Source: Dictyostelium discoideum
Taxonomy: Eukaryota
Length of the DNA stretch: 64,000 nucleotides
Direction: 5' to 3'
NCBI GenBank assembly: GCA_000004695.1
Contig: CM000151.3
Location: forward strand, 3,136,001-3,200,000
The notes under the pieces are model-generated. The model did not search any database. It was not told the origin of the DNA and saw only the letters and a list, made by a program, of their open reading frames with translations. The translations under genes were made by a program, and so were the position numbers. This document shows positions 1-64,000 of the stretch, one piece after another (the first letter of the stretch is position 1; every line of letters starts with the position of its first letter).

Positions 1-712
1 TTCACTCCTCTCACTGGTAGTTGTCAACATATATGTAATGTTTGTAAGAAATTAATAAAACCAAATCTTCAACAATTTATTTTGGACTTTACTGTAAACA
101 TTGATTCAAATAATATCGAAGAGAATATTGCCAACACACTCTACTCTCAAAATAATTCAATTGAGCAATGTAAAAATTGTAATAAACAAGTTCAACGTAA
201 AACAGTTTTAATTAGCTCACCATCTCATCTTTTAGTTTCTGTAAATAGAATTAAAAATGGTGAACCAACTTTCAAACCTATCGATTTCCCAAAATTCATT
301 AAAATTGGTAATTCATTTGAAATTCAAAATGATGATGGTAGTGGTGGTGATGATTTAACCTATGTATTAGAATCTGTGCTAATGTCAAATGGAAATCATA
401 GTTCAATTCATATTAATTCCTCAGATGACAATGAAAATGCAAGCATTAGATGTTCAACCAATGATCCAGTATCATTCATTAACAGAAGTGAAAATTTAGA
501 GGTTGAAAAAAGAACTTCAATTTTATTCATTTACAAACAATCAACTCTAAAACAAGAAAAAGAAGATGAAGTTTTAGTTGAAAATCAAATGAATATTGAC
601 AATAATGATTTCTCAAATGAAGATGCTATTACTACCTCAACTACTACAACTACTACCACCACTACTACTTCTACTTCAGAAGATGAACAACAAAAACAAC
701 AACAACAACAGC

Positions 713-747
<35 letters not shown>

Positions 748-1068
748 AATGAAATTGATGAAACAATGGATGAGTCTCAAGAAACTGAACCTGAAAATAT
801 TAAAATTAAAATTGATCCAACAAACTCTGCCAAATTGACAAGAGTTGAGATTGTTGATAATCCTGAATTAAATGACAGTTTTTTATCTTGGTTTATTAAT
901 ATCCCACTTTCTCCTACTCAAAGAACTGCAATTGCCAAAGTATTTGAAGAAAATTCAATCTCAAATTTCGAAACTGCTTTTTCAATCACTGAATATGAAT
1001 GGAAAGATTTAATTAAAAAAGTAGGAGACAGGGCTCTTTTCTTGAGATATTTAGGTTATTTTGATTAA
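1..1068 (+). CDS. 3' part of a larger gene whose 5' end lies outside the window. C-terminal SAM-like domain protein; the upstream part weakly resembles a USP-type ubiquitin-hydrolase Cys/His-box region
   Basis: The reading frame is open from nt 1 with no stop until TAA at 1066-1068. The ORF track starts at TTG 82 only because the window begins mid-gene. The C-terminus 'LSWFINIPLSPTQRTAIAKVFEENSISNFETAFSITEYEWKDLIKKVGDRALFLRYLG' has SAM-domain hydrophobic spacing. There is an internal poly-T/poly-Q tract of (ACT)n(CAA)n. The USP resemblance is weak and rests on the 'CKNCNKQVQRKTVLISSPSHLLVSVNRI' region. Confidence 0.55.
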
Positions 1069-1090
1069 ATTATTTATAAATAATTTAATC

Positions 1091-1121
<31 letters not shown>

Positions 1122-2202
1122 ATAAATAAACTATTTAAATTAATAAAAAAAAAAAAATCCAAATATTAAGGTTTTAATCAGTATTCGAAATTATCTGTAT
1201 ATTAATAAAAAAAATTAAAAAATAAAAAAAAAATAAAAAAAAAAAATAAACGATTTTTCATACTTTATTAGTTAACCACTCTTTTTTTAATAATTATTAA
1301 TTTTGAATAATTTTTTTTAAAATGATTTATGGCTCACTTAATTTTTTTTTTTTTTTTTTTTATTTAATTATTTTAAAATAGGTAAAAAAAAAAAAATTTA
1401 ACAACTAAACTGAGAAATAAAAAAAATTATAATAATAATACCCCATCAAACTAGTATCTCTAATAGAAACTGATTAATTTTTTATTATTTTTTTTTTTTC
1501 TTTTTGGGTCAAAAAATGAAAAAACATTTTATAGAGGCCCACATAATTAGGTAAATTTAAAAAAATGATATGAGTAGATATTATCAACGACCTATAGATA
1601 TAGATAATTAAGAAAATTATTTTTAATTATAAAAAAAAATGGCTATTTTCTTTTTTATTGTTTTATGGAATTGGAAATCAAATTCCATGAGGTAGCAAGT
1701 TTAAATATTGATCTATCAGGAGTTTGAATCATTTGATAGTAAAACGTTAGACAATTGAATAGGTTTGATTGTTTATGATTTTCAAAGTATTTATATGATA
1801 CTTTTCTCATTTTATTTTAGTTTTTTAATTTTTTTTTTTTTTTTTTTAATCATTTTCTATCAATACATTAAAAAAAAAAAAAAAATAATATAAAAAAAAA
1901 AAATAAAAAAAATAAAAAAAAAAATGTCAATTTTATATTTGATCACTTTGAATAAAAAAAAATAAAAAAAATAAAAAAAAATAAAAAAAAATAAAAAAAA
2001 AAATAAAAAAAAATAAAAAAAAATAAAAAAAAATAAAATAAAATAGGGTAATCACATCATGTCATGGTTTCTATCGATTTGTTTTTAGTTAATAACGACG
2101 TTGCAAATAACAAACAAATTCTTTTAAACCAGTTAACGACTTTTTTTTTTTTTAATTTTATTTTTTTTTAATTTTTTTAATTTTTTTTTTTTAAAAAATA
2201 TT

Positions 2203-2250
2203 TAGGCCAGAGAAAAAAAAAAAAAAAATATTTAGGCCAGAGAAAAAAAA
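2203..2250. promoter_or_regulatory. Direct repeat of a 23-bp motif about 380 bp upstream of the 2626 gene
   Basis: 'aaaatatttaggccagagaaaaaaaa' occurs twice back-to-back (2203-2226 and 2228-2251). The GC-containing core 'TTTAGGCCAGAG' stands out in A/T-only flanks. Confidence 0.35.
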
Positions 2251-2427
2251 CTCACACCAGACCAAAAATTTTTAAAGACCAGTATAACAATTCTCGATAT
2301 CTTTTATTACCTGTATAATTATAATAATTATTTATATTTTTAGATATTTTAATTCGATTTAATAAAATTTATAGAATTTATAATATTTTATATAAAAATC
2401 TAAAATCTAAAAACAAAATAACCAAAT

Positions 2428-2482
<55 letters not shown>

Positions 2483-2625
2483 TCACACAAATAATCACAC
2501 AGATTTAGTAAACCAAATAAAAAATTAATATTCCAACATTTTTACCACAAATTAAATAAAAAATAAATAAAAAAATAAATTAATAAATAAATAAATAAAT
2601 AAATAAAAAAAAAAAAAAAAAAAAA

Positions 2626-3863
2626 ATGAAATTCATATATTCAATTTTCATAATAATTCAAATAATATTTTTCATAAATTTAATAAATGGTCAGATTGTT
2701 AGAGGACCAGATTTACAACTTGGGTACGTTGAAAATGGTACAATGCTCCTTGGTTCACCAAATGTCGTTAATATAGGAGATCAAAATTTTATGAATACAA
2801 AAGATTTATCAAATTCCTCATGGACAGACCACAGATACAATAGATATGATTGGTCATTCATTAGATTCCACATTAGAAATAATCAATCTGGTTTCGAAGC
2901 AACTGCTGATTTTCATCCAAGAGTCGACGAATTTTCAACTATTAAATTCAGTGGTAAGTATTGAAAAAAATAAAAAATTAATTTTAAAATTTTTTATAAT
3001 TTAATATATACTAATTTTATTTATTTGTTTTAAAATACATAAAGCAAATGGACTTATTCAATATTTAAATGAAACAAATAAAAATAGAAACGTTTTTAAA
3101 AATAGAGAAGTAGAAGGTTATACAGTTTGGGCAGAGATTCCATATTCTAAAAATGTAACATCTTTCACAAGTAGACTTGTTGATGTACCATGTCAAGAAA
3201 CTCTTACAAATGGTTCAGTCGTTGTTAGTACAGATAAAGCATGCCAAAACGTGACAGACATAACCACAGCAACCTACCAAAAAGTAGAAAATTATAATTC
3301 AACAGTTTTGGAACCAATCATTTTGCCACCAAAACATATCTTTGAATTTAGTACAAGAACATTTGTCAGCTATTTCACTATCATTTTCCAACTTGATAAT
3401 GGTGCCATTGTGGATGCAGTTTGGGATGGTGATAGAGATACTTCAATTTGTAAAAATTGTGATTCCTGTATCGATAATCAATGTGCAACCAAATTCGATG
3501 ATATGAGATGTGATGAAGGTGTAGGTTGTCAATTAAAATTCTTTTTAGCATGGGCTGGTGTTGATAAAAGTGGAAAAAATTGTGTTTCATTAAATAAGAT
3601 TCCAAGTAAATTCCAAGTAAGTTTTATTATTATTATTATAATTATTATTTTTTTTTGTATGGTAAAAAAAAAAAAAAAAAAAAACCTGGAACTAATAAAA
3701 TTAATTTTTCTTTATTATTACTATTATTATTATAGAAATACTCTGCTACTGCAATTAAGAATATGGGTACTGGTTTGGTTAGTGATTTCTTCTACAAAGT
3801 AATTATCATTTTCTTTTTTTTTTTTTTTTAAAAAACAATATCATCCAATTTACTAACATTTAA

Positions 3864-3953
<90 letters not shown>

Positions 3954-3991
3954 AGATCAATGATAATAACAACAACCCAAACACAGCTTAA
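2626..3991 (+). CDS. Secreted Cys-containing protein with four exons (paralog A of a two-member family in this window)
   Basis: Model: join(2626..2953, 3045..3616, 3736..3798, 3956..3991). Donors are GTAAGT at 2954, GTAAGT at 3617 and GTAATT at 3799; acceptors are (A/T)nAG. The N-terminal signal peptide is '[23 protein letters not shown]'. The spliced product aligns along its whole length with the single-exon ORF 21833..22897. Shared blocks include 'RYDWSF.RF', 'HPRVDEF.TIK', 'YTVWAE.P', '[10 protein letters not shown]', '[10 protein letters not shown]', 'FLAWAGVD', '[13 protein letters not shown]' and 'NPNT' at the end. Confidence 0.7.
3841..3950. repeat. (TTA)n microsatellite, about 110 bp, forming most of intron 3 of the 2626..3991 gene
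   Basis: A pure ATT/TTA trinucleotide run is visible between the GTAATT donor at 3799 and the acceptor 'TTACAG' at 3955. Confidence 0.9.
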
Positions 3992-4433
3992 ATTTATTTA
4001 TACTTTATATTTATTATGTCAAATTGACATTATTTTTATAAAAAAAAAAAATAAAAAAAAATAAATACATGTAATAATATCGATATTATTACATTATAGT
4101 TTTTCGTATACTCCAATTGAAATAGATTTTAAATAATTTTTATTTTATTTTATTTTATTTTTAAATAAATAATTTTTATATTTAAAAACTAAATATATTA
4201 CATTATTTTATTATTATTTATAAATAGTTTAAAATTTAATTAAATGATTATTATTATTATTATTTTTTTTTTTTTTTTATTGTTAATTAAATATTTATTA
4301 GATTTAGAATTAAGGTCCCTAGATTTATTAATTTACTTTATAATTTTTATTATAAATGGTGAAATATATTATATTACATTTTATTGAAACCTGTTAATCT
4401 TTTTTTTTTTTTTCTTTTTTTTTCTTCTTTTTT

Positions 4434-4991
4434 TTAACTTGAAAAAGAAGGCATTTGTTTTAAATATAAATTTAACTGATTAATGAAAGTATCACATTTT
4501 ACTGTTGTACCATGTTTATAGATTGGATTCTTTATAACATATTCTACAAAAATTTGACTGTATATCTTTTTTAAATCATCTCTAAGGTCAGGGACATTTG
4601 GGTCAGACATTATTATAAATTTAATACATGATAATGTTTCATAATAATGTAATTTATAAGTTGATGTTTTATAACAATGAAATCCTGTTTTATCGTCAAT
4701 TCTAAAAGGAAAAAAAAAAAAAAAAAGATTATTAGTCATTATAATTAATTTTTTTTATACCAGAATTTGTGGTATTTTTTTTTTTTTTATAAATGTAAAT
4801 ATAAATAGGAGTAAAAAAAAAAAAACATACTTTTTTGGTGATGATGAAGTAATAAATGCTTTTAAGGAATAAAGCATACCAAACAATAATTTTTGATCCT
4901 CTGATTGATTTTGAGACTGTTTTTTTTTATTCCAATCTTCATAATATATACATGTTCCGTCTTTATTAAATATATATATGTTGTATATCAT
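4434..4991 (-). CDS. trappc1: TRAPP complex subunit 1 (Bet5/TRAPPC1), two exons
   Basis: Model: complement(join(4434..4701, 4831..4991)). Exon 1 reads 'MIYNIYIFNKDGTCIYYEDWNKKKQ...LLFGMLYSLKAFITSSSPK' with donor GTATGT (reverse complement of ACATAC at 4825-4830). Exon 2 reads '...TGFHCYKTSTYKLHYYETLSCIKFIIMSDPNVPDLRDDLKKIYSQIFVEYVIKNPIY...'. This matches the Bet5 family, cf. human TRAPPC1 'MTVHNLYLFDRNGVCLHY...FQTSRYKLHYYETPTGIKVV...VELVVKNPL'. Total 142 codons. Confidence 0.85.
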
Positions 4992-5017
4992 TTTGTTTGA
5001 AATTTGGTAGTTTTTTG

Positions 5018-5065
<48 letters not shown>

Positions 5066-6192
5066 AAAAAAAAAAAAAAATTAAAAAAAATTGAAATAAA
5101 AAAAAAAAAAAAAAATAAAATTAAAAAAAATAAAAAAATTAAATTGAATTCAGATCTGAACATTACCATTATTGACAGACCCGCTGTTAATTTTTATAGG
5201 TAATTATTTAACTTTTTTTTTTTTTTTTATTCACTTTAATCATTTTTCTTTGTTATTTGATTGACTAAATCATATTTTTTTTTTTTTTTTAATCGATCAA
5301 ACCTCAACAACCAGTCAACAGGAAATGGATGGACCAATCCATTTCAACCATATCAAGCATTATATAATCACTGCAACAATTTCAATGGGTTTTAAAAAGG
5401 TAATTTTTTTTTTTTTTTTTTTTTTTAATAATTGTATAATAATTAAATTTTAATGTTTTTAAATTTATTATTAAAGTGAAGTAGAAAGAATTAATTCTGA
5501 AAAGGAAAAAAAAAAAAAAAAAAATCAAATCTAGATTAAAAGGAGAAATTCAAAGATATATTTTAGAAACTCAAATATTCATTTTTTTTCCATTTTTAAC
5601 AGATACAAAACAAAATAATAGTAGAGGTTTAATTAAACCTAAAATTCAGAATAAAATTCAGGTTCAATTATACACCTATAGTTATTTTGTTTTGGATCTG
5701 TTAAAATTGGATAAAAAATGATTTTTTTTAGTTTGTAAAATATATTTTGATATTGACTCGGACAAATTTGTCATTTTGGTATCTTTTTTTTCTTTTTTTT
5801 TTTTTTGATTTTCAAAAATAAAAAAAATAAAATAATCAATATTGATTTATTATAATAAATAATGAAAAAAAAAAGAATTAATTCTATTTTTAACCCCTTT
5901 TTTTTTTATCATTTTTTTTTATTTGTTATTAATTTATGATTTTTTTTATTTTTTTTTAATTGTTTTTCTAAACAAATTTTTTTTATAAATTGTTTCCCAT
6001 TTTGAGTGCACTACAAAAAAAAAAAAAACTTGATTGTTCATCTTTGAGGTTTTACAAAAAATAGTTAATACTAGTTTTGCTTGTAAACGATAAAAATCAT
6101 CACGGGAGACATTTTTTCCCACATATAATAAGATAAAGTAACAACTGACAAATAAAATAACACCCAGTTTTTAGATTTAAATTTAATCTTTA

Positions 6193-6225
<33 letters not shown>

Positions 6226-7611
6226 AATTATAAAAATAGAAAAAAGATATGGTTGGGTTATTTAAAATAATAAAAAAAAAAAAAAAAAAAAAAAACCTGA
6301 AATATTCGTATTAATGGAAAACTTTGAAGGTGGAACAAAGGTTATTTTAAACAAGTATTTTCATTAAAGATTATAGGAAAAAAATAAATTAAATAGTTTT
6401 ATTTTTTTATTTGATTTATTATCTCATCAATGCTTGTTGCTGTAGTTGATAAAATATTGATGAAATAAATTAATGAAATTCTATGTCACCCCCTAAAAAA
6501 AATAAAAAAAAACAACAAAAAAAACCTTTGTATGTCCAATAAATCCAATTTATTTTTTATAAATAATTAATTAATTATTTAAGAAGTATAAAAATTTTAA
6601 GGAGATTTTTTATTTTTATTTTTTATTTTTATTTTTTATTTTATTTTATTTATTAAAAGGAAAAAAAACATTAATAATTATAAAACCAAGGAAAAATATT
6701 GTTTTAATTAAAACAAAGATTTTAAAGTTTTAAATTATTTACATTTTTGATTTTTGAAAAAAAAAAAAAAAAAAACAAGGAACTTTTATCATTATATATA
6801 ATCATTATATATAATTATTTTTATTATTATTATTATTTTAACTATTTTATGTTAATGATTAGAGTGATTTATAAATTATTTTTACTTGTTTAACTGCTAT
6901 GGAAATTGTATGACTGTTGATGATAATAGTTTTTAAAAAAATTATAATTTTATTATTATAAATAATATTTATAAAAATAAAAATAAAAATAAAGTTACAC
7001 TAAACAACAACAAAGGAGTAAAGAGCTACAAACTAAAAAAACTATACCATTATCACTTAAAATATCTGCCCAAAAGCAAGTATTAAAGTAAACCTTCTAG
7101 AACAATAGAAAATATAATAAAAGATTCACCCTATTGAAACCTTAAATGATTAACAAAAATTAGAATATAAACAAAAAGGTCATACCAAGGGAAACATCAT
7201 TTTGTTTATCAAAATACATAATTAATTATTTTAATACAAAATTATTATTATTATTATTTACAAATAAAATTACCTAGTTAATATTTTTAAAAATTTAAAA
7301 AAAATAAAAAATTTTATAAAGTAAAAAAGTAAAAATAAAAAGTAAAATTAAAAATTAAAAAGGGGGTAACATAATAAATAAACTACAAAAAATAAAAATT
7401 TTAAAATCATTAATAATCATTATTATTATTATAAATAATGAGGCAAACAGTTAAATTTAAAAAAAAAGAAAAAATGAATAAAAAAAAAAAAAAAATACAA
7501 ATGGACCGATAACTTTTTTTTACTTTTATTTTTTTAAAAATAAAAAAGTCATCTCCATACTAATAATATTTATTTGGTTATTTTTTTGGTTTTTAGGAAA
7601 AAAAAAAAAAA

Positions 7612-7711
7612 NNNNNNNNNNNNNNNNNNNNNNNNNNNNNNNNNNNNNNNNNNNNNNNNNNNNNNNNNNNNNNNNNNNNNNNNNNNNNNNNNNNNNNNNN
7701 NNNNNNNNNNN
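7612..7711. other. Assembly gap of 100 N
   Basis: A run of exactly 100 'n' characters. Confidence 1.
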
Positions 7712-8102
7712 TAAAATTAAAATAATAAAATATTAAAAATAAAAAAATTAGTGTGAATGAAACATTGACAATTTGGAAAATGAATAAATAAAAAAAAATA
7801 AAAAAAAAAAAAATAAAAAACAAAAAAAAAAATAATAAAAACAAATAGTAATAATAATAATAATATTGATACTAAAAAAATAAAATAAAATAAAATAAAA
7901 TAATCTAATAGACATATTTTTTATTATAAAAAAAAAATAATAAATAATCAAAAAGTAAGTATATTAAAATTTTTATATATACCCATACTTGAATCTTTTA
8001 GATAATGATTTATTTCATATGTGATGATGATTAAAGTAGAATTTAGGGTAGCTTTTTTTCTTTAAATTCATTTTAATGAAAAAACAAATATATTTTTAAT
8101 TT

Positions 8103-8139
<37 letters not shown>

Positions 8140-8361
8140 CTTTAATTTTATCACTATAAAAACAAAGTTTTTTTTTTTATTTTTTTATTTAATAATTATA
8201 AATTTAAAATTAACAGTAAAATTAAAAAAATAATAGTATACTATAAAAAATGGTATGGATAATGTGGTATTATTTATAATAACGTTTTAAAATATTAATT
8301 ATTTTCATTTATTTTTTTTTTTTTTTATTTTCTCAACAAAATTTTATAATTGTAGAACAAA

Positions 8362-8553
8362 ATGAATATCTTGATTGTAATTATTATTATTATAATAACA
8401 ATAAGTTTTTCCCTTGGTAATGTGAATGAATGTTATGCAAATTGCTTCAAAAAGAATACTAGATACTGTGGAAAGGATCAATTTCTTTGTGATGTAGTTG
8501 TTGGTAAATGCCAAGAAAGTTGTAATATTGAATTTGGTATTGAACAAAAATAA
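8362..8553 (+). CDS. Small secreted six-cysteine peptide of 63 aa, single exon
   Basis: ATG in A-rich context. The signal-like N-terminus is '[19 protein letters not shown]'. The mature part is 'NVNECYANCFKKNTRYCGKDQFLCDVVVGKCQESCNIEFGIEQK', with spacing C-x3-C-x7-C-x6-C-x6-C-x3-C. There is a tandem paralog at 9108..9400. Confidence 0.6.
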   Translation: MNILIVIIIIIITISFSLGNVNECYANCFKKNTRYCGKDQFLCDVVVGKCQESCNIEFGIEQK

Positions 8554-8729
8554 ATAAATTTTAAAAATAATAATAATATCAATTATAATAATTATAATAA
8601 TAAATGAAAATTTTAAAACATATCAATGAATTAAAAATAAATATAAATTTAAAAAAATAATAATTAAATTTTTTATGTAATAATATGTTTTTTTTTTTTT
8701 TTAATCAAATTTAAAAATAAATAAAAAAG

Positions 8730-8765
<36 letters not shown>

Positions 8766-9107
8766 AAAAAGAAATAATTATTTTTTTTTTTTTTTTGTTG
8801 GGGGTAATTATGTATATAATTTCAAAAAATGGTAATAATTAATAAGATCTCCTTTTTTGTGGGTGTTTTTGGTATAAATATTAATGAAATTATATGAAAA
8901 AAACTTTATTAATACCACCCATTAATTACTATTATTTTTTTTTTTTTTTTTGTTTTTTAATATTTTTTTTTTTTTTTTTTTATTTTAAAATAAAAACAAA
9001 AATTTAAAAAAAGATTTTTAAATTTGACAAGGGTTTTAACTTTTTTTTTTTTTTTTTTTTTTTTAATTTATAAAATCTAATTATTGAAACAAAATAAAAA
9101 TAGAATA

Positions 9108-9400
9108 ATGGTAAAATAAAATTTTTTTTAACAATTTTTTTATTTATTTATACATATTTTTTATTAACAATAAAATATTTTTTTTTTAAAAAACAAATTT
9201 TAATCTTTTAGAAATTAACTCTCTTTTTTTGTATTTTTTTAGTGGTTTATTTAATGATAATATCATCAAATGGAATAAATGGTGATTGTTATAGTGATTG
9301 TGTTGATGATAATAGAGAATTTTGTAAAACTGAATGGTCAAAATGCGTTGTACTAATGCAAAAATGTAGAGATAATTGTGATGTACAATTAGAAAATTAG
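9108..9400 (+). CDS. Paralogous small secreted six-cysteine peptide of 63 aa; exon 1 is the ATG only
   Basis: Model: join(9108..9110, 9212..9400). The ATG at 9108 is immediately followed by the donor GTAAAA. The 101-nt AT-rich intron ends at 'TCTTTTAG' (9204-9211). Exon 2 encodes 'KLTLFFCIFLVVYLMIISSNGINGDCYSDCVDDNREFCKTEWSKCVVLMQKCRDNCDVQLEN*'. The cysteine spacing is identical to 8362..8553 (C-x3-C-x7-C-x6-C-x6-C-x3-C). An in-frame TAG directly upstream of exon 2 rules out a single-exon reading that includes the signal peptide. Confidence 0.5.
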
Positions 9401-9927
9401 TAATAATAAAAAAAAAAAATAAAAAATAAAAATTTAAAATAAAAAATAAAAAAAAATAATAATGAAACATAAAATATTTATAACAAACATAATAAATATT
9501 TAAAAATTTTTAAAAAAAAAAATTTATTGTTATTTTACATTAAATAAAAATAAATTAATAAATTTTTTAAAAATATTAAAGATTTTAAAAATTATTATTA
9601 TTTAATCTTTTTTTTTTATAATATCTCCAAACAATTTACTTGTTTTTTTTTTTTTAAATTAAATGATACCTCAATTATTTACTCATTTGTTTGATATATT
9701 AAAATTGAAAAGAGTGTTAATTAAAAAAAAAATTTCCATTTTTATATAAAATGGAAAAGTATTAATGTTTAATATATTCTTTTCATCTTTTAATTTTAAA
9801 ACAAATAGAAACTATTTTTTTTTTTTTTTTTTTTTTTTTCCTAAAAAGAATAAATAAATAAATTATAACAAGCTTAATAATAATAATAAAATTTAAAAAA
9901 AGAGTGAAAATTAAAATAATTATTTAT

Positions 9928-11088
9928 TTATTTATTAAAAAAAGAAGGTGTAACTATATTAATATTATTACAATTTGAACAAGATAATTGAATTTCATGA
10001 TTTGAAGTTAATGTATTTAAAATTGGTATCATTGGTTTTGAATAATATAAACCTGTACATTTCTTTTGAGAACAATAAAACTTTGAAATCCAATTATCCA
10101 TTGAATCAATTGAATTTGAATCACCATTACATCTTGGACAAATACAATCAAAGTAATAACCATACTTTAATTCATCTTTTCTATCTTGTATTGGTTGATC
10201 TAATTCAATATAAGATATTGTCAATTGGTCACCCTTTTTAATTGGATATAATGATTTAAATGTCATATTACTACCATCTCTAACATCTGTACAATTTGGT
10301 ATACAAGAATGATTAAAATAACTACTACTTGGTGATACTGCAACACCAATACACTTATCATTCTTTGTCCAAATTCCAAATTGATTACATCTAGTTTTAT
10401 GTATAATTGATCTACTTTTTTCATTAATTTTCCTAATCATTTCAATTTTATCATCATTATTAATTATTGATTTTGTTGTTGTTGACCCTAATAATACTAA
10501 ATTAAACAATTCACTTATAAATTCAACGATTGAATCAATTCTTTCTTTTGCTGCTGGATTTGATTCTTCTGTAACTTGATTTTCTACTAAATCAAAAACA
10601 TCATCTAATGTATTTGTTAATTGTTCATTATCATTATTATTATTATTGTTGTTATTTAATTGTTGTTCAATAAATTTATTATTTAATAAAATATCTTGAT
10701 AATATCTTGATAACAAACCAACGATCATTCTAATTTCTGTAAATGTTTCAATATCAAAATTTGGATAAACTTTTAATTTTGGTGATTTTAATTTTTTATA
10801 AAATTTACATTCATAATGTTGATGTTTATTAATATTTTCATTTTTACATTGTTCATTACAATACCAAATTTCATTACATTGATTACATTTTAATGATAAT
10901 TTAATAACTGATGGTAATTGTTTAATACAATTAAAACATGATGTTGTTTTTAAAGTTTCTGATGTAACTGCAAAATATGATTTACATTTTAATAAATCTT
11001 CTCCAATTTGAATATCACGAGTTGCTATTAAATAACGACCTTCATTCTCTGAACTTTTTAATTCTAATCCATTAAAAGATTTAAACAT
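9928..11088 (-). CDS. SET and MYND domain-containing (SMYD-type) lysine methyltransferase, copy 1
   Basis: Single 386-aa ORF. The MYND zinc finger is 'CFNCIKQ...CNQCNEIWYCNEQCKNENINKHQHYECKF'. The SET domain shows the 'NHSCIPNC' motif and 'FKSLYPIKKGDQLTISY'; the post-SET region is 'CICPRCN'. The gene is 57% AT-rich but structured (not low-complexity) outside a short poly-N tract. Confidence 0.85.
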   Translation of the reverse strand: MFKSFNGLELKSSENEGRYLIATRDIQIGEDLLKCKSYFAVTSETLKTTSCFNCIKQLPSVIKLSLKCNQCNEIWYCNEQCKNENINKHQHYECKFYKKLKSPKLKVYPNFDIETFTEIRMIVGLLSRYYQDILLNNKFIEQQLNNNNNNNNDNEQLTNTLDDVFDLVENQVTEESNPAAKERIDSIVEFISELFNLVLLGSTTTKSIINNDDKIEMIRKINEKSRSIIHKTRCNQFGIWTKNDKCIGVAVSPSSSYFNHSCIPNCTDVRDGSNMTFKSLYPIKKGDQLTISYIELDQPIQDRKDELKYGYYFDCICPRCNGDSNSIDSMDNWISKFYCSQKKCTGLYYSKPMIPILNTLTSNHEIQLSCSNCNNINIVTPSFFNK

Positions 11089-11333
11089 TTAATAATTAAT
11101 TTATTAATTTTTTAATTTTTTTTTTTTTCGATCAGTAAAAACCACAAAACTGTGTTTTAGAAAAAAAAAAATAAAAATAAAAAAAAATAAAAATAAAAAA
11201 AAATAAAAATAAAAAAAAAAAAAAAATGTGAAAATAAAAATAAAAATGTGAAAAAAAAAGTGGCATGAAATCGGGATTTAAATTTTATGTGAGAAAATAT
11301 GTTTTTTTATTTTTTATTTTTTTTTTTTTTTAT

Positions 11334-11872
11334 TTAATAATTTGGTTTATTTAAATAAAAATTTGAATTAACAATTAATTGATCATTACAAGTTGAACAT
11401 GATAATTGAATTTCATGATTATCAATGTTGGTTAATGATTGTAGTGATAATTTTAATTTTGAATAATATAAACCTGTACATTTCTTTTGATGGCAATAAA
11501 ATTTTGAAATCCAATTATCTAATGAATCCTCTAATTTACCAGTTGGATCAATATCTGTTGAATTACATCTTGGACATTGACAATGAAAGTAGTAACCAAA
11601 TTTCAAATAATCTCTACGTCTTTTAGTTGATTTATCTAATGCCAAATAAGAGATATTAATTTGGTCACCTTTTTTAATTGGAAATAATGATTTAAATGTC
11701 ATATCACTACCATCTCTAACCGATTCACAATTTGGTATACATGAATGATTAAAATAACTACTACTTGGTGATACTGCCATACCAATACATTTATCATTCT
11801 TTGTCCAAATTCCAAATTGATTACATCTAACTTTTTGAATTAATGGTCTAATTAATTTAATTAATTCTTCAA

Positions 11873-11962
<90 letters not shown>

Positions 11963-12575
11963 CATTACTATTATTATTTATTGTTAATTTTAATATATTT
12001 ATAATATATTCAATAATATTATCAATATATTCTTTTGCTACACTATTTGTTTCTTCATTTATATCATTTTCTACTAAATCTAATACACCATCCAATGTAT
12101 CTTTTATAAAATCTTCTTCATCATCTTGTTGATTATTTATTATTATTGATGAATTGAATTTATTATTTAATAATTTATCTTGATAATATCTTGAGAGTAA
12201 ACCAAGTATTATTCTGATTTCAGAGTATGAATCGAAATCGAGTTTTGAATTTTGAATTAATTTTGGTGATTTTATATTGTTGAAAAATGCACATTCATAA
12301 TGTTGATGTTTTGCTTGATTATCTTGTTTACATTTTTCACTACAATACCAAACTTCATTACATCCAAAACATCTTGGTACTTGTTGAGGTGATGGTGATT
12401 TAATTAACTTTATACAATTGTAACAACTATTCTTTTTAAAATCTTCACATGTAACTGCAAAATATGATTTACATTTTAATATACTCTCTCCAATGTCAAT
12501 ATCTCTATTTGCTATAATATACCTTCCCTCTAACTCTGAATTCGATAATTTTAATCCATCAAAAGATTTAAACAT
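11334..12575 (-). CDS. SET and MYND domain-containing (SMYD-type) lysine methyltransferase, copy 2 (tandem paralog)
   Basis: A 413-aa ORF with the same architecture and the same N-terminus ('MFKSFDGLKLSNSELEGRYIIANRDIDIGESILKCKSYFAVT') as the neighbouring 9928..11088 gene. The same MYND and SET ('NHSCIPNCESVRDGSDMTFKSLFPIKKGDQINISY') motifs are present. It contains a 29-codon poly-N insertion encoded by an (ATT)n run at 11866-11970. Confidence 0.85.
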
Positions 12576-12718
12576 TTATTTTATTATTTTTTATTTTATT
12601 TTATTTTTGAAAAAAAAAAAAATAAAATTAATTTTTATTTTTTTTTTTATTTTTTTTTTATTTTTTTTTTGATCAAAAAAAATTTTTGGAAAAATGGGAA
12701 AAATGTGTTTTTGATTTT

Positions 12719-12776
<58 letters not shown>

Positions 12777-13693
12777 AAAATAGAATTGCCCCATCTTTCA
12801 AGATATTTAAAATTTGATGGACAAGTGGGAAGAAAAAAAAAATTAAAAAAAAATAAAAATGATAATAAAAAAAAAAAAAAAATTTGGAATTGAGAAATCA
12901 TGGCAGACTTGTCTTTTTTTTTTTTATTTTTTTTTTTTTTTTATTTATTTTTGTGCAGGGTTTTTTTGTAAAACCAAGATATTTTTTAAAACCATTTTAC
13001 ACAATAATTTTTTTTCTTTTTTTTTTTTTTTTTTTATTTTTACTATTTTTTTTTTATTTTTTTTTTTTTTAAAAAAATTTATTTGTTTAATTTTATTTCT
13101 TTTTTTTTTATTAATTATCATTATTATTTTTATTTTTTATTTATTTTTTTTTTTATTTTTTTTATTTTTTTTTTTAATTTTTTGAAAACTTCAAAATTAA
13201 TTTCTATTTTTAACATTTTTTTTTTTTTTTCTGCTCCCATTACCTTTCTAAACAATTTTTTTTTCAAAACGACTCCATTTTGATTATAAAATTGAAAAAA
13301 ATAAAAAAAAATTTTTTTAATCGAAAAAATTCAAATTTTTTATTTTTTTTTTTAATTTTTTAATTTTTTTTTTTTGTTTAATGCATTTCCAACAACAGCA
13401 TTGTCATACCACTCCAAACAAACTCATTTTAATCTTGTTGTATTATTGTTTTTTACTTTTTTTTCTTTTAAAAAAAGTAAATAAACTTTTTTCCAACAAA
13501 AATTTCACACATGCATTTTTTTTTTTACCTTTATCTTTTTGTAATTTAAATTAAATAATAATAATAATAAAAATAAAAATAATAATTAAAATAATAATAA
13601 AAATAAAAATAATAATAAAAATCTATATGATAATAATAATAAAAATAGTAAAATAATAATAATAATAATAATAAATAATAATAATAAACTAAA

Positions 13694-13753
<60 letters not shown>

Positions 13754-13952
13754 GTATTTTAATAATTCAAACTATTCACTGTCGGCACCAACAAAGTTTT
13801 TAAGACTATTTTCACAACTTTTTTTCTTTTTTTTTTTTGTCCATTACAGACAAAAAAAAAAATTTTTTTAAAAAAAAAAAAAAGATTTAAAAAATTAAAA
13901 AAAAAAAAAATTAAAAAAAAAAAATTGATATAAAAAAAAATAGATATAACAG

Positions 13953-13983
<31 letters not shown>

Positions 13984-14162
13984 TGAAAAAAACCAAAACC
14001 AAAAAAATAAAAAAAACAAACAATAACCAAATAATAATAATTTATATATTTTATATATAAATTTAAAATAAAAAAAATAGATTTACAATTTAAAAATTAA
14101 AATATTACTATAGCAATAATAGTAATAATTTAAAAAATATGAATAATAATATTAATAGTACT

Positions 14163-14252
<90 letters not shown>

Positions 14253-14383
14253 TCCAATAAAGACAATTATAATGGATATAAAACACCCAAGATCCAAAAC
14301 CAAATAGTAAACCCTCAAAGTATCAACCAATAAAAACACAAACTCAATTTAGTAAACCCGATATTGCCAAAAATATTGGAGAA

Positions 14384-14521
14384 TTGGTTGAATATTTAGA
14401 TAAAAAGAAACAATATATTGAAGGAAAAGCATCAACAACACCTTTATCAACTTCACCAACATTAAATTCAAAATCATCATTTAATAATAATAATAATAAT
14501 AATAATAACAATAATAATAAT

Positions 14522-14590
<69 letters not shown>

Positions 14591-15010
14591 TTTTCAGAAG
14601 ATGATGAATATTATAGTGATGATAATCAAAATAATCAAAATAATCAAAATAATAATAATTGTGAAGATTCAGAATTAAATATTGAAGAATATTCAAATAT
14701 ATTTAAAAAATTAAAACAAGAGAATAGTTTTAATGAAATTATAAATTTTACAGAGAGGGAAATTTTGGTATTATGTGAAGTTTGTAAACATTATTTTAGT
14801 GATTTCAAAAAGAATAAATTCAATAATTTCGATAAATTATTATTATATTTAGCATTTAGTAAAGCAGGATCAAGCACAACACACATTAGTAAAATGTTTA
14901 ACGTTACTCAAGTTACAATTAGTCGGGTTGTACAAAAGATACGTATTGTAATTGATCAACTTTCAAAAAGAGATTTACCATTTGATATATTTAGACCATC
15001 AGTTAATGGT

Positions 15011-15052
<42 letters not shown>

Positions 15053-15061
15053 TCAAATAAT

Positions 15062-15103
<42 letters not shown>

Positions 15104-16507
15104 CAAAATAATTTTAAAATTCAAAAGAATCCATATCATATTGGTTTAATAGTTGATTGTATCACTATTAAAACTACAATAGCAGATTCAAAGAAAAAGG
15201 AATACTTTGATCCAATTAATAACATATATGGCATTAAATTTATGGTTGCAGTTCAATTCAGTTCACCACATTATTCAATTTTTGTTTCTGCACCTTATCT
15301 TGGTTCAACACCTGATCTAACCATATTTAATCAACAAAAACATAATCTATTAAACTATCTTCAAAAACAAGATACACCTTCAGAAATTGATCAAACTGGT
15401 AAATTTAAATCATGGGCAATTTTAACTTTATTCGATCCTCAAACAGGTTCCTCATTACCTTATTCAAATTATTATAAAAATGTTAATGGTATGGTTCAAA
15501 TAGTTAATCAAAATCAAAATCAAAATAATCAAAATAATCAAAATAATCAAAATAGTCAAAATAATCAAAATAATAACAATCAAAGTAATTATTGTAATAA
15601 TAATAGTTTACCATCTAGTGCAACAACTACACCACCATTAAATTCACAAAATTATAATAATAGTAATAGTAGTAGTAGTAGTAATATACAGGAATATACA
15701 ATGACGACGACCATGATGACGGCAACGACGGCCACAATGACAACTACTACAACTACAAATACAAATTCAAAGTGTATTGATGAAATGAGAATAATAAATA
15801 TAAATGATAATTTAAAAGAATTTGAATCACATAGGATGACAATTGATAAATATTTTGGTAGATTATATGGGTTATGGGGAATTACTGGTAATTATCGGTT
15901 GGATCAACGTTTCATTGAAATCGATTTTAAAAATTTACAATGGTTAACAAATGTTCATATTCAAAAGAAAGATTTAGATAATGACGATTTAACTTTTTTT
16001 TATCAATTTAAAAAGAATTTATTTGAATCTGATAAAAGAATTACAAAAAGTAGAAAAAAAGATAAAAAAGTAACAAGTCCACAACAAAGAAGACAATCAA
16101 ATAGAAATCATGATATTAATAATAATAATAATAATAATAATAAAAATAATATTAATATTAATATCAATAATAATAATAACAATAATAATAGCAATAATAA
16201 TAATAGCAATAATAATAATAATAGCAATAATAATAGTAATAATAATAATAATAATGGAAATAGTGATGGAAATAATAATAGTGATAACAGTAAATATAAT
16301 ATTAATAATATTATTAATAAAAACAACATCAATAATAATAATAATAATAACATATCTTCATCTACAACCACCTCAACTTCAACTACATTTCAAAATCATT
16401 CATTTGATGATGAAGAGTATGAAGATGAATCATATGATACCTCTGAATATGACGATGGTGAATTAATTTTTGATGGAGATGATGAAGATAATAATTTTAA
16501 TAATAAT

Positions 16508-16541
<34 letters not shown>

Positions 16542-16612
16542 TAGAAACAAATAGAAATAAAAATGATGATCCTCGTGAAGATACTGGTCCATTTAAAAAA
16601 AGAAAATTTTAG
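14384..16612 (+). CDS. Harbinger/PIF-type DDE transposase-derived protein (HTH + DDE_Tnp_4 core), heavily interrupted by poly-N tracts; likely a domesticated HARBI1-like gene. The 5' end and true start are unresolved
   Basis: A 742-codon ORF. An in-frame stop at 14279-14281 and the absence of an ATG before TTG 14384 imply an upstream exon or alternative start. The helix-turn-helix reads 'SSTTHISKMFNVTQVTISRVVQKI'. The DDE_Tnp_4-like blocks are 'IGLIVDCITIKTT' (D-x-T), 'YGIKFMVAVQFSS', 'VSAPYLGSTPDLTIFN' (PGS.hD..I) and 'IDKYFGRLYGLWGITGNY' (ER.FG.LK.RF). These are separated by N-rich and other low-complexity tracts of 27 to more than 100 codons. Confidence 0.7.
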
Positions 16613-16624
16613 TGCAAAATTTAA

Positions 16625-16982
16625 ATTAAAACAAATAAAGAAAATGTTTATTTTTTTCCTTTTTTTTTTTTTATAATTTTAATATAATCAGTTTTTTTTT
16701 TTTTAATTATTTAGATATTTTTTTTATATGTTTATATATATACATTTTTTTTAAAAAAAAAAAAGTTGTAATTTATTCTATTCAAACCAAAACATTCTTT
16801 AATTGGTATGCTAATTGTAACATTTGATCGGTTGCTGAATTCCAACATTTTCCATCCATCAAATACACCTTTAATTCCTCTGGATCATCCTAAAATTTTA
16901 GGTTAAATTTTAAATCAAACAAACAAAGAAAATGTTTATTTATTTTTTTTATAAATGTAATTAATTAATTTTAATTTATACT

Positions 16983-17041
<59 letters not shown>

Positions 17042-17215
17042 CAATTAAATAATTCAAATATTCATTTTTTCATGTAAGTATATTTTCTTTAAAAAAAAAA
17101 TTTGTTGTAGTTTATTCTCCTCAACCCAAAAACATTCTTGATACTGCACGTTTTACTAATTGTTCCGTTTGGTTGGTTGCTGAACTCCAATATTTTCCCT
17201 TCCATCAAATCAACT
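16625..17215. repeat. Tandem direct repeat: two ~290-bp units of about 75% identity, immediately 3' of the Harbinger-like gene
   Basis: Unit starts are 'aaacaaataaagaaaatgtttattttttt' (16631) and 'caaacaaacaaagaaaatgtttatttatttttttt' (16915). Unit cores are 'gttgtaatttattctattcaaaccaaaacattctttaattgg...ggttgctgaattccaacattttccatccatcaaatacacc' (16770-16870) and 'gttgtagtttattctcctcaacccaaaaacattcttgatact...ggttgctgaactccaatattttcccttccatcaaatcaac' (17100-17215). Confidence 0.8.
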
Positions 17216-17260
17216 GTAAATATTTTTGATGATTCTAAAATTATAAAAAAATATTAGTTA

Positions 17261-17420
17261 TTGCTTTATTTTATTTTATTTTATTTTATTTTATTTTATT
17301 TTATTTTATTTTATTTTATTTTATTTTATTTTATTTTATTTTATTTTATTTATTTATTTATTTTTTTTATTTTATTATATTTTATTTTTTTATCTATTTG
17401 TTGTTTGTTTATCTATATAT

Positions 17421-17463
<43 letters not shown>

Positions 17464-17470
17464 TTTGTTT
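17261..17470. repeat. (TTTTA)n followed by (TTTA)n microsatellites
   Basis: Visible 'ttttattttattttat' repeats at 17261-17345 and 'atttatttattt' repeats at 17400-17465. Confidence 0.9.
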
Positions 17471-17934
17471 ATAAAAACAATATCAAATAATTTCAATAAT
17501 AATATTTATTTAAGACAAAAAAAAAAAAAAAACAATAGCAAATAAAACAGTATCAAAATATCAAATAAATGTTTGGTATTGTTTTTTTTTTTTTTTAATA
17601 TGCACAATTTAAAAAAATTAAAATAAATTAAAAAATAAAATAAATTTGCTGTTAAACAGTGAAAAAAAATAATTATTAGAAATTTTTTTTTGAAATTTGA
17701 ATTTAAACCACCTCCAACAACAAAAAAGTGCGCTAAATAACGGAATTGATTTTAAAATTTTTTTTATTTAAATGGGCCAAAAAAAAAAAAAAAAGTTTTT
17801 TCTTTTTATTTCAAAATTTTTTTTTTTTTCATAGTTCACAAACAAACATAACAAAAAAAAATAAATAAATAAAAACACAAATAATTTAAACAGTAAGTGA
17901 TAATCTATATAGTTTAGTTTTGGAATATGGTCTA

Positions 17935-17968
<34 letters not shown>

Positions 17969-18180
17969 AACACTACCAAATTTAAATAAACATTTCAATA
18001 AACTAATTAGTCTTACCATAACTTTACTTTATTTTTTATTTTTTATTTTTTATTTTTTATTTTTTATTTATTTTTTTTTATTTTATTTACACTTCATACC
18101 TAATTTTCCTTTATTCCAATTGCACATTACTTATAAACAATAGATATATAAATTAATAAAAAAAAAAAAAAATAAAAAAA

Positions 18181-18441
18181 ATGTCATCAAGAGATAAACA
18201 AGATAGTAGAAAGAAAGAATTTAAAAAATCACTCGATAGTGAAACAGCAAGAAGAAAGAGAGAAGAAAACTCAATTGGTATTAGAAAAAATGCTAGAGAA
18301 GAGTTAATGTTAAAGAGACGTGGTATCGTTCAACCAAATCCTTCAACTTCTTATCAAATTATCGTTCCACCAGAAGTTCAAGAACAATTCCAAAAATATG
18401 AAAATGAAACTATGGAAAATAAGGTAAATCATAATAGAATC

Positions 18442-18523
<82 letters not shown>

Positions 18524-19997
18524 CACATATTAATTTCTCGATTTTTTTTTTTATTTTTTATTTTTTATTTTTTTTTTTTTTTAATAGATTAAAAATTTAC
18601 CAGGATTAGTTACAGCATTAAATTCAAACGATCAAGCATATGTTTATTCATCATTAGTACAATTTAGAAAGTTATTATCAATTCATGCTTATCCACCAAT
18701 TGATCAAGTTATTGAATGTGGTATTATACCAAAATTGAATCAACTCTTACAATGTAATAATCCAAAGGTACAATTTGAATCAGCATGGGCATTGACCAAT
18801 ATTGCATCTGGTAATAATAGACAAACTCAAACTGTGATGGAAAGTGGTTCCGTACCAATCTTTATTCAGTTATTATGTGCAGAAACTACCGATGAAGTTA
18901 AGGAACAATGTGCTTGGGCATTGGGTAATATTGCAGGTGATACAGTTGATTCAAGAAACTATCTCTTGAAATATGGTGCAATGAATGCTTTAATTCCATT
19001 GCTACACTATGGTGAAGATAATGGTGCCACCACCACCTCAGCCAATTCCGAGCGTAAAATTGGTCTAATTCAAAATGTTGTCTGGACAATTTCAAATTTG
19101 TGTCGTGGTAAACCACAACCAGATTTCTCTGTGGTTAGTCAATGTTTACCAGCAATCAACGAGTTGATCAGAATTGAAAATCTTCCAAGTGAAATCTATG
19201 GTGATTTATGTTGGGCATTATCTTACCTCTGTGATGGTCCAAATACAAAGATTCAAGCCGTCATCGATAGTGGTGTCGTACCAAGATTGGTCAAACTATT
19301 GGAATATCCAGATAGTATCGTTTTCACACCAGCATTACGTGCCGTTGGTAATATTGTCACTGGTGAATCTAGCCAAACTCAAATAGTCATCGATAATAAT
19401 GGTGTTGAATTGATCACTCGTCTCTTGGCCGTTCAAAAGAAATCCATTCGTAAAGAATCATGTTGGGCATTATCAAATATCACCGCTGGTGAACCATCAC
19501 AAATCGATGTTGTCGTATCAAATCCAAAGACAGTGACAACCTTGATCAGTCTTCTCTCCCACAGTGAACATGACATTAAACGTGAAGCATGTTGGGCTTT
19601 ATCAAACTCTACCAATAATTCATCAACTAAATCAATTCAAACCTTGGTTCGTCACAATATCTTGAAACATTTTATCGATTTATTAAACTCTCAAGATTTA
19701 GTTATCCTTAAAATCGTCTTGGAAGGTTTAATCAATATCATTAAAGAAGGTGAAAAAACTAAAACTAAAACTGGTGTTAATCCATACGTTAACTTGATCT
19801 CTGAAATGCAAGGTGAATCCATCATTTATGATCTTCAAGAGCATCAATCAAAAGATGTTTACAAGAAAGCTTTCGAACTTATTGAATTCTTTGAAAGTTC
19901 AGATTATTCTGATTCTGAAAATTCTGAACCAAATATAAATCAAAATGGTCAATATGAATTTAGTTCAAATTATAATAGTAATTCAATTAATATTTAA
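18181..19997 (+). CDS. Importin subunit alpha (karyopherin alpha), two exons
   Basis: Model: join(18181..18423, 18588..19997). Exon 1 encodes the IBB domain ('RKKEFKKSLDSETARRKREENSIGIRKNAREELMLKRR'). The donor is GTAAAT at 18424. The 164-nt intron contains a poly-A tract of about 90 nt and ends with the acceptor 'TTAATAG' at 18587. Exon 2 encodes ARM repeats with the canonical 'FESAWALTNIASG', 'EQCAWALGNIAGD', 'VWTISNLCRGK', 'ESCWALSNITAG' and 'EACWALSN' motifs. Confidence 0.9.
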
Positions 19998-20008
19998 ATA
20001 ATAATTAA

Positions 20009-20042
<34 letters not shown>

Positions 20043-20380
20043 CATGTCATCAATTTTAAAATTACTAGTAAATTAATATTTCAACTAGTAAATTAAAATT
20101 GTACAATCAATATTTGTATAGATTAAAAAAACAAAACAAACAAAACAAAACAAAACAAAAAAAAAAAACAAAACAAAATAACTAATATCATCTTTCAAAA
20201 TTATTAAGTTGATTTTTAAATGAATAATAATAAAAAAAAAAAAAAAACATCTAATTTTAAAATAATTATTTTCAAAATTCGTTTTTTCACTTTTTTTCAT
20301 TTTTTCTTAATTTTTATTTTTTTTATTTTTTTTTTAATTTTTATTTTTTTTTTTATTTTATTCTTTTGATCAAAACTAAA

Positions 20381-21360
20381 ATGATTACTAATAGATTAAT
20401 TAATTCATGTAAATCCTTAAATGGAATTGTTTCTAAAAGTTTACTAAATAATACTACTAAAAATGTTATTTTTCAACAACAACAACAAATTAGGAATATG
20501 TCGTCTTGGAAAAATTTTTTAAATCCATTTAAATATTATAAAGAAAATGCAGATACTCAACAAAAAAGAAGAGTGTAATTATTATAATTAATTATTATTA
20601 TTAATTATTATTTTTGAATTAATATTAATAGTTAGTTTTTTTTTAAAAAAAAAAAAAAAAAATAAATTTAAAAAAAAAAAAGTAAAAAAGAATTAGAAGA
20701 TGGTGTTTTATGGGATGTTAAAGAATTTATGAAAAATCCAACAATGAAAGTTTTTGTTGGATCACCAAATTTAATTAATGAATCACAAGCAGAAGTTGTA
20801 CCACAAATTAAAACAAAAGATTTGGATGGTAATAAATTGGAATTTCCAAATTGTTTAAATAAAGATAATAATGATCCATCATTATTAATCGTTTCAGTTA
20901 AACCATTTCATGCTGATAAATTTATAAAAAGTTGGTCTGAACCATTTAAAAAGGAATTCCCACAATTGGATATTCATAGTATATTTTTGGTTTCACAATT
21001 AGGTTATCAAATTTTATCACCCCTTTTAAAAAGTACTCGTAAAGGAAAGAATAATGATCTTACAGAATCTTGGTATAATTTACCAATGGCAATTAAAAGT
21101 AAATTATTATTATTTTTATTAATTATTATTATTATTATTTTAAATTTATATAATACTAATCTTTTTTTTTTTTTTTTTTTTTTTCAGAATCAAATACAAT
21201 TTTTGAAGATTTTGGTGTTACAAATCCATATTCATCATATATATTTTTAGTTGTTGATGGTAAAATTCGTTGGAAATCATCTGGTTTATCAACTCCAAAT
21301 GAAGTTGAAACTTTAAAAAAATTAACTAAATCTTTATTGGAGGATAAAAATAAAAAATAA
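20381..21360 (+). CDS. Mitochondrial presequence protein, ATP10-like (F1Fo-ATPase assembly factor family), three exons. The family assignment is tentative
   Basis: Model: join(20381..20574, 20683..21098, 21188..21360), totalling 261 codons. Donors are GTAATT at 20575 and GTAAAT at 21099. Acceptors are A10AG at 20682 and T-rich 'TTTTCAG' at 21187. The N-terminus 'MITNRLINSCKSLNGIVSKSLL' is amphipathic and presequence-like. The C-terminal 'YIFLVVDGKIRWKSSGLSTPNEVETLKKL' resembles the ATP10 family signature. Splice phases are consistent (2, 1). Confidence 0.5.
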
Positions 21361-21832
21361 AAAAAAATATAGATATTAATATAAATAATAGTTAATTAAA
21401 AAAAAAAAAAAAAAAATAAACCTTTTTATTTTTATGGTTTTTTTATTTTTTTATTTTTTTTTTTTTTATTCTGATCAACGGTTAAAAATAGATGGCTAAT
21501 TTTTAAATCTAACATTAAAACAAACACACCCAAATTTGTAATGTTTTTTTTTAAACACACAATAATTTCACACACTTACAAATAAAAAAAAAAAAAAATA
21601 AATAAATTCAAAACAATTAAAAATAAAAAAAAAAATTAAATAAATAAAAAATAAAATAATTAATCATTTAAAAAAAAAAATAAAAAAATAAAAATAAAAA
21701 ATAATAACACATATTTCTTTTTCACTCTACATATACAACACACATTGATAAAATAATAGTTTCTTTCTTTTTTTTTTTCTTTTTTTTTTTTTTTTTTATT
21801 TATAATAATATTTAAATTTATTTTTAAAAATA

Positions 21833-22892
21833 ATGAAATTAAATTATAATTTTTATTTTTTAATAATTTTATTAATATTTTTAATAATTAATAAAAATCA
21901 AAGTCAAATTGTTAAAGGACCAAAAATTTGGTCAAAACAAATTATAGATACAACATTTATGTTAAATCAAGGTATAAATTTCACAGTTAATAATATTACT
22001 AATGATTCAAATAAAATGTATCAAAGATATGATTGGTCATTTATGAGATTTTTCATACATAATAATAAAAGCAAATTATTAATGTCTACAGATTATCATC
22101 CAAGAGTTGACGAATTCACTACAATAAAAATACCAAATACTAATTTCATGGTTCAAAATGAGCATTATACAGTTTGGGCAGAATTCCCAGGTTTAAAAAA
22201 TATTTCAACATTTACAAGTGTTAGAGAGAATCAAACATTTCCATGCACATTTAATAATAGTATTGGTGTAATGGAAACTCTAACAAATTATACAGATTGT
22301 AAAAATAATACAAGTGGAAATTATACAAAAGAAGTTATAGTGAATACTGAAACTTTTAAATTGTATCCAATAATTTTACCACCAAAACATATATTTTCAA
22401 ATTTAACTCAATCATTTGTAAATTATTTTACAATTATTGTTCAATTAGAGAATGGTAAAATTGTTGATGCTGTTTGGGATGGTGATAGAATTCCTGGTAT
22501 GTGTGAAAAACAGTGTGATCAATGTATTGATTCTCAATGTGGTGTAAAAGTTAAGGATATGAAATGTAATGAATTAAGAGATAATGATAAATTATCAAAT
22601 TCAACAATAATTAATGGTACAACAACAACAACAACAACTACTACTGGCACATCAACAACTACACCATCTTCTACTCCGATTTTAATTAGAGATGGAATAC
22701 CAATTAATGGTTGTCAAGTTAAATCTTTTATTGCTTGGGCTGGTGTAGATAGGTTGGGTAAACCTTGCCAATCAATTAATAAAATACCTTCAAAATTTCA
22801 AGAATATTCTGCAACTTCAATAAAGAAAATTGGTACTGGTTTATTAACTGATTTCTTATATCGTGTTAATGACCAAAATAATCCAAATACTC

Positions 22893-22897
<5 letters not shown>
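21833..22897 (+). CDS. Secreted Cys-containing protein, paralog B of the 2626..3991 gene; single exon
   Basis: A 354-aa uninterrupted ORF with the signal peptide 'MKLNYNFYFLIILLIFLIINKNQSQ'. It is colinear with the four-exon paralog, including sequence across all three of that gene's intron positions. An extra poly-T(hr) tract is present ('GTTTTTTTTTGTSTTTPSSTP'). Confidence 0.8.
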
Positions 22898-22926
<29 letters not shown>

Positions 22927-23188
22927 ATTTATGTAAAATCAAATTGATACAAATTAATAAATTAAAAATAAAAGAAAATAATTTTTTTAATTAAAATATT
23001 AAAGTACGATAGTATATTAGTTTTAATTTTTTTTTTTTTTTTTTATTTTTAATTTTATTTTATTTTTTTTTTTTAATATTTATTTTTCTATTTTTAGAGT
23101 GGGGTTAATTAATGTCACTTTTTATAGTTGAAATTATATACACAAGATTATTATACTATTGCCAACCATGAATATTAATTTATTTTAA

Positions 23189-23219
<31 letters not shown>

Positions 23220-23374
23220 TAGTATTTAAATTGTAAATATTTTTTTTTTTTTAAAAAATTATACTATTTAATTTATTTATTTATTTATTTATTTATTCAT
23301 TAATTATATATTCATTTATTATAATAAGAATAAAAAAAAAAAAAAATTGTTTAAAAAAAAAAAAAAAAAAAAAA

Positions 23375-24613
23375 ATGAAAATTTTAAAATCATTAATTAT
23401 TGCATTTTCAATTGTTGGTGCAGTATTATCAAGTAATCAATGTAATGAAGATTATGAATGTGGTGTTGGATATCCATATGCAGCATGTAATGGTGGTTTA
23501 AATGTTTATCCAGGTATTAGTATGGATGGGAATGATAATTTAATTATTGCAGGTAAATTTAATAGTTCACAAGGTGGTCCATTTGGTACACCAAAAATGT
23601 TTAATATTCCAACTTCAGGTAATGGAAGTAATGAAATTTCTCAAAGAATTAATATCAATGGTGAAATTGAAAGTGGTGCAGGATCATTCAAACTTTATTC
23701 ATTCTATGATTATTTACCCCAATCAAATTATTATTATGTATTAATGAATCAAGGTGGATCAGCACCAATTTTCTCACTTATAGATGCAAATAATGGTGGT
23801 GATAAAGTTAAATATGTTTTCAATATTTTCAATACACCATTCGTTCCAATTTTTGATGATATTGAAAAATCAATGATCTATGGTGCTTATGGTATTTATA
23901 AATTAAATAAATTACCAACACAAAGAAGTGATGCTCAAGATGCAACATTAATTTATCAATCACAAATTGTTAATGGTTTAGCAAAAGATGGTAATGATTT
24001 ATATATGTCAACTTATGATGGTAAATTCTTAAAAGGTAAAGCTGATTGTTCAAATTGTACAAAAGATCAATTGATTGAAATTGGTAGTGATACTGATGCA
24101 AGTCATTTAACTGATTTCTTAGTCGAGGGTGATTTAATTGTATTCTCTCATTCAAATGGTATAACTGCTTATTCAAAATCTGCTAACTCTAATCAAGCCA
24201 TTAAATTAATCACTGGTGAAAATGTAATTTCAATGGTTTCAAAGGGTGGTGTCATTTATTATACAACTAAAGATGGTATTGTTAAATCAATTGGTATTGA
24301 TGGTAAAAATGGTAAAACTATTTATACACCAACTTCCAATCATCAATGTCAAGCTGCTGTTGGTTTCCAATCAATTGATGGTGTTTGTAAAGGTAAAACC
24401 TTATGGTATAATGGTATTCCAACTTGTACTCCATTAGGTGAAGGTGGTATCCCTGCTCAATGTTTCACAAGTGTTGATTGTGGTCCAACTCCATATTTCA
24501 CTTGTAATGGTACTTGTGGATGTGTTAATAATTTCAGTGGTTTAGATTGTACTCATTGTGATGGTAATGTTGAATGGTTAAATGGTATCCCATTATGTCA
24601 AATTCCACAATAA
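23375..24613 (+). CDS. Secreted protein of 412 aa with a C-terminal Cys-rich EGF/tenascin-like module
   Basis: Single ORF with the signal peptide 'MKILKSLIIAFSIVGAVLSS'. Cys-rich ends: N-terminal 'NQCNEDYECGVGYPYAACNGG', C-terminal 'CKGKTLWYNGIPTCTPLGEGGIPAQCFTSVDCGPTPYFTCNGTCGCVNNFSGLDCTHCDG'. The middle region is rich in G/S/T/N and alternating hydrophobics, suggesting a beta-rich fold. Confidence 0.7.
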   Translation: MKILKSLIIAFSIVGAVLSSNQCNEDYECGVGYPYAACNGGLNVYPGISMDGNDNLIIAGKFNSSQGGPFGTPKMFNIPTSGNGSNEISQRININGEIESGAGSFKLYSFYDYLPQSNYYYVLMNQGGSAPIFSLIDANNGGDKVKYVFNIFNTPFVPIFDDIEKSMIYGAYGIYKLNKLPTQRSDAQDATLIYQSQIVNGLAKDGNDLYMSTYDGKFLKGKADCSNCTKDQLIEIGSDTDASHLTDFLVEGDLIVFSHSNGITAYSKSANSNQAIKLITGENVISMVSKGGVIYYTTKDGIVKSIGIDGKNGKTIYTPTSNHQCQAAVGFQSIDGVCKGKTLWYNGIPTCTPLGEGGIPAQCFTSVDCGPTPYFTCNGTCGCVNNFSGLDCTHCDGNVEWLNGIPLCQIPQ

Positions 24614-24956
24614 TTTAATTTAATTTAATATTAACTTTAAAAAAAAAATAAAAAATAAAAAATAAAAAAAAAATAAAAAAAAAAAAAAAATATTCTTTTA
24701 ATATACAATAAATACTTTCCCACCATTGTAAAATGGTCAGAAAGTTATAAAAATTTCATTTAATTTTCCAATCCAATCAATATCAAAAATTAAAATTAAA
24801 AAAAAAATAAAAAAAAAATAAAATTGGATTTCTTTTTTTTTTTTTTTTTTTTTTCATAAAGAACAGTAAAAGAAGATAAGTGGGTTCCTAATAATAATTT
24901 TTTTATTTTATTTTTTTTTTTTTTTTTTTTTAACCACATCATTATCATCACATATT

Positions 24957-24987
<31 letters not shown>

Positions 24988-25300
24988 CATTTAAAAAAAA
25001 GTGCAATCACTATAAAACCAATTAAATATATAAATAAATAAATTTAATAAATATAATATTTTAATAAATTTATTTATAATATGAATAGAAAAAGACGTAA
25101 ATTATAAAATCCTTTTTTTTTTTAATCAATTTTCACAAATTTATTATTTAATTATTATTTTTATTATTTTAAAAAATTTTTATATTAAAAATTATTTAAA
25201 AAGAAATTTATTTATTTGTTTATATCCCCTTCTCTTTTCCCTCCCCCTCCCCAAAAAAAAAAAAAAAAAAAACTAAATATTATAATATTAATTTAAAAGA

Positions 25301-25573
25301 ATGGTTTTATCAAAGTTCCCAATTTTCTCAAGAAACTTACCATTGGTTAATTTGGTGATTGCAACTAGTGCATTAGGTTTTCAAATTACTGTATTATATC
25401 CATGGCACTTAGAAATTGATAGTAGCCATAAAGATTTAATTAAAAAAATGGAAGAACATGAAAAGTTATTAGAAAAAGGTAATCGTGTTATTAATCCAAA
25501 TATAATTGAAACTTCAAACTCAATTAAACAACAGCAATCAATTCCACCAACAATACTCCAAAAAGAAAAATAA
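25301..25573 (+). CDS. Small single-pass membrane protein of 90 aa, hypothetical
   Basis: ATG preceded by an A-run. The hydrophobic helix 'LPLVNLVIATSALGFQITVLYPW' is followed by a charged tail. It is not low-complexity. A C-rich element sits about 60 bp upstream. No recognisable family. Confidence 0.4.
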   Translation: MVLSKFPIFSRNLPLVNLVIATSALGFQITVLYPWHLEIDSSHKDLIKKMEEHEKLLEKGNRVINPNIIETSNSIKQQQSIPPTILQKEK

Positions 25574-26685
25574 AAATATTACACTGAACCAATTAAAATG
25601 CTGAGATTTTCCCTAATTAAAATCTCTTTTCATTTTTTTTTTATCCAAAAAAGGAAAAAAAAAAAAATAATAATCCTCTTGGTATGGGTTCTGTTTTTCA
25701 TATTCTAAAAATATTAATAAAATCACATAATTTCTTGTTTCACTAAAAATTTCCTTATTTATATATATCTCATTCTTTTTGTTTTAATTTTTATCTTTTA
25801 TTTTATTTTTTTTTTTATTTATTTGAAAATATTTCATATTATTTTAAAATATTTTATTAATTATTCATATTTTTATATAAAATTAATTTTATACCATTGT
25901 TTATCTTGGTTAATATGTAATGAAGTTTTTTTGGTTGATACCAAAAAAAAAAAAAAAATAATTTTAAAATCCCAAAAAAAAAAAAAAAAAAAAAAAACAA
26001 GACCCAACCGACCTAAACCATGAGTCATACTGGATAAAAAAAAAATAATAAAATAAAAAAAAATAAAATAATAAAATAAATGAAATCATATTAGTTTATG
26101 TTTTTCACAAACTATTTTTATAAAATATTCATTGATTTTATTGTTTTATTAATAAAAAACTTTTCAAAGTTAAAGTGGGAGATTTTTTATTTTTTTTTTT
26201 TTTATAACTCAATTTGGTAAATTTAATTTTTTCAGATTTTAATTTTTTTTTTTTTTTTTTTTTTATCCAACTTATTTTTAAAAATAATTATTTTTTTACA
26301 ATAAAATGTTCGTTGCAAAAAAAAAAAAAAAAAAAAAATGAGATAACCAATGGAATCAATCTAAAACTATTTATAAAATTTGATTTATCAAAAAATTAAA
26401 GGAATTGGATTGGTTTAAAAAAAAATAAAAAAAAAAAATGAAAATATTAAACTTTTATAAATAATGATAATATTTTTTTTTATTTTTTTTGGTTTTTTAA
26501 ATTAATAAATTATTATTTCATTGTAATTTTAATTATTTTTATTAAATTATTACCGAACTATTTTTTTAAACCAATTTAATTTTTTTTTTTTTTTAAAAAA
26601 GCAACATTTTTAATTATTTTTTTTTTTTTTTTACAACTTTAATTTATAATAATAAAAAAATAAAACAAACGGATAAAACTAACAA

Positions 26686-26716
<31 letters not shown>

Positions 26717-26719
<3 letters not shown>

Positions 26720-26825
26720 AAAATAATATTAACATTATTAATAATATTATTTTCATTAAATAAAAATTTAAATTTTGTTAGTTCAGAAGTAACAAAAAGT
26801 CGTATGTATATTATTTTTAAATAAT

Positions 26826-26874
<49 letters not shown>

Positions 26875-26888
26875 AATTAACAAATAAA

Positions 26889-26928
<40 letters not shown>

Positions 26929-28974
26929 TTTTTATTATTAAGTTGTTCAATTTTTGATCAATTACCAAAATTAAATAGTGATTTTGAACCAGATTATGGT
27001 GATATTTCAGTTGGAATGATAAAAAATGTATTGGAAGGTGATAGTCCAACATTAGCATCAAATGATCCAAATTTTAAACCATTTGTAAATGGTAAATTAA
27101 AAAATTTAAATTTATTTCCAACATGGTTTAATAAAAACCATACACAAAATGTAATGTTATTAAAGAAATTAAATTTAACATTGGATAAATCATCAAATAT
27201 TTATTCATTTGTAAAGGATGATTTCTTTCCAATTGATTATCAAGGTTGGGATGTTGATGAGAGTAATAGAATCTATTATGGTGGTAGAATTTTTACAGCC
27301 TATCATAACTTTCATTATTGTTTAAAGATTAATTCAGTATTCTTTTATCAAGGTACTGAAACTTTTAAATTTGAAGGTGATGATGATGTTTGGGTATTTA
27401 TTGATAAGAAGTTGGTCTTGGATTTAGGTGGTTTACATCCTGCTAGAAGAGGTACTGTTGATTTGACAAAGTTGGGTTTACAAGTTAACAAAACCTATTC
27501 CTTTGATTTCTTTTATTGTGAAAGACATACACCCTATAGTAAAATGAAAATTCAAACTGATATTCAAGCATTTTGTGCATGGTCTGATTATTGTGGTGTT
27601 TGTCAAGGTGATGGTTCAACATGTTGTAATAAAGACCTTGATTGTGATGACGATGATCCATGCACCATTGATAGTTGTCCATTACCAAATTTACCAATTC
27701 CAGGTGGTGATAAAATTTCAAAATATTGTAGACATACCAATATCACTTGTACACAACCATCAAATAATAAATGTGTAATCACTGGTTGTTCAAAAGATAC
27801 CAATGGTAAATGTGAAGTAATTGGTAATTTAGAATGTGCCGATAAATCTAAATATTGTATGACGCTAACTGGTTGTGATCCAAAACTTGGTTGTCAATAT
27901 AAATCAAATTGTATTGGTCCATGTTTAACTGGTGAATGTAATAATGGTAAATGTACCAGCATGGATGCTGATTATTGTTCCAATGAATTGGGTGAAGATC
28001 CATGTAAAATTTATAGTTGTAATGCAAAGAATGGTGGTTGTATGGCAACTCCAAAATGTACTTCCCCTTCCTCCTCCAATCCATGTGTTATTCCAACTTG
28101 CTCCGCTGATAAAGGTGTTTGTGGTACATACACTCAAAATAGTACAGAATGTAATTGTAATTGTAAATTAAACCCATGTCAAAAGAATAACTGTGATCAA
28201 AGTGTAAATCCACCAGTTTGCTCCCCACTACCAATTGATACCATTGATGATGGTAATCCATGTACAATCGATATTTGTGATAAAATAACTGGTAGTGTTA
28301 AACATACTCCAATGGAATGTTCTGGTTGTACCAAATGTAATAATGGAAAATGTATTCCAATTGAATCCAATTGTGATGATGGTAATTTATGTACCATTGA
28401 TCAATGTATGAACAATGGTAGTTGTATTCACACACCTCTATCATGTAATATCACCAATCCATGTATGGATTATACTTGTAATGCTGATATTGGCTGTGTT
28501 GGTGTACCAAAAATTTGTCCAAACAAAGGTAATTGTCTAATTGGTTATTGTGATGCTGGTGAATGTAAATTAAAAGATCGTATTTGTGACTCACCTTCAT
28601 TTTGTCAAATTTCTCAATGTTCCGATGTGACTGGTTGTATTGTTTTCGATAAAGTTTGTATACCTTCAAATCCAAAATGTGAAACTGGTGTTTGTATAAA
28701 TGCTACTTCAACTGAACCAGGAAGATGTGAATCGGTTGATTTTGATCCAAAACCTTTTGTTTGTAAACCCGCTGCAATCATATCAACCTCTGTTATTGTT
28801 GGTGTTTCAGTCGCTGCTGCTGTAGTTGCCATTGCTATTGTAGTTGCTTCTAAAAAAGGTTATGATGCATGGGCTGCTTCAAATAATAATTCTCTTGCAT
28901 CTTTAACTTCAAATCCTTTATATGAAAATCCAACTGGAAATGGTGATAATCCAATGTATCAACCAAATTCTTAA
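26717..28974 (+). CDS. psi-family protein (PA14 domain, Cys-rich repeats, C-terminal transmembrane anchor), two exons
   Basis: Exon 1 is 26717..26801, encoding 'MKIILTLLIILFSLNKNLNFVSSEVTKS', with donor GTATGT at 26802. Exon 2 starts about 26927 (±1), just after the A26-AG acceptor, and runs to the stop at 28972-28974. Displayed coordinates are off by one in this homopolymer region relative to the ORF track. The PA14 domain includes 'GWDVDESNRIYYGGRIFTAYHNFHYCLKIN...FEGDDDVWVFIDKKLVLDLGGLHPARRGTVDL...FDFFYCERHTPYSKMKIQT'. About 20 repeats of C-x-C / 'PCTIDxC' modules follow, then the TM segment 'IISTSVIVGVSVAAAVVAIAIVVASKK'. Confidence 0.85.
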
Positions 28975-29184
28975 AAAAAAAAAAAAAAATAAAAAAAAAA
29001 AAAAAACAATTAAATTTTAATTTAAATAAAAATAAAACTATCTAAAAATATTGAAATAAAAAGTTTTGTTATTTTTTAATTTATTATAAAAAGCCCTTGC
29101 TGAGTTTTTTTTTCTTTGAAAGAAATGGGTTTAAAAATAAAAAGTCATAAAAAAAAAAAAAAAAATCAAAAAAAAAAAAAAAAT

Positions 29185-29219
<35 letters not shown>

Positions 29220-29260
29220 AAAAACAAAATACAGTTTCTCAAAAATAAATAAACAAATAA

Positions 29261-29363
29261 ATGGCCGATTACAATTGTATTGTATGTGTAATTTTATTAC
29301 ATAATATAAATAACTATTTAAAAAAAATAATTGTTTTCTAATTTTTTTATTATAATTATAATT

Positions 29364-29397
<34 letters not shown>

Positions 29398-29782
29398 TTT
29401 TGATAAAATAAAATAAAATAAAATAAAATAAAATAAAATAAAATAAAATAAAATAAAATAAAATAAAATAAAAATTGTTTAGATAAAATTACCAAATGGT
29501 GGTATTGTAAAAGTATTTTTTCAAGAATCATTAACAATTAAACAATTAAAACAAACTATTGCACAATCAATTCCAGGTTCAAATGAAGATTCATTAGTTA
29601 TTTCATTATCACCAAATACAGCTGATCAAACTAAAATAGTTAAAGCAATTAATTGGACAAAGTATTTAACTATTGATTGTGTAAAGAAAGCTTACCCTTT
29701 AGGTTTTGTTAATGCTTCTTCAATTGAATTTCCAGATGGCACTGATTCTTTTATCATGAGATTATATGTAACCTCAAAATAA
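29261..29782 (+). CDS. Small ubiquitin-fold protein of 106 aa with a 7-codon first exon
   Basis: Model: join(29261..29281, 29483..29782). Exon 1 is 'ATGGCCGATTACAATTGTATT' (MADYNCI), with donor GTATGT at 29282. The intron contains a poly-T run and (AAAAT)n, and ends with the acceptor 'TTGTTTAG' at 29482. The product 'MADYNCIIKLPNGGIVKVFFQESLTIKQLKQTIAQSIPG...' has the beta-grasp hydrophobic periodicity of ubiquitin-like domains. The splice phase is consistent (0/0). Confidence 0.45.
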
Positions 29783-30264
29783 ATAAATAATATAATAAAC
29801 AAATTGTACTTTTAAAAAAAAAAAAAAAAACATAGAATAAAAAATATTGGTGGTTTTTGTTAATTTATTTCCTTGAATCAATTGATTCTTCAACATGAGA
29901 TTATTAAAGTTTAAAATAAAAAAAAATAAAAATAAAAATAGAAAAATGAAAATATATTATTTGTGTAAAAAACATAACCCTGGTTTATTTTTCACTTAAA
30001 ATGTTTTTTTTTAAACAAAAAAAAAAATAAATAAAGATATTTTTTGGGGTTTGTCATTTTTGAAAAATATCTGTTTAGAAAATGAAATTTTTTAAGAAAG
30101 AGAAATAAAATGGATTGGAAGGGTTTTGTTTGCTGGTATTTTATTTAATTAGCTTTGCCAACTTTTATTATTTTGGTTAAAAAGTGAAAATTTTTTTATA
30201 CCAGTCCAAAAAAAAAAAAAAAAAAAAAAATTTAAAATGTTAAAAAAAAAAAAAAAAATTAAAA

Positions 30265-30301
<37 letters not shown>

Positions 30302-30650
30302 ATTAAGCAAACAATCAGAAATTTTTTTGAATTTTTTTTAGCTGATTAATTTTCAAATCAAAAAAAGTGTGCGTAACACCAAATTGACCAATTCTAAAAA
30401 AAAGTTTTTTTTTTTATTATCAAATTACACAGAAAATTTTTTTCTTTTTTTTTTTTTTTTTCTTCTTCTTTGTGTTGGGTTGTAGTTATTATTTATTATT
30501 TATTTATTTGTTCATTTATTTTTGTACCATGAATTAATTTTTAAATCAAAAAAAACAAAAAAAAAAACAAAAAAAAAAACAAAAAAAAAAAAACAAAAAA
30601 AAAAAAAACAAAAAAAAAACAAAAAAAAAACAAAAAAAGAAAAAAAAAAA

Positions 30651-30752
30651 ATGAATAGAGCCACAATAACAAGTAATAAATCAAATGCTCCTTCATTTTT
30701 AAGTATTCCTTTACTAGCTCACAATAACAACATTAATAATAATAATAATAAC

Positions 30753-30783
<31 letters not shown>

Positions 30784-32235
30784 ATAGTAACAATAATGGT
30801 ACAACCACAACAACTACAACAACTACAATAACAACAATATCATATAAAAATAATATAAGTGAATTAATTACAATTATTGATAAAATTATTAAAGATTTAA
30901 ATAATTTTAAATCAAAAACGGTTTTAAATGATCAAGAATTTTCAGAATTAAATAATACAATACAATTTACAAAAACATCATTAGTTAATTATATTCATTA
31001 TGAAAATGAAAATAAAATCAATTTCAATCTATCAGATTCAAAAATAATTTGTAGTGAAATTAAAATCATTGAATATGGTATTGAATCATTTATATTTTCA
31101 ATATGTAAACTTTATCAAGATTTAATTCAATTTCAACAACTTTTATTAAAACTTTCATCACCTCCAACCACAATCACCTTTAACACAACAATCAATTCAA
31201 CAAATTCTTTTACTTCAAATTTAATTATAAATAATCTTTTAAAAGTTGATTCAATTTTAAAACAATCAATTGACCAATTATTAGCATTATTTCCACCATC
31301 ATCGTCATCATTGAATAATGAAAATAATAATAATAATAATAATAATTATAATCCATATGAATTATTAAGTAATGAAGCAAAAGTATTGTGGAATCAATTT
31401 GGTGGAAATAAAATAACATTTGTGCCATGGTCAATATTTTTTAAAGGATTTCAAAAGTTTTTCAATAAGGAGATATTAGCTTATGAATCAAGTTTAAGAT
31501 ATACATTAGATTTCACCCGGGATGGTTATGTTACACCATTCAAGCTATCAGTATTTATAAAATGGTTTGGAGCATTACCTGTATCACTTGGTATATTTCA
31601 AGATGTTATAAACTCAAAGATATTCAGTGGTTTCATATCTGGTATAGAGGCAACACAATTGTTATCGAGACAACAAGTTGGTTATTATTTATTACGTTGT
31701 AGTAAAACTATTGTTGGTGCATTCGCTATCACTTTTGTTGATTCTACAAATCATATTAGACATTGTTTACTCTATCCAGTGACTTCTTCAATCAATGGTG
31801 GTTTAACACTTCAAAAACCACCCGATATTTTTAAAAGTATTTTATCTTTTATTTTATCTTTTTCTTCAAAATTAAAATATCCAATTGGTCCTTTAGATAA
31901 TGATTTATTACCACCATTATCAATAATTAATAATAATCCAATTTTAATTTTACCTGATGAAAATAATAATAATCAAAATAATAATCAAAATAATAATAAT
32001 AATAATATAAATACATTTTCAACATCACCAAGTTCATTTTTCACTATTGATTCGAGTAATAGTAGTGATACAAATAAATCACCAACCAAATCTAGAAAAT
32101 CATCTTTTAAAAATGATAAAGATAAAAAAGAAAAAGAAAAAGAAAAAGGTAAAGATAAAGAAAAAGAAAAAGAAAGAGTTTCAGATGAAAATTTTGATAA
32201 TTTACCAACATTTTTAAATTCTGAAGATGAAAATG

Positions 32236-32316
<81 letters not shown>

Positions 32317-32377
32317 GTAGTAATAATAATAATTGTAACATTAAAGAAACACATCAAACTACATCAAATGGTAGTAG

Positions 32378-32442
<65 letters not shown>

Positions 32443-32648
32443 GTAGTAGCACAACTAAAAGGAATAATAATAATAATGGGTCTGATGAATCAAAAGATCT
32501 TTGTACAGTTTGTATGGATAACGAAATTAATACTGTTTTTTTAGAATGTGGTCATTTAAGTTGTTGTTCATTATGTTCAGTAAAATTAAAAAAGTGCCCA
32601 ATTTGTAGAAGTAGAATAACAAGAGTCATTAACATATTTAAATCCTAA
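30651..32648 (+). CDS. SH2 domain plus C-terminal C3HC4 RING-finger protein, a putative E3 ubiquitin ligase; possibly the Cbl-like protein of Dictyostelium
   Basis: The first ATG after a K-rich, low-complexity leader (the ORF track starts at 30522). The SH2-like block is 'WFGALPVSLG...FSGFISGIEATQLLSRQQVGYYLLRCSKTIVGAFAITFVDSTNHIRHCLLYPV' (W..G, E..LL, GxYLLRxS, hydrophobic beta strands, conserved His). The C-terminal RING is 'CTVCMDNEINTVFLECGHLSCCSLCSVKLKKCPICRSRI'. Long poly-N, poly-T and KEKEKE linkers are typical for the species. Confidence 0.8.
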
Positions 32649-32896
32649 ATAAATTTTAGTATATAATTATATAAATGTGTACATAAATTATTATATTATT
32701 TTATTTTTATTTTATTTAATTAATTTAATTTTGTCTCATTTTATTTATTTCATTTTATTGTATTTCTCATTTTATTTTATTTTTATCAATTGGCATACTT
32801 AGAATTTATCTAAAAATTAAGGGGAGCAGCACAAAAAATAAAAAAATAAAAGTAAAAAAAAAAAAGGCGACAAATCCAACCACCCTTACTAAAAAT

Positions 32897-32941
<45 letters not shown>

Positions 32942-33188
32942 TTTTTTTATTAAAAACACAGTTTTTAAAGATATTCCAAAATTTCTAAGAAAAAATGAAA
33001 TTTTTTATTTTTATTTTTTTTTTTTAAAATTTTTTTTTTTACATTTAAATTTTTTTTTTTACATTTAAATTTTTTTTTTATTTTCATTCAACATTTAAAG
33101 CAGTAATATATCATAATCTAATAATAATAATAATAGTTTGTAAATTAAAAAAATAAATTAAATAAATTAAATAAATATATAAATTAAA

Positions 33189-34303
33189 ATGGCATCAAGA
33201 CAAAGACAAGAAGAAGAAGAAGTTGATATTGAAAATGAACAACAACAAGAAGAGGAAGAAGAAGAAGAGGAGGAAGAGTCATATTTATCAATTAATAAAT
33301 TAGAAGGTAATGGTATTAATGCAGCAGATTTAAAGAAACTTCAAGAACAAGGTTTAAATACAGTACAAGCAGTTGCTTTTACAACAAAGAAAACATTAAC
33401 AGGTATCAAAGGTATCTCTGAGCAAAAAGCTGATAAACTTTTAGCAGAAGCAAAGAAATTAGTTTTTATGGGCTTTCGTACTGCAACCGATATTAATAAA
33501 GCAAGAGCTGAAATTATTCAAATTACAACTGGTTCAAAAGAATTTGATTCTTTATTAGATGGTGGTATTGAATCTGGTTCAATTACTGAAATTTTTGGTG
33601 AAGTATGTTTTTTTTAATAATAATAATAATAACTCAAAAAATAATTAATAATAATAATAACTCTTTTTTTTTTTTTATAGTTTAGAACTGGCAAAACTCA
33701 AATTTGTCATACATTATGTGTAACATGTCAACTTGGTTATAGTCAAGGTGGTGGTGAAGGTCGTGCTTTATATATTGATACAGAAGGAACATTCCGTCCA
33801 GAGAGATTGTTAGCAATTGCAGAGAGATATAATTTAAATGGTGAACATGTTTTGGATAATGTTTCATATGCTCGTGCATACAATAGTGATCATCAATTAG
33901 AGTTATTAGTTCAAGCATCTGCAATGATGAGTGAATCACGTTATGCTTTATTGATTGTTGATTCCGCAACCGCATTATATAGAACAGATTACGCCGGTAG
34001 AGGTGAGTTGGCAGATAGACAAAAACATTTAGCACGTTTCCTACGTACTCTTCAAAGATTAGCCGATGAGTTTGGTGTTGCCGTCGTTATTACAAATCAA
34101 GTCGTTGCATCTGTTGATGGTGCTGGTGGTATGTTTAATCCCGATCCAAAGAAGCCAATTGGTGGTCATATTATGGCCCACTCTTCAACAACTCGTTTAT
34201 CTTTACGTAAAGGTAAAGGTGAAATGAGAATTTGTAAAATTTATGATTCTCCATCACTTCCTGAAAGTGAAAAGGTAAATAATTTTTTTAAAATAATAAT
34301 AAT

Positions 34304-34343
<40 letters not shown>

Positions 34344-34422
34344 CAATTCACTAACTTTTTATTTTATTATTTAGCCTTTTGGTATTTACAGTGATGGTAT
34401 CTCCGATTATAAAGAACAATAA
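33189..34422 (+). CDS. rad51: DNA repair and recombination protein Rad51 (RecA/RadA family), three exons
   Basis: Model: join(33189..33602, 33681..34274, 34375..34422). Donors are GTATGT at 33603 and GTAAAT at 34275; acceptors are 'TTTTTATAG' at 33680 and 'TTATTTAG' at 34374; all phase 0. The product carries the HhH region '[22 protein letters not shown]' and Walker A '[14 protein letters not shown]'. It also has '[21 protein letters not shown]', '[46 protein letters not shown]' and '[35 protein letters not shown]'. These are near-identical to eukaryotic Rad51. Confidence 0.95.
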
Positions 34423-35065
34423 AATTTAATAACTTTTAGAAAAAAAAATATAATAAATAATAATAAAATAAAATTTTGTATATATGTCTCCTAAACCTAT
34501 TCTGTTGTGTATGTGAATCTTTAAATTTAAATGAATTAAGAAAAAAGAAAAAAAAAGTTATAATTTTAGTTTATTTGGAAGATTAATTCCAACATTAATT
34601 CTAAAACTTTCCAATTACAAATCTATTTTATTTTAGATATTTCAAACAATTTAAAAAAATTATTTAGAATAAAATAAATTAAATCTTATTATTAATAAAT
34701 TAAAAAAAAAAAAAAAAAAAAAAAATTCTTATCGTTATGGAAATATTTAGTGTTTTATTTATTTTATTTTTTAAATCAAAAAAAAAAAAAGAAAAAAAAA
34801 AAAAAAAGAAAATTATACAATTAGGTCTTCTATAAAAAATATATACAATTAGGTCTGAAAATGATACAATTGGTTTGAAACCATTGATTGTTAAAATGTG
34901 TTGTTTGGTTATTATTATTATTACTATTGTTTTGTTGTTATTGTTATTAATTATATTATTAATTATTAATTAATATTATTATATAAAATCAATAATTTTA
35001 ATAAAAAGGAACTAGAAAAAAAAAAAAAGGAAGGGAGGGAGAAGGAAAAGGATTAAATTAAAATT

Positions 35066-35587
35066 TTAATTATCAAAATGATGATGGTGGTGATGATGTT
35101 GATTTGTATTAAATTGAGTATGAGATGGTTGTTGTTGTTGTAGTTGTTGTTGCATAATATTTTTAAAATTCATTATATTTCCTCTTTGTTTTAAAATAAA
35201 AGCCAATGCAATTAAAAGTATACCAACTGCTATAAAAAATAAAAATTGTAATGATGAAGATTTGAAGGTAGTATCTTTGTTTGATGGATTTGGTAGCTCA
35301 TTTTTAGGGACACCCAAGGTTCTTGTTAATTTTACAGATGATGCATCTATACCCATTTTTGAAAGTGCTTTTTGTAATGATCTTTTATTTGTTGTAATTG
35401 AATTCTCTCTTTTTAATTTGATTTTATTCTCTTTATGTTCACTCTCTTCTGATGCTGCACAATTTATTGTATTTTCATCAACTCCTAAAACATCCATTAA
35501 CTTTTAAATATTATTAAAAAAAAAAAAAATAATAATAATAATAAAAAATATTAAAATTGTTAAAAAATCTTTATTACTCTTTTTTTT

Positions 35588-35645
<58 letters not shown>

Positions 35646-35890
35646 AAAAATTTATAATTTACTTTTTCTTTTGATAAATTAATTCCTAATGTATCTTGAG
35701 CTTTTTTAGTTAATTTTCTATTTATTGGGATTCTATCTTTTGCTGGTGAAATTACGGTGTTTTTCTCTTCGTTAATCATCCTCATTTCATCTTCGTCTAT
35801 ACCCAATGTTTTCTTAATTTTATCTTCTGATGGATTAAAATCACCTAATACATCCATTACTTTCTTGATACTCTCTGGTCTTGGTGACAT
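35066..35890 (-). CDS. Tail-anchored membrane protein of about 221 aa, hypothetical, two exons
   Basis: Model: complement(join(35066..35500, 35663..35890)). Exon 1 'MSPRPESIKKVMDVLGDFNPSEDKIKK...GINLSKEK' has donor GTAAAT. The intron is a poly-A/T tract. Exon 2 begins 'LMDVLGVDENT...' (an internal repeat of the 'MDVLG' motif). It ends with the TM helix 'FLFFIAVGILLIALAFIL', then a Q-rich tail and an H7 stretch. Confidence 0.65.
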
Positions 35891-36567
35891 TTTAGGTTTT
35901 TTTTTTTTTTTTAATAAAGTTTTTTTTATATAAAAAAAAAAATAATATATAATTAATAGCTATAAAAATAAAAAAGAAAAATTTTAAAAAAAAAAAAAAT
36001 GAGAAGATAAATTTTTTTTTTTTGAATTTTTTTTTTTTTTTTTTTTTCTAATAGGATATTTTATAAAAATTTTAAAAAAATGGGTTAAAAATAGCCACTC
36101 GTGCGATTGTTATCCATTCCAAAATTAAAAAAAAAAAAAAAAATTAAAAAAAATTTTAATTCAAAAAAAACCTTTTTCGTTCGAACCCAAAATGGAAACA
36201 CCAAAAATAAATAAAAAAAATAAAAAAAAATAAAAAAAATACTAATTTTCTATTTTTATCCTTACATTATCTTCTGAATGAACAATATTGTTATAAAAAT
36301 AATTATTAAATAATAAAATTAAGAGTTATAAATTTGAATGAGTTTACCCAAAATAATAACCAAAATGAAAAAAAAAAAATTATTTAATAATAAAAAAAAA
36401 ACAAAAATAAAAATTAAAAAAATAAATTTAAAAAAAAATATAAAAAAAATAAAAAAAAAATAAAATTAAAAAAAAATAATAAAAATTAAAAAAAAATATT
36501 AAAAAAAAAAAAAATAAAAAATAATAAAAAAAAAAAAAAAAACAATAAAAAAAAATAATAATAAAAA

Positions 36568-36625
36568 ATTGTGTGAAAACTGAGCATCACACACATTCCA
36601 CACTTTCGTCCATTTTAGTATTTTT
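36568..36625. promoter_or_regulatory. Conserved non-coding element, copy 1 (paired with 37196..37260)
   Basis: 'ttgtgtgaaaactgagcatcacacacattccacactttcgtccattttag' is flanked by A-run and T-run. It is about 80% identical, allowing two short gaps, to 'atgtgaaaattgagatcacattccaaacatttccccatttag' located 630 bp downstream. Both lie in the 2.1-kb intergenic region upstream of Skp1. Confidence 0.4.
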
Positions 36626-37195
36626 TTAAAAAAAAAAAAAAAAAATATATTTAGTAAAAATAATAATATATTGGATATGATTGGGGGGTGTCTTTTTATA
36701 TTTTTTACTTTTTTTTTTTGTTTTTTGTTTTATTTTTTATTTTATTTTTTTATATCTTTGTTTTATTTGTCCATTTTTATTTTTTTTTTATTTTTTTTTT
36801 ATTTTTTTTTTTTGATGATTATTTTATTTGTCCACTTTTTTTTTTTTTTTTTTTGAAATAAATAAAATGACCCTTCGTTTGGAAAAATAAAATTATTAGA
36901 TCTAAATACAAATAATGATGGTTTTAGAATTCTTTAAAATAAAATACTATTTTAAATACTAATCTTTTATTTTTTAATTATTTTTGATGATCATTTAATT
37001 AAATAAAAAAAAAAAACATCATTTTTTGAGATTTTGGTAATAACTAATTGCTATTAATGATATGGCTTGAATTATGAACTGCCATAATAAAATTAATTCT
37101 GAGATTTAAGATTATTCTTAAAATTGTAGAAATGTTATTGAATGAAAATTATTGAGGTCATAACATATTTATAATTAAAAAATGATTAGAAAAAA

Positions 37196-37260
37196 AAAAT
37201 AAAAAAATAATGTGAAAATTGAGATCACATTCCAAACATTTCCCCATTTAGCAATTTTTT
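37196..37260. promoter_or_regulatory. Conserved non-coding element, copy 2
   Basis: See copy 1. The element is non-AT-rich relative to its surroundings and has the same orientation. Confidence 0.4.
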
Positions 37261-37986
37261 ATAATATTACAAATAATTAGGGTTTCTTTTTTTATTTTTT
37301 TACTTTTTCTTTTTTTTTTTTTGTAATTTCTTTTTTGCATTTTTATTATTTTGATGTGGTCAATTTATAATTTTTTTTTAAAATTTTTTATTTTGTTTTA
37401 TTTTATTTTATTATATTTTTTATTTTTTTATTTTTTTTTCTAATTTAGGAACAAATAAAATTTTAAGATATTTGTGAAGATAAATATTTACTTTATTTTT
37501 TTTTTTGGTTTTTTTCCTTTTTTTTACATTTCTATTTTTTTTTCTATTTTCAAATTTTTTTATTTTTAAATCTTTATCTGTTGATTTAATTATTTTTTAT
37601 ACTTTTTTTTTTTTTTTTTTATCTCATTTAGTTATTTTTTTTTTTTAATTGTTTTTTTTTAAAACAAAGAAATAAAATGTCATTGGATTTTTAATTACTA
37701 ATGTTAAAAAGAAAATTAAAAGAAAATAAACTAGAGGAAATGAAGAAAAAATTTCGTTGAAATTTTTTTAAAGATATTTTATGACGATGATGCCTAACTT
37801 TTTTTTTTTTTTTTTTTTCTATTTTTTTTCTATTTTTTAATTTTTTTTTTTTTTTTTTAAAAATAAATTAATTTTTTTTTAAAAAAAAGTTTTTTTTTTA
37901 TTTTTTAAAAATAATTTCAATTTGAAAAAAATCTTTCATATAAATTCCAGTGTCCCAATAAAGCAATACACACTTTTTAAAATATA

Positions 37987-38629
37987 ATGTCATTAGTAAA
38001 ATTAGAATCATCAGATGAAAAAGTCTTTGAGATTGAAAAAGAAATCGCTTGTATGTCTGTTACAATCAAGAATATGATTGAAGGTATGTAATTAAACAAA
38101 AAAAATAAATAAATAAAATAAAAATAAAAAAATAAAAATAAAAATAAAAATAAAAAATCAAATAAACACACACACACAAAAATAAAAAATAATTCGGAAA
38201 AATATTAATATTCTTTTTTTTTATTTATTTATTTTAGATATCGGTGAATCAGACGCCCCAATTCCATTACCAAATGTTACTTCCACTATTTTAGAAAAAG
38301 TTCTTGACTATTGCAGACACCACCACCAACATCCATCACCACAAGGTGACGATAAAAAGGATGAAAAGAGATTAGATGATATCCCACCATATGATAGAGA
38401 TTTCTGTAAAGTCGATCAACCAACCTTATTCGAATTAATCTTGGCTGCCAACTATTTGGATATTAAACCATTATTAGATGTTACCTGTAAAACAGTTGCC
38501 AACATGATTAGAGGCAAAACCCCAGAAGAAATTAGAAAGATTTTCAATATTAAAAATGATTTTACCCCAGAAGAAGAAGAACAAATTAGAAAAGAAAATG
38601 AATGGTGTGAAGATAAAGGTGGAAACTAA
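37987..38629 (+). CDS. fpaB: Skp1 (SCF ubiquitin-ligase adaptor; glycoprotein FP21), two exons, 162 aa
   Basis: Model: join(37987..38083, 38238..38629). Donor GTATGT at 38084; acceptor 'TTTTAG' at 38237 (phase 1). The product '[162 protein letters not shown]' is Dictyostelium Skp1/FP21. Ala at position 39 ([10 protein letters not shown]) suggests the Skp1B isoform from memory, so the symbol is tentative. Confidence 0.95.
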
Positions 38630-38651
38630 ATTAATCTTTAGTATTTAACTT

Positions 38652-38721
<70 letters not shown>

Positions 38722-38815
38722 TAATAATAAAAAAAAAAAAAAGCAATGTAAAATTGTTTTAGATGTATACTTTTCCTAATAATAAAAATAGTTTATGATA
38801 ATAATATTTTTACAA

Positions 38816-38847
<32 letters not shown>

Positions 38848-38938
38848 GTATAATTTTACTTAATAATATATAAAATAAATGAATATATAAACATATATAT
38901 TATTTTACTTTTAATTTTATTTACAAAAGTTTTTAATT

Positions 38939-39434
38939 TTATTTATATTGTTGATATTGTTGTTGGTGCATAAATCTTTGTTGGTTTTGAAAATTTTGTT
39001 GTTGATTTTGGAAGTTTTGTTGTTGTTGTTGATTTTGGTTTTGAAAGTTTTGTTGTTGGTTTTGGAAGTTTTGTTGTTGGTTTTGAAAGTTTTGCATTTG
39101 ATTCTGAAAGTTTTGTTGCTGTTGTTGGTTTTGAAAGTTTAGTTGTTGTTGGTTTTGAAAGTTTGGTTGTTGTTGTTGGTTTTGAAAGTTTGGCTGATTT
39201 TGGTGATAGTTTTGTTGTTGGTTCTGAAAGTTTTGTTGTCGTAATTGATTTTGAAAGTTTTGTTGTTGATTATTAAAGTTTAATAATTGATTTTGAAAAT
39301 TTTGTTGATTTTGAATATTTTGTTGTTGTTGATAGCTTGGAAGATATAATTGTTGATTGTTATTGTTGTTATTGTTGTTGCTGTGTTGTGGATGCTGATG
39401 TTGCTGATATTGATTTTGTTGTTGATGTTGTTGC

Positions 39435-39522
<88 letters not shown>

Positions 39523-40489
39523 GATATTGATTTTGATTTTGTTGTTGTGGATGTTGTTGTTGTTGTTGCTGTTGTTGTTGTTCAATTTTCTTAGATAAAT
39601 TTGAATTTAATTTAGGAGTATTATTACCACTAGTTGATAATGATTGTTTCTCATTTAGAAATGATTTAAACTCATCGATATACTGTGATAATTGAATACT
39701 TTCAACTTCATTACTTAAAATGATTTCGTTATCATCCTCTGGAATTTGTTGTTGATGATGTTGTTGAGTATTTTTAATTTTGTTTTTTTGTGGTGTCCAT
39801 TTGTATTTAAATGAGAAATCACCTATATTACCACCTTCATTATTATTGGAATTGGTTCTATGAATTGGTTCTAAACCATTCTCCATTCTTTTATTATCGA
39901 TCCATGCTATTAATGGTTTAACATATGATATAATAGCTGCAAATTGGTGTGATTGTCTACTATGAAATAATGGTAAATCATCAATTAAATGCCATTTAAT
40001 TCTCTATATTTAAATAAATATACATATATTAATATTTTATTTATTAATATTATTATATTTAATTATTTAATACATTACACTAATTTCATATCTTGTATGA
40101 GTTTCAAAATCAGTTAATTCATCAACACCAACACAAATGAAAAATTTTTTAATTACACCATGACTTTCTTTTTGAATGAATGCATCTTTTTTTATATAAG
40201 ATGAAATGTCGAAACCAATCTCTTCAAATACTTCTCTTGATGCACTTTGAGTTTCAGTTTCACCCTCTTTACCTTTACCTTTTGGAAAACCCCATCCCCA
40301 CCATTGTTCTTTAACCAATACAACTTTACTCATATCTTTATTTAATATAATTGCACCATATTTCGGTATTAATCTTTTGAATACTTCAAATTTTTTAACC
40401 ATACCACTATAAGTTGATGTATTTAATAATGCTGTATGAAATGGTAATAATCTTTCATTATTTTGTAATACTTTTATTTAATTTATTTT

Positions 40490-40543
<54 letters not shown>

Positions 40544-40901
40544 CAATTGATTGGAATTATAAAATAAAAATATATTACACAGTAATAAAAAAAAAAAATA
40601 AAAAAAAATTAAAATGAAAATGAAAATGAAGAACTTACTCATTTCCGCAAAATTTTGTAAATCAGGTTTTGGTAACCTAGTATTTTGAATCAAATGTATA
40701 TCGATGTAATACCAATACGCTTCCTCTATTGACATAAACAAATCTTCAAAAGAAGAATAATTTGACTCATTTATAAATGTATCGGCTAATGAATTTAATA
40801 TATCTAATAATTCTTGTGATAAAACATTTGTATTGGTATTACTATTATTAGTACTATTATTATTATTGTTGTTGTTACTATTATTATTATTACTATTATT
40901 A

Positions 40902-40971
<70 letters not shown>

Positions 40972-40999
40972 CTGTTGAATTATTACTGTGATCAGTCAT
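38939..40999 (-). CDS. dcp2: mRNA-decapping enzyme subunit 2 (Dcp2; Nudix hydrolase) with a long Q/N-rich C-terminal tail, three exons
   Basis: Model: complement(join(38939..40003, 40079..40470, 40639..40999)), totalling 606 codons. Exon 1 encodes Box A ('SFEDLFMSIEEAYWYYIDIHLIQNTRLPKPDLQNFAEM', cf. 'ELFHFEEASWFYTDF...LPSL'), with donor GTAAGT. Exon 2 encodes the Nudix fold with 'PKYGAIILNKDMSKVVLVKEQWWGWGFPKGKGKEGETETQSASREVFEEIGFDIS' (Nudix box G-x5-E-x7-REVxEExGF), with donor GTAATG. Exon 3 encodes Box B ('RIKWHLIDDLPLFH...FAAIISYVKPLIAWI', cf. human 'NIEWFSIEKLP...NKFFMAIPFIRPLRDWL'), followed by a long poly-Q run and a (NFQNQQQ) repeat array. Confidence 0.85.
39420..39535. repeat. (GTT/CAA)n coding microsatellite, the poly-Q tract of Dcp2
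   Basis: A visible (gtt)n run of more than 35 units on the plus strand. Confidence 0.9.
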
Positions 41000-41399
41000 T
41001 TAAACATATATATCTCTATCCCTCTATCTCTCTCTCTATCTTTATCTCTCTCCGTCCAAATAAATAAAAAAAAATTAAAAAAAAAAAAATTAAAATGAAA
41101 AAATAAAAAAATAAAAAATAAAAAAAGAAAAAAAAAAAATAATAATAAAATTGATAAGGAATTAATTCGAGTTCTCTTTTTGGTGATTACATTAACAAAC
41201 ACCAAAGAAAAAAATAAAATAAATTTTTAAAAAAAAAAAAATAAATAAAAATAAAAAAAATCCAAATAAAAAAAAAGGAAACTTTTTTAAACCAAAGCAA
41301 ATAGAAAAATCCAAATAAAAAAGGAAATGAAGGGGAAAAAATAAATAAATAAATAAGATAATATAAACAATGTGACAAAAAAAATATTTTGTTTTAATT

Positions 41400-41433
<34 letters not shown>

Positions 41434-42422
41434 AAATTTTTGCCTGTGTTTTTATTTTTTACTTTTTTTTTTTTTTTTTAAAAAGTTTTGTTGCCATAAA
41501 AAAAAAAAAAAAAATTCATTTTGCATTTTAGTTTACTTCCAAAATAAACCGTTGCTTGTAAGTATTTATATTTATAATTATTTCGTTCAAAAAAAAAAAA
41601 AAAAAAAAAAGATTGGTTATAAAATGATGACCCAAATATCTACATTAGCTGAAACTTATGATAGACGATTCTTAAAAATTACAACTGATTCAATCAATCA
41701 ATCATTTAAAATATCAAACGAAATACAAAAAAAAAAAAAAAAAAAAAAAATCACAAAAACTAACTTTTTTTATTTTTTTTTTATTTTTTTTTATTTTTTT
41801 TTTGTGTAGCATTTTATTTAATTTACAATGTAAATAGGATTTATTTATATCTTAACTATGTAAGTTTAGCTATTGTTTGTTTTATTTTTTATAATTATTT
41901 TTTTTTTTTTTTTTTTGAAATGATGATCCAAATTATCTACATTAGCTGAAACTTATGATAGATGACTTTTACAATTTTAACCTGACTAAAAAAAAAAAAA
42001 AAAACTTGTTTTTGTTACGAGAATAAATAAAAAAAATAAAAAAAAAGACTAACTTTTTTTTTTTTATATTATTATTATTAAATTGTAGGTAAAGAATATA
42101 ATATCCAGAGATAATATTTACAGATCATGGATGGCAGCCTAACCTATCCACATTTCAAAATTTTCTCGAAACAAGACCATATAGCTCACTAAATTATTGG
42201 AACCACTCGTTTCAAATTTTTGTCGGAATTCTTAGTCTTAAAAAGAGAAATACAAAAATTTTTTTTTTTTCCCTTAAATTAGGATACTTATTTTCCTTAA
42301 AAATACTCTAAGAAGTTAAAGAAAATATGAATAAAAAATAATTAAATTAAACTATGTTTAAAAAAAAAAAAAAATTTCCATGTTTTTTAATAATTTTATT
42401 CTTTTTTTATATCTTTTTTATT

Positions 42423-43870
<1,448 letters not shown>

Positions 43871-44658
43871 TGTATTTTTTTATTTTATTTTTATTTTTTT
43901 GTAAATATATAAATGAAAAAAAAAAAAAAAAATAATTAAATAAAAAAAAAATTAAAAAAAAAAAAAAAAAAAATGATATTGGAAGGAATTTTTTTTTTTA
44001 TTTTTTTTTATTTTTTTATTTTTTTTTATATTTTTTTTTTTATTAAACAAAAATAATTTTAATAAAGTAAAAAAGGTGATAGCCTTAGAATTTAATAGAA
44101 TCACCGAGAGGTAGTGATAAATTAGGATATATTTTTTATTTTGTATTCTTTTATTTTATTATTTTTTTTTTTTTTTCTCTAAATATTTAATTAAGATAAT
44201 TATTTATTATAATTAATTTTATTTGTTAATAACTCATTTAAAAAAGATAATTTTATTTAGTTATCCTATAAATATATTTTTGGAATGATAAAAATTTAAT
44301 TTTTTTTTTTTTTTTTATTTATTTAAAAAAGTAAATCATAAATTTTAAAAAAAAAAAAAGTGATCAGTTAATTTTTTATTTTTTTTTTCTTTTTATTTAT
44401 TTTATTAAATAATTTTCTACACATTTGAAATTCGTTCGGTTTTTTTTTTTTTTTATTAAAAAAAAGAAAAACCGTAATAATGGTACTTCAAAACAACACT
44501 TTCGTTTTTTTTTTTTTTTTCGGATATTTAGTTTTTGAGAAAAAAAAAAAAAAATTGAAAATAAAAAATAAAAATTAAAAAAAATAAAATTTAAAAAAAA
44601 ACGATTTTATAAATAGATTTGGGGGAATAGTGAGGGAAAATTTGATGATATTTAATTT

Positions 44659-44666
44659 GAAAGTTC
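44659..44666. promoter_or_regulatory. Heat-shock-element-like inverted GAAnnTTC unit, about 490 bp upstream of the Hsp70 gene (a second looser unit is at 44427-44437)
   Basis: 'tttGAAagTTCgttTTCgtc' at 44656-44675 and 'tttGAAatTTCgTTCggt' at 44424-44440. This is a sequence-pattern match only. Confidence 0.3.
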
Positions 44667-44974
44667 GTTTTCGTCTTTATTGAATTTTATTTAATTTTTT
44701 TCAATTTTTTAAAAAAAAATATGCTGAGAGTCTTGGAGTTTTTAAGTAATTTTTTTTTATTTTTTCATTTTGTGTAATCATCGAAAGTATTTTACAGAGT
44801 ATGTTATCTCTATATTTTTTTAAAAAAAAAAATAAATAAAAAAAAAAAAAAAAAATTTAGTTTTGATTTTGGATATAAATAAGAAACAAAAAAAAAAAAA
44901 AAAATATTATCAATTCAAAAAAATAATAAAAAACACTTATTAAATAAATAATATAATAATTAAACACAATTGTT

Positions 44975-45009
<35 letters not shown>

Positions 45010-45157
45010 TAATTTTTAAAATATATCACAAAGTTATAAAATAATTTTTTTTTTTTTATATAATAAAAAAATCAATTAAATCAAATTAAAAATCATATAA
45101 TATCTTTTTTCTCAAAATATTAATTCTTTTTTTTATACAAATTTAAAGTAATATAAA

Positions 45158-47056
45158 ATGTCTTCCTCTATTGGTATTGATTTAGGTACAACTTACTCAT
45201 GTGTTGGTGTCTGGCAAAATGATCGTGTTGAAATCATTGCTAATGATCAAGGTAACAGAACCACCCCATCATACGTTGCTTTCAACGAAACTGAACGTTT
45301 AATTGGTGATGCTGCTAAGAATCAAGTTGCCATGAATCCAACCAACACCATCTTTGATGCCAAACGTTTAATTGGTCGTAAATTCTCTGATCCAGTTATC
45401 CAATCCGATATGAAACATTGGCCATTCAAAGTTATCGCCAAAGAAGGTGACAAACCACATCTCCAAGTTGAATTCAAAGGTGAAGTTAAAACTTTCTCAC
45501 CAGAAGAAGTCTCTTCAATGGTTCTCTTAAAGATGAAAGAAACCGCTGAAGCTTACCTCGGTAAAACCATCAACAACGCCGTTATCACCGTTCCAGCTTA
45601 TTTCAACGATAGCCAACGTCAAGCCACCAAAGATGCAGGTGCCATCGCTAAATTAAACGTCCAACGTATTATCAATGAACCAACTGCCGCCGCTATTGCC
45701 TATGGTCTCGAAAAGAAATCACAAGGTGAACGTAACATCTTAATTTTCGATTTAGGTGGTGGTACATTCGATGTTTCTCTCCTCACCATTGAAGATGGTG
45801 TCTTTGAAGTCAAAGCTACCGCTGGTGATACCCATTTAGGTGGTGAAGATTTTGATAACCGTCTCGTCAACCACTTTGTCGATGAATTCAAACGTAAACA
45901 CAAGAAAGACTTAATGACCAACCAACGTGCCCTCCGTCGTTTAAGAACTGCTTGTGAACGTGCCAAGAGAACTTTATCTTCATCTGCTCAAGCTTCAATT
46001 GAAATTGATTCCCTCTTTGAAGGTATTGATTTCTACACCTCAATCACCAGAGCTCGTTTCGAAGAATTATGCGCTGATCTCTTCCGTGGTTGTTTAGACC
46101 CAGTCGACAAAGTCTTAAAAGACTCCAAATTAGACAAGAAGACCATTCACGAAATCGTCTTAGTCGGTGGTTCAACTCGTATTCCAAAGGTTCAACAATT
46201 ATTACAAGATCATTTCAACGGTAAAGAACTCAACAAATCCATCAATCCAGATGAAGCCGTTGCCTATGGTGCTGCCGTCCAAGCTGCCATTCTCTCCAAC
46301 GAAGGTGGTGCTAAAGTTGCCGATATCTTATTATTAGATGTTGCTCCATTATCAATGGGTCTCGAAACCGCCGGTGGTGTCATGACTACCCTCATCCCAA
46401 GAAATACTACCATTCCATGCAAAAAGAACCAAACTTTCTCCACCTACTCTGATAACCAAACTGGTGTCTTAGTTCAAGTCTACGAAGGTGAACGTGCTAT
46501 GACTCGTGATAACAACTTATTAGGTAAATTCGAATTAACCAACATCCCACCAGCTCCACGTGGTGTCCCACAAATTGAAGTTACTTTCGATATCGATGCC
46601 AACGGTATCTTAAATGTCTCTGCTGAAGATAAGAGCACTGGTAACAAACACAAAATCACCATCACCAACGATAAAGGTAGACTCACTGCTGAACAAATCG
46701 AAAAGATGGTCAAAGATGCTGAAATGTTCAAAGCTCAAGATGAAGCCCAACGTGAAGTTGTTGAATCAAAGAACAAATTAGAAAACTACGCTTACACCGT
46801 TCGTAGCACCATTAAAGACGATAAGATCGCCGCCAAATTATCAAAAGAAGATCGTAAGACCGTCGAAGAGAAATCCGATGAAGCCATCAACTGGTTACAT
46901 GCCAACGACTCTGCCACTAAAGAAGAATACGAAAAAGCCATGAAAGATTTAGAAGCTGTTTGTTCACCAATCATCTCTAAAGTTTACGGTCAACAAGGTG
47001 GTGAAAACCCAGGTAACTTCTCTGGTGCCAAAACCACTGAAGAAGATTTAGATTAA
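45158..47056 (+). CDS. hspE: Cytosolic Hsp70/Hsc70 family chaperone of 632 aa, intronless
   Basis: Full-length Hsp70 with '[14 protein letters not shown]', '[10 protein letters not shown]', '[13 protein letters not shown]' and substrate-binding domain '[24 protein letters not shown]'. It is very close to, but not identical with, the Dictyostelium Hsc70-1 sequence as I recall it. The hspE (Hsc70-2) assignment is therefore from memory. Confidence 0.95.
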
Positions 47057-47490
47057 ATTATTTAAATTCTTGTTCTATAATAAAAAAATATAATATAAAA
47101 AAAATTAAAAGCGTTCCCTAAAAAAAAAGATTGTGTTTTAAATTATTTTCTTTGTTTTTTTTTTTATTCATAAAAACATATTTTTTATTTTCTAATTCAT
47201 CATTTTTTTAAAACAAGAATATTCTTTTATTTGAAACTTTGCAAACTTAAACTATAAATTATAACAACTTTTAATAACTTTACAAAAAAAAAAAAAAAAA
47301 GTCCTAACAATACTAATAAGAATAGCGTATTATTGTTAAAAAAGAAAATAAAATATTTTAAATTATTTGGAGTAACTTATAAAAATTTATTATTTAAAAT
47401 TGGATATTTTGTTTGCATGTAATTTTTAAATTATTACTTTTATTGAGGGAATTTTGGTGGGTGTGAAGTTCCTAGAAATTAGTAAATAAA

Positions 47491-47545
<55 letters not shown>

Positions 47546-47939
47546 TTAATAATTTGGGTTTAAGAAAAGAAATTTTAAAATAATTGTAAATATAATTACC
47601 ACCACCTGGACAGTTATTATTTGATCCTTTATGATGCCACCAAAAATGAAAACGAAATCCCATCTTTTTTATGTAATTATACTTTAATTATTATTGAGTG
47701 ATAATTTTTTTTTTTATGAGTGTATTATTAAAAAATTAAAAAAATTAAAAAATTAATTAATTATTAAAAAAAAAAAAAAAATCATTGATCAAAAAAAAAT
47801 ATGAAATTATCCAAAAATATCTTGATTTTTATGATTAACATTAAAAAAAAAATAAAAAATCTTAAAAAGAATAAAAAAGAATAAAAATGAGAAAAAATTA
47901 TTAAAAATAATAAAAATAAATAAATCAATAGATAAATGA

Positions 47940-47961
47940 CTAAAATATATTAATAAAAATA

Positions 47962-48050
<89 letters not shown>

Positions 48051-48054
48051 AAAT

Positions 48055-48092
<38 letters not shown>

Positions 48093-49115
48093 TTTTAATT
48101 CTTTATTTTCCACTAATGATTTAAAATGATGTGAAAGGAAATAAGAAACAATTCCATAAGTTATGCTGACATTTAAAGATTTTTTATTACCCATCATTGG
48201 TAATTCACAAACTAAATCACATAATTCAATTGCTTCATCAGACATACCAGCAATTTCATTACCCATAATAATTGCTATTGGATGATATTCTTCCTCATTA
48301 TTATTATTAGTATTATTGTTATTTTCTAATGATGATGATATTAATGCTAAATTTTTAATTTTATCAATTGAATTTAATAATGAAACTGAATTTGGAGTTT
48401 GTTCAATACCAATAATTTTTACATTTAATTCTTTTAATTTCTTTATTACACCAATTGAATCATTTGAGACTGACCAATTAACCATATCCTCTGAACCTAA
48501 AGATAATTTTGAAATTTGATCATTTGGTGGATGACCTGTGAGACCACATAGATAGATATGATTGAAACCTGCACCATCAGATGTTCTAAATACACTACCA
48601 ACATTATGTAAACTTCTACAATCCTCTAATAAAACACTTAAACCAAATGGTTTATTCTTTATTGGATCAAATGATTTAATGGTTTTAATTTCTTGATGCA
48701 ATGTATTTGAATAAAGTTCTCTTCTCTTTTTTAATATTTTCTTATATTTTGATGCATGTTTTTTAAAAATCATTACATTTGAACATTTTGGACAATATCC
48801 TTCTTTACCTCTAAGTTTATTTGGTATTTTAAATATTAATCCACATTTTTCACTTGTACATTCCATATCTTGATTTTCATCAACTTCTTCTTCTTCATCT
48901 TTTATTTTTTCTATTTTTTTTTGAAAATTGTTATTAAATTCATTATTAATTTCAATATTATTATTATTATGATTTTTTAAAATATTATCATCATCATTTA
49001 TTATCTTATCTTTAATTGGTATAATTGTTGAACAAAAATTATTATACTTTATTGTAATTTTTTTATTTATAAAATAATTGTTTACATTTTTATTGTTTAT
49101 TAACCTTTTAATCAT
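47940..49115 (-). CDS. SpoU/TrmH-type RNA 2'-O-methyltransferase with an N-terminal Cys4 zinc ribbon
   Basis: Start ATG at 49115-49113 ('MIKRLINNKN...'); the ORF-track start at 49181 lies in an upstream F-rich tract. Zinc ribbon: 'CTSEKCGLIFKIP...CPKCSNVM'. SpoU motifs: 'GLSVLLEDCRSLHNVGSVFRTSDGAGF', 'IIGIEQT', 'IAIIMGNEIAGMSDEAIELCDLVCELPMMGNKKSLNVSITYGIVSYFLSHHF'. The ORF has no stop until 47940. The last 35 or so codons are a poly-K run and translation of the (AAAT)n repeat at 47945-48055. The true 3' end is therefore uncertain. Confidence 0.7.
47945..48055. repeat. (AAAT)n microsatellite overlapping the 3' end of the SpoU methyltransferase ORF
   Basis: An 'aaataaataaat' run of about 27 units. 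Confidence 0.9.
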
Positions 49116-49453
49116 TTTTTTTTTACAGTTTTCTCGTTTTTCAAAAAAAAAAAAAAAAATAAAATAAAAAATACTGATCATTTTTTTTTTTTATTTTTTT
49201 TATTTTTTTATTTTACTTAATTCAAGTTATAAAGTTTTTTGCCAGTTTTAAGTTTACTACAATTCTCAATAAAAAAAAAAAAAAAAAAAAAAACACAATG
49301 GTGAGTCACCCTTTTAGTATGAACACAAAGTAAGTTTTTTTTTTTTTGTCTTTTGGTAAATCGAAATATTTTATTTTTTTTAAACACAAATTTCATTGCT
49401 CTTTTGTTTTTTTTTTTTTAATTTTCTATTTACAAAATTTTTATCTTGAAAAT

Positions 49454-49794
49454 ATGAAATCACACTTTATCTATGTGGGTATCATATAATTAAGAAAAAT
49501 GCTATTAATAATTTTTTTTTTTTTTTTTCAATATTATTTTGGTTTACCAAAAGACAACATTATTTATTTGTTTATTGTGTGGATAAATTAATTGCTATGA
49601 AAAAAAAAAAATAAAAAAAAAAAAAATAAAAAAAAAAAGAATATAAAAAAAAATAAACAAAAAAAAAAAAAAAAAAAAAAAATTAAAAAAAAAAATAAAC
49701 AAATAATAAAAAGGATTAATAATAAAGTTAAAAATTAAATGAATATATTTATAAATTTAGAAAATAATATTTCTTGTCATTATGAAAAATGTAT

Positions 49795-49829
<35 letters not shown>

Positions 49830-50493
49830 ATGTATATTAAAATTTTATTAATTATGTATATTAAAAATTTTAGGTATAGATATATGGGATAAAATTCAAA
49901 TTAATATTTCAAAAAAAACTGATGAATCAAATACATTGGGGTATTTACCAAAAATTATTTTTTCATATTTAAAAGAAATAATGAAAAGTTTATATGATTG
50001 GGGTTTTCATTCAAAAATTTATTATGATATTAATTATTGTTTTTTTAAAAATGAAAAAAAAGATTGGTTTATGGATAGGTTTGAAGAAATATTTCCAATC
50101 TATAAAGTTATTATACAAGATGAAAATCTTCAAATTTATAAAGAATTAGAAAACAATTATAAAAATACTTTTTCTAGTTTTCTTCAAATAATTAAAATTG
50201 GAATTTCACAATTAACTAAACATTTAATTATAAATCATTATAATTTCATTTTAAATAATAATTTACAAATTATTAATAATAATCATAATAATGAATTTTC
50301 ATTTAATATAAATCAAATTCCAATTTCATCCGATCATTTGTTTGAATGGAGAGACCAAACTATAAAACGATTATCAGAATTGCTAGTTGACTTTAAAGAG
50401 ATATTTCAATATATAAATAATTTAATTAACAAAATCATATATAATCTTTTAAACATTAATAATTTGGATATTAATTTTTTCTATTTACAATAA
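49454..50493 (+). CDS. Hypothetical protein; main exon 49874..50493 with a tentative 25-nt first exon
   Basis: The main ORF must begin in phase 2 at the acceptor 'AAATTTTAG' (49873). The candidate exon 1 is 49454..49478 ('ATGAAATCACACTTTATCTATGTGG', MKSHFIYV-G), donor GTATCA, phase-compatible. An alternative upstream mini-exon 'ATGGTGAGTCACCCTTTTAGTATGAACACAAA|GTAAGT' (49298-49329) is phase-incompatible. The product 'GIDIWDKIQINISKKTDESNTLGYLPKIIFSYLKEIMKSLYDWGFHSKIYYDINYCFF...' belongs to no recognised family. Confidence 0.45.
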
Positions 50494-50532
50494 ATTATAA
50501 AACTCATTTTAAAACTGTATTAATAACAATCT

Positions 50533-50568
<36 letters not shown>

Positions 50569-50790
50569 TTTGTAAATACAAATTTAATTCTCATACATCG
50601 CATCATTCTCATATTAAAATACCGATAGAGCAATATTGGAAAAAAAATTATTGTTCTAGTAAAGAGAAAAAAAAAAAAAAATAAATTGCCTCTTCAATCT
50701 TGGAAAAGATTTATTGAGGTATGTACAACATTATGAGGTTTGGGGTGTGTTATATTATTTTGTGTAGACAAAATAAATACCCCTAATTGT

Positions 50791-50825
<35 letters not shown>

Positions 50826-51307
50826 TTGAAAAATAATTATCAAAAAACAACTTTTTTTTTTTTTTTACTACCAATTATGGCAAGAAAAAAAATTTGGCAT
50901 TTATGGCAATAACAAAAAAAAATCTTTTTTAATAGTATTAAAAATTTTTTTTTTTTAATATGCCTATCCACTTTTTATGAAATATAATTTCTTATTTAAT
51001 TCACACAGTAACACACCCACCTGTGTAAAACAGATTTTTTTTATTACGATGTACTTCCACCCCCCCAATTTTTTTTTTTTTAATATATTCCCATCATTGG
51101 TATTGCTTCATACCATCAAAAAAATTAATTTTATTTTAATGTTTTTTAATATTAACCAAGTTAAAATAATTTTTTATTTTTTTTTTGATATTTTCACAAG
51201 AAATTTGTATTTTTTCCAATTTTTTTTTTTTTCAAATTAATTTATGGTTTTATTGTTGGCGGTATTTCTTTTTTATTTTTTTTTTACACATATTAAACAA
51301 TAATAAA

Positions 51308-51402
<95 letters not shown>

Positions 51403-51418
51403 ATAATAATGAATAATA

Positions 51419-51958
51419 ATGAATAATAATGAAATTCTATTTTGGAAAGTGTTTCACAACAAATATTTATTTAATTTAATATTTGAAATCATGGAAAACA
51501 GTGAATTATTCAACAACAATGAAATCAATTTTTTATTTGATAAAGATAAAAGAATTAAATTTAAATATATTTATAGTTTAAAATGGATGATTAAAAATAA
51601 CCAATTTCAATTATTAAAATCAAAATTAATAAATGATGAATATGTTTTTATTACCTACTCTAGTATCAGGCATTTAATCGAACTCTATTTAATTAATGAA
51701 AGTGAATATAATGGTAATAATAATATTCAATTATTAAGAAAGGAAGAATATTATTCTAATTATAATATATATAATATCTCTATTAAAATTGAATTATTTA
51801 AAGAAATATTACAATTAATACTTGAAAAAAGAGATTATAAATCATTAGATGATGATAAAATAATCCAATTAGCGTTATACCATGGTAGTTATGAAGTTAT
51901 TAAAATATTATTTGAATCCTTAAATTATATTAATAATAAAAATAATAATAATAAAAAT

Positions 51959-52046
<88 letters not shown>

Positions 52047-53884
52047 GTGGTGATGATGATAATACTAAAATAAATAAAGATAAAACTTTTGAATCATATA
52101 CTATGGAATCATGGAATGGAGATGGTTTTTATGGTTTCAACAAAATGAGTATGACTGGAAACAGAGTTCATGGTATTACATTAGAGAATATTATGTTAGA
52201 CCATCTTATATTAATAGGTCAACAACAAGAACAACAACCAAATCAATTTAATGAATATGTTTCATTTTTCATAAATAATAGGAATTGTAAAAAAAGGATT
52301 GGTGCAAAATTAGCAATAGATTTAGAAAAATTAGAAGTTTCAACAAATTTCAAAACAAATTATAAATTATTAGATTATATCAAAATCATATTTGATAAAG
52401 AAATTGAAAATTTTAATAATAACAATAATAATAATAAAGATAAATTAGAAATATTATTTGAATGTATTAAATTATATAGGGGAGAACATCCACCATTAGA
52501 ATCATTATTAAAACAAAATGATGATGAAACTATTCAAGAATTATTAAAACAATTAATCATTTTATCAAAATCAAAAACATTATTTGAATTATATTTATCA
52601 AAATATCATGATAATATAGGTGATGAATTAATTTCAATTGATAATTTTAAAGAAATTGCAATCGATTATTGCCTTTACAATTACATACCATCAATATTTA
52701 AACAAATTGACTTCACCATATATCATTTAAAAGTTTACCATGGCAATAACAATAAAGCAAATAAAATAATATCAAATTTAAAAAGATCAATCGAATTCTT
52801 AAGACTCCTTATATCAAAAATAAATTATAACCATTGTTTGAATGAAGAAGAAGAAGAAGAAAAAGAAGAAGAAGATGGTGATGATGATAATGATTATGAT
52901 GAAGAAGAAGAAGAAGAAAAAGAAGGAGAAGAAGAAGAAGAAGAAGAAGAAGAAGAAGAAGAAGAAGAAGAAGAAGAAGAAGAAGAAGAAGAAGAAGAAG
53001 AAGAAGAAGAAGGAAATCTATATATTAAAGATACAATTTTAAATATAATGTTACAAACTGATAAATCAACATATGAAGAATTATATAGTTTCATACCAAA
53101 TAAATATAAAAATAATTTACCATTGCACTGGAATCCAATTTTATCAAGTATTGGTAATTGTAATGTACTTTCAATTGCTAAAGATATTGAAACAATAAAT
53201 TTGCTTAGTAATTGGATAGAAGATATGGACTATAAATTATATAAAATTAATACAATTGATTTTTATTATGATTCGGTTGAATTATCAAATTATTTTATAA
53301 AATTACATTCAATAACAAAAAATTCAAATGGCTTTTATTTTGTACCATTTTTAAAGGCATTTGCTGAAAGTAATATCAATGATTTTAAATATTTTGACTC
53401 TTTGGGTCTTAAAATTGGAAATTATTTACATAAAGTACTATTTTCTTTAAATAAAAGATTATTAAATGAAGATGATGAATTAATATACCAAGAATATAAT
53501 ACAATGTTCAATTTTATATTAGATAGTCAAATGGGTGATCCTTCTAATGATCTTTACAAATTAGTTGAATATATAGCTAACAATGGTTATTATAAAGATG
53601 ATCAATATAATAATAGAACCAATTCAAATGAACATATAAAGTTTAATCTCTCAAAAATTAAAATCAATTTAAATAAAGAATTAATTAAAGATTTATTATC
53701 AAAAACATTAAATTATAATTTATCATCAAAAACATTAAATTATAATTTATCAAGATTGGTTGTCGAGAATTTAATCTTTACAAATAAAGAGTTGGATTTC
53801 AATATAAAATCAAATAAATATGACCCATTATTTATTAATTTAATAATTATTCAAATAAATAAATGTAGAGAAATAATTAAAATA

Positions 53885-53965
<81 letters not shown>

Positions 53966-54877
53966 TATAATAATAATAATAATAATAATAATTATAATAA
54001 TAATAATAGTATTGAAGACTCTTTTAAAACACAGCAAGCAAATTTAAAAATTTATTTAAGATTATTAGAAGTTTTATTTTATTGTAATTTTAGAAATTAT
54101 GAAAAAGGAGAGGATTTTGAAATAATTAACCAAATGTATGATGTTTTAATTGAAAATCAATATGAATTTCAAATTGAAAATAAACAATTAAAACTATTCT
54201 TAATATTTAAAAGATCACCAATATTGTATGAATATTTAAAAGATAAAGGAGATATTCATAAAACAATTAAAAAAACTATTAAAACAATATCTTTAGAATT
54301 CATTCAACAATCACCATTTGATGATTTAATTGATTCGGTTATATATCGTCCATATAAAGAAGAAGTAGAAATATTTGGTTACTCAAAATGTCAGGGAGTT
54401 ATTCAACGTAATTTACAACTATTCATTTTACTAAAAAGAAAAGATTTATTTTTAAAAGAGTTGGAATTAATTGGTTCAGGTGGTAAAGAAGAATTGAATT
54501 TTCCAAAATTTATAATTAAATGGTGCTGTCTTAATTTAGAATTAACATCAATAAATTATATATTTAAAGTAATCAAGAGTGAAAAGTCTTTAAATGAGGA
54601 TTTTTTTTTTAACTATTACAGGCCAACTAAAATATCAGAATTTTGTCTAGTATCATTACAATTGGGTAAAATTGAAATTACAAAATTATCATTCACAATT
54701 TTAAATAATTATTTTACACATTTTAGTTCATATGTACAAGAGTACTATCAAAATTTTAAAGACCAGGTTGAAAATTATAGCGAACATGATTATTTAATCA
54801 ACAGAAATTCATTAGCCGAACTACTACATGGCATTATTGGAGGATTAAAGCAAGCTAAAGAGTATGCCTATATGTAA
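51419..54877 (+). CDS. Large hypothetical protein of 1152 aa with poly-N and a 60-residue poly-E tract
   Basis: Uninterrupted ORF from the first ATG after an in-frame TGA. The non-repetitive regions are diverse and K/L/I/N-rich, as in real Dictyostelium proteins. A (GAA)n coding microsatellite lies at 52920-53010. No motif recognised. Confidence 0.65.
52920..53010. repeat. (GAA)n coding microsatellite (poly-E) inside the 1152-aa ORF
   Basis: A visible (gaa)n run of about 30 units. Confidence 0.9.
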
Positions 54878-55200
54878 TTAATGTTCAAAAAAAAATAAAA
54901 AAAAAAATTTAAATAACAAACTAAAAATAGAATAACTAAAGAGTGGATTTTTTGATAAAAAAAAAAAAATAAAAAAATAAAAAAAATAATAAAAAAAAAT
55001 AAAAAAATAAAAATTTCAAAAAAAAAAAAAAAAAAAAATAAAATAAAATTCAACAAGAGATTTATCGTTACCATTAATTAATTTTTTTTTTTTTTATTTT
55101 TTTTTTTTTTTTTGGTTTTTTAAAAATAAATTGTATACAAAAGGGATAATAATAAAAAAATAAATAAATAATAAATAAAAAACAAACAAATAAAAAAAAA

Positions 55201-56088
55201 ATGGCAGATAAAAGAGTACCATCAGTTCTAGTATCATCACTTCGTGTTGGTATGGGAAGCACATACCTAAAAACAAGAAAAGATGACACTGACAAGAATG
55301 ATAAAGATAGACAAAAAGAAGAATTAAGACAAAGAGAATTAAAATCATTAGAAAAGAAATCTGGTATTAAATTTGAAGATACCTCAATTGAAAATGATAA
55401 AGAATTATTAAAATTAAAGAATAGATTAATAAATGAAGAAGAAGAGGAAAATAATAAAACATCAACTACAACTACAACTACAACATCAAATATAAAGAAG
55501 AGAAAAGGTATAGACGATGATGATACAGATAGCGATGATAGTGATAGTGATAGTGATGATGATGATGATGATGATGATGATAACAATGGTTCAAAGAATA
55601 AATTTAAAAAAGTTGATAAAGATCATTCAGATAATAGTGAAAATAATGATTCAGATGACTCTGATGATTCAGATGATTCAGATGATGAAGAAGAATTAAT
55701 GAAAGAACTTGAAAAAATTAAAAAAGAAAAAGCAGAACAACAAAAGAAAAAAGAATTAGAGAGCCAACAAGAATTAGAAAAAGAGCGTTTAGAAAGAGTC
55801 GCTCATGGTAATCCTTTATTAAATAATACCAATAGTAATAATAACAATAATAATAGTAGTGGTGATTATTCTATAAAGAAAAAGTATGTAATATTTAATT
55901 TATTATTTCATGTTTGGTTTAGTATTATTATTAACATTTTTCTTTTTTTTTTCTATTGAAATAGTTGGTTTGACGATGGTGTTTTTAAAAATCAAGCTAG
56001 AGATGAACCCGTTGTAAAGAAGAGATTTATTAATGATACAACTAGAAGTGATTTTGCTAAAAAATTCTTATCAAAATATATAAAATAA
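55201..56088 (+). CDS. cwc15: Spliceosome-associated protein Cwc15 (AD-002 homolog), two exons
   Basis: Model: join(55201..55883, 55965..56088). Donor GTATGT at 55884 (phase 2); acceptor 'TTGAAATAG' at 55964. The N-terminus is '[12 protein letters not shown]', followed by acidic D/S repeats. '[23 protein letters not shown]...[14 protein letters not shown]' matches human '[16 protein letters not shown]...ENILSGNPLLN'. The exon-2 C-terminus '[41 protein letters not shown]' matches human '[44 protein letters not shown]'. Confidence 0.9.
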
Positions 56089-56181
56089 ATTATTTAATTT
56101 TTTAAAAAAAAAAAACAAAATTGTAGAAAAGAGACAGGAGATTTGTTAAAATTTTATTGACTATTATTATTATTTATTTTA

Positions 56182-56967
56182 TTATTGACTATTATTATTA
56201 TTATTATTAAAAGGTACAATTTTTAAATCACTACTACTTGGATCACCAAAAAGGATTTCAAAACTATTTGAGTGCTTAAGATTTCCATCAATACTAGAGG
56301 CACCTATGTCGATATTCTCTTCTTCTAAAATATATTTTATAACATCACCAATAAAATGATTAATATATGAGTCCAATATGTCAAATCTAATAGTTTCTCT
56401 AATTTCTGACAGAGTTCTTCCTGGTGAATCATTTGAATTAATTCTATCACATATTGATGAAGTTAGAACTGTCAAACATTCATTAGACTCACAACCTAGA
56501 TCTCTATTTAACCTTAAAATTGGAGAAACTAAATAAATATTACCTAATAATTATTTTAATTAGAACAAACTTTTGTTTTTGATTTTGATTTTTTTTTTTT
56601 TTTTTTTTTTCTTCTAAAAATAAAATTAAATATATATTATTTACCAAAATCTGTATCCTTTGAAATTTCTTTTATTATATCATTATTAAATTCTCCTTTA
56701 TAAAGTTCATTGAAAAAACATTTTGCTTCTTTTTCCATATCATAAACATCTAAAATAAATAAATTTTTAAATGAAGTGAATTTACCTTTTTTAAAATTAT
56801 CATTTTCTTTTTTTTTTTTTTTGGAAATAAAAAAAAACATATATATATTTTAATATTAATTATATTTTAAACCTATTATAATTTAATAATCAATTGATTA
56901 TTACATACTTGTTTTTTTCTGGTGAAATTTTAATATTTCGATCATTGATTTTATAACTTTAATATTC

Positions 56968-57065
<98 letters not shown>

Positions 57066-57908
57066 GTTATCGTTATTGTTATTAATACTTTCAATTTTGA
57101 TTTTTAGATTATCAAATTCTTTTTCAACATTAAATGAGTTAATAGGTGATTTATTGTTATTATTAAAGGTTGGGACAAGTATTTTTGAAGGTTCTGATTT
57201 ATATATATTATCATTTTTAAATTCATTTATTGAATTAAAAAATTTTTCATTTCTGTCATCTTCGTTGGTTGAATGATAATAAAGTATAATATCTAATTCT
57301 GGATATAGAGGAAGAATTGAATAAACTTTTCGATGAAATGAATATATATTACTAAAGGTAAAACATTCAGTGCCTTTTTTTAAAAATGATTTTTTAATTT
57401 CTATTATATTTTGATTTTTTAATTCATTTTCATTTTCATTGAAAATTAAACATATCACTTTTCTATTTCCAGGTTTTTCTTTATAAGTTTCAATTTTATT
57501 ATTACTATTAGTATTAACTTGGCTATTTGAATTAAAGATTATTGATCCACTTGATTGTGAACCAAAAAATATATTAAAATTGTCAAATAATTGATTTTTT
57601 AAGTTATATGGAATCATTTGGTAATTTTTCTTCAAAAGAGTTTCTAAATTATTTAAATTACCAAAATACTTTGTAATGTAATTATCTAAAATAATACCCT
57701 TCATTTTAACAATCTTATTTGATAATACTTCTTTATCATTTGATTCTAATGTATCACATAGTAATTCTAAAAATGGTGAAGCTTCACCATTAATTGTTGT
57801 AGTTGTTACAATTGTAGTTGTAGTAGTTGTTGTATTATCATTAATTCTATATGATGAAGATGTTGTTGTAGTAGTAGTTGAATTATTATTATTAATATTA
57901 TTATTTGC

Positions 57909-57943
<35 letters not shown>

Positions 57944-58872
57944 TAATATAATTATTATTATTATTCAAATAATCAAATAATAAATGTGAATGTATAAATG
58001 AAATATCTTAAAAATAAATAAATTAGTATCTTAAAATTATTATTATTATTATTATTATTATTTAAAATTTACAAATGATAATTATTTAAAAATACTTACT
58101 ATCCATTGTTGGTAGGTTTAATATTTCATTGGGAGAATTATAAAGTTGAAATAATTTTTCTAATGGGTTATTATTATTATTGTTATTGTTATTATTATAA
58201 AATAAATCTAAAATAAATATCTTTTCCCATGATAGCATTACTCCTTTTTTGAAATGTAAATTTTCTTAAAATTATTTAGTTTGAAAAAAAAAAAAAAAAT
58301 ATTTTGGTAATTATTTTATATATAAATTGTTGAGAAAATTAAAAAAAATATACATACTGAATTCATCTTCTTTTGTTTTTAATAAACCTATCAAACTATT
58401 TAAAAAAAATTTTATTTCACGGGTTATTTTAGAACCTTGATATATTTCAACTAATGATGAAAGTTTAATTTTATTATCTTCTAATTGGTATGGCCCATAA
58501 ATATAAAATAAAAACATTGCTTTTGTATTATCAGACTTTAGATCTTTTACAATTGTTTTAAATACATTTCTTAAATCATCATTTATATTATCGAAACAAA
58601 TGACTTCAAATCCAAATGGAGTTAAAGTTTCTTTTAATTTTAATTTATTGCTTATTGCATTCATATCATTTACATTCCAAACAATGATATAACAAATTTT
58701 TTTTATAATTTTTGATATGTGTTCCTTTAATATTTAAAATTAAAAAAAGAGTATAAGTATTTGAAAGAAAAGAAAAGAAAAAAAAAAAAAAAAAAAAAAT
58801 TACCAAAACATTATTTTTAATATCACTGTTTTTATTATTCTCTAATTGGCTTGCGTCACCTTCTATATTCAT
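56182..58872 (-). CDS. Six-exon orphan gene of 720 codons; contains two internal copies of a hydrophobic-strand module and long poly-N/T tracts
   Basis: Model: complement(join(56182..56528, 56645..56749, 56909..58006, 58091..58264, 58358..58724, 58804..58872)). Donors are GTAATT, GTATGT, GTAAGT, GTATGT and GTAAAT. Acceptors are all (A/T)nAG. Phases are 0, 1, 1, 1, 1, and every exon frame matches an ORF-track ORF (58666..58872, 58311..58664, 56901..57968, 56637..56840, 56182..56475). Module 1: 'KICYIIVWNVNDMNAISNKLKLKETLTPFGFEVICFDNINDDLRNVFKTIVKDLKSDNTKAMFLFYIYGPYQ'. Module 2: 'RKVICLIFNENENELKNQNIIEIKKSFLKKGTECFTFSNIYSFHRKVYSILPLYPELDIILYYHST'. Confidence 0.6.
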
Positions 58873-59029
58873 TTTTTTATTTTATTGAATTATCTTATAA
58901 TAAAGAAAAAAATAAGAGTAGAAAAAAAAAAAAAAAAAAATATAAGGAAAAAAAAAAATTAAAAAATTAAAAATTAAAAATTAAAAATTAAATTAAAAAT
59001 AAATTCATTTTTTAATTTTGGGTAAAATT

Positions 59030-59078
59030 GATTGGGGAATCAATTGGGGTGGGTGGGAATGGGGGACCACTAAAAATA
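59030..59078. promoter_or_regulatory. G-rich, G-box-like element in the promoter region of the minus-strand orphan gene and 3' of the Roco kinase gene
   Basis: 'gattggggaatcaattggggtgggtgggaatgggggaccac': five G3-5 runs within 40 nt in an otherwise >80% AT intergenic region. It lies about 160-200 bp upstream (minus orientation) of ATG 58872. Confidence 0.35.
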
Positions 59079-59190
59079 AAAAATAAAATTTGTTATCATT
59101 TTTAATAAAAAAATCCAAAAATAGTATTATTATTATTATCATTTTTATCATTTTTATTATTATTATTTTTATTTTTATTTTTTAAATTAT

Positions 59191-63942
<4,752 letters not shown>

Positions 63943-64000
63943 ATTTTTTATTTTTGCTTTTTTTTTTTTTTATTTCTTATTTTTTCACTTTTCAACCCAC

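Follow-up and report, generated by a model that had tools for sequence, protein, structure and literature searches.

A tandem pair of Dictyostelium discoideum genes with probable start-codon introns encodes paralogous six-cysteine mini-proteins predicted to be secreted

The window analysed here, a 64-kb stretch of Dictyostelium discoideum chromosome 2, contains two small genes arranged in tandem, which we call copy 1 (DDB_G0273255/DDB_G0273585) and copy 2 (DDB_G0273395/DDB_G0273587), both carrying the annotation 'hypothetical protein'. For copy 1 there is an intact open reading frame of 63 amino acids (8362-8553, forward strand), and a product identical to it is already in the databases. Copy 2 is listed in the AX4 annotation as a protein of 48 amino acids that starts at an internal Met (ATG 9254) and is devoid of a signal peptide. 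The copy 1 stop codon and the copy 2 ATG proposed below are separated by 554 bp, and synteny with the Sybindin and SET-domain neighbours is retained in D. firmibasis and D. cf. discoideum. The two genes occupy four loci in AX3 and AX4, whereas strains such as AX2 and NC4 lack the duplication on chromosome 2. A first-pass annotation of the same DNA had described a tandem pair in which exon 2 of copy 2 leads to a 63-aa product with the same cysteine spacing as copy 1, and this pair is real. In the main texts of papers, no mention of the four DDB_G identifiers or of the UniProt accessions was found.

Table 1. Features of the two-gene locus (a slash marks an exon-intron boundary)
Feature	Position	Strand	Basis and details
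Candidate TATA box, copy 1 (TATAAAAA inside ACTATAAAAACAAAG)	8155..8162	+	15-mer in 4/4 genomes; followed by oligo-dT run 8168-8178
Candidate start codon, copy 1 (last 3 nt of exon 1, ATG/GTATGG)	8250..8252	+	cross-genome conservation
Candidate start-codon intron, copy 1 (103 nt, GTATGG...TTGTAG)	8253..8355	+	conserved in-frame YAG acceptor (TAG/AAC AAA ATG)
Copy 1 coding exon	8356..8553	+	annotated ATG 8362, signal peptide to ~8418, mature 8419-8550, stop 8551-8553
Conserved non-coding block between the genes	8800..8920	.	four-genome conservation
Candidate TATA-like box, copy 2 (GATTT[A/T]TAAATTT)	9013..9025	+	in 4/4 genomes; followed by T-run 9041-9065
Putative start codon, copy 2 (sole coding bases of exon 1, ATG/GTAAAATA)	9108..9110	+	conservation, reading frame
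Putative start-codon intron, copy 2 (101 nt, GTAAAATA...TTTTAG)	9111..9211	+	donor and acceptor conservation
Copy 2 coding exon	9212..9400	+	signal peptide 9212 to ~9274, mature 9275-9397, stop 9398-9400

The gene structures were compared across four genomes: AX4, two D. cf. discoideum strains and D. firmibasis. For copy 2, conservation of sequence and frame supports a gene that begins with an ATG-only first exon spliced at 9110^9212. The surroundings of the start codon, AATAGAA(N)AATGGTAAAATA, are invariant in 4/4 genomes, and the terminal TAG of the putative intron closes the upstream frame, so that ATG 9108 is left as the sole Met in frame before the signal sequence. At the homologous site the four genomes have introns of 101, ~117, 105 and 111 nt, with TAG as the acceptor in three of them and AAG in one; the intron shows 66% identity to that of D. 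firmibasis with 16 gap columns, and exon 2 carries zero indels across all four. When the window was scanned for ATG/GTA[AT], the convincing start-codon-intron candidates were confined to the two genes described here and a conserved ATG at 8829. Use of the latter as an alternative first exon of copy 2, with a 380-nt intron and the same protein as outcome, was judged unlikely, and a further candidate at 27089 was rejected as lying inside the continuous ORF of a PA14 gene.

The first-pass annotation had noted this structure for copy 2 alone and missed that copy 1 appears to share it. Judged from the conserved sequence, copy 1 very probably has a start-codon intron too, with an ATG at 8250, an intron at 8253-8355 and a 66-aa product. 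At the candidate start, all four genomes carry AAAAATGGTATG unchanged. Compared with its D. firmibasis counterpart, which is 81 nt long, the candidate intron has 58% identity and many gaps, whereas the mature coding part is 87% identical with no gaps. The D. firmibasis model of copy 1 (P0002, 66 aa, MNKMNKM...) takes the homologous ATG as its start and includes the homologous start-codon intron, in an annotation built with MAKER from Trinity transcripts and the D. discoideum proteome (PMC11193728). The annotated ATG 8362 by itself also yields a complete signal peptide, and the conserved CTATAAAAAATGG of copy 1 could instead be a promoter element, not a start codon. By our own reading of the -3/-1 rule, the copy 1 signal peptide is probably cleaved after SLG. 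Neither of the predicted spliced products, the 63-aa copy 2 and the 66-aa copy 1, was found as an exact sequence among 15 billion proteins.

Start-codon introns have been described in vertebrates, arthropods, fungi and plants (PMC1626468, Nielsen and Wernersson 2006), and the arrangement proposed here, ATG/GT...AG/codon 2 with a phase-0 intron between codons 1 and 2, would belong to exactly this class; splice signals and frame are kept in the four genomes for both copies. The ATG-only first exon that the first-pass annotation had assigned to copy 2 thus gains support from four-genome conservation, while its description as unusual was overstated. The peak in the earlier survey was formed by proteins without signal peptides, notably ribosomal ones, whereas both genes here encode signal-peptide proteins. 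Dictyostelium is absent from the data set of that survey (PMC1626468), and a literature search returned no usable report of start-codon introns in Dictyostelium.

Two other gene structures have to be weighed against this one. Translation of copy 2 from the internal ATG 9254 would produce a 48-aa cytosolic peptide without a signal, the upstream ATG/GT and the hydrophobic frame being coincidental. This is the current AX4 model (DDB_G0273395, 48 aa), and the claim that the ATG exon is the only route to a Met does not hold literally, as an in-frame Met16 (MIISSNG...) exists in AX4, where the annotation uses it, and in both D. cf. discoideum strains; moreover, an open stretch of 14 codons has a probability of ~0.19 per genome by composition alone. 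Nevertheless, we regard an internal start as unlikely. Met16 is replaced by Ile in D. firmibasis, where the ATG exon gives the only in-frame Met before residue 50. The 21 codons upstream of Met16 are indel-free and hydrophobic in all four genomes while the adjacent intron gathers indels, and the invariance of ATG/GTAAAATA likewise counts against this start. The maximal 10-residue Kyte-Doolittle mean is 3.29 for the extended copy 2 and 0.60 from the Met16 start, so the latter leaves no hydrophobic signal sequence, whereas the paralogous copy 1 has a clear one. In the reducing cytosol, a six-Cys peptide is unlikely to form the disulfides implied by the conserved spacing. The other structure would join both units as exons of one gene encoding one signal peptide and two Cys domains, spliced from ...NIEF/GT to an acceptor within the copy 2 signal-peptide region. 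Such a fusion is annotated independently in two D. cf. discoideum genomes (P0001 and P0005, models of 110 and 114 aa), and its GT donor and TAG acceptor are both present in AX4, but we consider it very improbable. D. firmibasis lacks both the donor (homologous TTTGGAGTAG) and the acceptor (homologous TTTTTACTC), and the copy 1 tail, GIEQK or GVEQK followed by the stop, is conserved as coding in four genomes yet would be intronic. Upstream of copy 2, the fusion would also pass over a hydrophobic ORF that has stayed intact and an ATG/GT that is conserved; the genes are annotated separately in both D. firmibasis and AX4, and a fused model is what a predictor would typically produce when the ATG of exon 2 is not found.

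Dictyostelium promoters have a TATA plus oligo-dT architecture, and because of this we assign a putative promoter role to the copy 1 15-mer, which lies 81-100 nt upstream of the conserved ATG/GT in the four genomes. The TATA-like box of copy 2, located 81-95 nt upstream of the ATG exon in the same genomes, is likewise a putative promoter element. The conserved block between the genes includes a 37-nt stretch (8816-8852) invariant in four genomes as well as G-rich boxes and an inverted repeat, and probably serves copy 2 as a cis-regulatory module. Rfam had no match within 7000-11000, and neither RNA folding (z -0.30) nor alignment folding (z -1.01, no covariation) favoured a non-coding RNA in the block. 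A 22-aa ORF within it was rejected as coding, since it is frameshifted in D. firmibasis.

The pre-peptides comprise 63-66 aa, with strongly hydrophobic extended N-termini in both copies, and the mature parts 41-44 aa. Both products contain exactly the spacing C-x3-C-x7-C-x6-C-x6-C-x3-C, a pattern that is unique to these two sites in the six frames of the whole window, if a (TGT)n microsatellite that translates as poly-Cys is disregarded, and that occurred 0 times in 200 shuffles. BLASTP aligns the copies with 29% identity at E = 4e-9, identifying the two products as paralogous. The first-pass annotation had put the identity of the remaining residues at about 35%; at the non-cysteine positions of the mature parts it is 4/33, or 12% (16% within the Cys core). 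It had also read this divergence as diversification typical of effector or antimicrobial peptides. However, dN/dS of the mature peptides between orthologues from different species is 0.07-0.10 for copy 1 and 0.20-0.26 for copy 2, indicating that each paralogue is under purifying selection, and both peptides are hydrophilic by GRAVY and neutral to acidic, with a net charge of 0 to -4 and a pI of 4.3-6.3.

Neither product had a match in Pfam at E ≤ 10, a word-indexed protein search recovered the family itself only, and an exhaustive HMM profile search of 1.84 billion representative proteins added two spurious hits (P0006 and P0007), which we rejected as relatives because they look like translated tandem repeats matching short stretches many times. 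A profile search of PDB sequences yielded one match, 14 residues long and insignificant at E = 0.39. Within the protein databases covered here, the family is restricted to the D. discoideum clade, in agreement with the initial view of paralogous, signal-peptide-bearing six-Cys mini-proteins of an unrecognised family.

For both copies, the AlphaFold (AF2) prediction is a helix-loop-helix hairpin (H2-17/H21-38, pLDDT 86.9; H3-19/H21-40, pLDDT 83.2). The position sums of the cysteines, C5+C35, C9+C31 and C17+C24, are 40, 40 and 41, values that fit an antiparallel disulfide ladder across the two predicted helices. An EGF fragment, named at the outset as the identity that would overturn the proposal, and more generally an EGF-like domain (six-Cys, beta-rich, C1-C3, C2-C4, C5-C6) was rejected on the lack of a Pfam match at E ≤ 10 and on the predicted all-alpha structure. 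Likewise set aside were the twin-CX3C small Tim and CHCH (twin CX9C) proteins, which lie in the intermembrane space and have four Cys and no signal peptide, given no Pfam match (zf-Tim10_DDP or CHCH), an N-terminal hydrophobic signal and six Cys in another spacing, and the saposin-like proteins including amoebapore (Apl), which have ~80 aa, a six-Cys SapB spacing and a bundle of four or five helices, compared with no Pfam SapB match, 41-44 mature residues and two predicted helices here. Among protist-secreted helical mini-proteins, the Euplotes pheromones (Er-1 etc.) are extracellular signals ~40 aa in length whose six Cys form three disulfides; they differ from these peptides in their three-helix bundle and Cys spacing, share no sequence similarity and belong to an unrelated lineage.

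Foldseek against the PDB gave nothing meaningful, and the best whole-chain structural matches were plant alpha-hairpinins (nigellin-1.1, luffin P1 and Jug r 2 hairpinin). Like members of that group (EcAMP1, VhTI, BWI-2c, luffin P1, vicilin-derived peptides, nigellin-1.1), the peptides have ~35-45 aa and a predicted helix-loop-helix fold, with CX3C pairs on opposite helices placed for ladder disulfides. Plant alpha-hairpinins follow the motifs C-X3-C-X4-20-C-X3-C (4C) or C-X3-C-X3-C-X4-20-C-X3-C-X3-C (6C), where X is not Cys, the six-Cys form being exemplified by nigellin-1.1, PDB 2NB2 (PMC11591084). Neither published motif matches the peptides, since their outer CX3C pairs are 21 residues apart with two Cys inside; between these inner Cys and the outer pairs the spacing is X7 and X6 instead of X3, and the predicted third disulfide would lie two helical turns inward, closing the loop. 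The host is amoebozoan, each prepeptide is a single domain with its own signal peptide, neither vicilin-derived nor multi-modular, and no sequence homology was detectable among 1.84 billion representatives or PDB sequences; the likeness is most simply explained as convergence. The acidic-to-neutral charge argues against the cationic antimicrobial alpha-hairpinin subtype. The CX3C...CX3C helical-hairpin design is also common to the CS-alpha/alpha toxins (scorpion kappa-hefutoxins, OmTx, cone-snail hairpin peptides), which have C1-C4 and C2-C3 connectivity (PMC7191063); they differ in being venom ion-channel blockers of 22-27 aa with two disulfides, show no sequence relationship and were absent from the top structural matches of the two peptides. 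On the predicted fold, the pair would represent a lineage-restricted variant of disulfide-stapled hairpin peptides.

In published RNA-seq data, both mRNAs are co-induced at ~16-18 h of development, i.e. at culmination, and are expressed in maturing fruiting bodies. During filter development, the two genes fall into the sets UP_Hr18_rapid and UP_Hr20_gradual (PMC4403905 Additional file 7), and in wild-type maturing fruiting bodies they reach 58-254 TPM, with 138-254 TPM for copy 2 (PMC8808424 Data S1). Dependence on cdl1a was not significant (FDR 0.17 and 0.58), no cell-type enrichment was found, and the genes are absent from the examined supplementary tables of Kin 2018, Lamrabet 2020 and Edelbroek 2024. 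Because the published quantifications mapped reads to the annotated CDS only, we infer the splices 9110^9212 and 8252^8356 from conservation.

Taking these observations together, we lean towards an explanation in which two tandem, anciently duplicated genes (DDB_G0273255 and DDB_G0273395) with start-codon-intron structure encode secreted hairpin peptides with a role in the fruiting body. In each gene, a short first exon ending in ATG would be followed by a start-codon intron of ~100 nt and then by a single coding exon. The signal peptide would direct ER entry and then be removed by signal peptidase, the six cysteines would oxidise to a three-rung ladder (C1-C6, C2-C5, C3-C4), and this ladder would clamp the two antiparallel helices together as a rigid ~5-kDa hairpin. 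Once folded and secreted, the product may act in the fruiting body as a stable extracellular peptide with a specific binding partner, serving either as a signal late in development or as an inhibitor.

The same properties bear on more specific functions. As analogues of plant alpha-hairpinins, the peptides could be antimicrobial and either protect the spore mass or act on bacteria, in each case through an attack on microbial membranes or targets; they are small, disulfide-rich and predicted to be secreted, their modelled fold class matches nigellin-1.1, luffin P1 and Jug r 2 hairpinin, and their expression coincides with spore packaging. We give this reading a small but appreciable probability, as the charge of 0 to -4, the pI and the hydrophilic GRAVY are unlike those of typical cationic amphipathic peptides, and the strong purifying selection between species shows no arms-race diversification. 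A weaker point in the same direction is that both genes are absent from the supplementary tables, possibly partial, of a bacterial-exposure RNA-seq study (PMC7078664). Sequence conservation together with the neutral-to-acidic character makes a cationic membrane-lytic role in particular less likely. Trypsin inhibition with a loop Arg is known from some alpha-hairpinins (PMC7191063), and by analogy with VhTI and BWI-2c, the pair might be canonical-loop inhibitors that offer a basic inter-helix loop residue to a secreted developmental protease. A rigid disulfide-stapled scaffold would be suitable, and Lys is found in the C3-C4 loop region of both paralogues (C-G-K-D... and C-K-T-E...), but its position differs between the copies and there is no sequence similarity to any inhibitor family in Pfam, the 1.84 billion representatives or PDB sequences, which makes this function rather improbable. 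A bolder form of the fruiting-body explanation, equally doubtful in our view, would see the pair as a new class of protist peptide signals, namely stapled alpha-hairpin hormones secreted at culmination that coordinate terminal differentiation (spore encapsulation or stalk/cup maturation) via a specific receptor, their fold having evolved independently of plant alpha-hairpinins and CS-alpha/alpha toxins.

None of the implications of a hairpin-peptide pair amounts to a major surprise. The proposed structure would correct a reference gene model, DDB_G0273395/DDB_G0273587, which appears to be annotated without its signal peptide, and illustrates how ATG-only first exons may mislead predictors, the outcome being a truncated model in AX4, fused models in D. 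cf. discoideum and, for D. firmibasis, a spurious call of 16 aa. It also defines a two-member orphan family of culmination-induced, predicted secreted mini-proteins in a model organism in which several late-development secreted factors are still molecularly undefined. If the predicted fold is true, the disulfide-stapled helical hairpin would extend to Amoebozoa in a new six-Cys register, which would make it somewhat interesting as a small stable scaffold and for the study of convergent evolution.

The spacing C-x3-C-x7-C-x6-C-x6-C-x3-C is common to the products of copy 1 (DDB_G0273255/DDB_G0273585) and copy 2 (DDB_G0273395/DDB_G0273587). Six-frame translation of the whole window, which has a G+C content of about 13-29% and long homopolymer runs, returned this exact pattern in the two genes only, besides a (TGT/GTT)n microsatellite at 39426-39521 that reads as poly-Cys in one frame. 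The pattern appeared in 0/200 sequence shuffles and BLASTP aligned the two products with 29% identity (E = 4e-9), indicating that the pair of peptides with identical Cys spacing, described in a first-pass annotation, is real and not a chance occurrence. The identity outside the cysteines, put there at about 35%, is lower, with 4/33 (12%) of the non-Cys positions of the mature parts shared. All relaxed six-Cys matches elsewhere in the window come from the PA14/CTDC ORF, which is unrelated to the pair.

Both loci are already known, listed as hypothetical proteins of AX4 in the 8.48-Mb record of chromosome 2, and hence are not newly discovered. Copy 1 is recorded exactly (UniProt Q557F9, 63 aa), and copy 2 as a 48-aa part (Q557F8), which lacks a signal sequence because the annotated start is Met16 (MIISSNG...). 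Each gene carries two identifiers with one identical sequence, presumably reflecting the AX3/AX4 chromosome 2 duplication. The identifiers were not found in the main text of any paper, and the 63-aa copy 2 and 66-aa copy 1 products have no exact match in a collection of 15 billion proteins. About 650 bp upstream of copy 1, the sequence has an assembly gap of 100 N (7612-7711).

Features of the peptide locus, its neighbours and its orthologues (plain coordinates refer to the window)
Feature	Position	Strand	Details
Copy 1 ORF	8362-8553	+	63-aa product
Copy 2	ATG 9108-9110; intron 9111-9211; exon 2 9212-9400	+	putative intron of 101 nt, GTAAAATA...TTTTAG; product MKLTLFFCIFLVVYLMIISSNGINGDCYSDCVDDNREFCKTEWSKCVVLMQKCRDNCDVQLEN
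Promoter-like architecture, parallel in both genes	8155-8178 (copy 1); 9013-9065 (copy 2)		
Conserved non-coding block between the genes	~8800-8920		core 8816-8852
Two tandem paralogous SET-domain + MYND-finger genes	9928-11088; 11334-12575	-	ORFs of 386 and 413 aa
PA14 + Dicty_CTDC gene	27016-28974	+	652-aa ORF, Cys-rich CTDC repeats
Fused D. cf. discoideum models	L002:6001-7020; L003:3001-4097		copy 1 and copy 2 joined
Spurious 16-aa D. firmibasis call	L001:7096-7146		out of frame, within copy 2 exon 2

The AX4 locus was compared with the orthologous loci of D. firmibasis (L001) and two D. cf. discoideum strains (L002, L003), where synteny is kept, with Sybindin upstream and the SET + MYND genes directly downstream of the peptide pair. 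The sequence around the copy 2 ATG, AATAGAA(N)AATG/GTAAAATA (slash, candidate splice site), is unchanged in 4/4 genomes and the acceptor AG is retained in all of them (TAG in three, AAG in one), with intron lengths of 101, about 117, 105 and 111 nt. Downstream of the acceptor the sequence is open, hydrophobic and free of indels (KLTLFFCIFLVVYLMII..., KITIFFCIFLVIYLMII..., KSKLFYFFFLLFISIII...). Between AX4 and D. firmibasis the intron is 66% identical with 16 gap columns, and the coding sequence is 77% identical in the signal-peptide part and 88%, without gaps, in the mature part. The first-pass claim that a Met can be reached only through the ATG exon fails for AX4, where the in-frame internal Met16 is present; in D. 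firmibasis this position is Ile and no in-frame Met besides the ATG exon precedes residue 50, so that the ATG exon is the sole possible start there. The four-genome comparison thus supports the proposed ATG-only first exon over the 48-aa AX4 annotation, with the splice deduced from conservation.

In the two D. cf. discoideum assemblies the pair is annotated as a single protein of 110 or 114 aa (models P0001 and P0005), as if copies 1 and 2 were one fused gene. This reading is not supported, as the fusion donor and acceptor are missing at the homologous positions in D. firmibasis, and the tail of copy 1, GIEQK/GVEQK with its stop codon, is conserved but would become intron in the fusion. Three kinds of misannotation, i.e. 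the fusion, the 16-aa call and the 48-aa truncation in AX4, trace to the ATG-only exon.

Copy 1 appears to have the same start-codon-intron architecture, which the first-pass annotation overlooked. The upstream sequence AAAAATG/GTATG (ATG 8250-8252) is unchanged in 4/4 genomes and is followed by 81-109 nt of poorly conserved sequence (58% identity to D. firmibasis), and a conserved in-frame acceptor, YAG/AAY AAA ATG, closes the candidate intron. Exactly this intron is present in P0002, the 66-aa copy 1 model of D. firmibasis, from an annotation in which MAKER combined Trinity transcripts, assembled genome-guided, with the proteome of D. discoideum (PMC11193728). Given that the AX4 copy 1 protein lacks the N-terminal extension, we infer that P0002 derives from transcript evidence. 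The mature peptide is identical whether ATG 8250 or 8362 is used. Both genes also have, in 4/4 genomes, a conserved TATA-like box with an oligo-dT run behind it, at a distance of 81-100 nt before the ATG exon. Considering that both copies appear to share the ATG/intron arrangement and have the TATA-like box in common, the ancestral unit was likely a short 5'UTR with the ATG, an intron of about 100 nt and one coding exon, which underwent tandem duplication. Start-codon introns are a described class, found mainly in proteins without signal peptides (PMC1626468).

The strongly conserved block between the genes probably acts as a cis-regulatory module for copy 2. A core of 37 nt, ATAATTTCAAAAAATGGTAATAATTAATAAGATCTCC, is unchanged in four genomes, although dS of the flanking genes is about 0.5. 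The block also contains G-rich boxes (GGGGGT, GTGGGTGTTTTTGG, ACCACCC), an inverted repeat, TATATAATTTCA...TGAAATTATATG, and on the minus strand ACCCACAA, which we take to resemble the upstream sequence element found at ncRNA genes in Dictyostelium. The block has no Rfam match and no RNA-fold signal, and a coding function was rejected because D. firmibasis has a frameshift in the ORF. The core holds a third AAAAAATG/GTAAT, with its ATG at 8829; its use as an alternative copy 2 first exon, with a 380-nt intron to 9211, is unlikely.

The sequence divergence of the pair had been read as diversification, but the opposite is seen within each copy. Mature-part dN/dS values (Nei-Gojobori) are 0.07-0.10 for copy 1 and 0.20-0.26 for copy 2, at dS of about 0.26-0.76, indicating purifying selection; the low copy 2 value argues against a pseudogene. 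The paralogues are old and divergent from each other, yet each is conserved.

Both genes are transcribed late in development. In the data of Rosengarten et al. 2015 (PMC4403905, Additional file 7, filter_UP), DDB_G0273255 and DDB_G0273395 are found under UP_Hr18_rapid and UP_Hr20_gradual, showing co-induction at about 16-18 h, at culmination; neither is in any DOWN or suspension list of that file. In maturing fruiting bodies (Kin et al. 2022, PMC8808424, Data S1), TPM values of copy 2 (DDB_G0273395) were 254/138/147 in wild type and 71/102/70 in cdl1a- (log2FC -1.84, FDR 0.17), and those of copy 1 (DDB_G0273255) 99/58/76 and 62/50/46 (log2FC -1.15, FDR 0.58), with no significant difference for either gene. 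The lower trend of both transcripts in the cup-cell-deficient mutant is a non-significant hint of cup/stalk-associated expression. Duplicate loci carry identical values for each gene, and reads were mapped to the annotated CDS, so that these data are silent on the splice.

The extended N-termini of both copies are strongly hydrophobic, with a maximum 10-residue Kyte-Doolittle mean of 4.40 for copy 1 and 3.29 for extended copy 2, compared to 0.60 for the annotated 48-aa form. Plausible signal-peptidase sites, identified by eye, are SLG/N in copy 1 and SNG/I or ING/D in copy 2. The mature peptides (41-44 aa, ~4.8-5.1 kDa) are hydrophilic, with a net charge of 0 to -4 and a pI of 4.3-6.3. Pfam scans of both products gave no match at E <= 10, and there is no relative among PDB sequences. 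When 1.84 billion representative proteins were searched exhaustively with a profile, the hits were family members and two spurious repeat proteins only, implying that the family, as far as annotated proteins show, does not extend beyond the D. discoideum / D. firmibasis clade.

AlphaFold2, run on four-sequence alignments of each mature peptide, predicted two antiparallel helices for copy 1 (H2-17 and H21-38, mean pLDDT 86.9) and copy 2 (H3-19, kinked, and H21-40; mean pLDDT 83.2). In the copy 1 model, helix 1 carries Cys 5, 9 and 17, and helix 2 carries Cys 24, 31 and 35; adding their positions pairwise (5+35 = 40, 9+31 = 40, 17+24 = 41) gives sums that imply an antiparallel ladder of putative disulfides C1-C6, C2-C5 and C3-C4. 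EGF, small Tim/CHCH and saposin-like identities were rejected, as there is no profile match and the predicted structure is all-alpha with two helices; the six-Cys pattern is therefore not an EGF fragment, a possibility raised at first pass. A Foldseek search found no match. Helical hairpins excised from large proteins score equally in structural comparison, so that hairpin likeness denotes a fold class and is not evidence of homology. Plant alpha-hairpinins have a helix-loop-helix fold with ladder disulfides (PMC11591084; PMC7191063) and the motif C1X3C2X4-20C3X3C4 or, with six cysteines, C1X3C2X3C3X4-20C4X3C5X3C6 (PMC11591084). What the Dictyostelium peptides have in common with them is the predicted fold and the outer CX3C pairs. 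Their third Cys pair lies X7 and X6 inward and closes a loop of six residues, and 21 residues separate the outer pairs. No sequence similarity links the two groups, and the precursor is a simple single-domain prepeptide of an amoebozoan. As their cysteines depart from the defining motif, we do not class them as alpha-hairpinins despite the predicted disulfide-stapled-hairpin design, and convergence is the simplest reading of the likeness.

The pair consists of two conserved coding genes with hydrophobic N-termini and a fixed Cys spacing, under purifying selection and co-expressed late. The signal peptide would direct ER entry and then be cleaved, three ladder disulfides would staple the helical hairpin, and secretion would place the peptides outside the cells of the culminant or sorus, where specific binding may be their mode of action. 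Their conservation and neutral to acidic charge favor a ligand, binding or inhibitor role over a membrane-active antimicrobial one, which we consider improbable. A signalling ligand or another specific binding role is a tentative assignment, somewhat short of probable, and an inhibitor role is unlikely. Confidence is high for gene structure and peptide class and low for function, and the statement combining all three is slightly favored overall. The analysis provides a corrected copy 2 gene model, a start-codon-intron architecture apparently common to both copies, and a clade-restricted family with two members, predicted to be helical hairpins with three disulfides, whose Cys register falls outside the published hairpinin motifs, and it links the peptide pair to culmination.

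Follow-up and report, generated by a model that had tools for sequence, protein, structure and literature searches.

A probable domesticated PIF/Harbinger transposase gene in the Dictyostelium discoideum species group

Gene structure and flanking sequence

The DNA analysed here (the window) is a 64,000-nucleotide stretch of chromosome 2 of Dictyostelium discoideum AX4. Between a SMYD gene that ends at 12575 and an importin-alpha gene that starts at 18181, it carries a single-exon gene on the forward (+) strand at 14139..16612, which encodes 824 amino acids (aa) in its intact allele and whose frame is broken once in the window. As stated in an earlier reading of this stretch (the sequence-only reading), a 742-codon open reading frame (ORF), counted from a TTG, extends over 14384-16612 (+). 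Also as described there, no ATG lies between the preceding in-frame stop (14279-14281) and this TTG, and an Asn-rich mini-ORF occupies 14139-14333 in another frame, so that in the window the ATG at 14139 is out of frame with the long ORF that begins at 14384. The first in-frame Met of the 742-codon ORF falls within the helix-turn-helix (HTH).

This arrangement is explained by one missing base. In pairwise alignments at 14293/14294, the window reads AAGAT-CC and a second D. discoideum assembly reads AAGATACC, which defines a 1-bp deletion (an A) at 14293..14294 (+) relative to that assembly. In the latter, the gene (L001:832-3306) is free of stops over 824 aa, the final 742 of which are identical to the window ORF, and in D. 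citrinum, D. dimigraforme and D. firmibasis (three of three) the protein reads in frame as ...KTPKIPKP... across the deletion site. The apparent combination of a mini-ORF and an ATG-less ORF thus arises because an A is missing after 14293, and the mini-ORF encodes the genuine N-terminal end of a protein of 824 aa specified by a single exon. The upstream spliced exon postulated by the sequence-only reading is not needed, as the second D. discoideum assembly and the three sister species are uninterrupted from the mini-ORF ATG. Spliced models were also considered: 27 GT..AG joins could connect the mini-ORF to the long ORF, and none of the four that were looked up by exact sequence exists; such models are unnecessary because the cross-strain alignment gives one uninterrupted exon. 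The AX4 frameshift reflects either an error in the reference or a null allele specific to the strain, and because of it the full protein may not be made by the AX4-reference allele. The analysis hereby flags a 1-bp frameshift in the AX4 sequence that masks the true start of the gene.

At the 3' end, repeat detection, blastn and MAFFT delineated two units (strand unassigned) that stand outside the ancestry of the transposase-derived gene: copy 1 at roughly 16604..16891 and copy 2 at roughly 16892..17250, the latter 70-76% identical to the former. The copies are direct, with a register spacing of 288-345 bp, a 140-bp core at 16756-16900 (blastn E 3e-14) and several indels, among them a 58-nt poly-T of copy 2. 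The tandem duplication of about 290 bp noticed earlier is therefore real as two diverged direct copies, but no array of that period was reported by Tandem Repeats Finder. The second D. discoideum assembly likewise contains copy 2. The suggestion that the repeat is a remnant of subterminal or terminal inverted repeats (TIRs) had to be abandoned, as the duplication is missing in D. citrinum, D. dimigraforme and D. firmibasis, where the gene is present but followed by only the initial ~50 nt of the sequence past its stop, and no inverted partner of the unit occurs upstream of the gene. Both strands of the units are open for about 45 codons; a Pfam search with four short peptides from either strand returned nothing.

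Domain organization of the encoded protein

All features described below lie on the + strand, and residue numbers are those of the 742-codon ORF. The first conserved element is a lineage-specific N-terminal block (NGYKTPKIPKPNSKPSKYQPIKTQTQFSKPDIAKNIGELVEYLDKKKQYIEGK; 14271..14428), which crosses the frameshift and is near-identical in four species, with a dN/dS of 0.02-0.09 over 52 codons. It is followed by a predicted N-terminal helical DNA-binding region (14678..15001), whose HTH core (SSTTHISKMFNVTQVTISRVVQKI) spans about 14828-14953. The model of this region is all-helical with pLDDT >90, and dN/dS is 0.03-0.18. After trimming of low-complexity sequence, the region matched HTH_Tnp_4 with E 0.016 (15 bits against a cut-off of 27 bits) and HTH_SB with E 0.009. 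A low-complexity, mostly poly-N linker (15002..15127) joins the HTH to the catalytic domain; it includes an (AAT)n run detected by Tandem Repeats Finder at 15013-15112, has a pLDDT <50 and differs in length between species.

The DDE_Tnp_4 (PF13359) or RNase-H-like domain is divided in two. Its N-terminal half (15128..15505) is predicted, with pLDDT >90, to fold in the order strand-strand-strand-helix-strand, and contains the first Asp, D258 (15155-15157), within LIVDCIT, a GSTPD motif that carries D311, and D351 (15434-15436), a candidate second Asp directly after strand beta4. A QN-, S- and T-rich low-complexity insertion of about 94 codons (15506..15787) separates the second Asp region from the third acidic residue; it is unmatched by the homologue profile described below, disordered in the model, and different in length and composition in every species. 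The C-terminal half of the domain (15788..16069) bears the motif R-x3-[E>D]-x2-FGR-x5-W (HRMTIDKYFGRLYGLW) followed by the LTNVHI helix, and shows a dN/dS of 0.015-0.05. Further downstream, an acidic C-terminal block (QNHSFDDEEYEDESYDTSEYDDGELIFDGDDE; 16391..16486) is conserved in four species amid variable poly-N, and the protein ends in a basic C-terminus, GPFKKRKF, which with the stop codon occupies 16586..16612, is identical or near-identical in four species and is a putative nuclear localisation signal. The four peptide strings quoted as family signatures in the sequence-only reading are all present in the ORF.

Homology to the PIF/Harbinger superfamily

The PIF/Harbinger superfamily, defined by PF13359 together with HTH_Tnp_4 (PF13613), is related to bacterial IS5. 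The raw 742-codon ORF gave no DDE_Tnp_4 match by hmmscan, and HTH_Tnp_4 was matched only at E 0.3. When low-complexity runs were cut out, DDE_Tnp_4 was matched with E 1.1-1.6e-4 (21.7-22.3 bits), and the D. firmibasis orthologue scored 23.8 bits, the E-values across sequences ranging from 4e-5 to 1.6e-4. The PF13359 gathering threshold of 24.8 bits was not reached by any scan, raw or poly-N-trimmed, and the alignment reached profile positions 1-69/70 of 158, leaving the C-terminal half of the model unaligned.

Searches against individual proteins gave a much stronger signal. Using phmmer, ORF residues 100-560 were compared with 1.84e9 proteins, yielding 137 matches at E<=1e-3 and 36 at E<=1e-10, with a best E-value of 5.9e-21. 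These relatives are typically 370-440 aa long and are matched in three collinear stretches, and the top ten that were looked up derive from metagenome or Logan contigs and from Monocercomonoides exilis. PF13359 is carried by all 41 of the 41 top matches tested (best E 7.6e-20), and a profile built from these 41 homologues, with the query left out, scored the ORF at 174 bits, with blocks of 52 bits in the HTH region, 73 bits in the N-terminal half of the catalytic domain and 65 bits in its C-terminal half. Low-complexity decoys from the same window scored <=22 bits against the same query. An RNase-H-like fold is present in the predicted model, although a Foldseek search of this model against the PDB returned nothing significant; a PDB sequence search with the N-terminal half of the DDE domain found no match, and neither did a word-indexed search with a poly-N-free chimera of the conserved blocks, in a collection that seemingly lacks the D. 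discoideum 824-aa protein itself and whose silence therefore says nothing about other dictyostelids.

The family signal is thus far above chance, though not by hmmscan of the raw ORF. On these remote-homology statistics and the predicted fold, the original assignment of a Harbinger/PIF DDE_Tnp_4 core with a predicted N-terminal HTH, set in a poly-N-rich host-like gene, holds; the proposed Pfam check failed on the raw ORF and, after trimming, stayed below the gathering score at E ~1e-4, but the homologue searches bore the assignment out. Leaving AX4 aside, the NCBI assemblies examined have gene models at the locus for which no Pfam match is recorded, and a literature search found nothing on this gene.

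Synteny, selection and the search for transposon features

In D. discoideum, D. citrinum, D. dimigraforme and D. firmibasis alike, the gene is flanked by SMYD genes upstream and by importin-alpha downstream, and it is intact in four assemblies other than that of the window, namely the second D. discoideum assembly and those of the three sister species. The orthologues of D. citrinum, D. dimigraforme and D. firmibasis comprise 818, 818 and 932 aa, respectively, with one exon each. In D. purpureum, importin-alpha has different neighbours, and the sequence within 10 kb of it yielded no orthologue. Pairwise dN/dS was 0.05-0.09 at a dS of 0.32-0.72 (NG86 and YN00, 410 codons), the blocks having been picked because they were alignable, which biases omega somewhat downwards. 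Each syntenic locus contains one copy, and the rest of the 64-kb window contains none; it is on synteny and this window that the term single-copy rests.

No TIRs were found to flank the coding region; the inverted repeats there consist of poly-A/poly-T and (AAATAA)n/(TTTAT)n simple sequence only, and the six inverted 12-mers with >=3 G/C stay within the range of shuffled sequence (mean 1.9, maximum 8) and are all trivial. No second ORF of the Myb/SANT-like type is present between the SMYD gene and importin-alpha, where the other ORFs are low-complexity only. An Rfam search of 13000-18500 gave a chance-level match only (E 0.87). TAA/TTA is ubiquitous at ~85% A+T, and without TIRs there is no boundary at which to place a 3-bp target-site duplication. 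A link to the thug elements was also considered; of thug-S, PMC4894637 states only that it carries an intron, which speaks neither for nor against such a link.

The catalytic pocket

The sequence-only reading had proposed to check the conservation of the D/D/E residues, and the outcome is mixed. Three acidic residues occur at the expected places, D258 in beta1, D351 after beta4 and D488 on the catalytic helix. The column of D258 is an invariant Asp in 78 of 78 homologues. At the second position, however, the DKGY motif is replaced by LFDPQ, so that an Asp lies one or two positions away, just after beta4, and the third acid, D488 (15845-15847), replaces the family Glu; this column is E in 73 and D in 1 of the 78 homologues, and D in all four Dictyostelium species. 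In addition, the His of GSxHD is changed to Pro and the Glu of KKE to Met in the Dictyostelium gene. These pocket changes are found in both Dictyostelium sequences of the family alignment, those of D. discoideum and D. firmibasis. Because the third acid is Asp and the DKGY, GSxHD-His and KKE residues are replaced, a catalytically impaired adaptor is slightly favoured over an active nuclease.

Origin and possible function

Altogether, the locus is probably best explained as a single-copy host gene of the D. discoideum species group that was domesticated from a PIF/Harbinger (DDE_Tnp_4) transposase. This reading follows from the conserved synteny, the intact ORFs, the low dN/dS, the absence of TIRs, of a second copy in the window and of a Myb-like partner ORF, and the remodelled pocket. 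The long residence and domestication originally proposed are borne out by synteny in four species, a dN/dS of ~0.07 and the lack of TIRs. The gene retains the predicted transposase HTH and the RNase-H-like catalytic fold and has lost the transposon ends. It has gained conserved lineage-specific blocks, namely a Lys/Pro-rich head, an acidic patch and a KKRK tail, and tolerates long poly-N/Q/T loops between and inside domains, all non-repetitive parts being under strong purifying selection. Judged from these features, the product would be a nuclear, sequence-directed DNA-binding protein, in which the HTH and the transposase core may serve as a DNA- or chromatin-binding scaffold, by analogy with other domesticated Harbinger transposases.

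A related possibility, to which we assign a minor share, is that an independent amoebozoan domestication rebuilt the pocket as a D-D-D site in which metal binding and the cutting or nicking of DNA are preserved. If such a site were active, Dictyostelium would possess a nuclease or recombinase that is guided by sequence and serves the host, for instance in the control of chromatin or anti-silencing or in the handling of its own repeats, and the unusual tolerance of a disordered loop of ~94 residues in the catalytic domain would make the protein a natural test case for insertions into the DDE fold.

It is improbable that the gene is a functionless, decaying relic or pseudogene, of which the window frameshift would be the first visible lesion. 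The base missing after 14293 does cut off the ATG and 52 N-terminal codons, leaving no in-frame ATG before the HTH. Furthermore, genes in this region of AX4 chromosome 2 carry two accession numbers each, which we take to be consistent with the known AX4 segmental duplication, and such a duplication could relax selection on one copy. However, neither the second D. discoideum assembly nor any of the three other species shows a break in the ORF, dN/dS is ~0.07, and the 742 codons past the lesion are identical in both D. discoideum sequences, with no further lesion; moreover, the loss of one base may be a mistake of a Sanger-era reference.

Somewhat less probable still is a gene that continues to belong to a transposon, either as a low-copy autonomous Harbinger or as a 'stationary' transposase that mobilises non-autonomous elements in trans. 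Such an activity would be in keeping with three acidic residues at canonical RNase-H-fold positions, given that a DDD triad works in other transposase superfamilies (Tc1/mariner), and with closest relatives that resemble ordinary 370-440 aa transposases. Against it stand the same syntenic position in four species at a dS of up to 0.7, the lack of TIRs and of a second Myb-like ORF, the replacement of several near-invariant pocket residues, the addition of conserved lineage-specific terminal blocks, and a 94-codon disordered insertion within the catalytic domain. Finally, the view that short motifs of a low-complexity protein match the family by chance, which the missing Pfam DDE_Tnp_4 match of the raw ORF and the empty Foldseek search against the PDB might suggest, is refuted by a library-wide E of 5.9e-21 over three collinear blocks, the low decoy scores and the PF13359 membership of all top matches.

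Comparison with known Harbinger-derived proteins

Domesticated Harbinger transposases occur in vertebrates, flies and plants, and some are now subunits of chromatin complexes. An event of the kind favoured here, the domestication of a Harbinger transposase as a host gene, is therefore known, but seems to be unreported for social amoebae, and the amoebozoan case would be a further, independent instance, in an organism amenable to genetic work. Because poly-N tracts hide the domain from standard scans, such genes may have been missed systematically in Dictyostelium and other low-complexity-rich genomes.

The Dictyostelium gene shares with PIF/Harbinger transposases the domain order, from a predicted HTH to an RNase-H-like DDE domain, the D-x-T-like, G-S-x-x-D and R-x3-[E/D]-x2-F-G-R-x-x-x-W motifs, a significant similarity to 137 family clusters, and a predicted fold that matches DDE transposases and integrases. 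In contrast to these, its protein is about twice the usual length, with ~120 codons of low-complexity insertions and extra conserved N- and C-terminal blocks, and the gene has neither TIRs nor a Myb-like partner ORF and is fixed in its chromosomal position in four species.

HARBI1 is reportedly a vertebrate domesticated Harbinger transposase that works with the Myb-like protein NAIF1. Like it, the Dictyostelium gene is an apparently single-copy, syntenic and constrained host gene derived from Harbinger without transposon ends, whereas HARBI1 has a canonical DDE and near transposase length and the Dictyostelium gene a remodelled pocket and large additions; no counterpart of NAIF1 emerged for the latter. 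Orthology to HARBI1 appears unlikely, and an independent domestication is suggested instead, because the best matches are transposase-like proteins of protists and metagenomes and not a conserved host gene family. The label of a HARBI1-like nuclease therefore stands as an analogy only, the catalytic E being changed to D and the pocket altered. The plant proteins ALP1 and HDP1 are said to be Harbinger-derived subunits of chromatin complexes. With them the Dictyostelium protein has in common a Harbinger domain under selection with degenerated catalytic residues, plausibly in the role of a nuclear protein- or DNA-binding module, but it belongs to an unrelated lineage, and its three acidic residues persist, unlike those of ALP1.

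Homology to PIF/Harbinger transposases

The gene under study is homologous to the PIF/Harbinger (DDE_Tnp_4) superfamily, although it lies below the Pfam curated threshold. The sequence-only reading had described a Harbinger/PIF transposase core in a 742-codon ORF opening at a TTG; the ORF call confirmed this frame (14384-16612, plus strand), and each of the four peptide strings quoted was found in its translation. By contrast, hmmscan of the raw ORF, proposed there as a check, gave no DDE_Tnp_4 match and HTH_Tnp_4 only at an E-value of 0.3. After excision of the low-complexity runs, DDE_Tnp_4 was matched at 1.1-1.6e-4 (21.7-22.3 bits, below the 24.8-bit gathering score) over profile positions 1-70 of 158 only, and HTH_Tnp_4 at 0.016. 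An exhaustive HMMER (phmmer) search was then performed with native residues 100-560 against 1.84 billion representatives, preceded by a control in which poly-N decoys of the same window scored at most 22 bits against the native query. This search retrieved 137 proteins with E-values of 1e-3 or lower, of which 36 reached 1e-10 or lower and the best 5.9e-21. The relatives, mostly 370-440 aa long, align over three collinear stretches corresponding to the HTH and the N- and C-terminal halves of the DDE domain. PF13359 was present in all 41 top relatives (best E-value 7.6e-20), 16 of which also carried PF01609. A profile built from these 41 proteins with the query left out scored the ORF at 174 bits (52, 73 and 65 bits for the three blocks); such a profile is biased to the query by construction, and the phmmer E-values are free of that bias. 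Furthermore, an AlphaFold2 model built with the homologue alignment reached pLDDT > 90 in all three blocks and a pTM of 0.74, with the strand and helix order of an RNase-H-like domain. The search statistics, the PF13359 relatives, the profile score and the modelled fold therefore establish the proposed homology.

A domesticated host gene

Syntenic loci were obtained through neighbour-gene anchors, and each contains one single-exon orthologue: 824 codons in the other D. discoideum assembly (L001:832-3306), 818 in D. citrinum (L002:1533-3989) and in D. dimigraforme (L005:6617-9073), and 932 in D. firmibasis (L004:6308-9106). At all four, the gene lies immediately upstream of importin-alpha and downstream of SMYD-type SET+MYND genes, and the annotated orthologues have no Pfam domain on record. 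The homologue profile detected one copy per locus and no second copy across the 64-kb window; nor did it find one within 10 kb of importin-alpha in D. purpureum, whose genes next to this anchor are different. The non-repetitive protein blocks are near-identical, the intervening poly-N/Q/T runs vary in every species, and pairwise dN/dS is 0.05-0.09 at a dS of 0.32-0.72 (410 alignable codons). The inverted repeats in the flanks were all simple sequence, either poly-A/poly-T or (AAATAA)n/(TTTAT)n, and informative inverted 12-mers were no commoner there than in shuffles. No second candidate ORF that could be the Myb-like partner of Harbinger elements occurs between the flanking host genes. Synteny, a single copy per locus, low dN/dS and missing TIRs and partner ORF are the usual hallmarks of transposase domestication. 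The gene is thus a domesticated Harbinger transposase, as the sequence-only reading had rightly suggested on its core point, and not an active element.

Long complementary microsatellites bracket the gene, (AAATAA)n upstream at 13552-13749 and (TTTAT)n downstream at 17274-17471. Considered as TIRs, they score as a 198-nt 'inverted repeat' of 70% identity, but were rejected as simple sequence. The 824-aa D. discoideum product was not found in the clustered protein collection despite a called gene, and no orthologue surfaced there; the collection may lack proteins of very low complexity, which would make its negatives uninformative for such genes.

Genomic setting

G+C content ranges from 11 to 35% across the window, in which (AAT)n runs were also detected. 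Exact look-up of two intact ORFs identified AX4 Hsc70-2 (EAL70502.1/EAL70842.1) and an EGF-like protein (XP_644417.1). AX4 proteins of the window carry two GenBank accession numbers each, for example at 23375-24613 and 45158-47056 (EAL70491.1/EAL70848.1 and EAL70502.1/EAL70842.1). These pairs presumably reflect the segmental duplication for which AX4 chromosome 2 is known; the window is therefore placed within the duplicated segment. This fits a gene present twice in AX4 through segmental duplication, not transposition.

Directly upstream, two SMYD-type paralogues (SET domain and MYND zinc finger) lie in tandem on the minus strand at 9928-11088 and 11334-12575. The arrangement is kept in D. 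firmibasis and D. dimigraforme, and these neighbours show no sign of a functional link to the transposase-derived gene. On the other side, strongly conserved non-coding blocks precede importin-alpha in four species (window 17640-17960, L002:4200-4640, L005:9440-9860 and L004:9480-9880). Examples include AAATTTGCTGTTAAACAGTG, a small palindrome, GAAATTTGAATTTAAACC...AAAAAGTGCGCTAAATAACGGAATTGATTTT, and ATTTAAACAGTAAGT.ATAATCT.TATAGTTTAGTTTTGGAA with a splice-donor-like CAG|GTAAGT. Rfam returned nothing over these blocks, which probably represent a promoter and a 5'UTR exon/intron.

The 5' end and lineage-specific blocks

Both the in-frame stop upstream of the ORF and the N-rich mini-ORF in another frame (14139-14333) were confirmed. 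The spliced upstream exon that had been predicted from them was not borne out. AAGATACC in the other D. discoideum assembly corresponds to AAGAT-CC in the window, where one A is thus missing at 14293-14294 and the first 52 codons are shifted out of frame with the remainder of the gene. Restoring this A brings the long ORF into register with the ATG at 14139 and yields a product of 824 aa, the last 742 residues being those of the window. Since the sister species are also in frame across this region and the N-terminal block is strongly constrained, the mini-ORF is the real N-terminus. The missing A reflects either a mistake in the reference or a genuine lesion of AX4 (null allele); with 14 substitutions between them in 21 kb, the two D. 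discoideum sequences are not the same clone. Three plus-strand blocks are conserved and lineage-specific, namely a Lys/Pro-rich N-terminal block (14271-14428), an acidic patch (16391-16486) and the C-terminal GPFKKRKF, a putative nuclear localisation signal.

The downstream duplication

The proposed ~290-bp tandem repeat proved partly correct. Two direct copies do exist 3' of the gene, as shown by blastn and alignment (about 16604-16891 and 16892-17250; core E-value 3e-14), but they are diverged (70-76% identity, register spacing 288-345 bp), and Tandem Repeats Finder reported no array of period ~290. Both copies are present in the second D. discoideum assembly. In D. citrinum, D. dimigraforme and D. 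firmibasis, only the first ~50 nt past the stop codon are shared, followed by T-rich simple sequence. With the units absent from these three species and no inverted copy upstream of the gene, a remnant of TIRs or subterminal repeats is not supported; D. discoideum alone gained these ~640 bp, which have since drifted. Each unit contains a ~45-codon open stretch on both strands (e.g., GKILEFSNQPNGTISKTCSIKNVFGLRRINYNK on the minus strand), in which a Pfam scan found nothing. Candidate origins of the 16604-17250 insertion are a gene fragment and a small element, although it may be neither of the two.

The catalytic pocket

Pocket residues were read from an alignment with 78 full-length relatives, and the expected D/D/E conservation held only in part. 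The first Asp is kept (D258 in LIVDCIT, ORF numbering; 78/78 in the family), as is D311 of GSxHD (77/78), whose His (66/78) is Pro in the gene. The KKE Glu (69/78) has become Met. In IS5/Harbinger enzymes the second catalytic Asp belongs to DKGY; the gene has LFDPQ instead, with its Asp (D351) one or two positions away. D351 immediately follows strand beta4 in the AlphaFold2 model, the canonical place. The subsequent TPxxRRI motif has no match to the homologue profile, its place being taken by conserved residues and then a ~94-codon disordered low-complexity insertion. The catalytic Glu is replaced by Asp, D488 (Glu in 73/78 relatives, Asp in 1/78). D. firmibasis shares the D. discoideum replacements at the tabulated columns, and all four species share the strings LFD, GSTPD and ID-x-YFGRL unchanged. 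The presence of D258, displaced D351 and D488 suggests that an acidic triad persists within a rebuilt pocket. Judging from these replacements, we lean towards a product whose catalytic activity may be lost or altered.

Comparison with known systems

Full-text search of an incomplete collection found no paper tying Dictyostelium to Harbinger or HARBI1, nor one on a domesticated transposase there. Poly-N tracts conceal the gene from routine annotation. The sources of the ten top relatives are metagenome or Logan contigs and one Monocercomonoides exilis protein. PIF/Harbinger transposases are its homologues and the systems whose working it resembles, whereas active Harbinger elements possess TIRs, a Myb-like partner ORF and mobility, none of which the gene has. 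HARBI1 in vertebrates and ALP1/HDP1 in plants are domesticated Harbinger transposases; the gene is unlikely to be orthologous to either, and its similarity to them is one of evolutionary status.

Follow-up and report, generated by a model that had tools for sequence, protein, structure and literature searches.

A gene restricted to the Dictyostelium discoideum species complex encodes a tandem pair of roughly 300-residue units and lies downstream of an isolated G-run

Within the 64-kb stretch of Dictyostelium discoideum DNA that we analysed (the window), six open reading-frame fragments on the minus strand between positions 56182 and 58872 lie beside a spacer that holds a cluster of G-runs. This arrangement raises the question of whether the fragments form one gene, what kind of protein such a gene encodes, and whether the G-run takes part in its regulation.

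We found that the six fragments are exons joined through five GT..AG introns with phases 0,1,1,1,1. The introns are 79-116 nt long with a GC content of 7.5-11.4%, compared with 17.6-27.1% in the exons. Exon 1 (58804-58872, minus strand, like all the others) starts with the ATG at 58872-58870, comprises 23 codons and ends in phase 0; its N-terminus is conserved in the orthologues from Dictyostelium cf. discoideum and D. firmibasis, as is the position of its intron. Exon 2 (58358-58724) is 367 nt long, as is its D. cf. discoideum counterpart, and encodes the N-terminal beta-alpha-beta-alpha-beta part of the first of two repeated units. The 165 nt of exon 3 (58100-58264) encode the invariant "WEKIFILD" strand of this unit followed by a poly-N tract. 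Exon 4 (56909-58006, 1098 nt) spans the end of unit 1 and the start of unit 2: its first part carries poly-N/poly-T low complexity and the C-terminal, helical half of unit 1, and the rest carries the N-terminal half of unit 2 along with a poly-N tract of 33 residues. Exon 5 (56645-56806, 162 nt) encodes the "FKNLFILD" strand of unit 2 and is 94% identical in nucleotides to the orthologous exon, with zero indels. Exon 6 (56182-56543) ends with the TAA at 56184-56182. We prefer the acceptor at 56543 for this exon, which is used in both orthologue models and gives a predicted product of 740 aa; splicing at a second in-frame acceptor, 56528, would drop the residues GNIYL and give 735 aa. The G-x-x-Y-L-x-S-P residues at the start of the exon are coding in both orthologue models. 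An earlier note on this DNA had joined the six fragments through canonical splice sites into a single gene, and the splice sites, the phases and the structure shared with the orthologues bear this out. Its figure of 720 codons was about 3% short, the product having 740 (or 735) aa rather than 719. Neither Rfam nor tRNA scans, run on this region and on the full window, gave any match.

The gene is flanked by a Roco-family kinase gene upstream and by cwc15. The same slot is occupied in two other genomes by orthologues that have the two-unit architecture and intron positions in common with it, ACTFIZ_010981 of D. cf. discoideum (719 aa) and RB653_010632 / KAK5575373.1 of D. firmibasis (623 aa). 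All three are hypothetical proteins. D. cf. discoideum has the same exon structure. The D. firmibasis model, annotated with MAKER from transcript and protein evidence only (PMC11193728), shares the five intron positions and contains one further intron. Outside the low-complexity tracts, which differ in length between the orthologues and the focal protein, identity is 78% with D. cf. discoideum and about 44% with D. firmibasis, whose unit 2 has no counterpart of an insertion of ~60 aa.

The gene is restricted to the D. discoideum species complex. An exhaustive HMMER search with the D. cf. discoideum orthologue alone as query found the two orthologues as the only relatives among 1.84 billion representative proteins; a search of 5.8 billion clusters found no relative beyond these two, and a scan of JGI metagenomes none further. 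We found no paralogue by tblastn of the protein against the 64-kb window. Searches of Pfam, NCBIfam and PDB sequences with the whole protein, the six units singly (two from each of the three species' proteins) and unit profiles returned only low-complexity or noise-level matches. The absence of database matches, with relatives found only in D. cf. discoideum and D. firmibasis, makes this an orphan gene and agrees with the earlier description of a protein with no recognisable family.

We then compared substitution rates. The Ka/Ks of the focal gene is 0.52, compared with 0.23 for the Roco gene and 0.17 for Cwc15, and lies at 0.5-0.6 in every segment of the gene; non-synonymous changes per site are fewer than synonymous ones (Fisher p 2e-5). 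The protein thus evolves two to three times faster than its neighbours yet is under purifying selection. Its fairly high Ka/Ks and the alternative in-frame acceptor could be taken to mean that the model is an artefact, assembled from exons of separate genes or from a decaying pseudogene. This is very improbable, as all frames are open, the exon indels are all frame-preserving across three species, the introns have kept their positions and phases, the purifying selection is significant, and independent annotations of two other genomes contain the same single gene. Because orthologues, synteny, intron positions and phases and a Ka/Ks below 1 agree, we conclude that the six exons are one genuine protein-coding gene for an ordinary lineage-specific hypothetical protein.

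To characterize this protein, we analyzed its internal repeat. The earlier note had seen two copies of a module of ~70 aa. We found that these modules (module 1 at 58700-58485 in exon 2, module 2 at 57461-57267 in exon 4) are indeed duplicated and fall in register in the profile-profile alignment, but the repeat is the whole unit of ~300 aa, so that the entire protein is a tandem pair of units of ~280-320 aa. Unit 1 (about aa 16-397) is encoded at 57519-58827 and unit 2 (about aa 401-732) at 56209-57500, both on the minus strand and including introns; the boundaries come from hhalign and BLASTP and, for unit 2, also from the unit alignment. The profiles of the two units align over 253 columns in hhalign with a probability of 96.8% (E 3.1e-10), whereas plain BLASTP sees only the C-terminal 177 aa (E 7e-9). 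Each unit is predicted to start with a three-layer alpha/beta half of Rossmann/flavodoxin-like type (beta-alpha-beta-alpha-beta-alpha) and to continue with a hydrophobic I-L-D strand, an insertion-tolerant linker with Dictyostelium poly-N/poly-T tracts, a helical region and a last strand that ends in F-G. The helical region holds the best-conserved motif of the family, [LS][LIV]-C-D-x-[IL]-[EN]-S. The tripeptide I-L-D is invariant in six of six units, and the polar residues invariant in all six are the Glu after the strand-2 G, the Asp of I-L-D and those of the Cys-Asp...Ser helix motif; otherwise the units are only 21-29% identical. The ~740-aa product is predicted to be a soluble protein, as it has neither a signal peptide nor a transmembrane segment (maximum Kyte-Doolittle 19-residue mean 0.93).

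The earlier note had described the strand and helix rhythm of the modules as loosely caspase-like or Rossmann-like and had proposed structure prediction as a check. The AlphaFold models answer this in part. The N-terminal alpha/beta region is marginal, and overall the pLDDT was 32 for the full-length D. cf. discoideum orthologue run as a single sequence and 40 for the compact unit 2 of D. firmibasis run with a four-row unit alignment. In the latter, the N-terminal 100 residues reached 45-69, and it is at this pLDDT that the secondary structure of the N-terminal half was read; the C-terminal half stayed below 50. Matches of the unit to generic alpha/beta folds were found, a caspase fold not being established. 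On inspection of the sequence by eye, the motifs of TIR, receiver (CheY), vWA/MIDAS, P-loop, HAD and Toprim domains were absent.

Could the units nevertheless be diverged clan CD Peptidase C14 domains, most like a paracaspase, that have lost the nucleophile? Such a tandem pseudo-caspase would imitate a caspase dimer with its two units and serve as a scaffold or decoy that has no protease activity. The "FILD-[LVTY]-[FYN]" strand would correspond to the paracaspase "FLLD-M-C", "FLFYIYGP" and "IILYYHS" to "LLYYAGHG", and "FTSSxCDRI" to "IFMKFLKDRL". We compared the protein with a profile of vertebrate paracaspases and with a broader C14 set that added 15 bacterial caspase-like proteins from genome contigs. 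In the extended hhalign alignment every anchor falls in the expected collinear register; the global mode was uninformative. The nominal P values, which are optimistic because the C14 family was chosen after reading the sequence, were 0.34 for the full length against the paracaspases and 0.21 against the vertebrate and bacterial profile, and 17 of 120 block shuffles (empirical p about 0.14) reached the full-length score. By halves, the C-terminal half against the C14 C-terminal half gave a nominal P of 0.013, and 2 of 150 block shuffles scored at least as high; the N-terminal half gave 0.067, with 28 of 150 shuffles doing so. PF00656 matched only one of the six units, a unit 1, in the right register over profile positions 22-77, at E 0.09 and 12.9 bits, below the gathering cut-off of 21.4; the other five gave no signal, unrelated Pfam families scored as well or better, and the whole protein had no match to PF00656 at E up to 10. 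Nor did the unit profile search find any caspase among PDB sequences at E up to 10. In a control, however, a true paracaspase profile detected bona fide caspases at no better than E 0.07-2, and non-significance is therefore compatible with a caspase fold.

Caspases carry an inter-subunit linker and a substrate-groove loop, and on the alignment the large low-complexity insertions of the units are placed at these two sites. Read from the hhalign register and the unit alignment, the position of the dyad Cys holds Phe in unit 1 of the focal protein and of D. cf. discoideum, Asn in unit 1 of D. firmibasis and Tyr in unit 2 of all three species. The position of the His holds Tyr or Gly-Pro in unit 1, and unit 2 alone has retained a His (YYHS / YFHE). 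The catalytic Cys is thus missing from both units, in line with the earlier remark that no His/Cys dyad could be seen. On balance we regard descent from a caspase domain as rather unlikely. A fuller version also seems doubtful: in it, the gene beside the Roco (DAPK-like) kinase gene would encode two protease-dead pseudo-paracaspase domains in a single chain that were born and diverged rapidly within the D. discoideum complex, and the protein would serve as scaffold or decoy in a lineage-specific signalling or cell-death-related pathway.

What, then, might the protein do? Tandem duplication of a single unit of ~280-320 aa gave rise to the present protein. We suggest that its two units may pack as an intramolecular pseudo-dimer and that its role would be that of a non-catalytic scaffold or adaptor and not of an enzyme, because it has no known catalytic constellation and its invariant residues are mostly hydrophobic or structural. 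However, the invariant Cys-Asp pair, the strand-end Asp and the Glu could form an unrecognised active or metal site, and the protein could then be a new type of active enzyme or a metal or ligand binder. These polar residues have stayed invariant in units that have otherwise diverged widely, and in alpha/beta sandwiches functional residues typically lie at the C-terminal ends of strands. Nevertheless, no catalytic family was matched, the Ka/Ks throughout the gene is high for an enzyme core, and the site would need to be kept in both copies. We consider such an activity improbable.

We next turned to the upstream region. The intergenic spacer (58873-59190, read on the minus strand) is 318 nt long with 13.5% GC, runs from the stop codon of the Roco kinase gene to the ATG of the focal gene and presumably contains both the Roco 3' end and the focal promoter. 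Transcription would start from within this compact spacer. The G-run cluster that the earlier note had pointed out, ggggaatcaattggggtgggtgggaatggggg, lies at 59034-59065 on the plus strand, 162-193 nt upstream of the ATG, and both flanking genes use its G-rich strand as template. Its core, GGGGTGGGTGGGAATGGGGG at 59046-59065, is a canonical four-tract G-quadruplex (G4) motif whose loops measure 1, 1 and 3 nt, so the earlier suggestion of a potential G-quadruplex former agrees with the motif search. When both strands of the 64 kb are searched, no other G3+N1-7 x4 motif is found, and no other 32-nt window has at least 16 G. Given this uniqueness, it is far from the expectation for the AT-rich intergenic background.

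We compared the spacer among the three species. Its alignment with the D. cf. discoideum spacer contains large indels and about 73% identical columns, and the D. cf. discoideum spacer has undergone duplication and palindrome formation. The D. cf. discoideum counterpart of the G-run is only about 50% identical, below its flanks, and keeps the heptamer GGTGGGG. In the D. firmibasis spacer the G-run is absent and a lone TGTGGGT is present. The G-run may have arisen by recent expansion, in this species only, of an ancestral GTCACCC element, and it may add GBF-type or G4-type regulation without being a conserved requirement of the locus.

The earlier note had likened the run to the G-box/CAE elements bound by GBF. 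[quoted passage not shown] Heptamers of this kind are over-represented in the window (41 compared with 23 +/- 5.5 expected; 0 of 100 shuffles reach 41), and the spacers of the other two species each have one. Were the run a functional element of this type, the gene would be a developmental one, expressed after aggregation in dependence on cAMP and GBF. However, the consensus is loose and forms about 20 clusters in the 64 kb. The exact matches make up one contiguous block, and the flanking GGGG/GGGGG fit a second, separate half-site only with a mismatch. Conservation with the sister species is lower than in the flanks, in a rearranged spacer, and D. firmibasis is without the run. The resemblance to the consensus stands, but the heptamer has 41 matches in the window and the run is missing in D. 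firmibasis, and we think it rather unlikely that the run is a functional G-box/CAE. Overall, the account that we find modestly probable is that of a taxonomically restricted gene for a duplicated alpha/beta unit that would act as a pseudo-dimeric scaffold, with a G-run that the locus does not need as a conserved feature.

The locus adds one more taxonomically restricted, fast-evolving gene to those of Dictyostelium and provides a clean example of whole-domain tandem duplication, with the extent of the repeat now corrected. To our knowledge, a single paracaspase is all that is recognised of the caspase family in Dictyostelium, and Dictyostelium cell death is independent of that paracaspase, which is why protease-dead scaffolds would be of interest here. 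If the caspase fold were true, the gene would represent a family of caspase-like scaffolds without protease activity that only the D. discoideum complex has, and a new handle on the reuse of the clan CD fold in non-proteolytic roles. The G-run occurs in one species, in degraded form in the sister species and not at all in the third, and offers a natural test case that could show whether isolated G4 or G-box elements matter in regulation against an intergenic background of 86% AT.

We compared the locus with known systems. Like GBF-regulated post-aggregative promoters such as those of the sigN genes, the focal spacer has a consensus G-rich element in a short AT-rich upstream region; unlike the paired G-rich boxes of sigN, it has one compact block, poorly conserved among orthologues. 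The caspase-hemoglobinase fold has a six-stranded sheet of order 2-1-3-4-5-6 with the last strand antiparallel. The protein differs from Peptidase C14 members (caspases, paracaspases such as MALT1, metacaspases and bacterial caspase-like proteins) in that full-length sequence and profile similarity is not significant, the catalytic Cys is absent and the His occurs only in unit 2. It resembles them in its predicted order of strands and helices over a domain of ~250 aa, in a hydrophobic strand that ends in L-D-x-(Cys position), in a strand rich in aromatic residues ahead of the His position and in an F-x-x-S-x-C/L-D-R-[IL] helix that lines up, and its tandem units could mimic a caspase dimer. 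Also among the closest systems are the generic three-layer alpha/beta sandwiches, which include flavodoxin-like receiver domains, lumazine synthase and designed Rossmann 2x2 folds.

The six open fragments described in the earlier note were recovered by translation of the three minus-strand frames (window 56182-58872) and join through GT..AG introns into one spliced six-exon gene, whose intron positions recur in its orthologues. The introns are 79-116 nt long (GTAA/GTAT...AG; phases 0,1,1,1,1), and GC is 17.6-27.1% in the exons and 7.5-11.4% in the introns. The window as a whole is ~20% GC, with short, GT..AG, Dictyostelium-like introns. The 720 codons first proposed were a slight undercount: the product has 740 aa with the acceptor at 56543 and 735 aa with the acceptor at 56528. 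The two acceptors are in frame and 15 nt apart (ttattAG, GTAATATTTATTTAG, then TT), so that both isoforms are possible. The orthologue models both conserve the upstream acceptor, 56543; the residues G-x-x-Y-L-x-S-P, with which the last exon begins, are coding in both, and this makes 56543 the better model.

When 5.8 billion protein clusters were searched with a word index, a single relative emerged: P0001, the 719-aa hypothetical protein ACTFIZ_010981 of Dictyostelium cf. discoideum. P0002 (KAK5575373.1 of D. firmibasis, 623 aa, 44% identical) was the one addition when 1.84 billion representatives were searched exhaustively with HMMER. The P0001 locus, L001, is collinear with the window over the Roco gene, the focal gene and cwc15, and its six annotated exons (72/367/171/1032/162/356 nt) have the phases of the window gene. 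The P0002 locus is also syntenic and has all five intron positions in common, plus one extra intron. The D. firmibasis annotation used transcript and protein evidence only (PMC11193728), an indirect argument that the locus is either expressed or matched by a counterpart annotated in D. discoideum. Over the 691 codons compared with L001, Ka was 0.109 and Ks 0.210 (Ka/Ks 0.52, uniform along the protein), and per-site non-synonymous changes were significantly rarer than synonymous ones (Fisher p 2e-5). At the same Ks, Ka/Ks was 0.17 for Cwc15 and 0.23 for the Roco protein, which is 92.6% identical to its D. cf. discoideum orthologue. The orthologues and Ka/Ks together indicate one real, fast-evolving gene under relaxed but real constraint. 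Its orphan status was upheld: the relatives found were P0001 and P0002 only, and no family in Pfam, NCBIfam or PDB sequences matched the focal protein beyond noise.

The internal duplication proposed earlier is real, but the repeat is not a ~70-aa module; whole units are repeated. The N- and C-terminal halves were 29% identical over 177 aa (BLASTP, E 7e-9), a match that falls after the two proposed modules. When three-species profiles of the halves were compared with hhalign, the alignment covered 253 columns (96.8% probability, E 3.1e-10), which makes the whole protein a tandem pair of units. This alignment begins at modules 1 and 2 in the register first proposed, pairing KKICYIIVWNVND with RKVICLIFNENENE, GFEVICFDNI with GTECFTFSNI, and AMFLFYIYGP with LDIILYYHS. 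Across the six units (two in each of three proteins), the invariant positions included G-x-E in strand 2, a strand-3 Tyr, and the K-G that precedes strand 4 and the I-L-D that ends it, followed in the C-terminal half by C-D...S in the first long helix, L-S and a terminal F-G. Poly-N and poly-T low-complexity inserts follow the fourth strand and also occur within the next loop. The focal protein has no hydrophobic stretch long enough for a membrane span.

The focal gene lies between a Roco-family kinase gene upstream (minus strand, ORFs 59191-63147 and 63169-63942), with LRR, Roc GTPase, COR-A, COR-B and kinase domains, and a convergent Cwf15/Cwc15 gene downstream (plus strand, 55201-55959). 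The Roco product is ~1,600 aa, from at least two exons, and its kinase domain is of the Tyr/Ser-Thr type. A large plus-strand ORF (51419-54877, 1152 aa) matches nothing in Pfam; its 3' part (~53400-54940) shares 78-84% nucleotide identity with five separate stretches of L001 14226-22597, which suggests a putative tandemly amplified gene family beside cwc15 in D. cf. discoideum. Two composition outliers were seen, at 39001-40000 (GC skew +0.55, AT skew -0.43) and 45001-47000 (GC 36-41%). Whole-window scans found no tRNA or Rfam families.

The 318-nt spacer between the focal and Roco genes (58873-59190, GC 13.5%) holds the G-rich 32-mer that had been likened to G-box elements and to a G-quadruplex (59034-59065, plus strand; 162-193 nt before the ATG and 126-157 nt past the Roco stop codon). 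The run is present as quoted and matches both motifs; the orthologous spacers give no evidence of conservation. Apart from its core, GGGGTGGGTGGGAATGGGGG, neither strand of the 64 kb has a canonical G4 motif, and the G-rich strand serves as template for both flanking genes. The GBF consensus heptamer KGKGKGK (PMC2257962) occurs 41 times in the window, grouped into ~20 clusters; shuffled sequence would give 23 +/- 5.5. G-rich boxes look enriched as a class, and with the heptamer so frequent one match says little. Other clusters lie at 8799-8921, 21524-21561, 36682-36691 and 51011-51067, and the last of these precedes the 1152-aa ORF (start 51419) by ~350 nt. Strong G or C bias over 32 nt was seen at only one further place in the window, 25219-25259 in AT-rich intergenic DNA, where a C-rich run, ccccttctcttttccctccccctcccc, leads into 25 A. 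The homologous stretch in D. cf. discoideum is GTCACCTCCCCCCACCTGATC, ~50% identical inside the G-run, a lower value than in the flanks. That spacer (L001 9547-9862) contains a tandem duplication of ~149 nt and, centred on AGTGGTCACCCAATC / AGTGGTCACCCAATCGAT, a near-perfect palindrome (48-nt arms 9657-9704 and 9714-9761, 9 nt apart and 85% complementary), neither of which is in the window. The spacer of D. firmibasis lacks a G-run and has one TGTGGGT only. Degraded in the sister species and missing in D. firmibasis, the cluster is a species-specific elaboration rather than a feature conserved at the locus. It may be functional; 'G-box' and 'G4' are motif-level statements.

The predicted alpha/beta character ascribed to the duplicated unit stands. 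AlphaFold2 failed on the full-length orthologue (pLDDT 32). For unit 2 of D. firmibasis, the most compact one, a four-row alignment gave a marginal model (mean pLDDT 40): beta-alpha-beta-alpha-beta-alpha spans residues 16-98 (pLDDT 45-69), and the remainder is helical (<50). A rather unlikely reading would make every unit a diverged domain of caspase fold. It proposes as anchors FLFYIYGP / IILYYHS for LLYYAGHG, FILD-x-[F/Y/N] for FLLD-M-C and FTSSxCDRI for IFMKFLKDRL, and these were recovered in the extended hhalign alignment. Full-length comparisons were not significant with a profile of paracaspases from database sequences (P 0.34) or with a broader C14 set adding 15 bacterial caspase-like proteins (P 0.21), and 17 of 120 block-shuffled controls attained the real score. 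Against C14, the C-terminal half gave P 0.013 (2/150 shuffles attaining the real score) and the N-terminal half P 0.067 (28/150); PF00656 matched one of the six units (E 0.09). The one nominally significant P value, that of the C-terminal half, is optimistic, since the hypothesis was chosen after the data were seen. The paracaspase profile saw true PDB caspases only at E 0.07-2, so that a lack of significance is compatible with a caspase fold.

In the caspase register, neither unit has the nucleophile Cys and only unit 2 retains the His, in agreement with the earlier statement that no catalytic dyad is present. Were the fold that of a caspase, the protein would be protease-dead. 'Caspase-like' is a possibility with weak nominal support, and the protein is not filed under C14; the gene is uncharacterised and taxonomically restricted, one of many encoding fast-evolving Dictyostelium hypothetical proteins.
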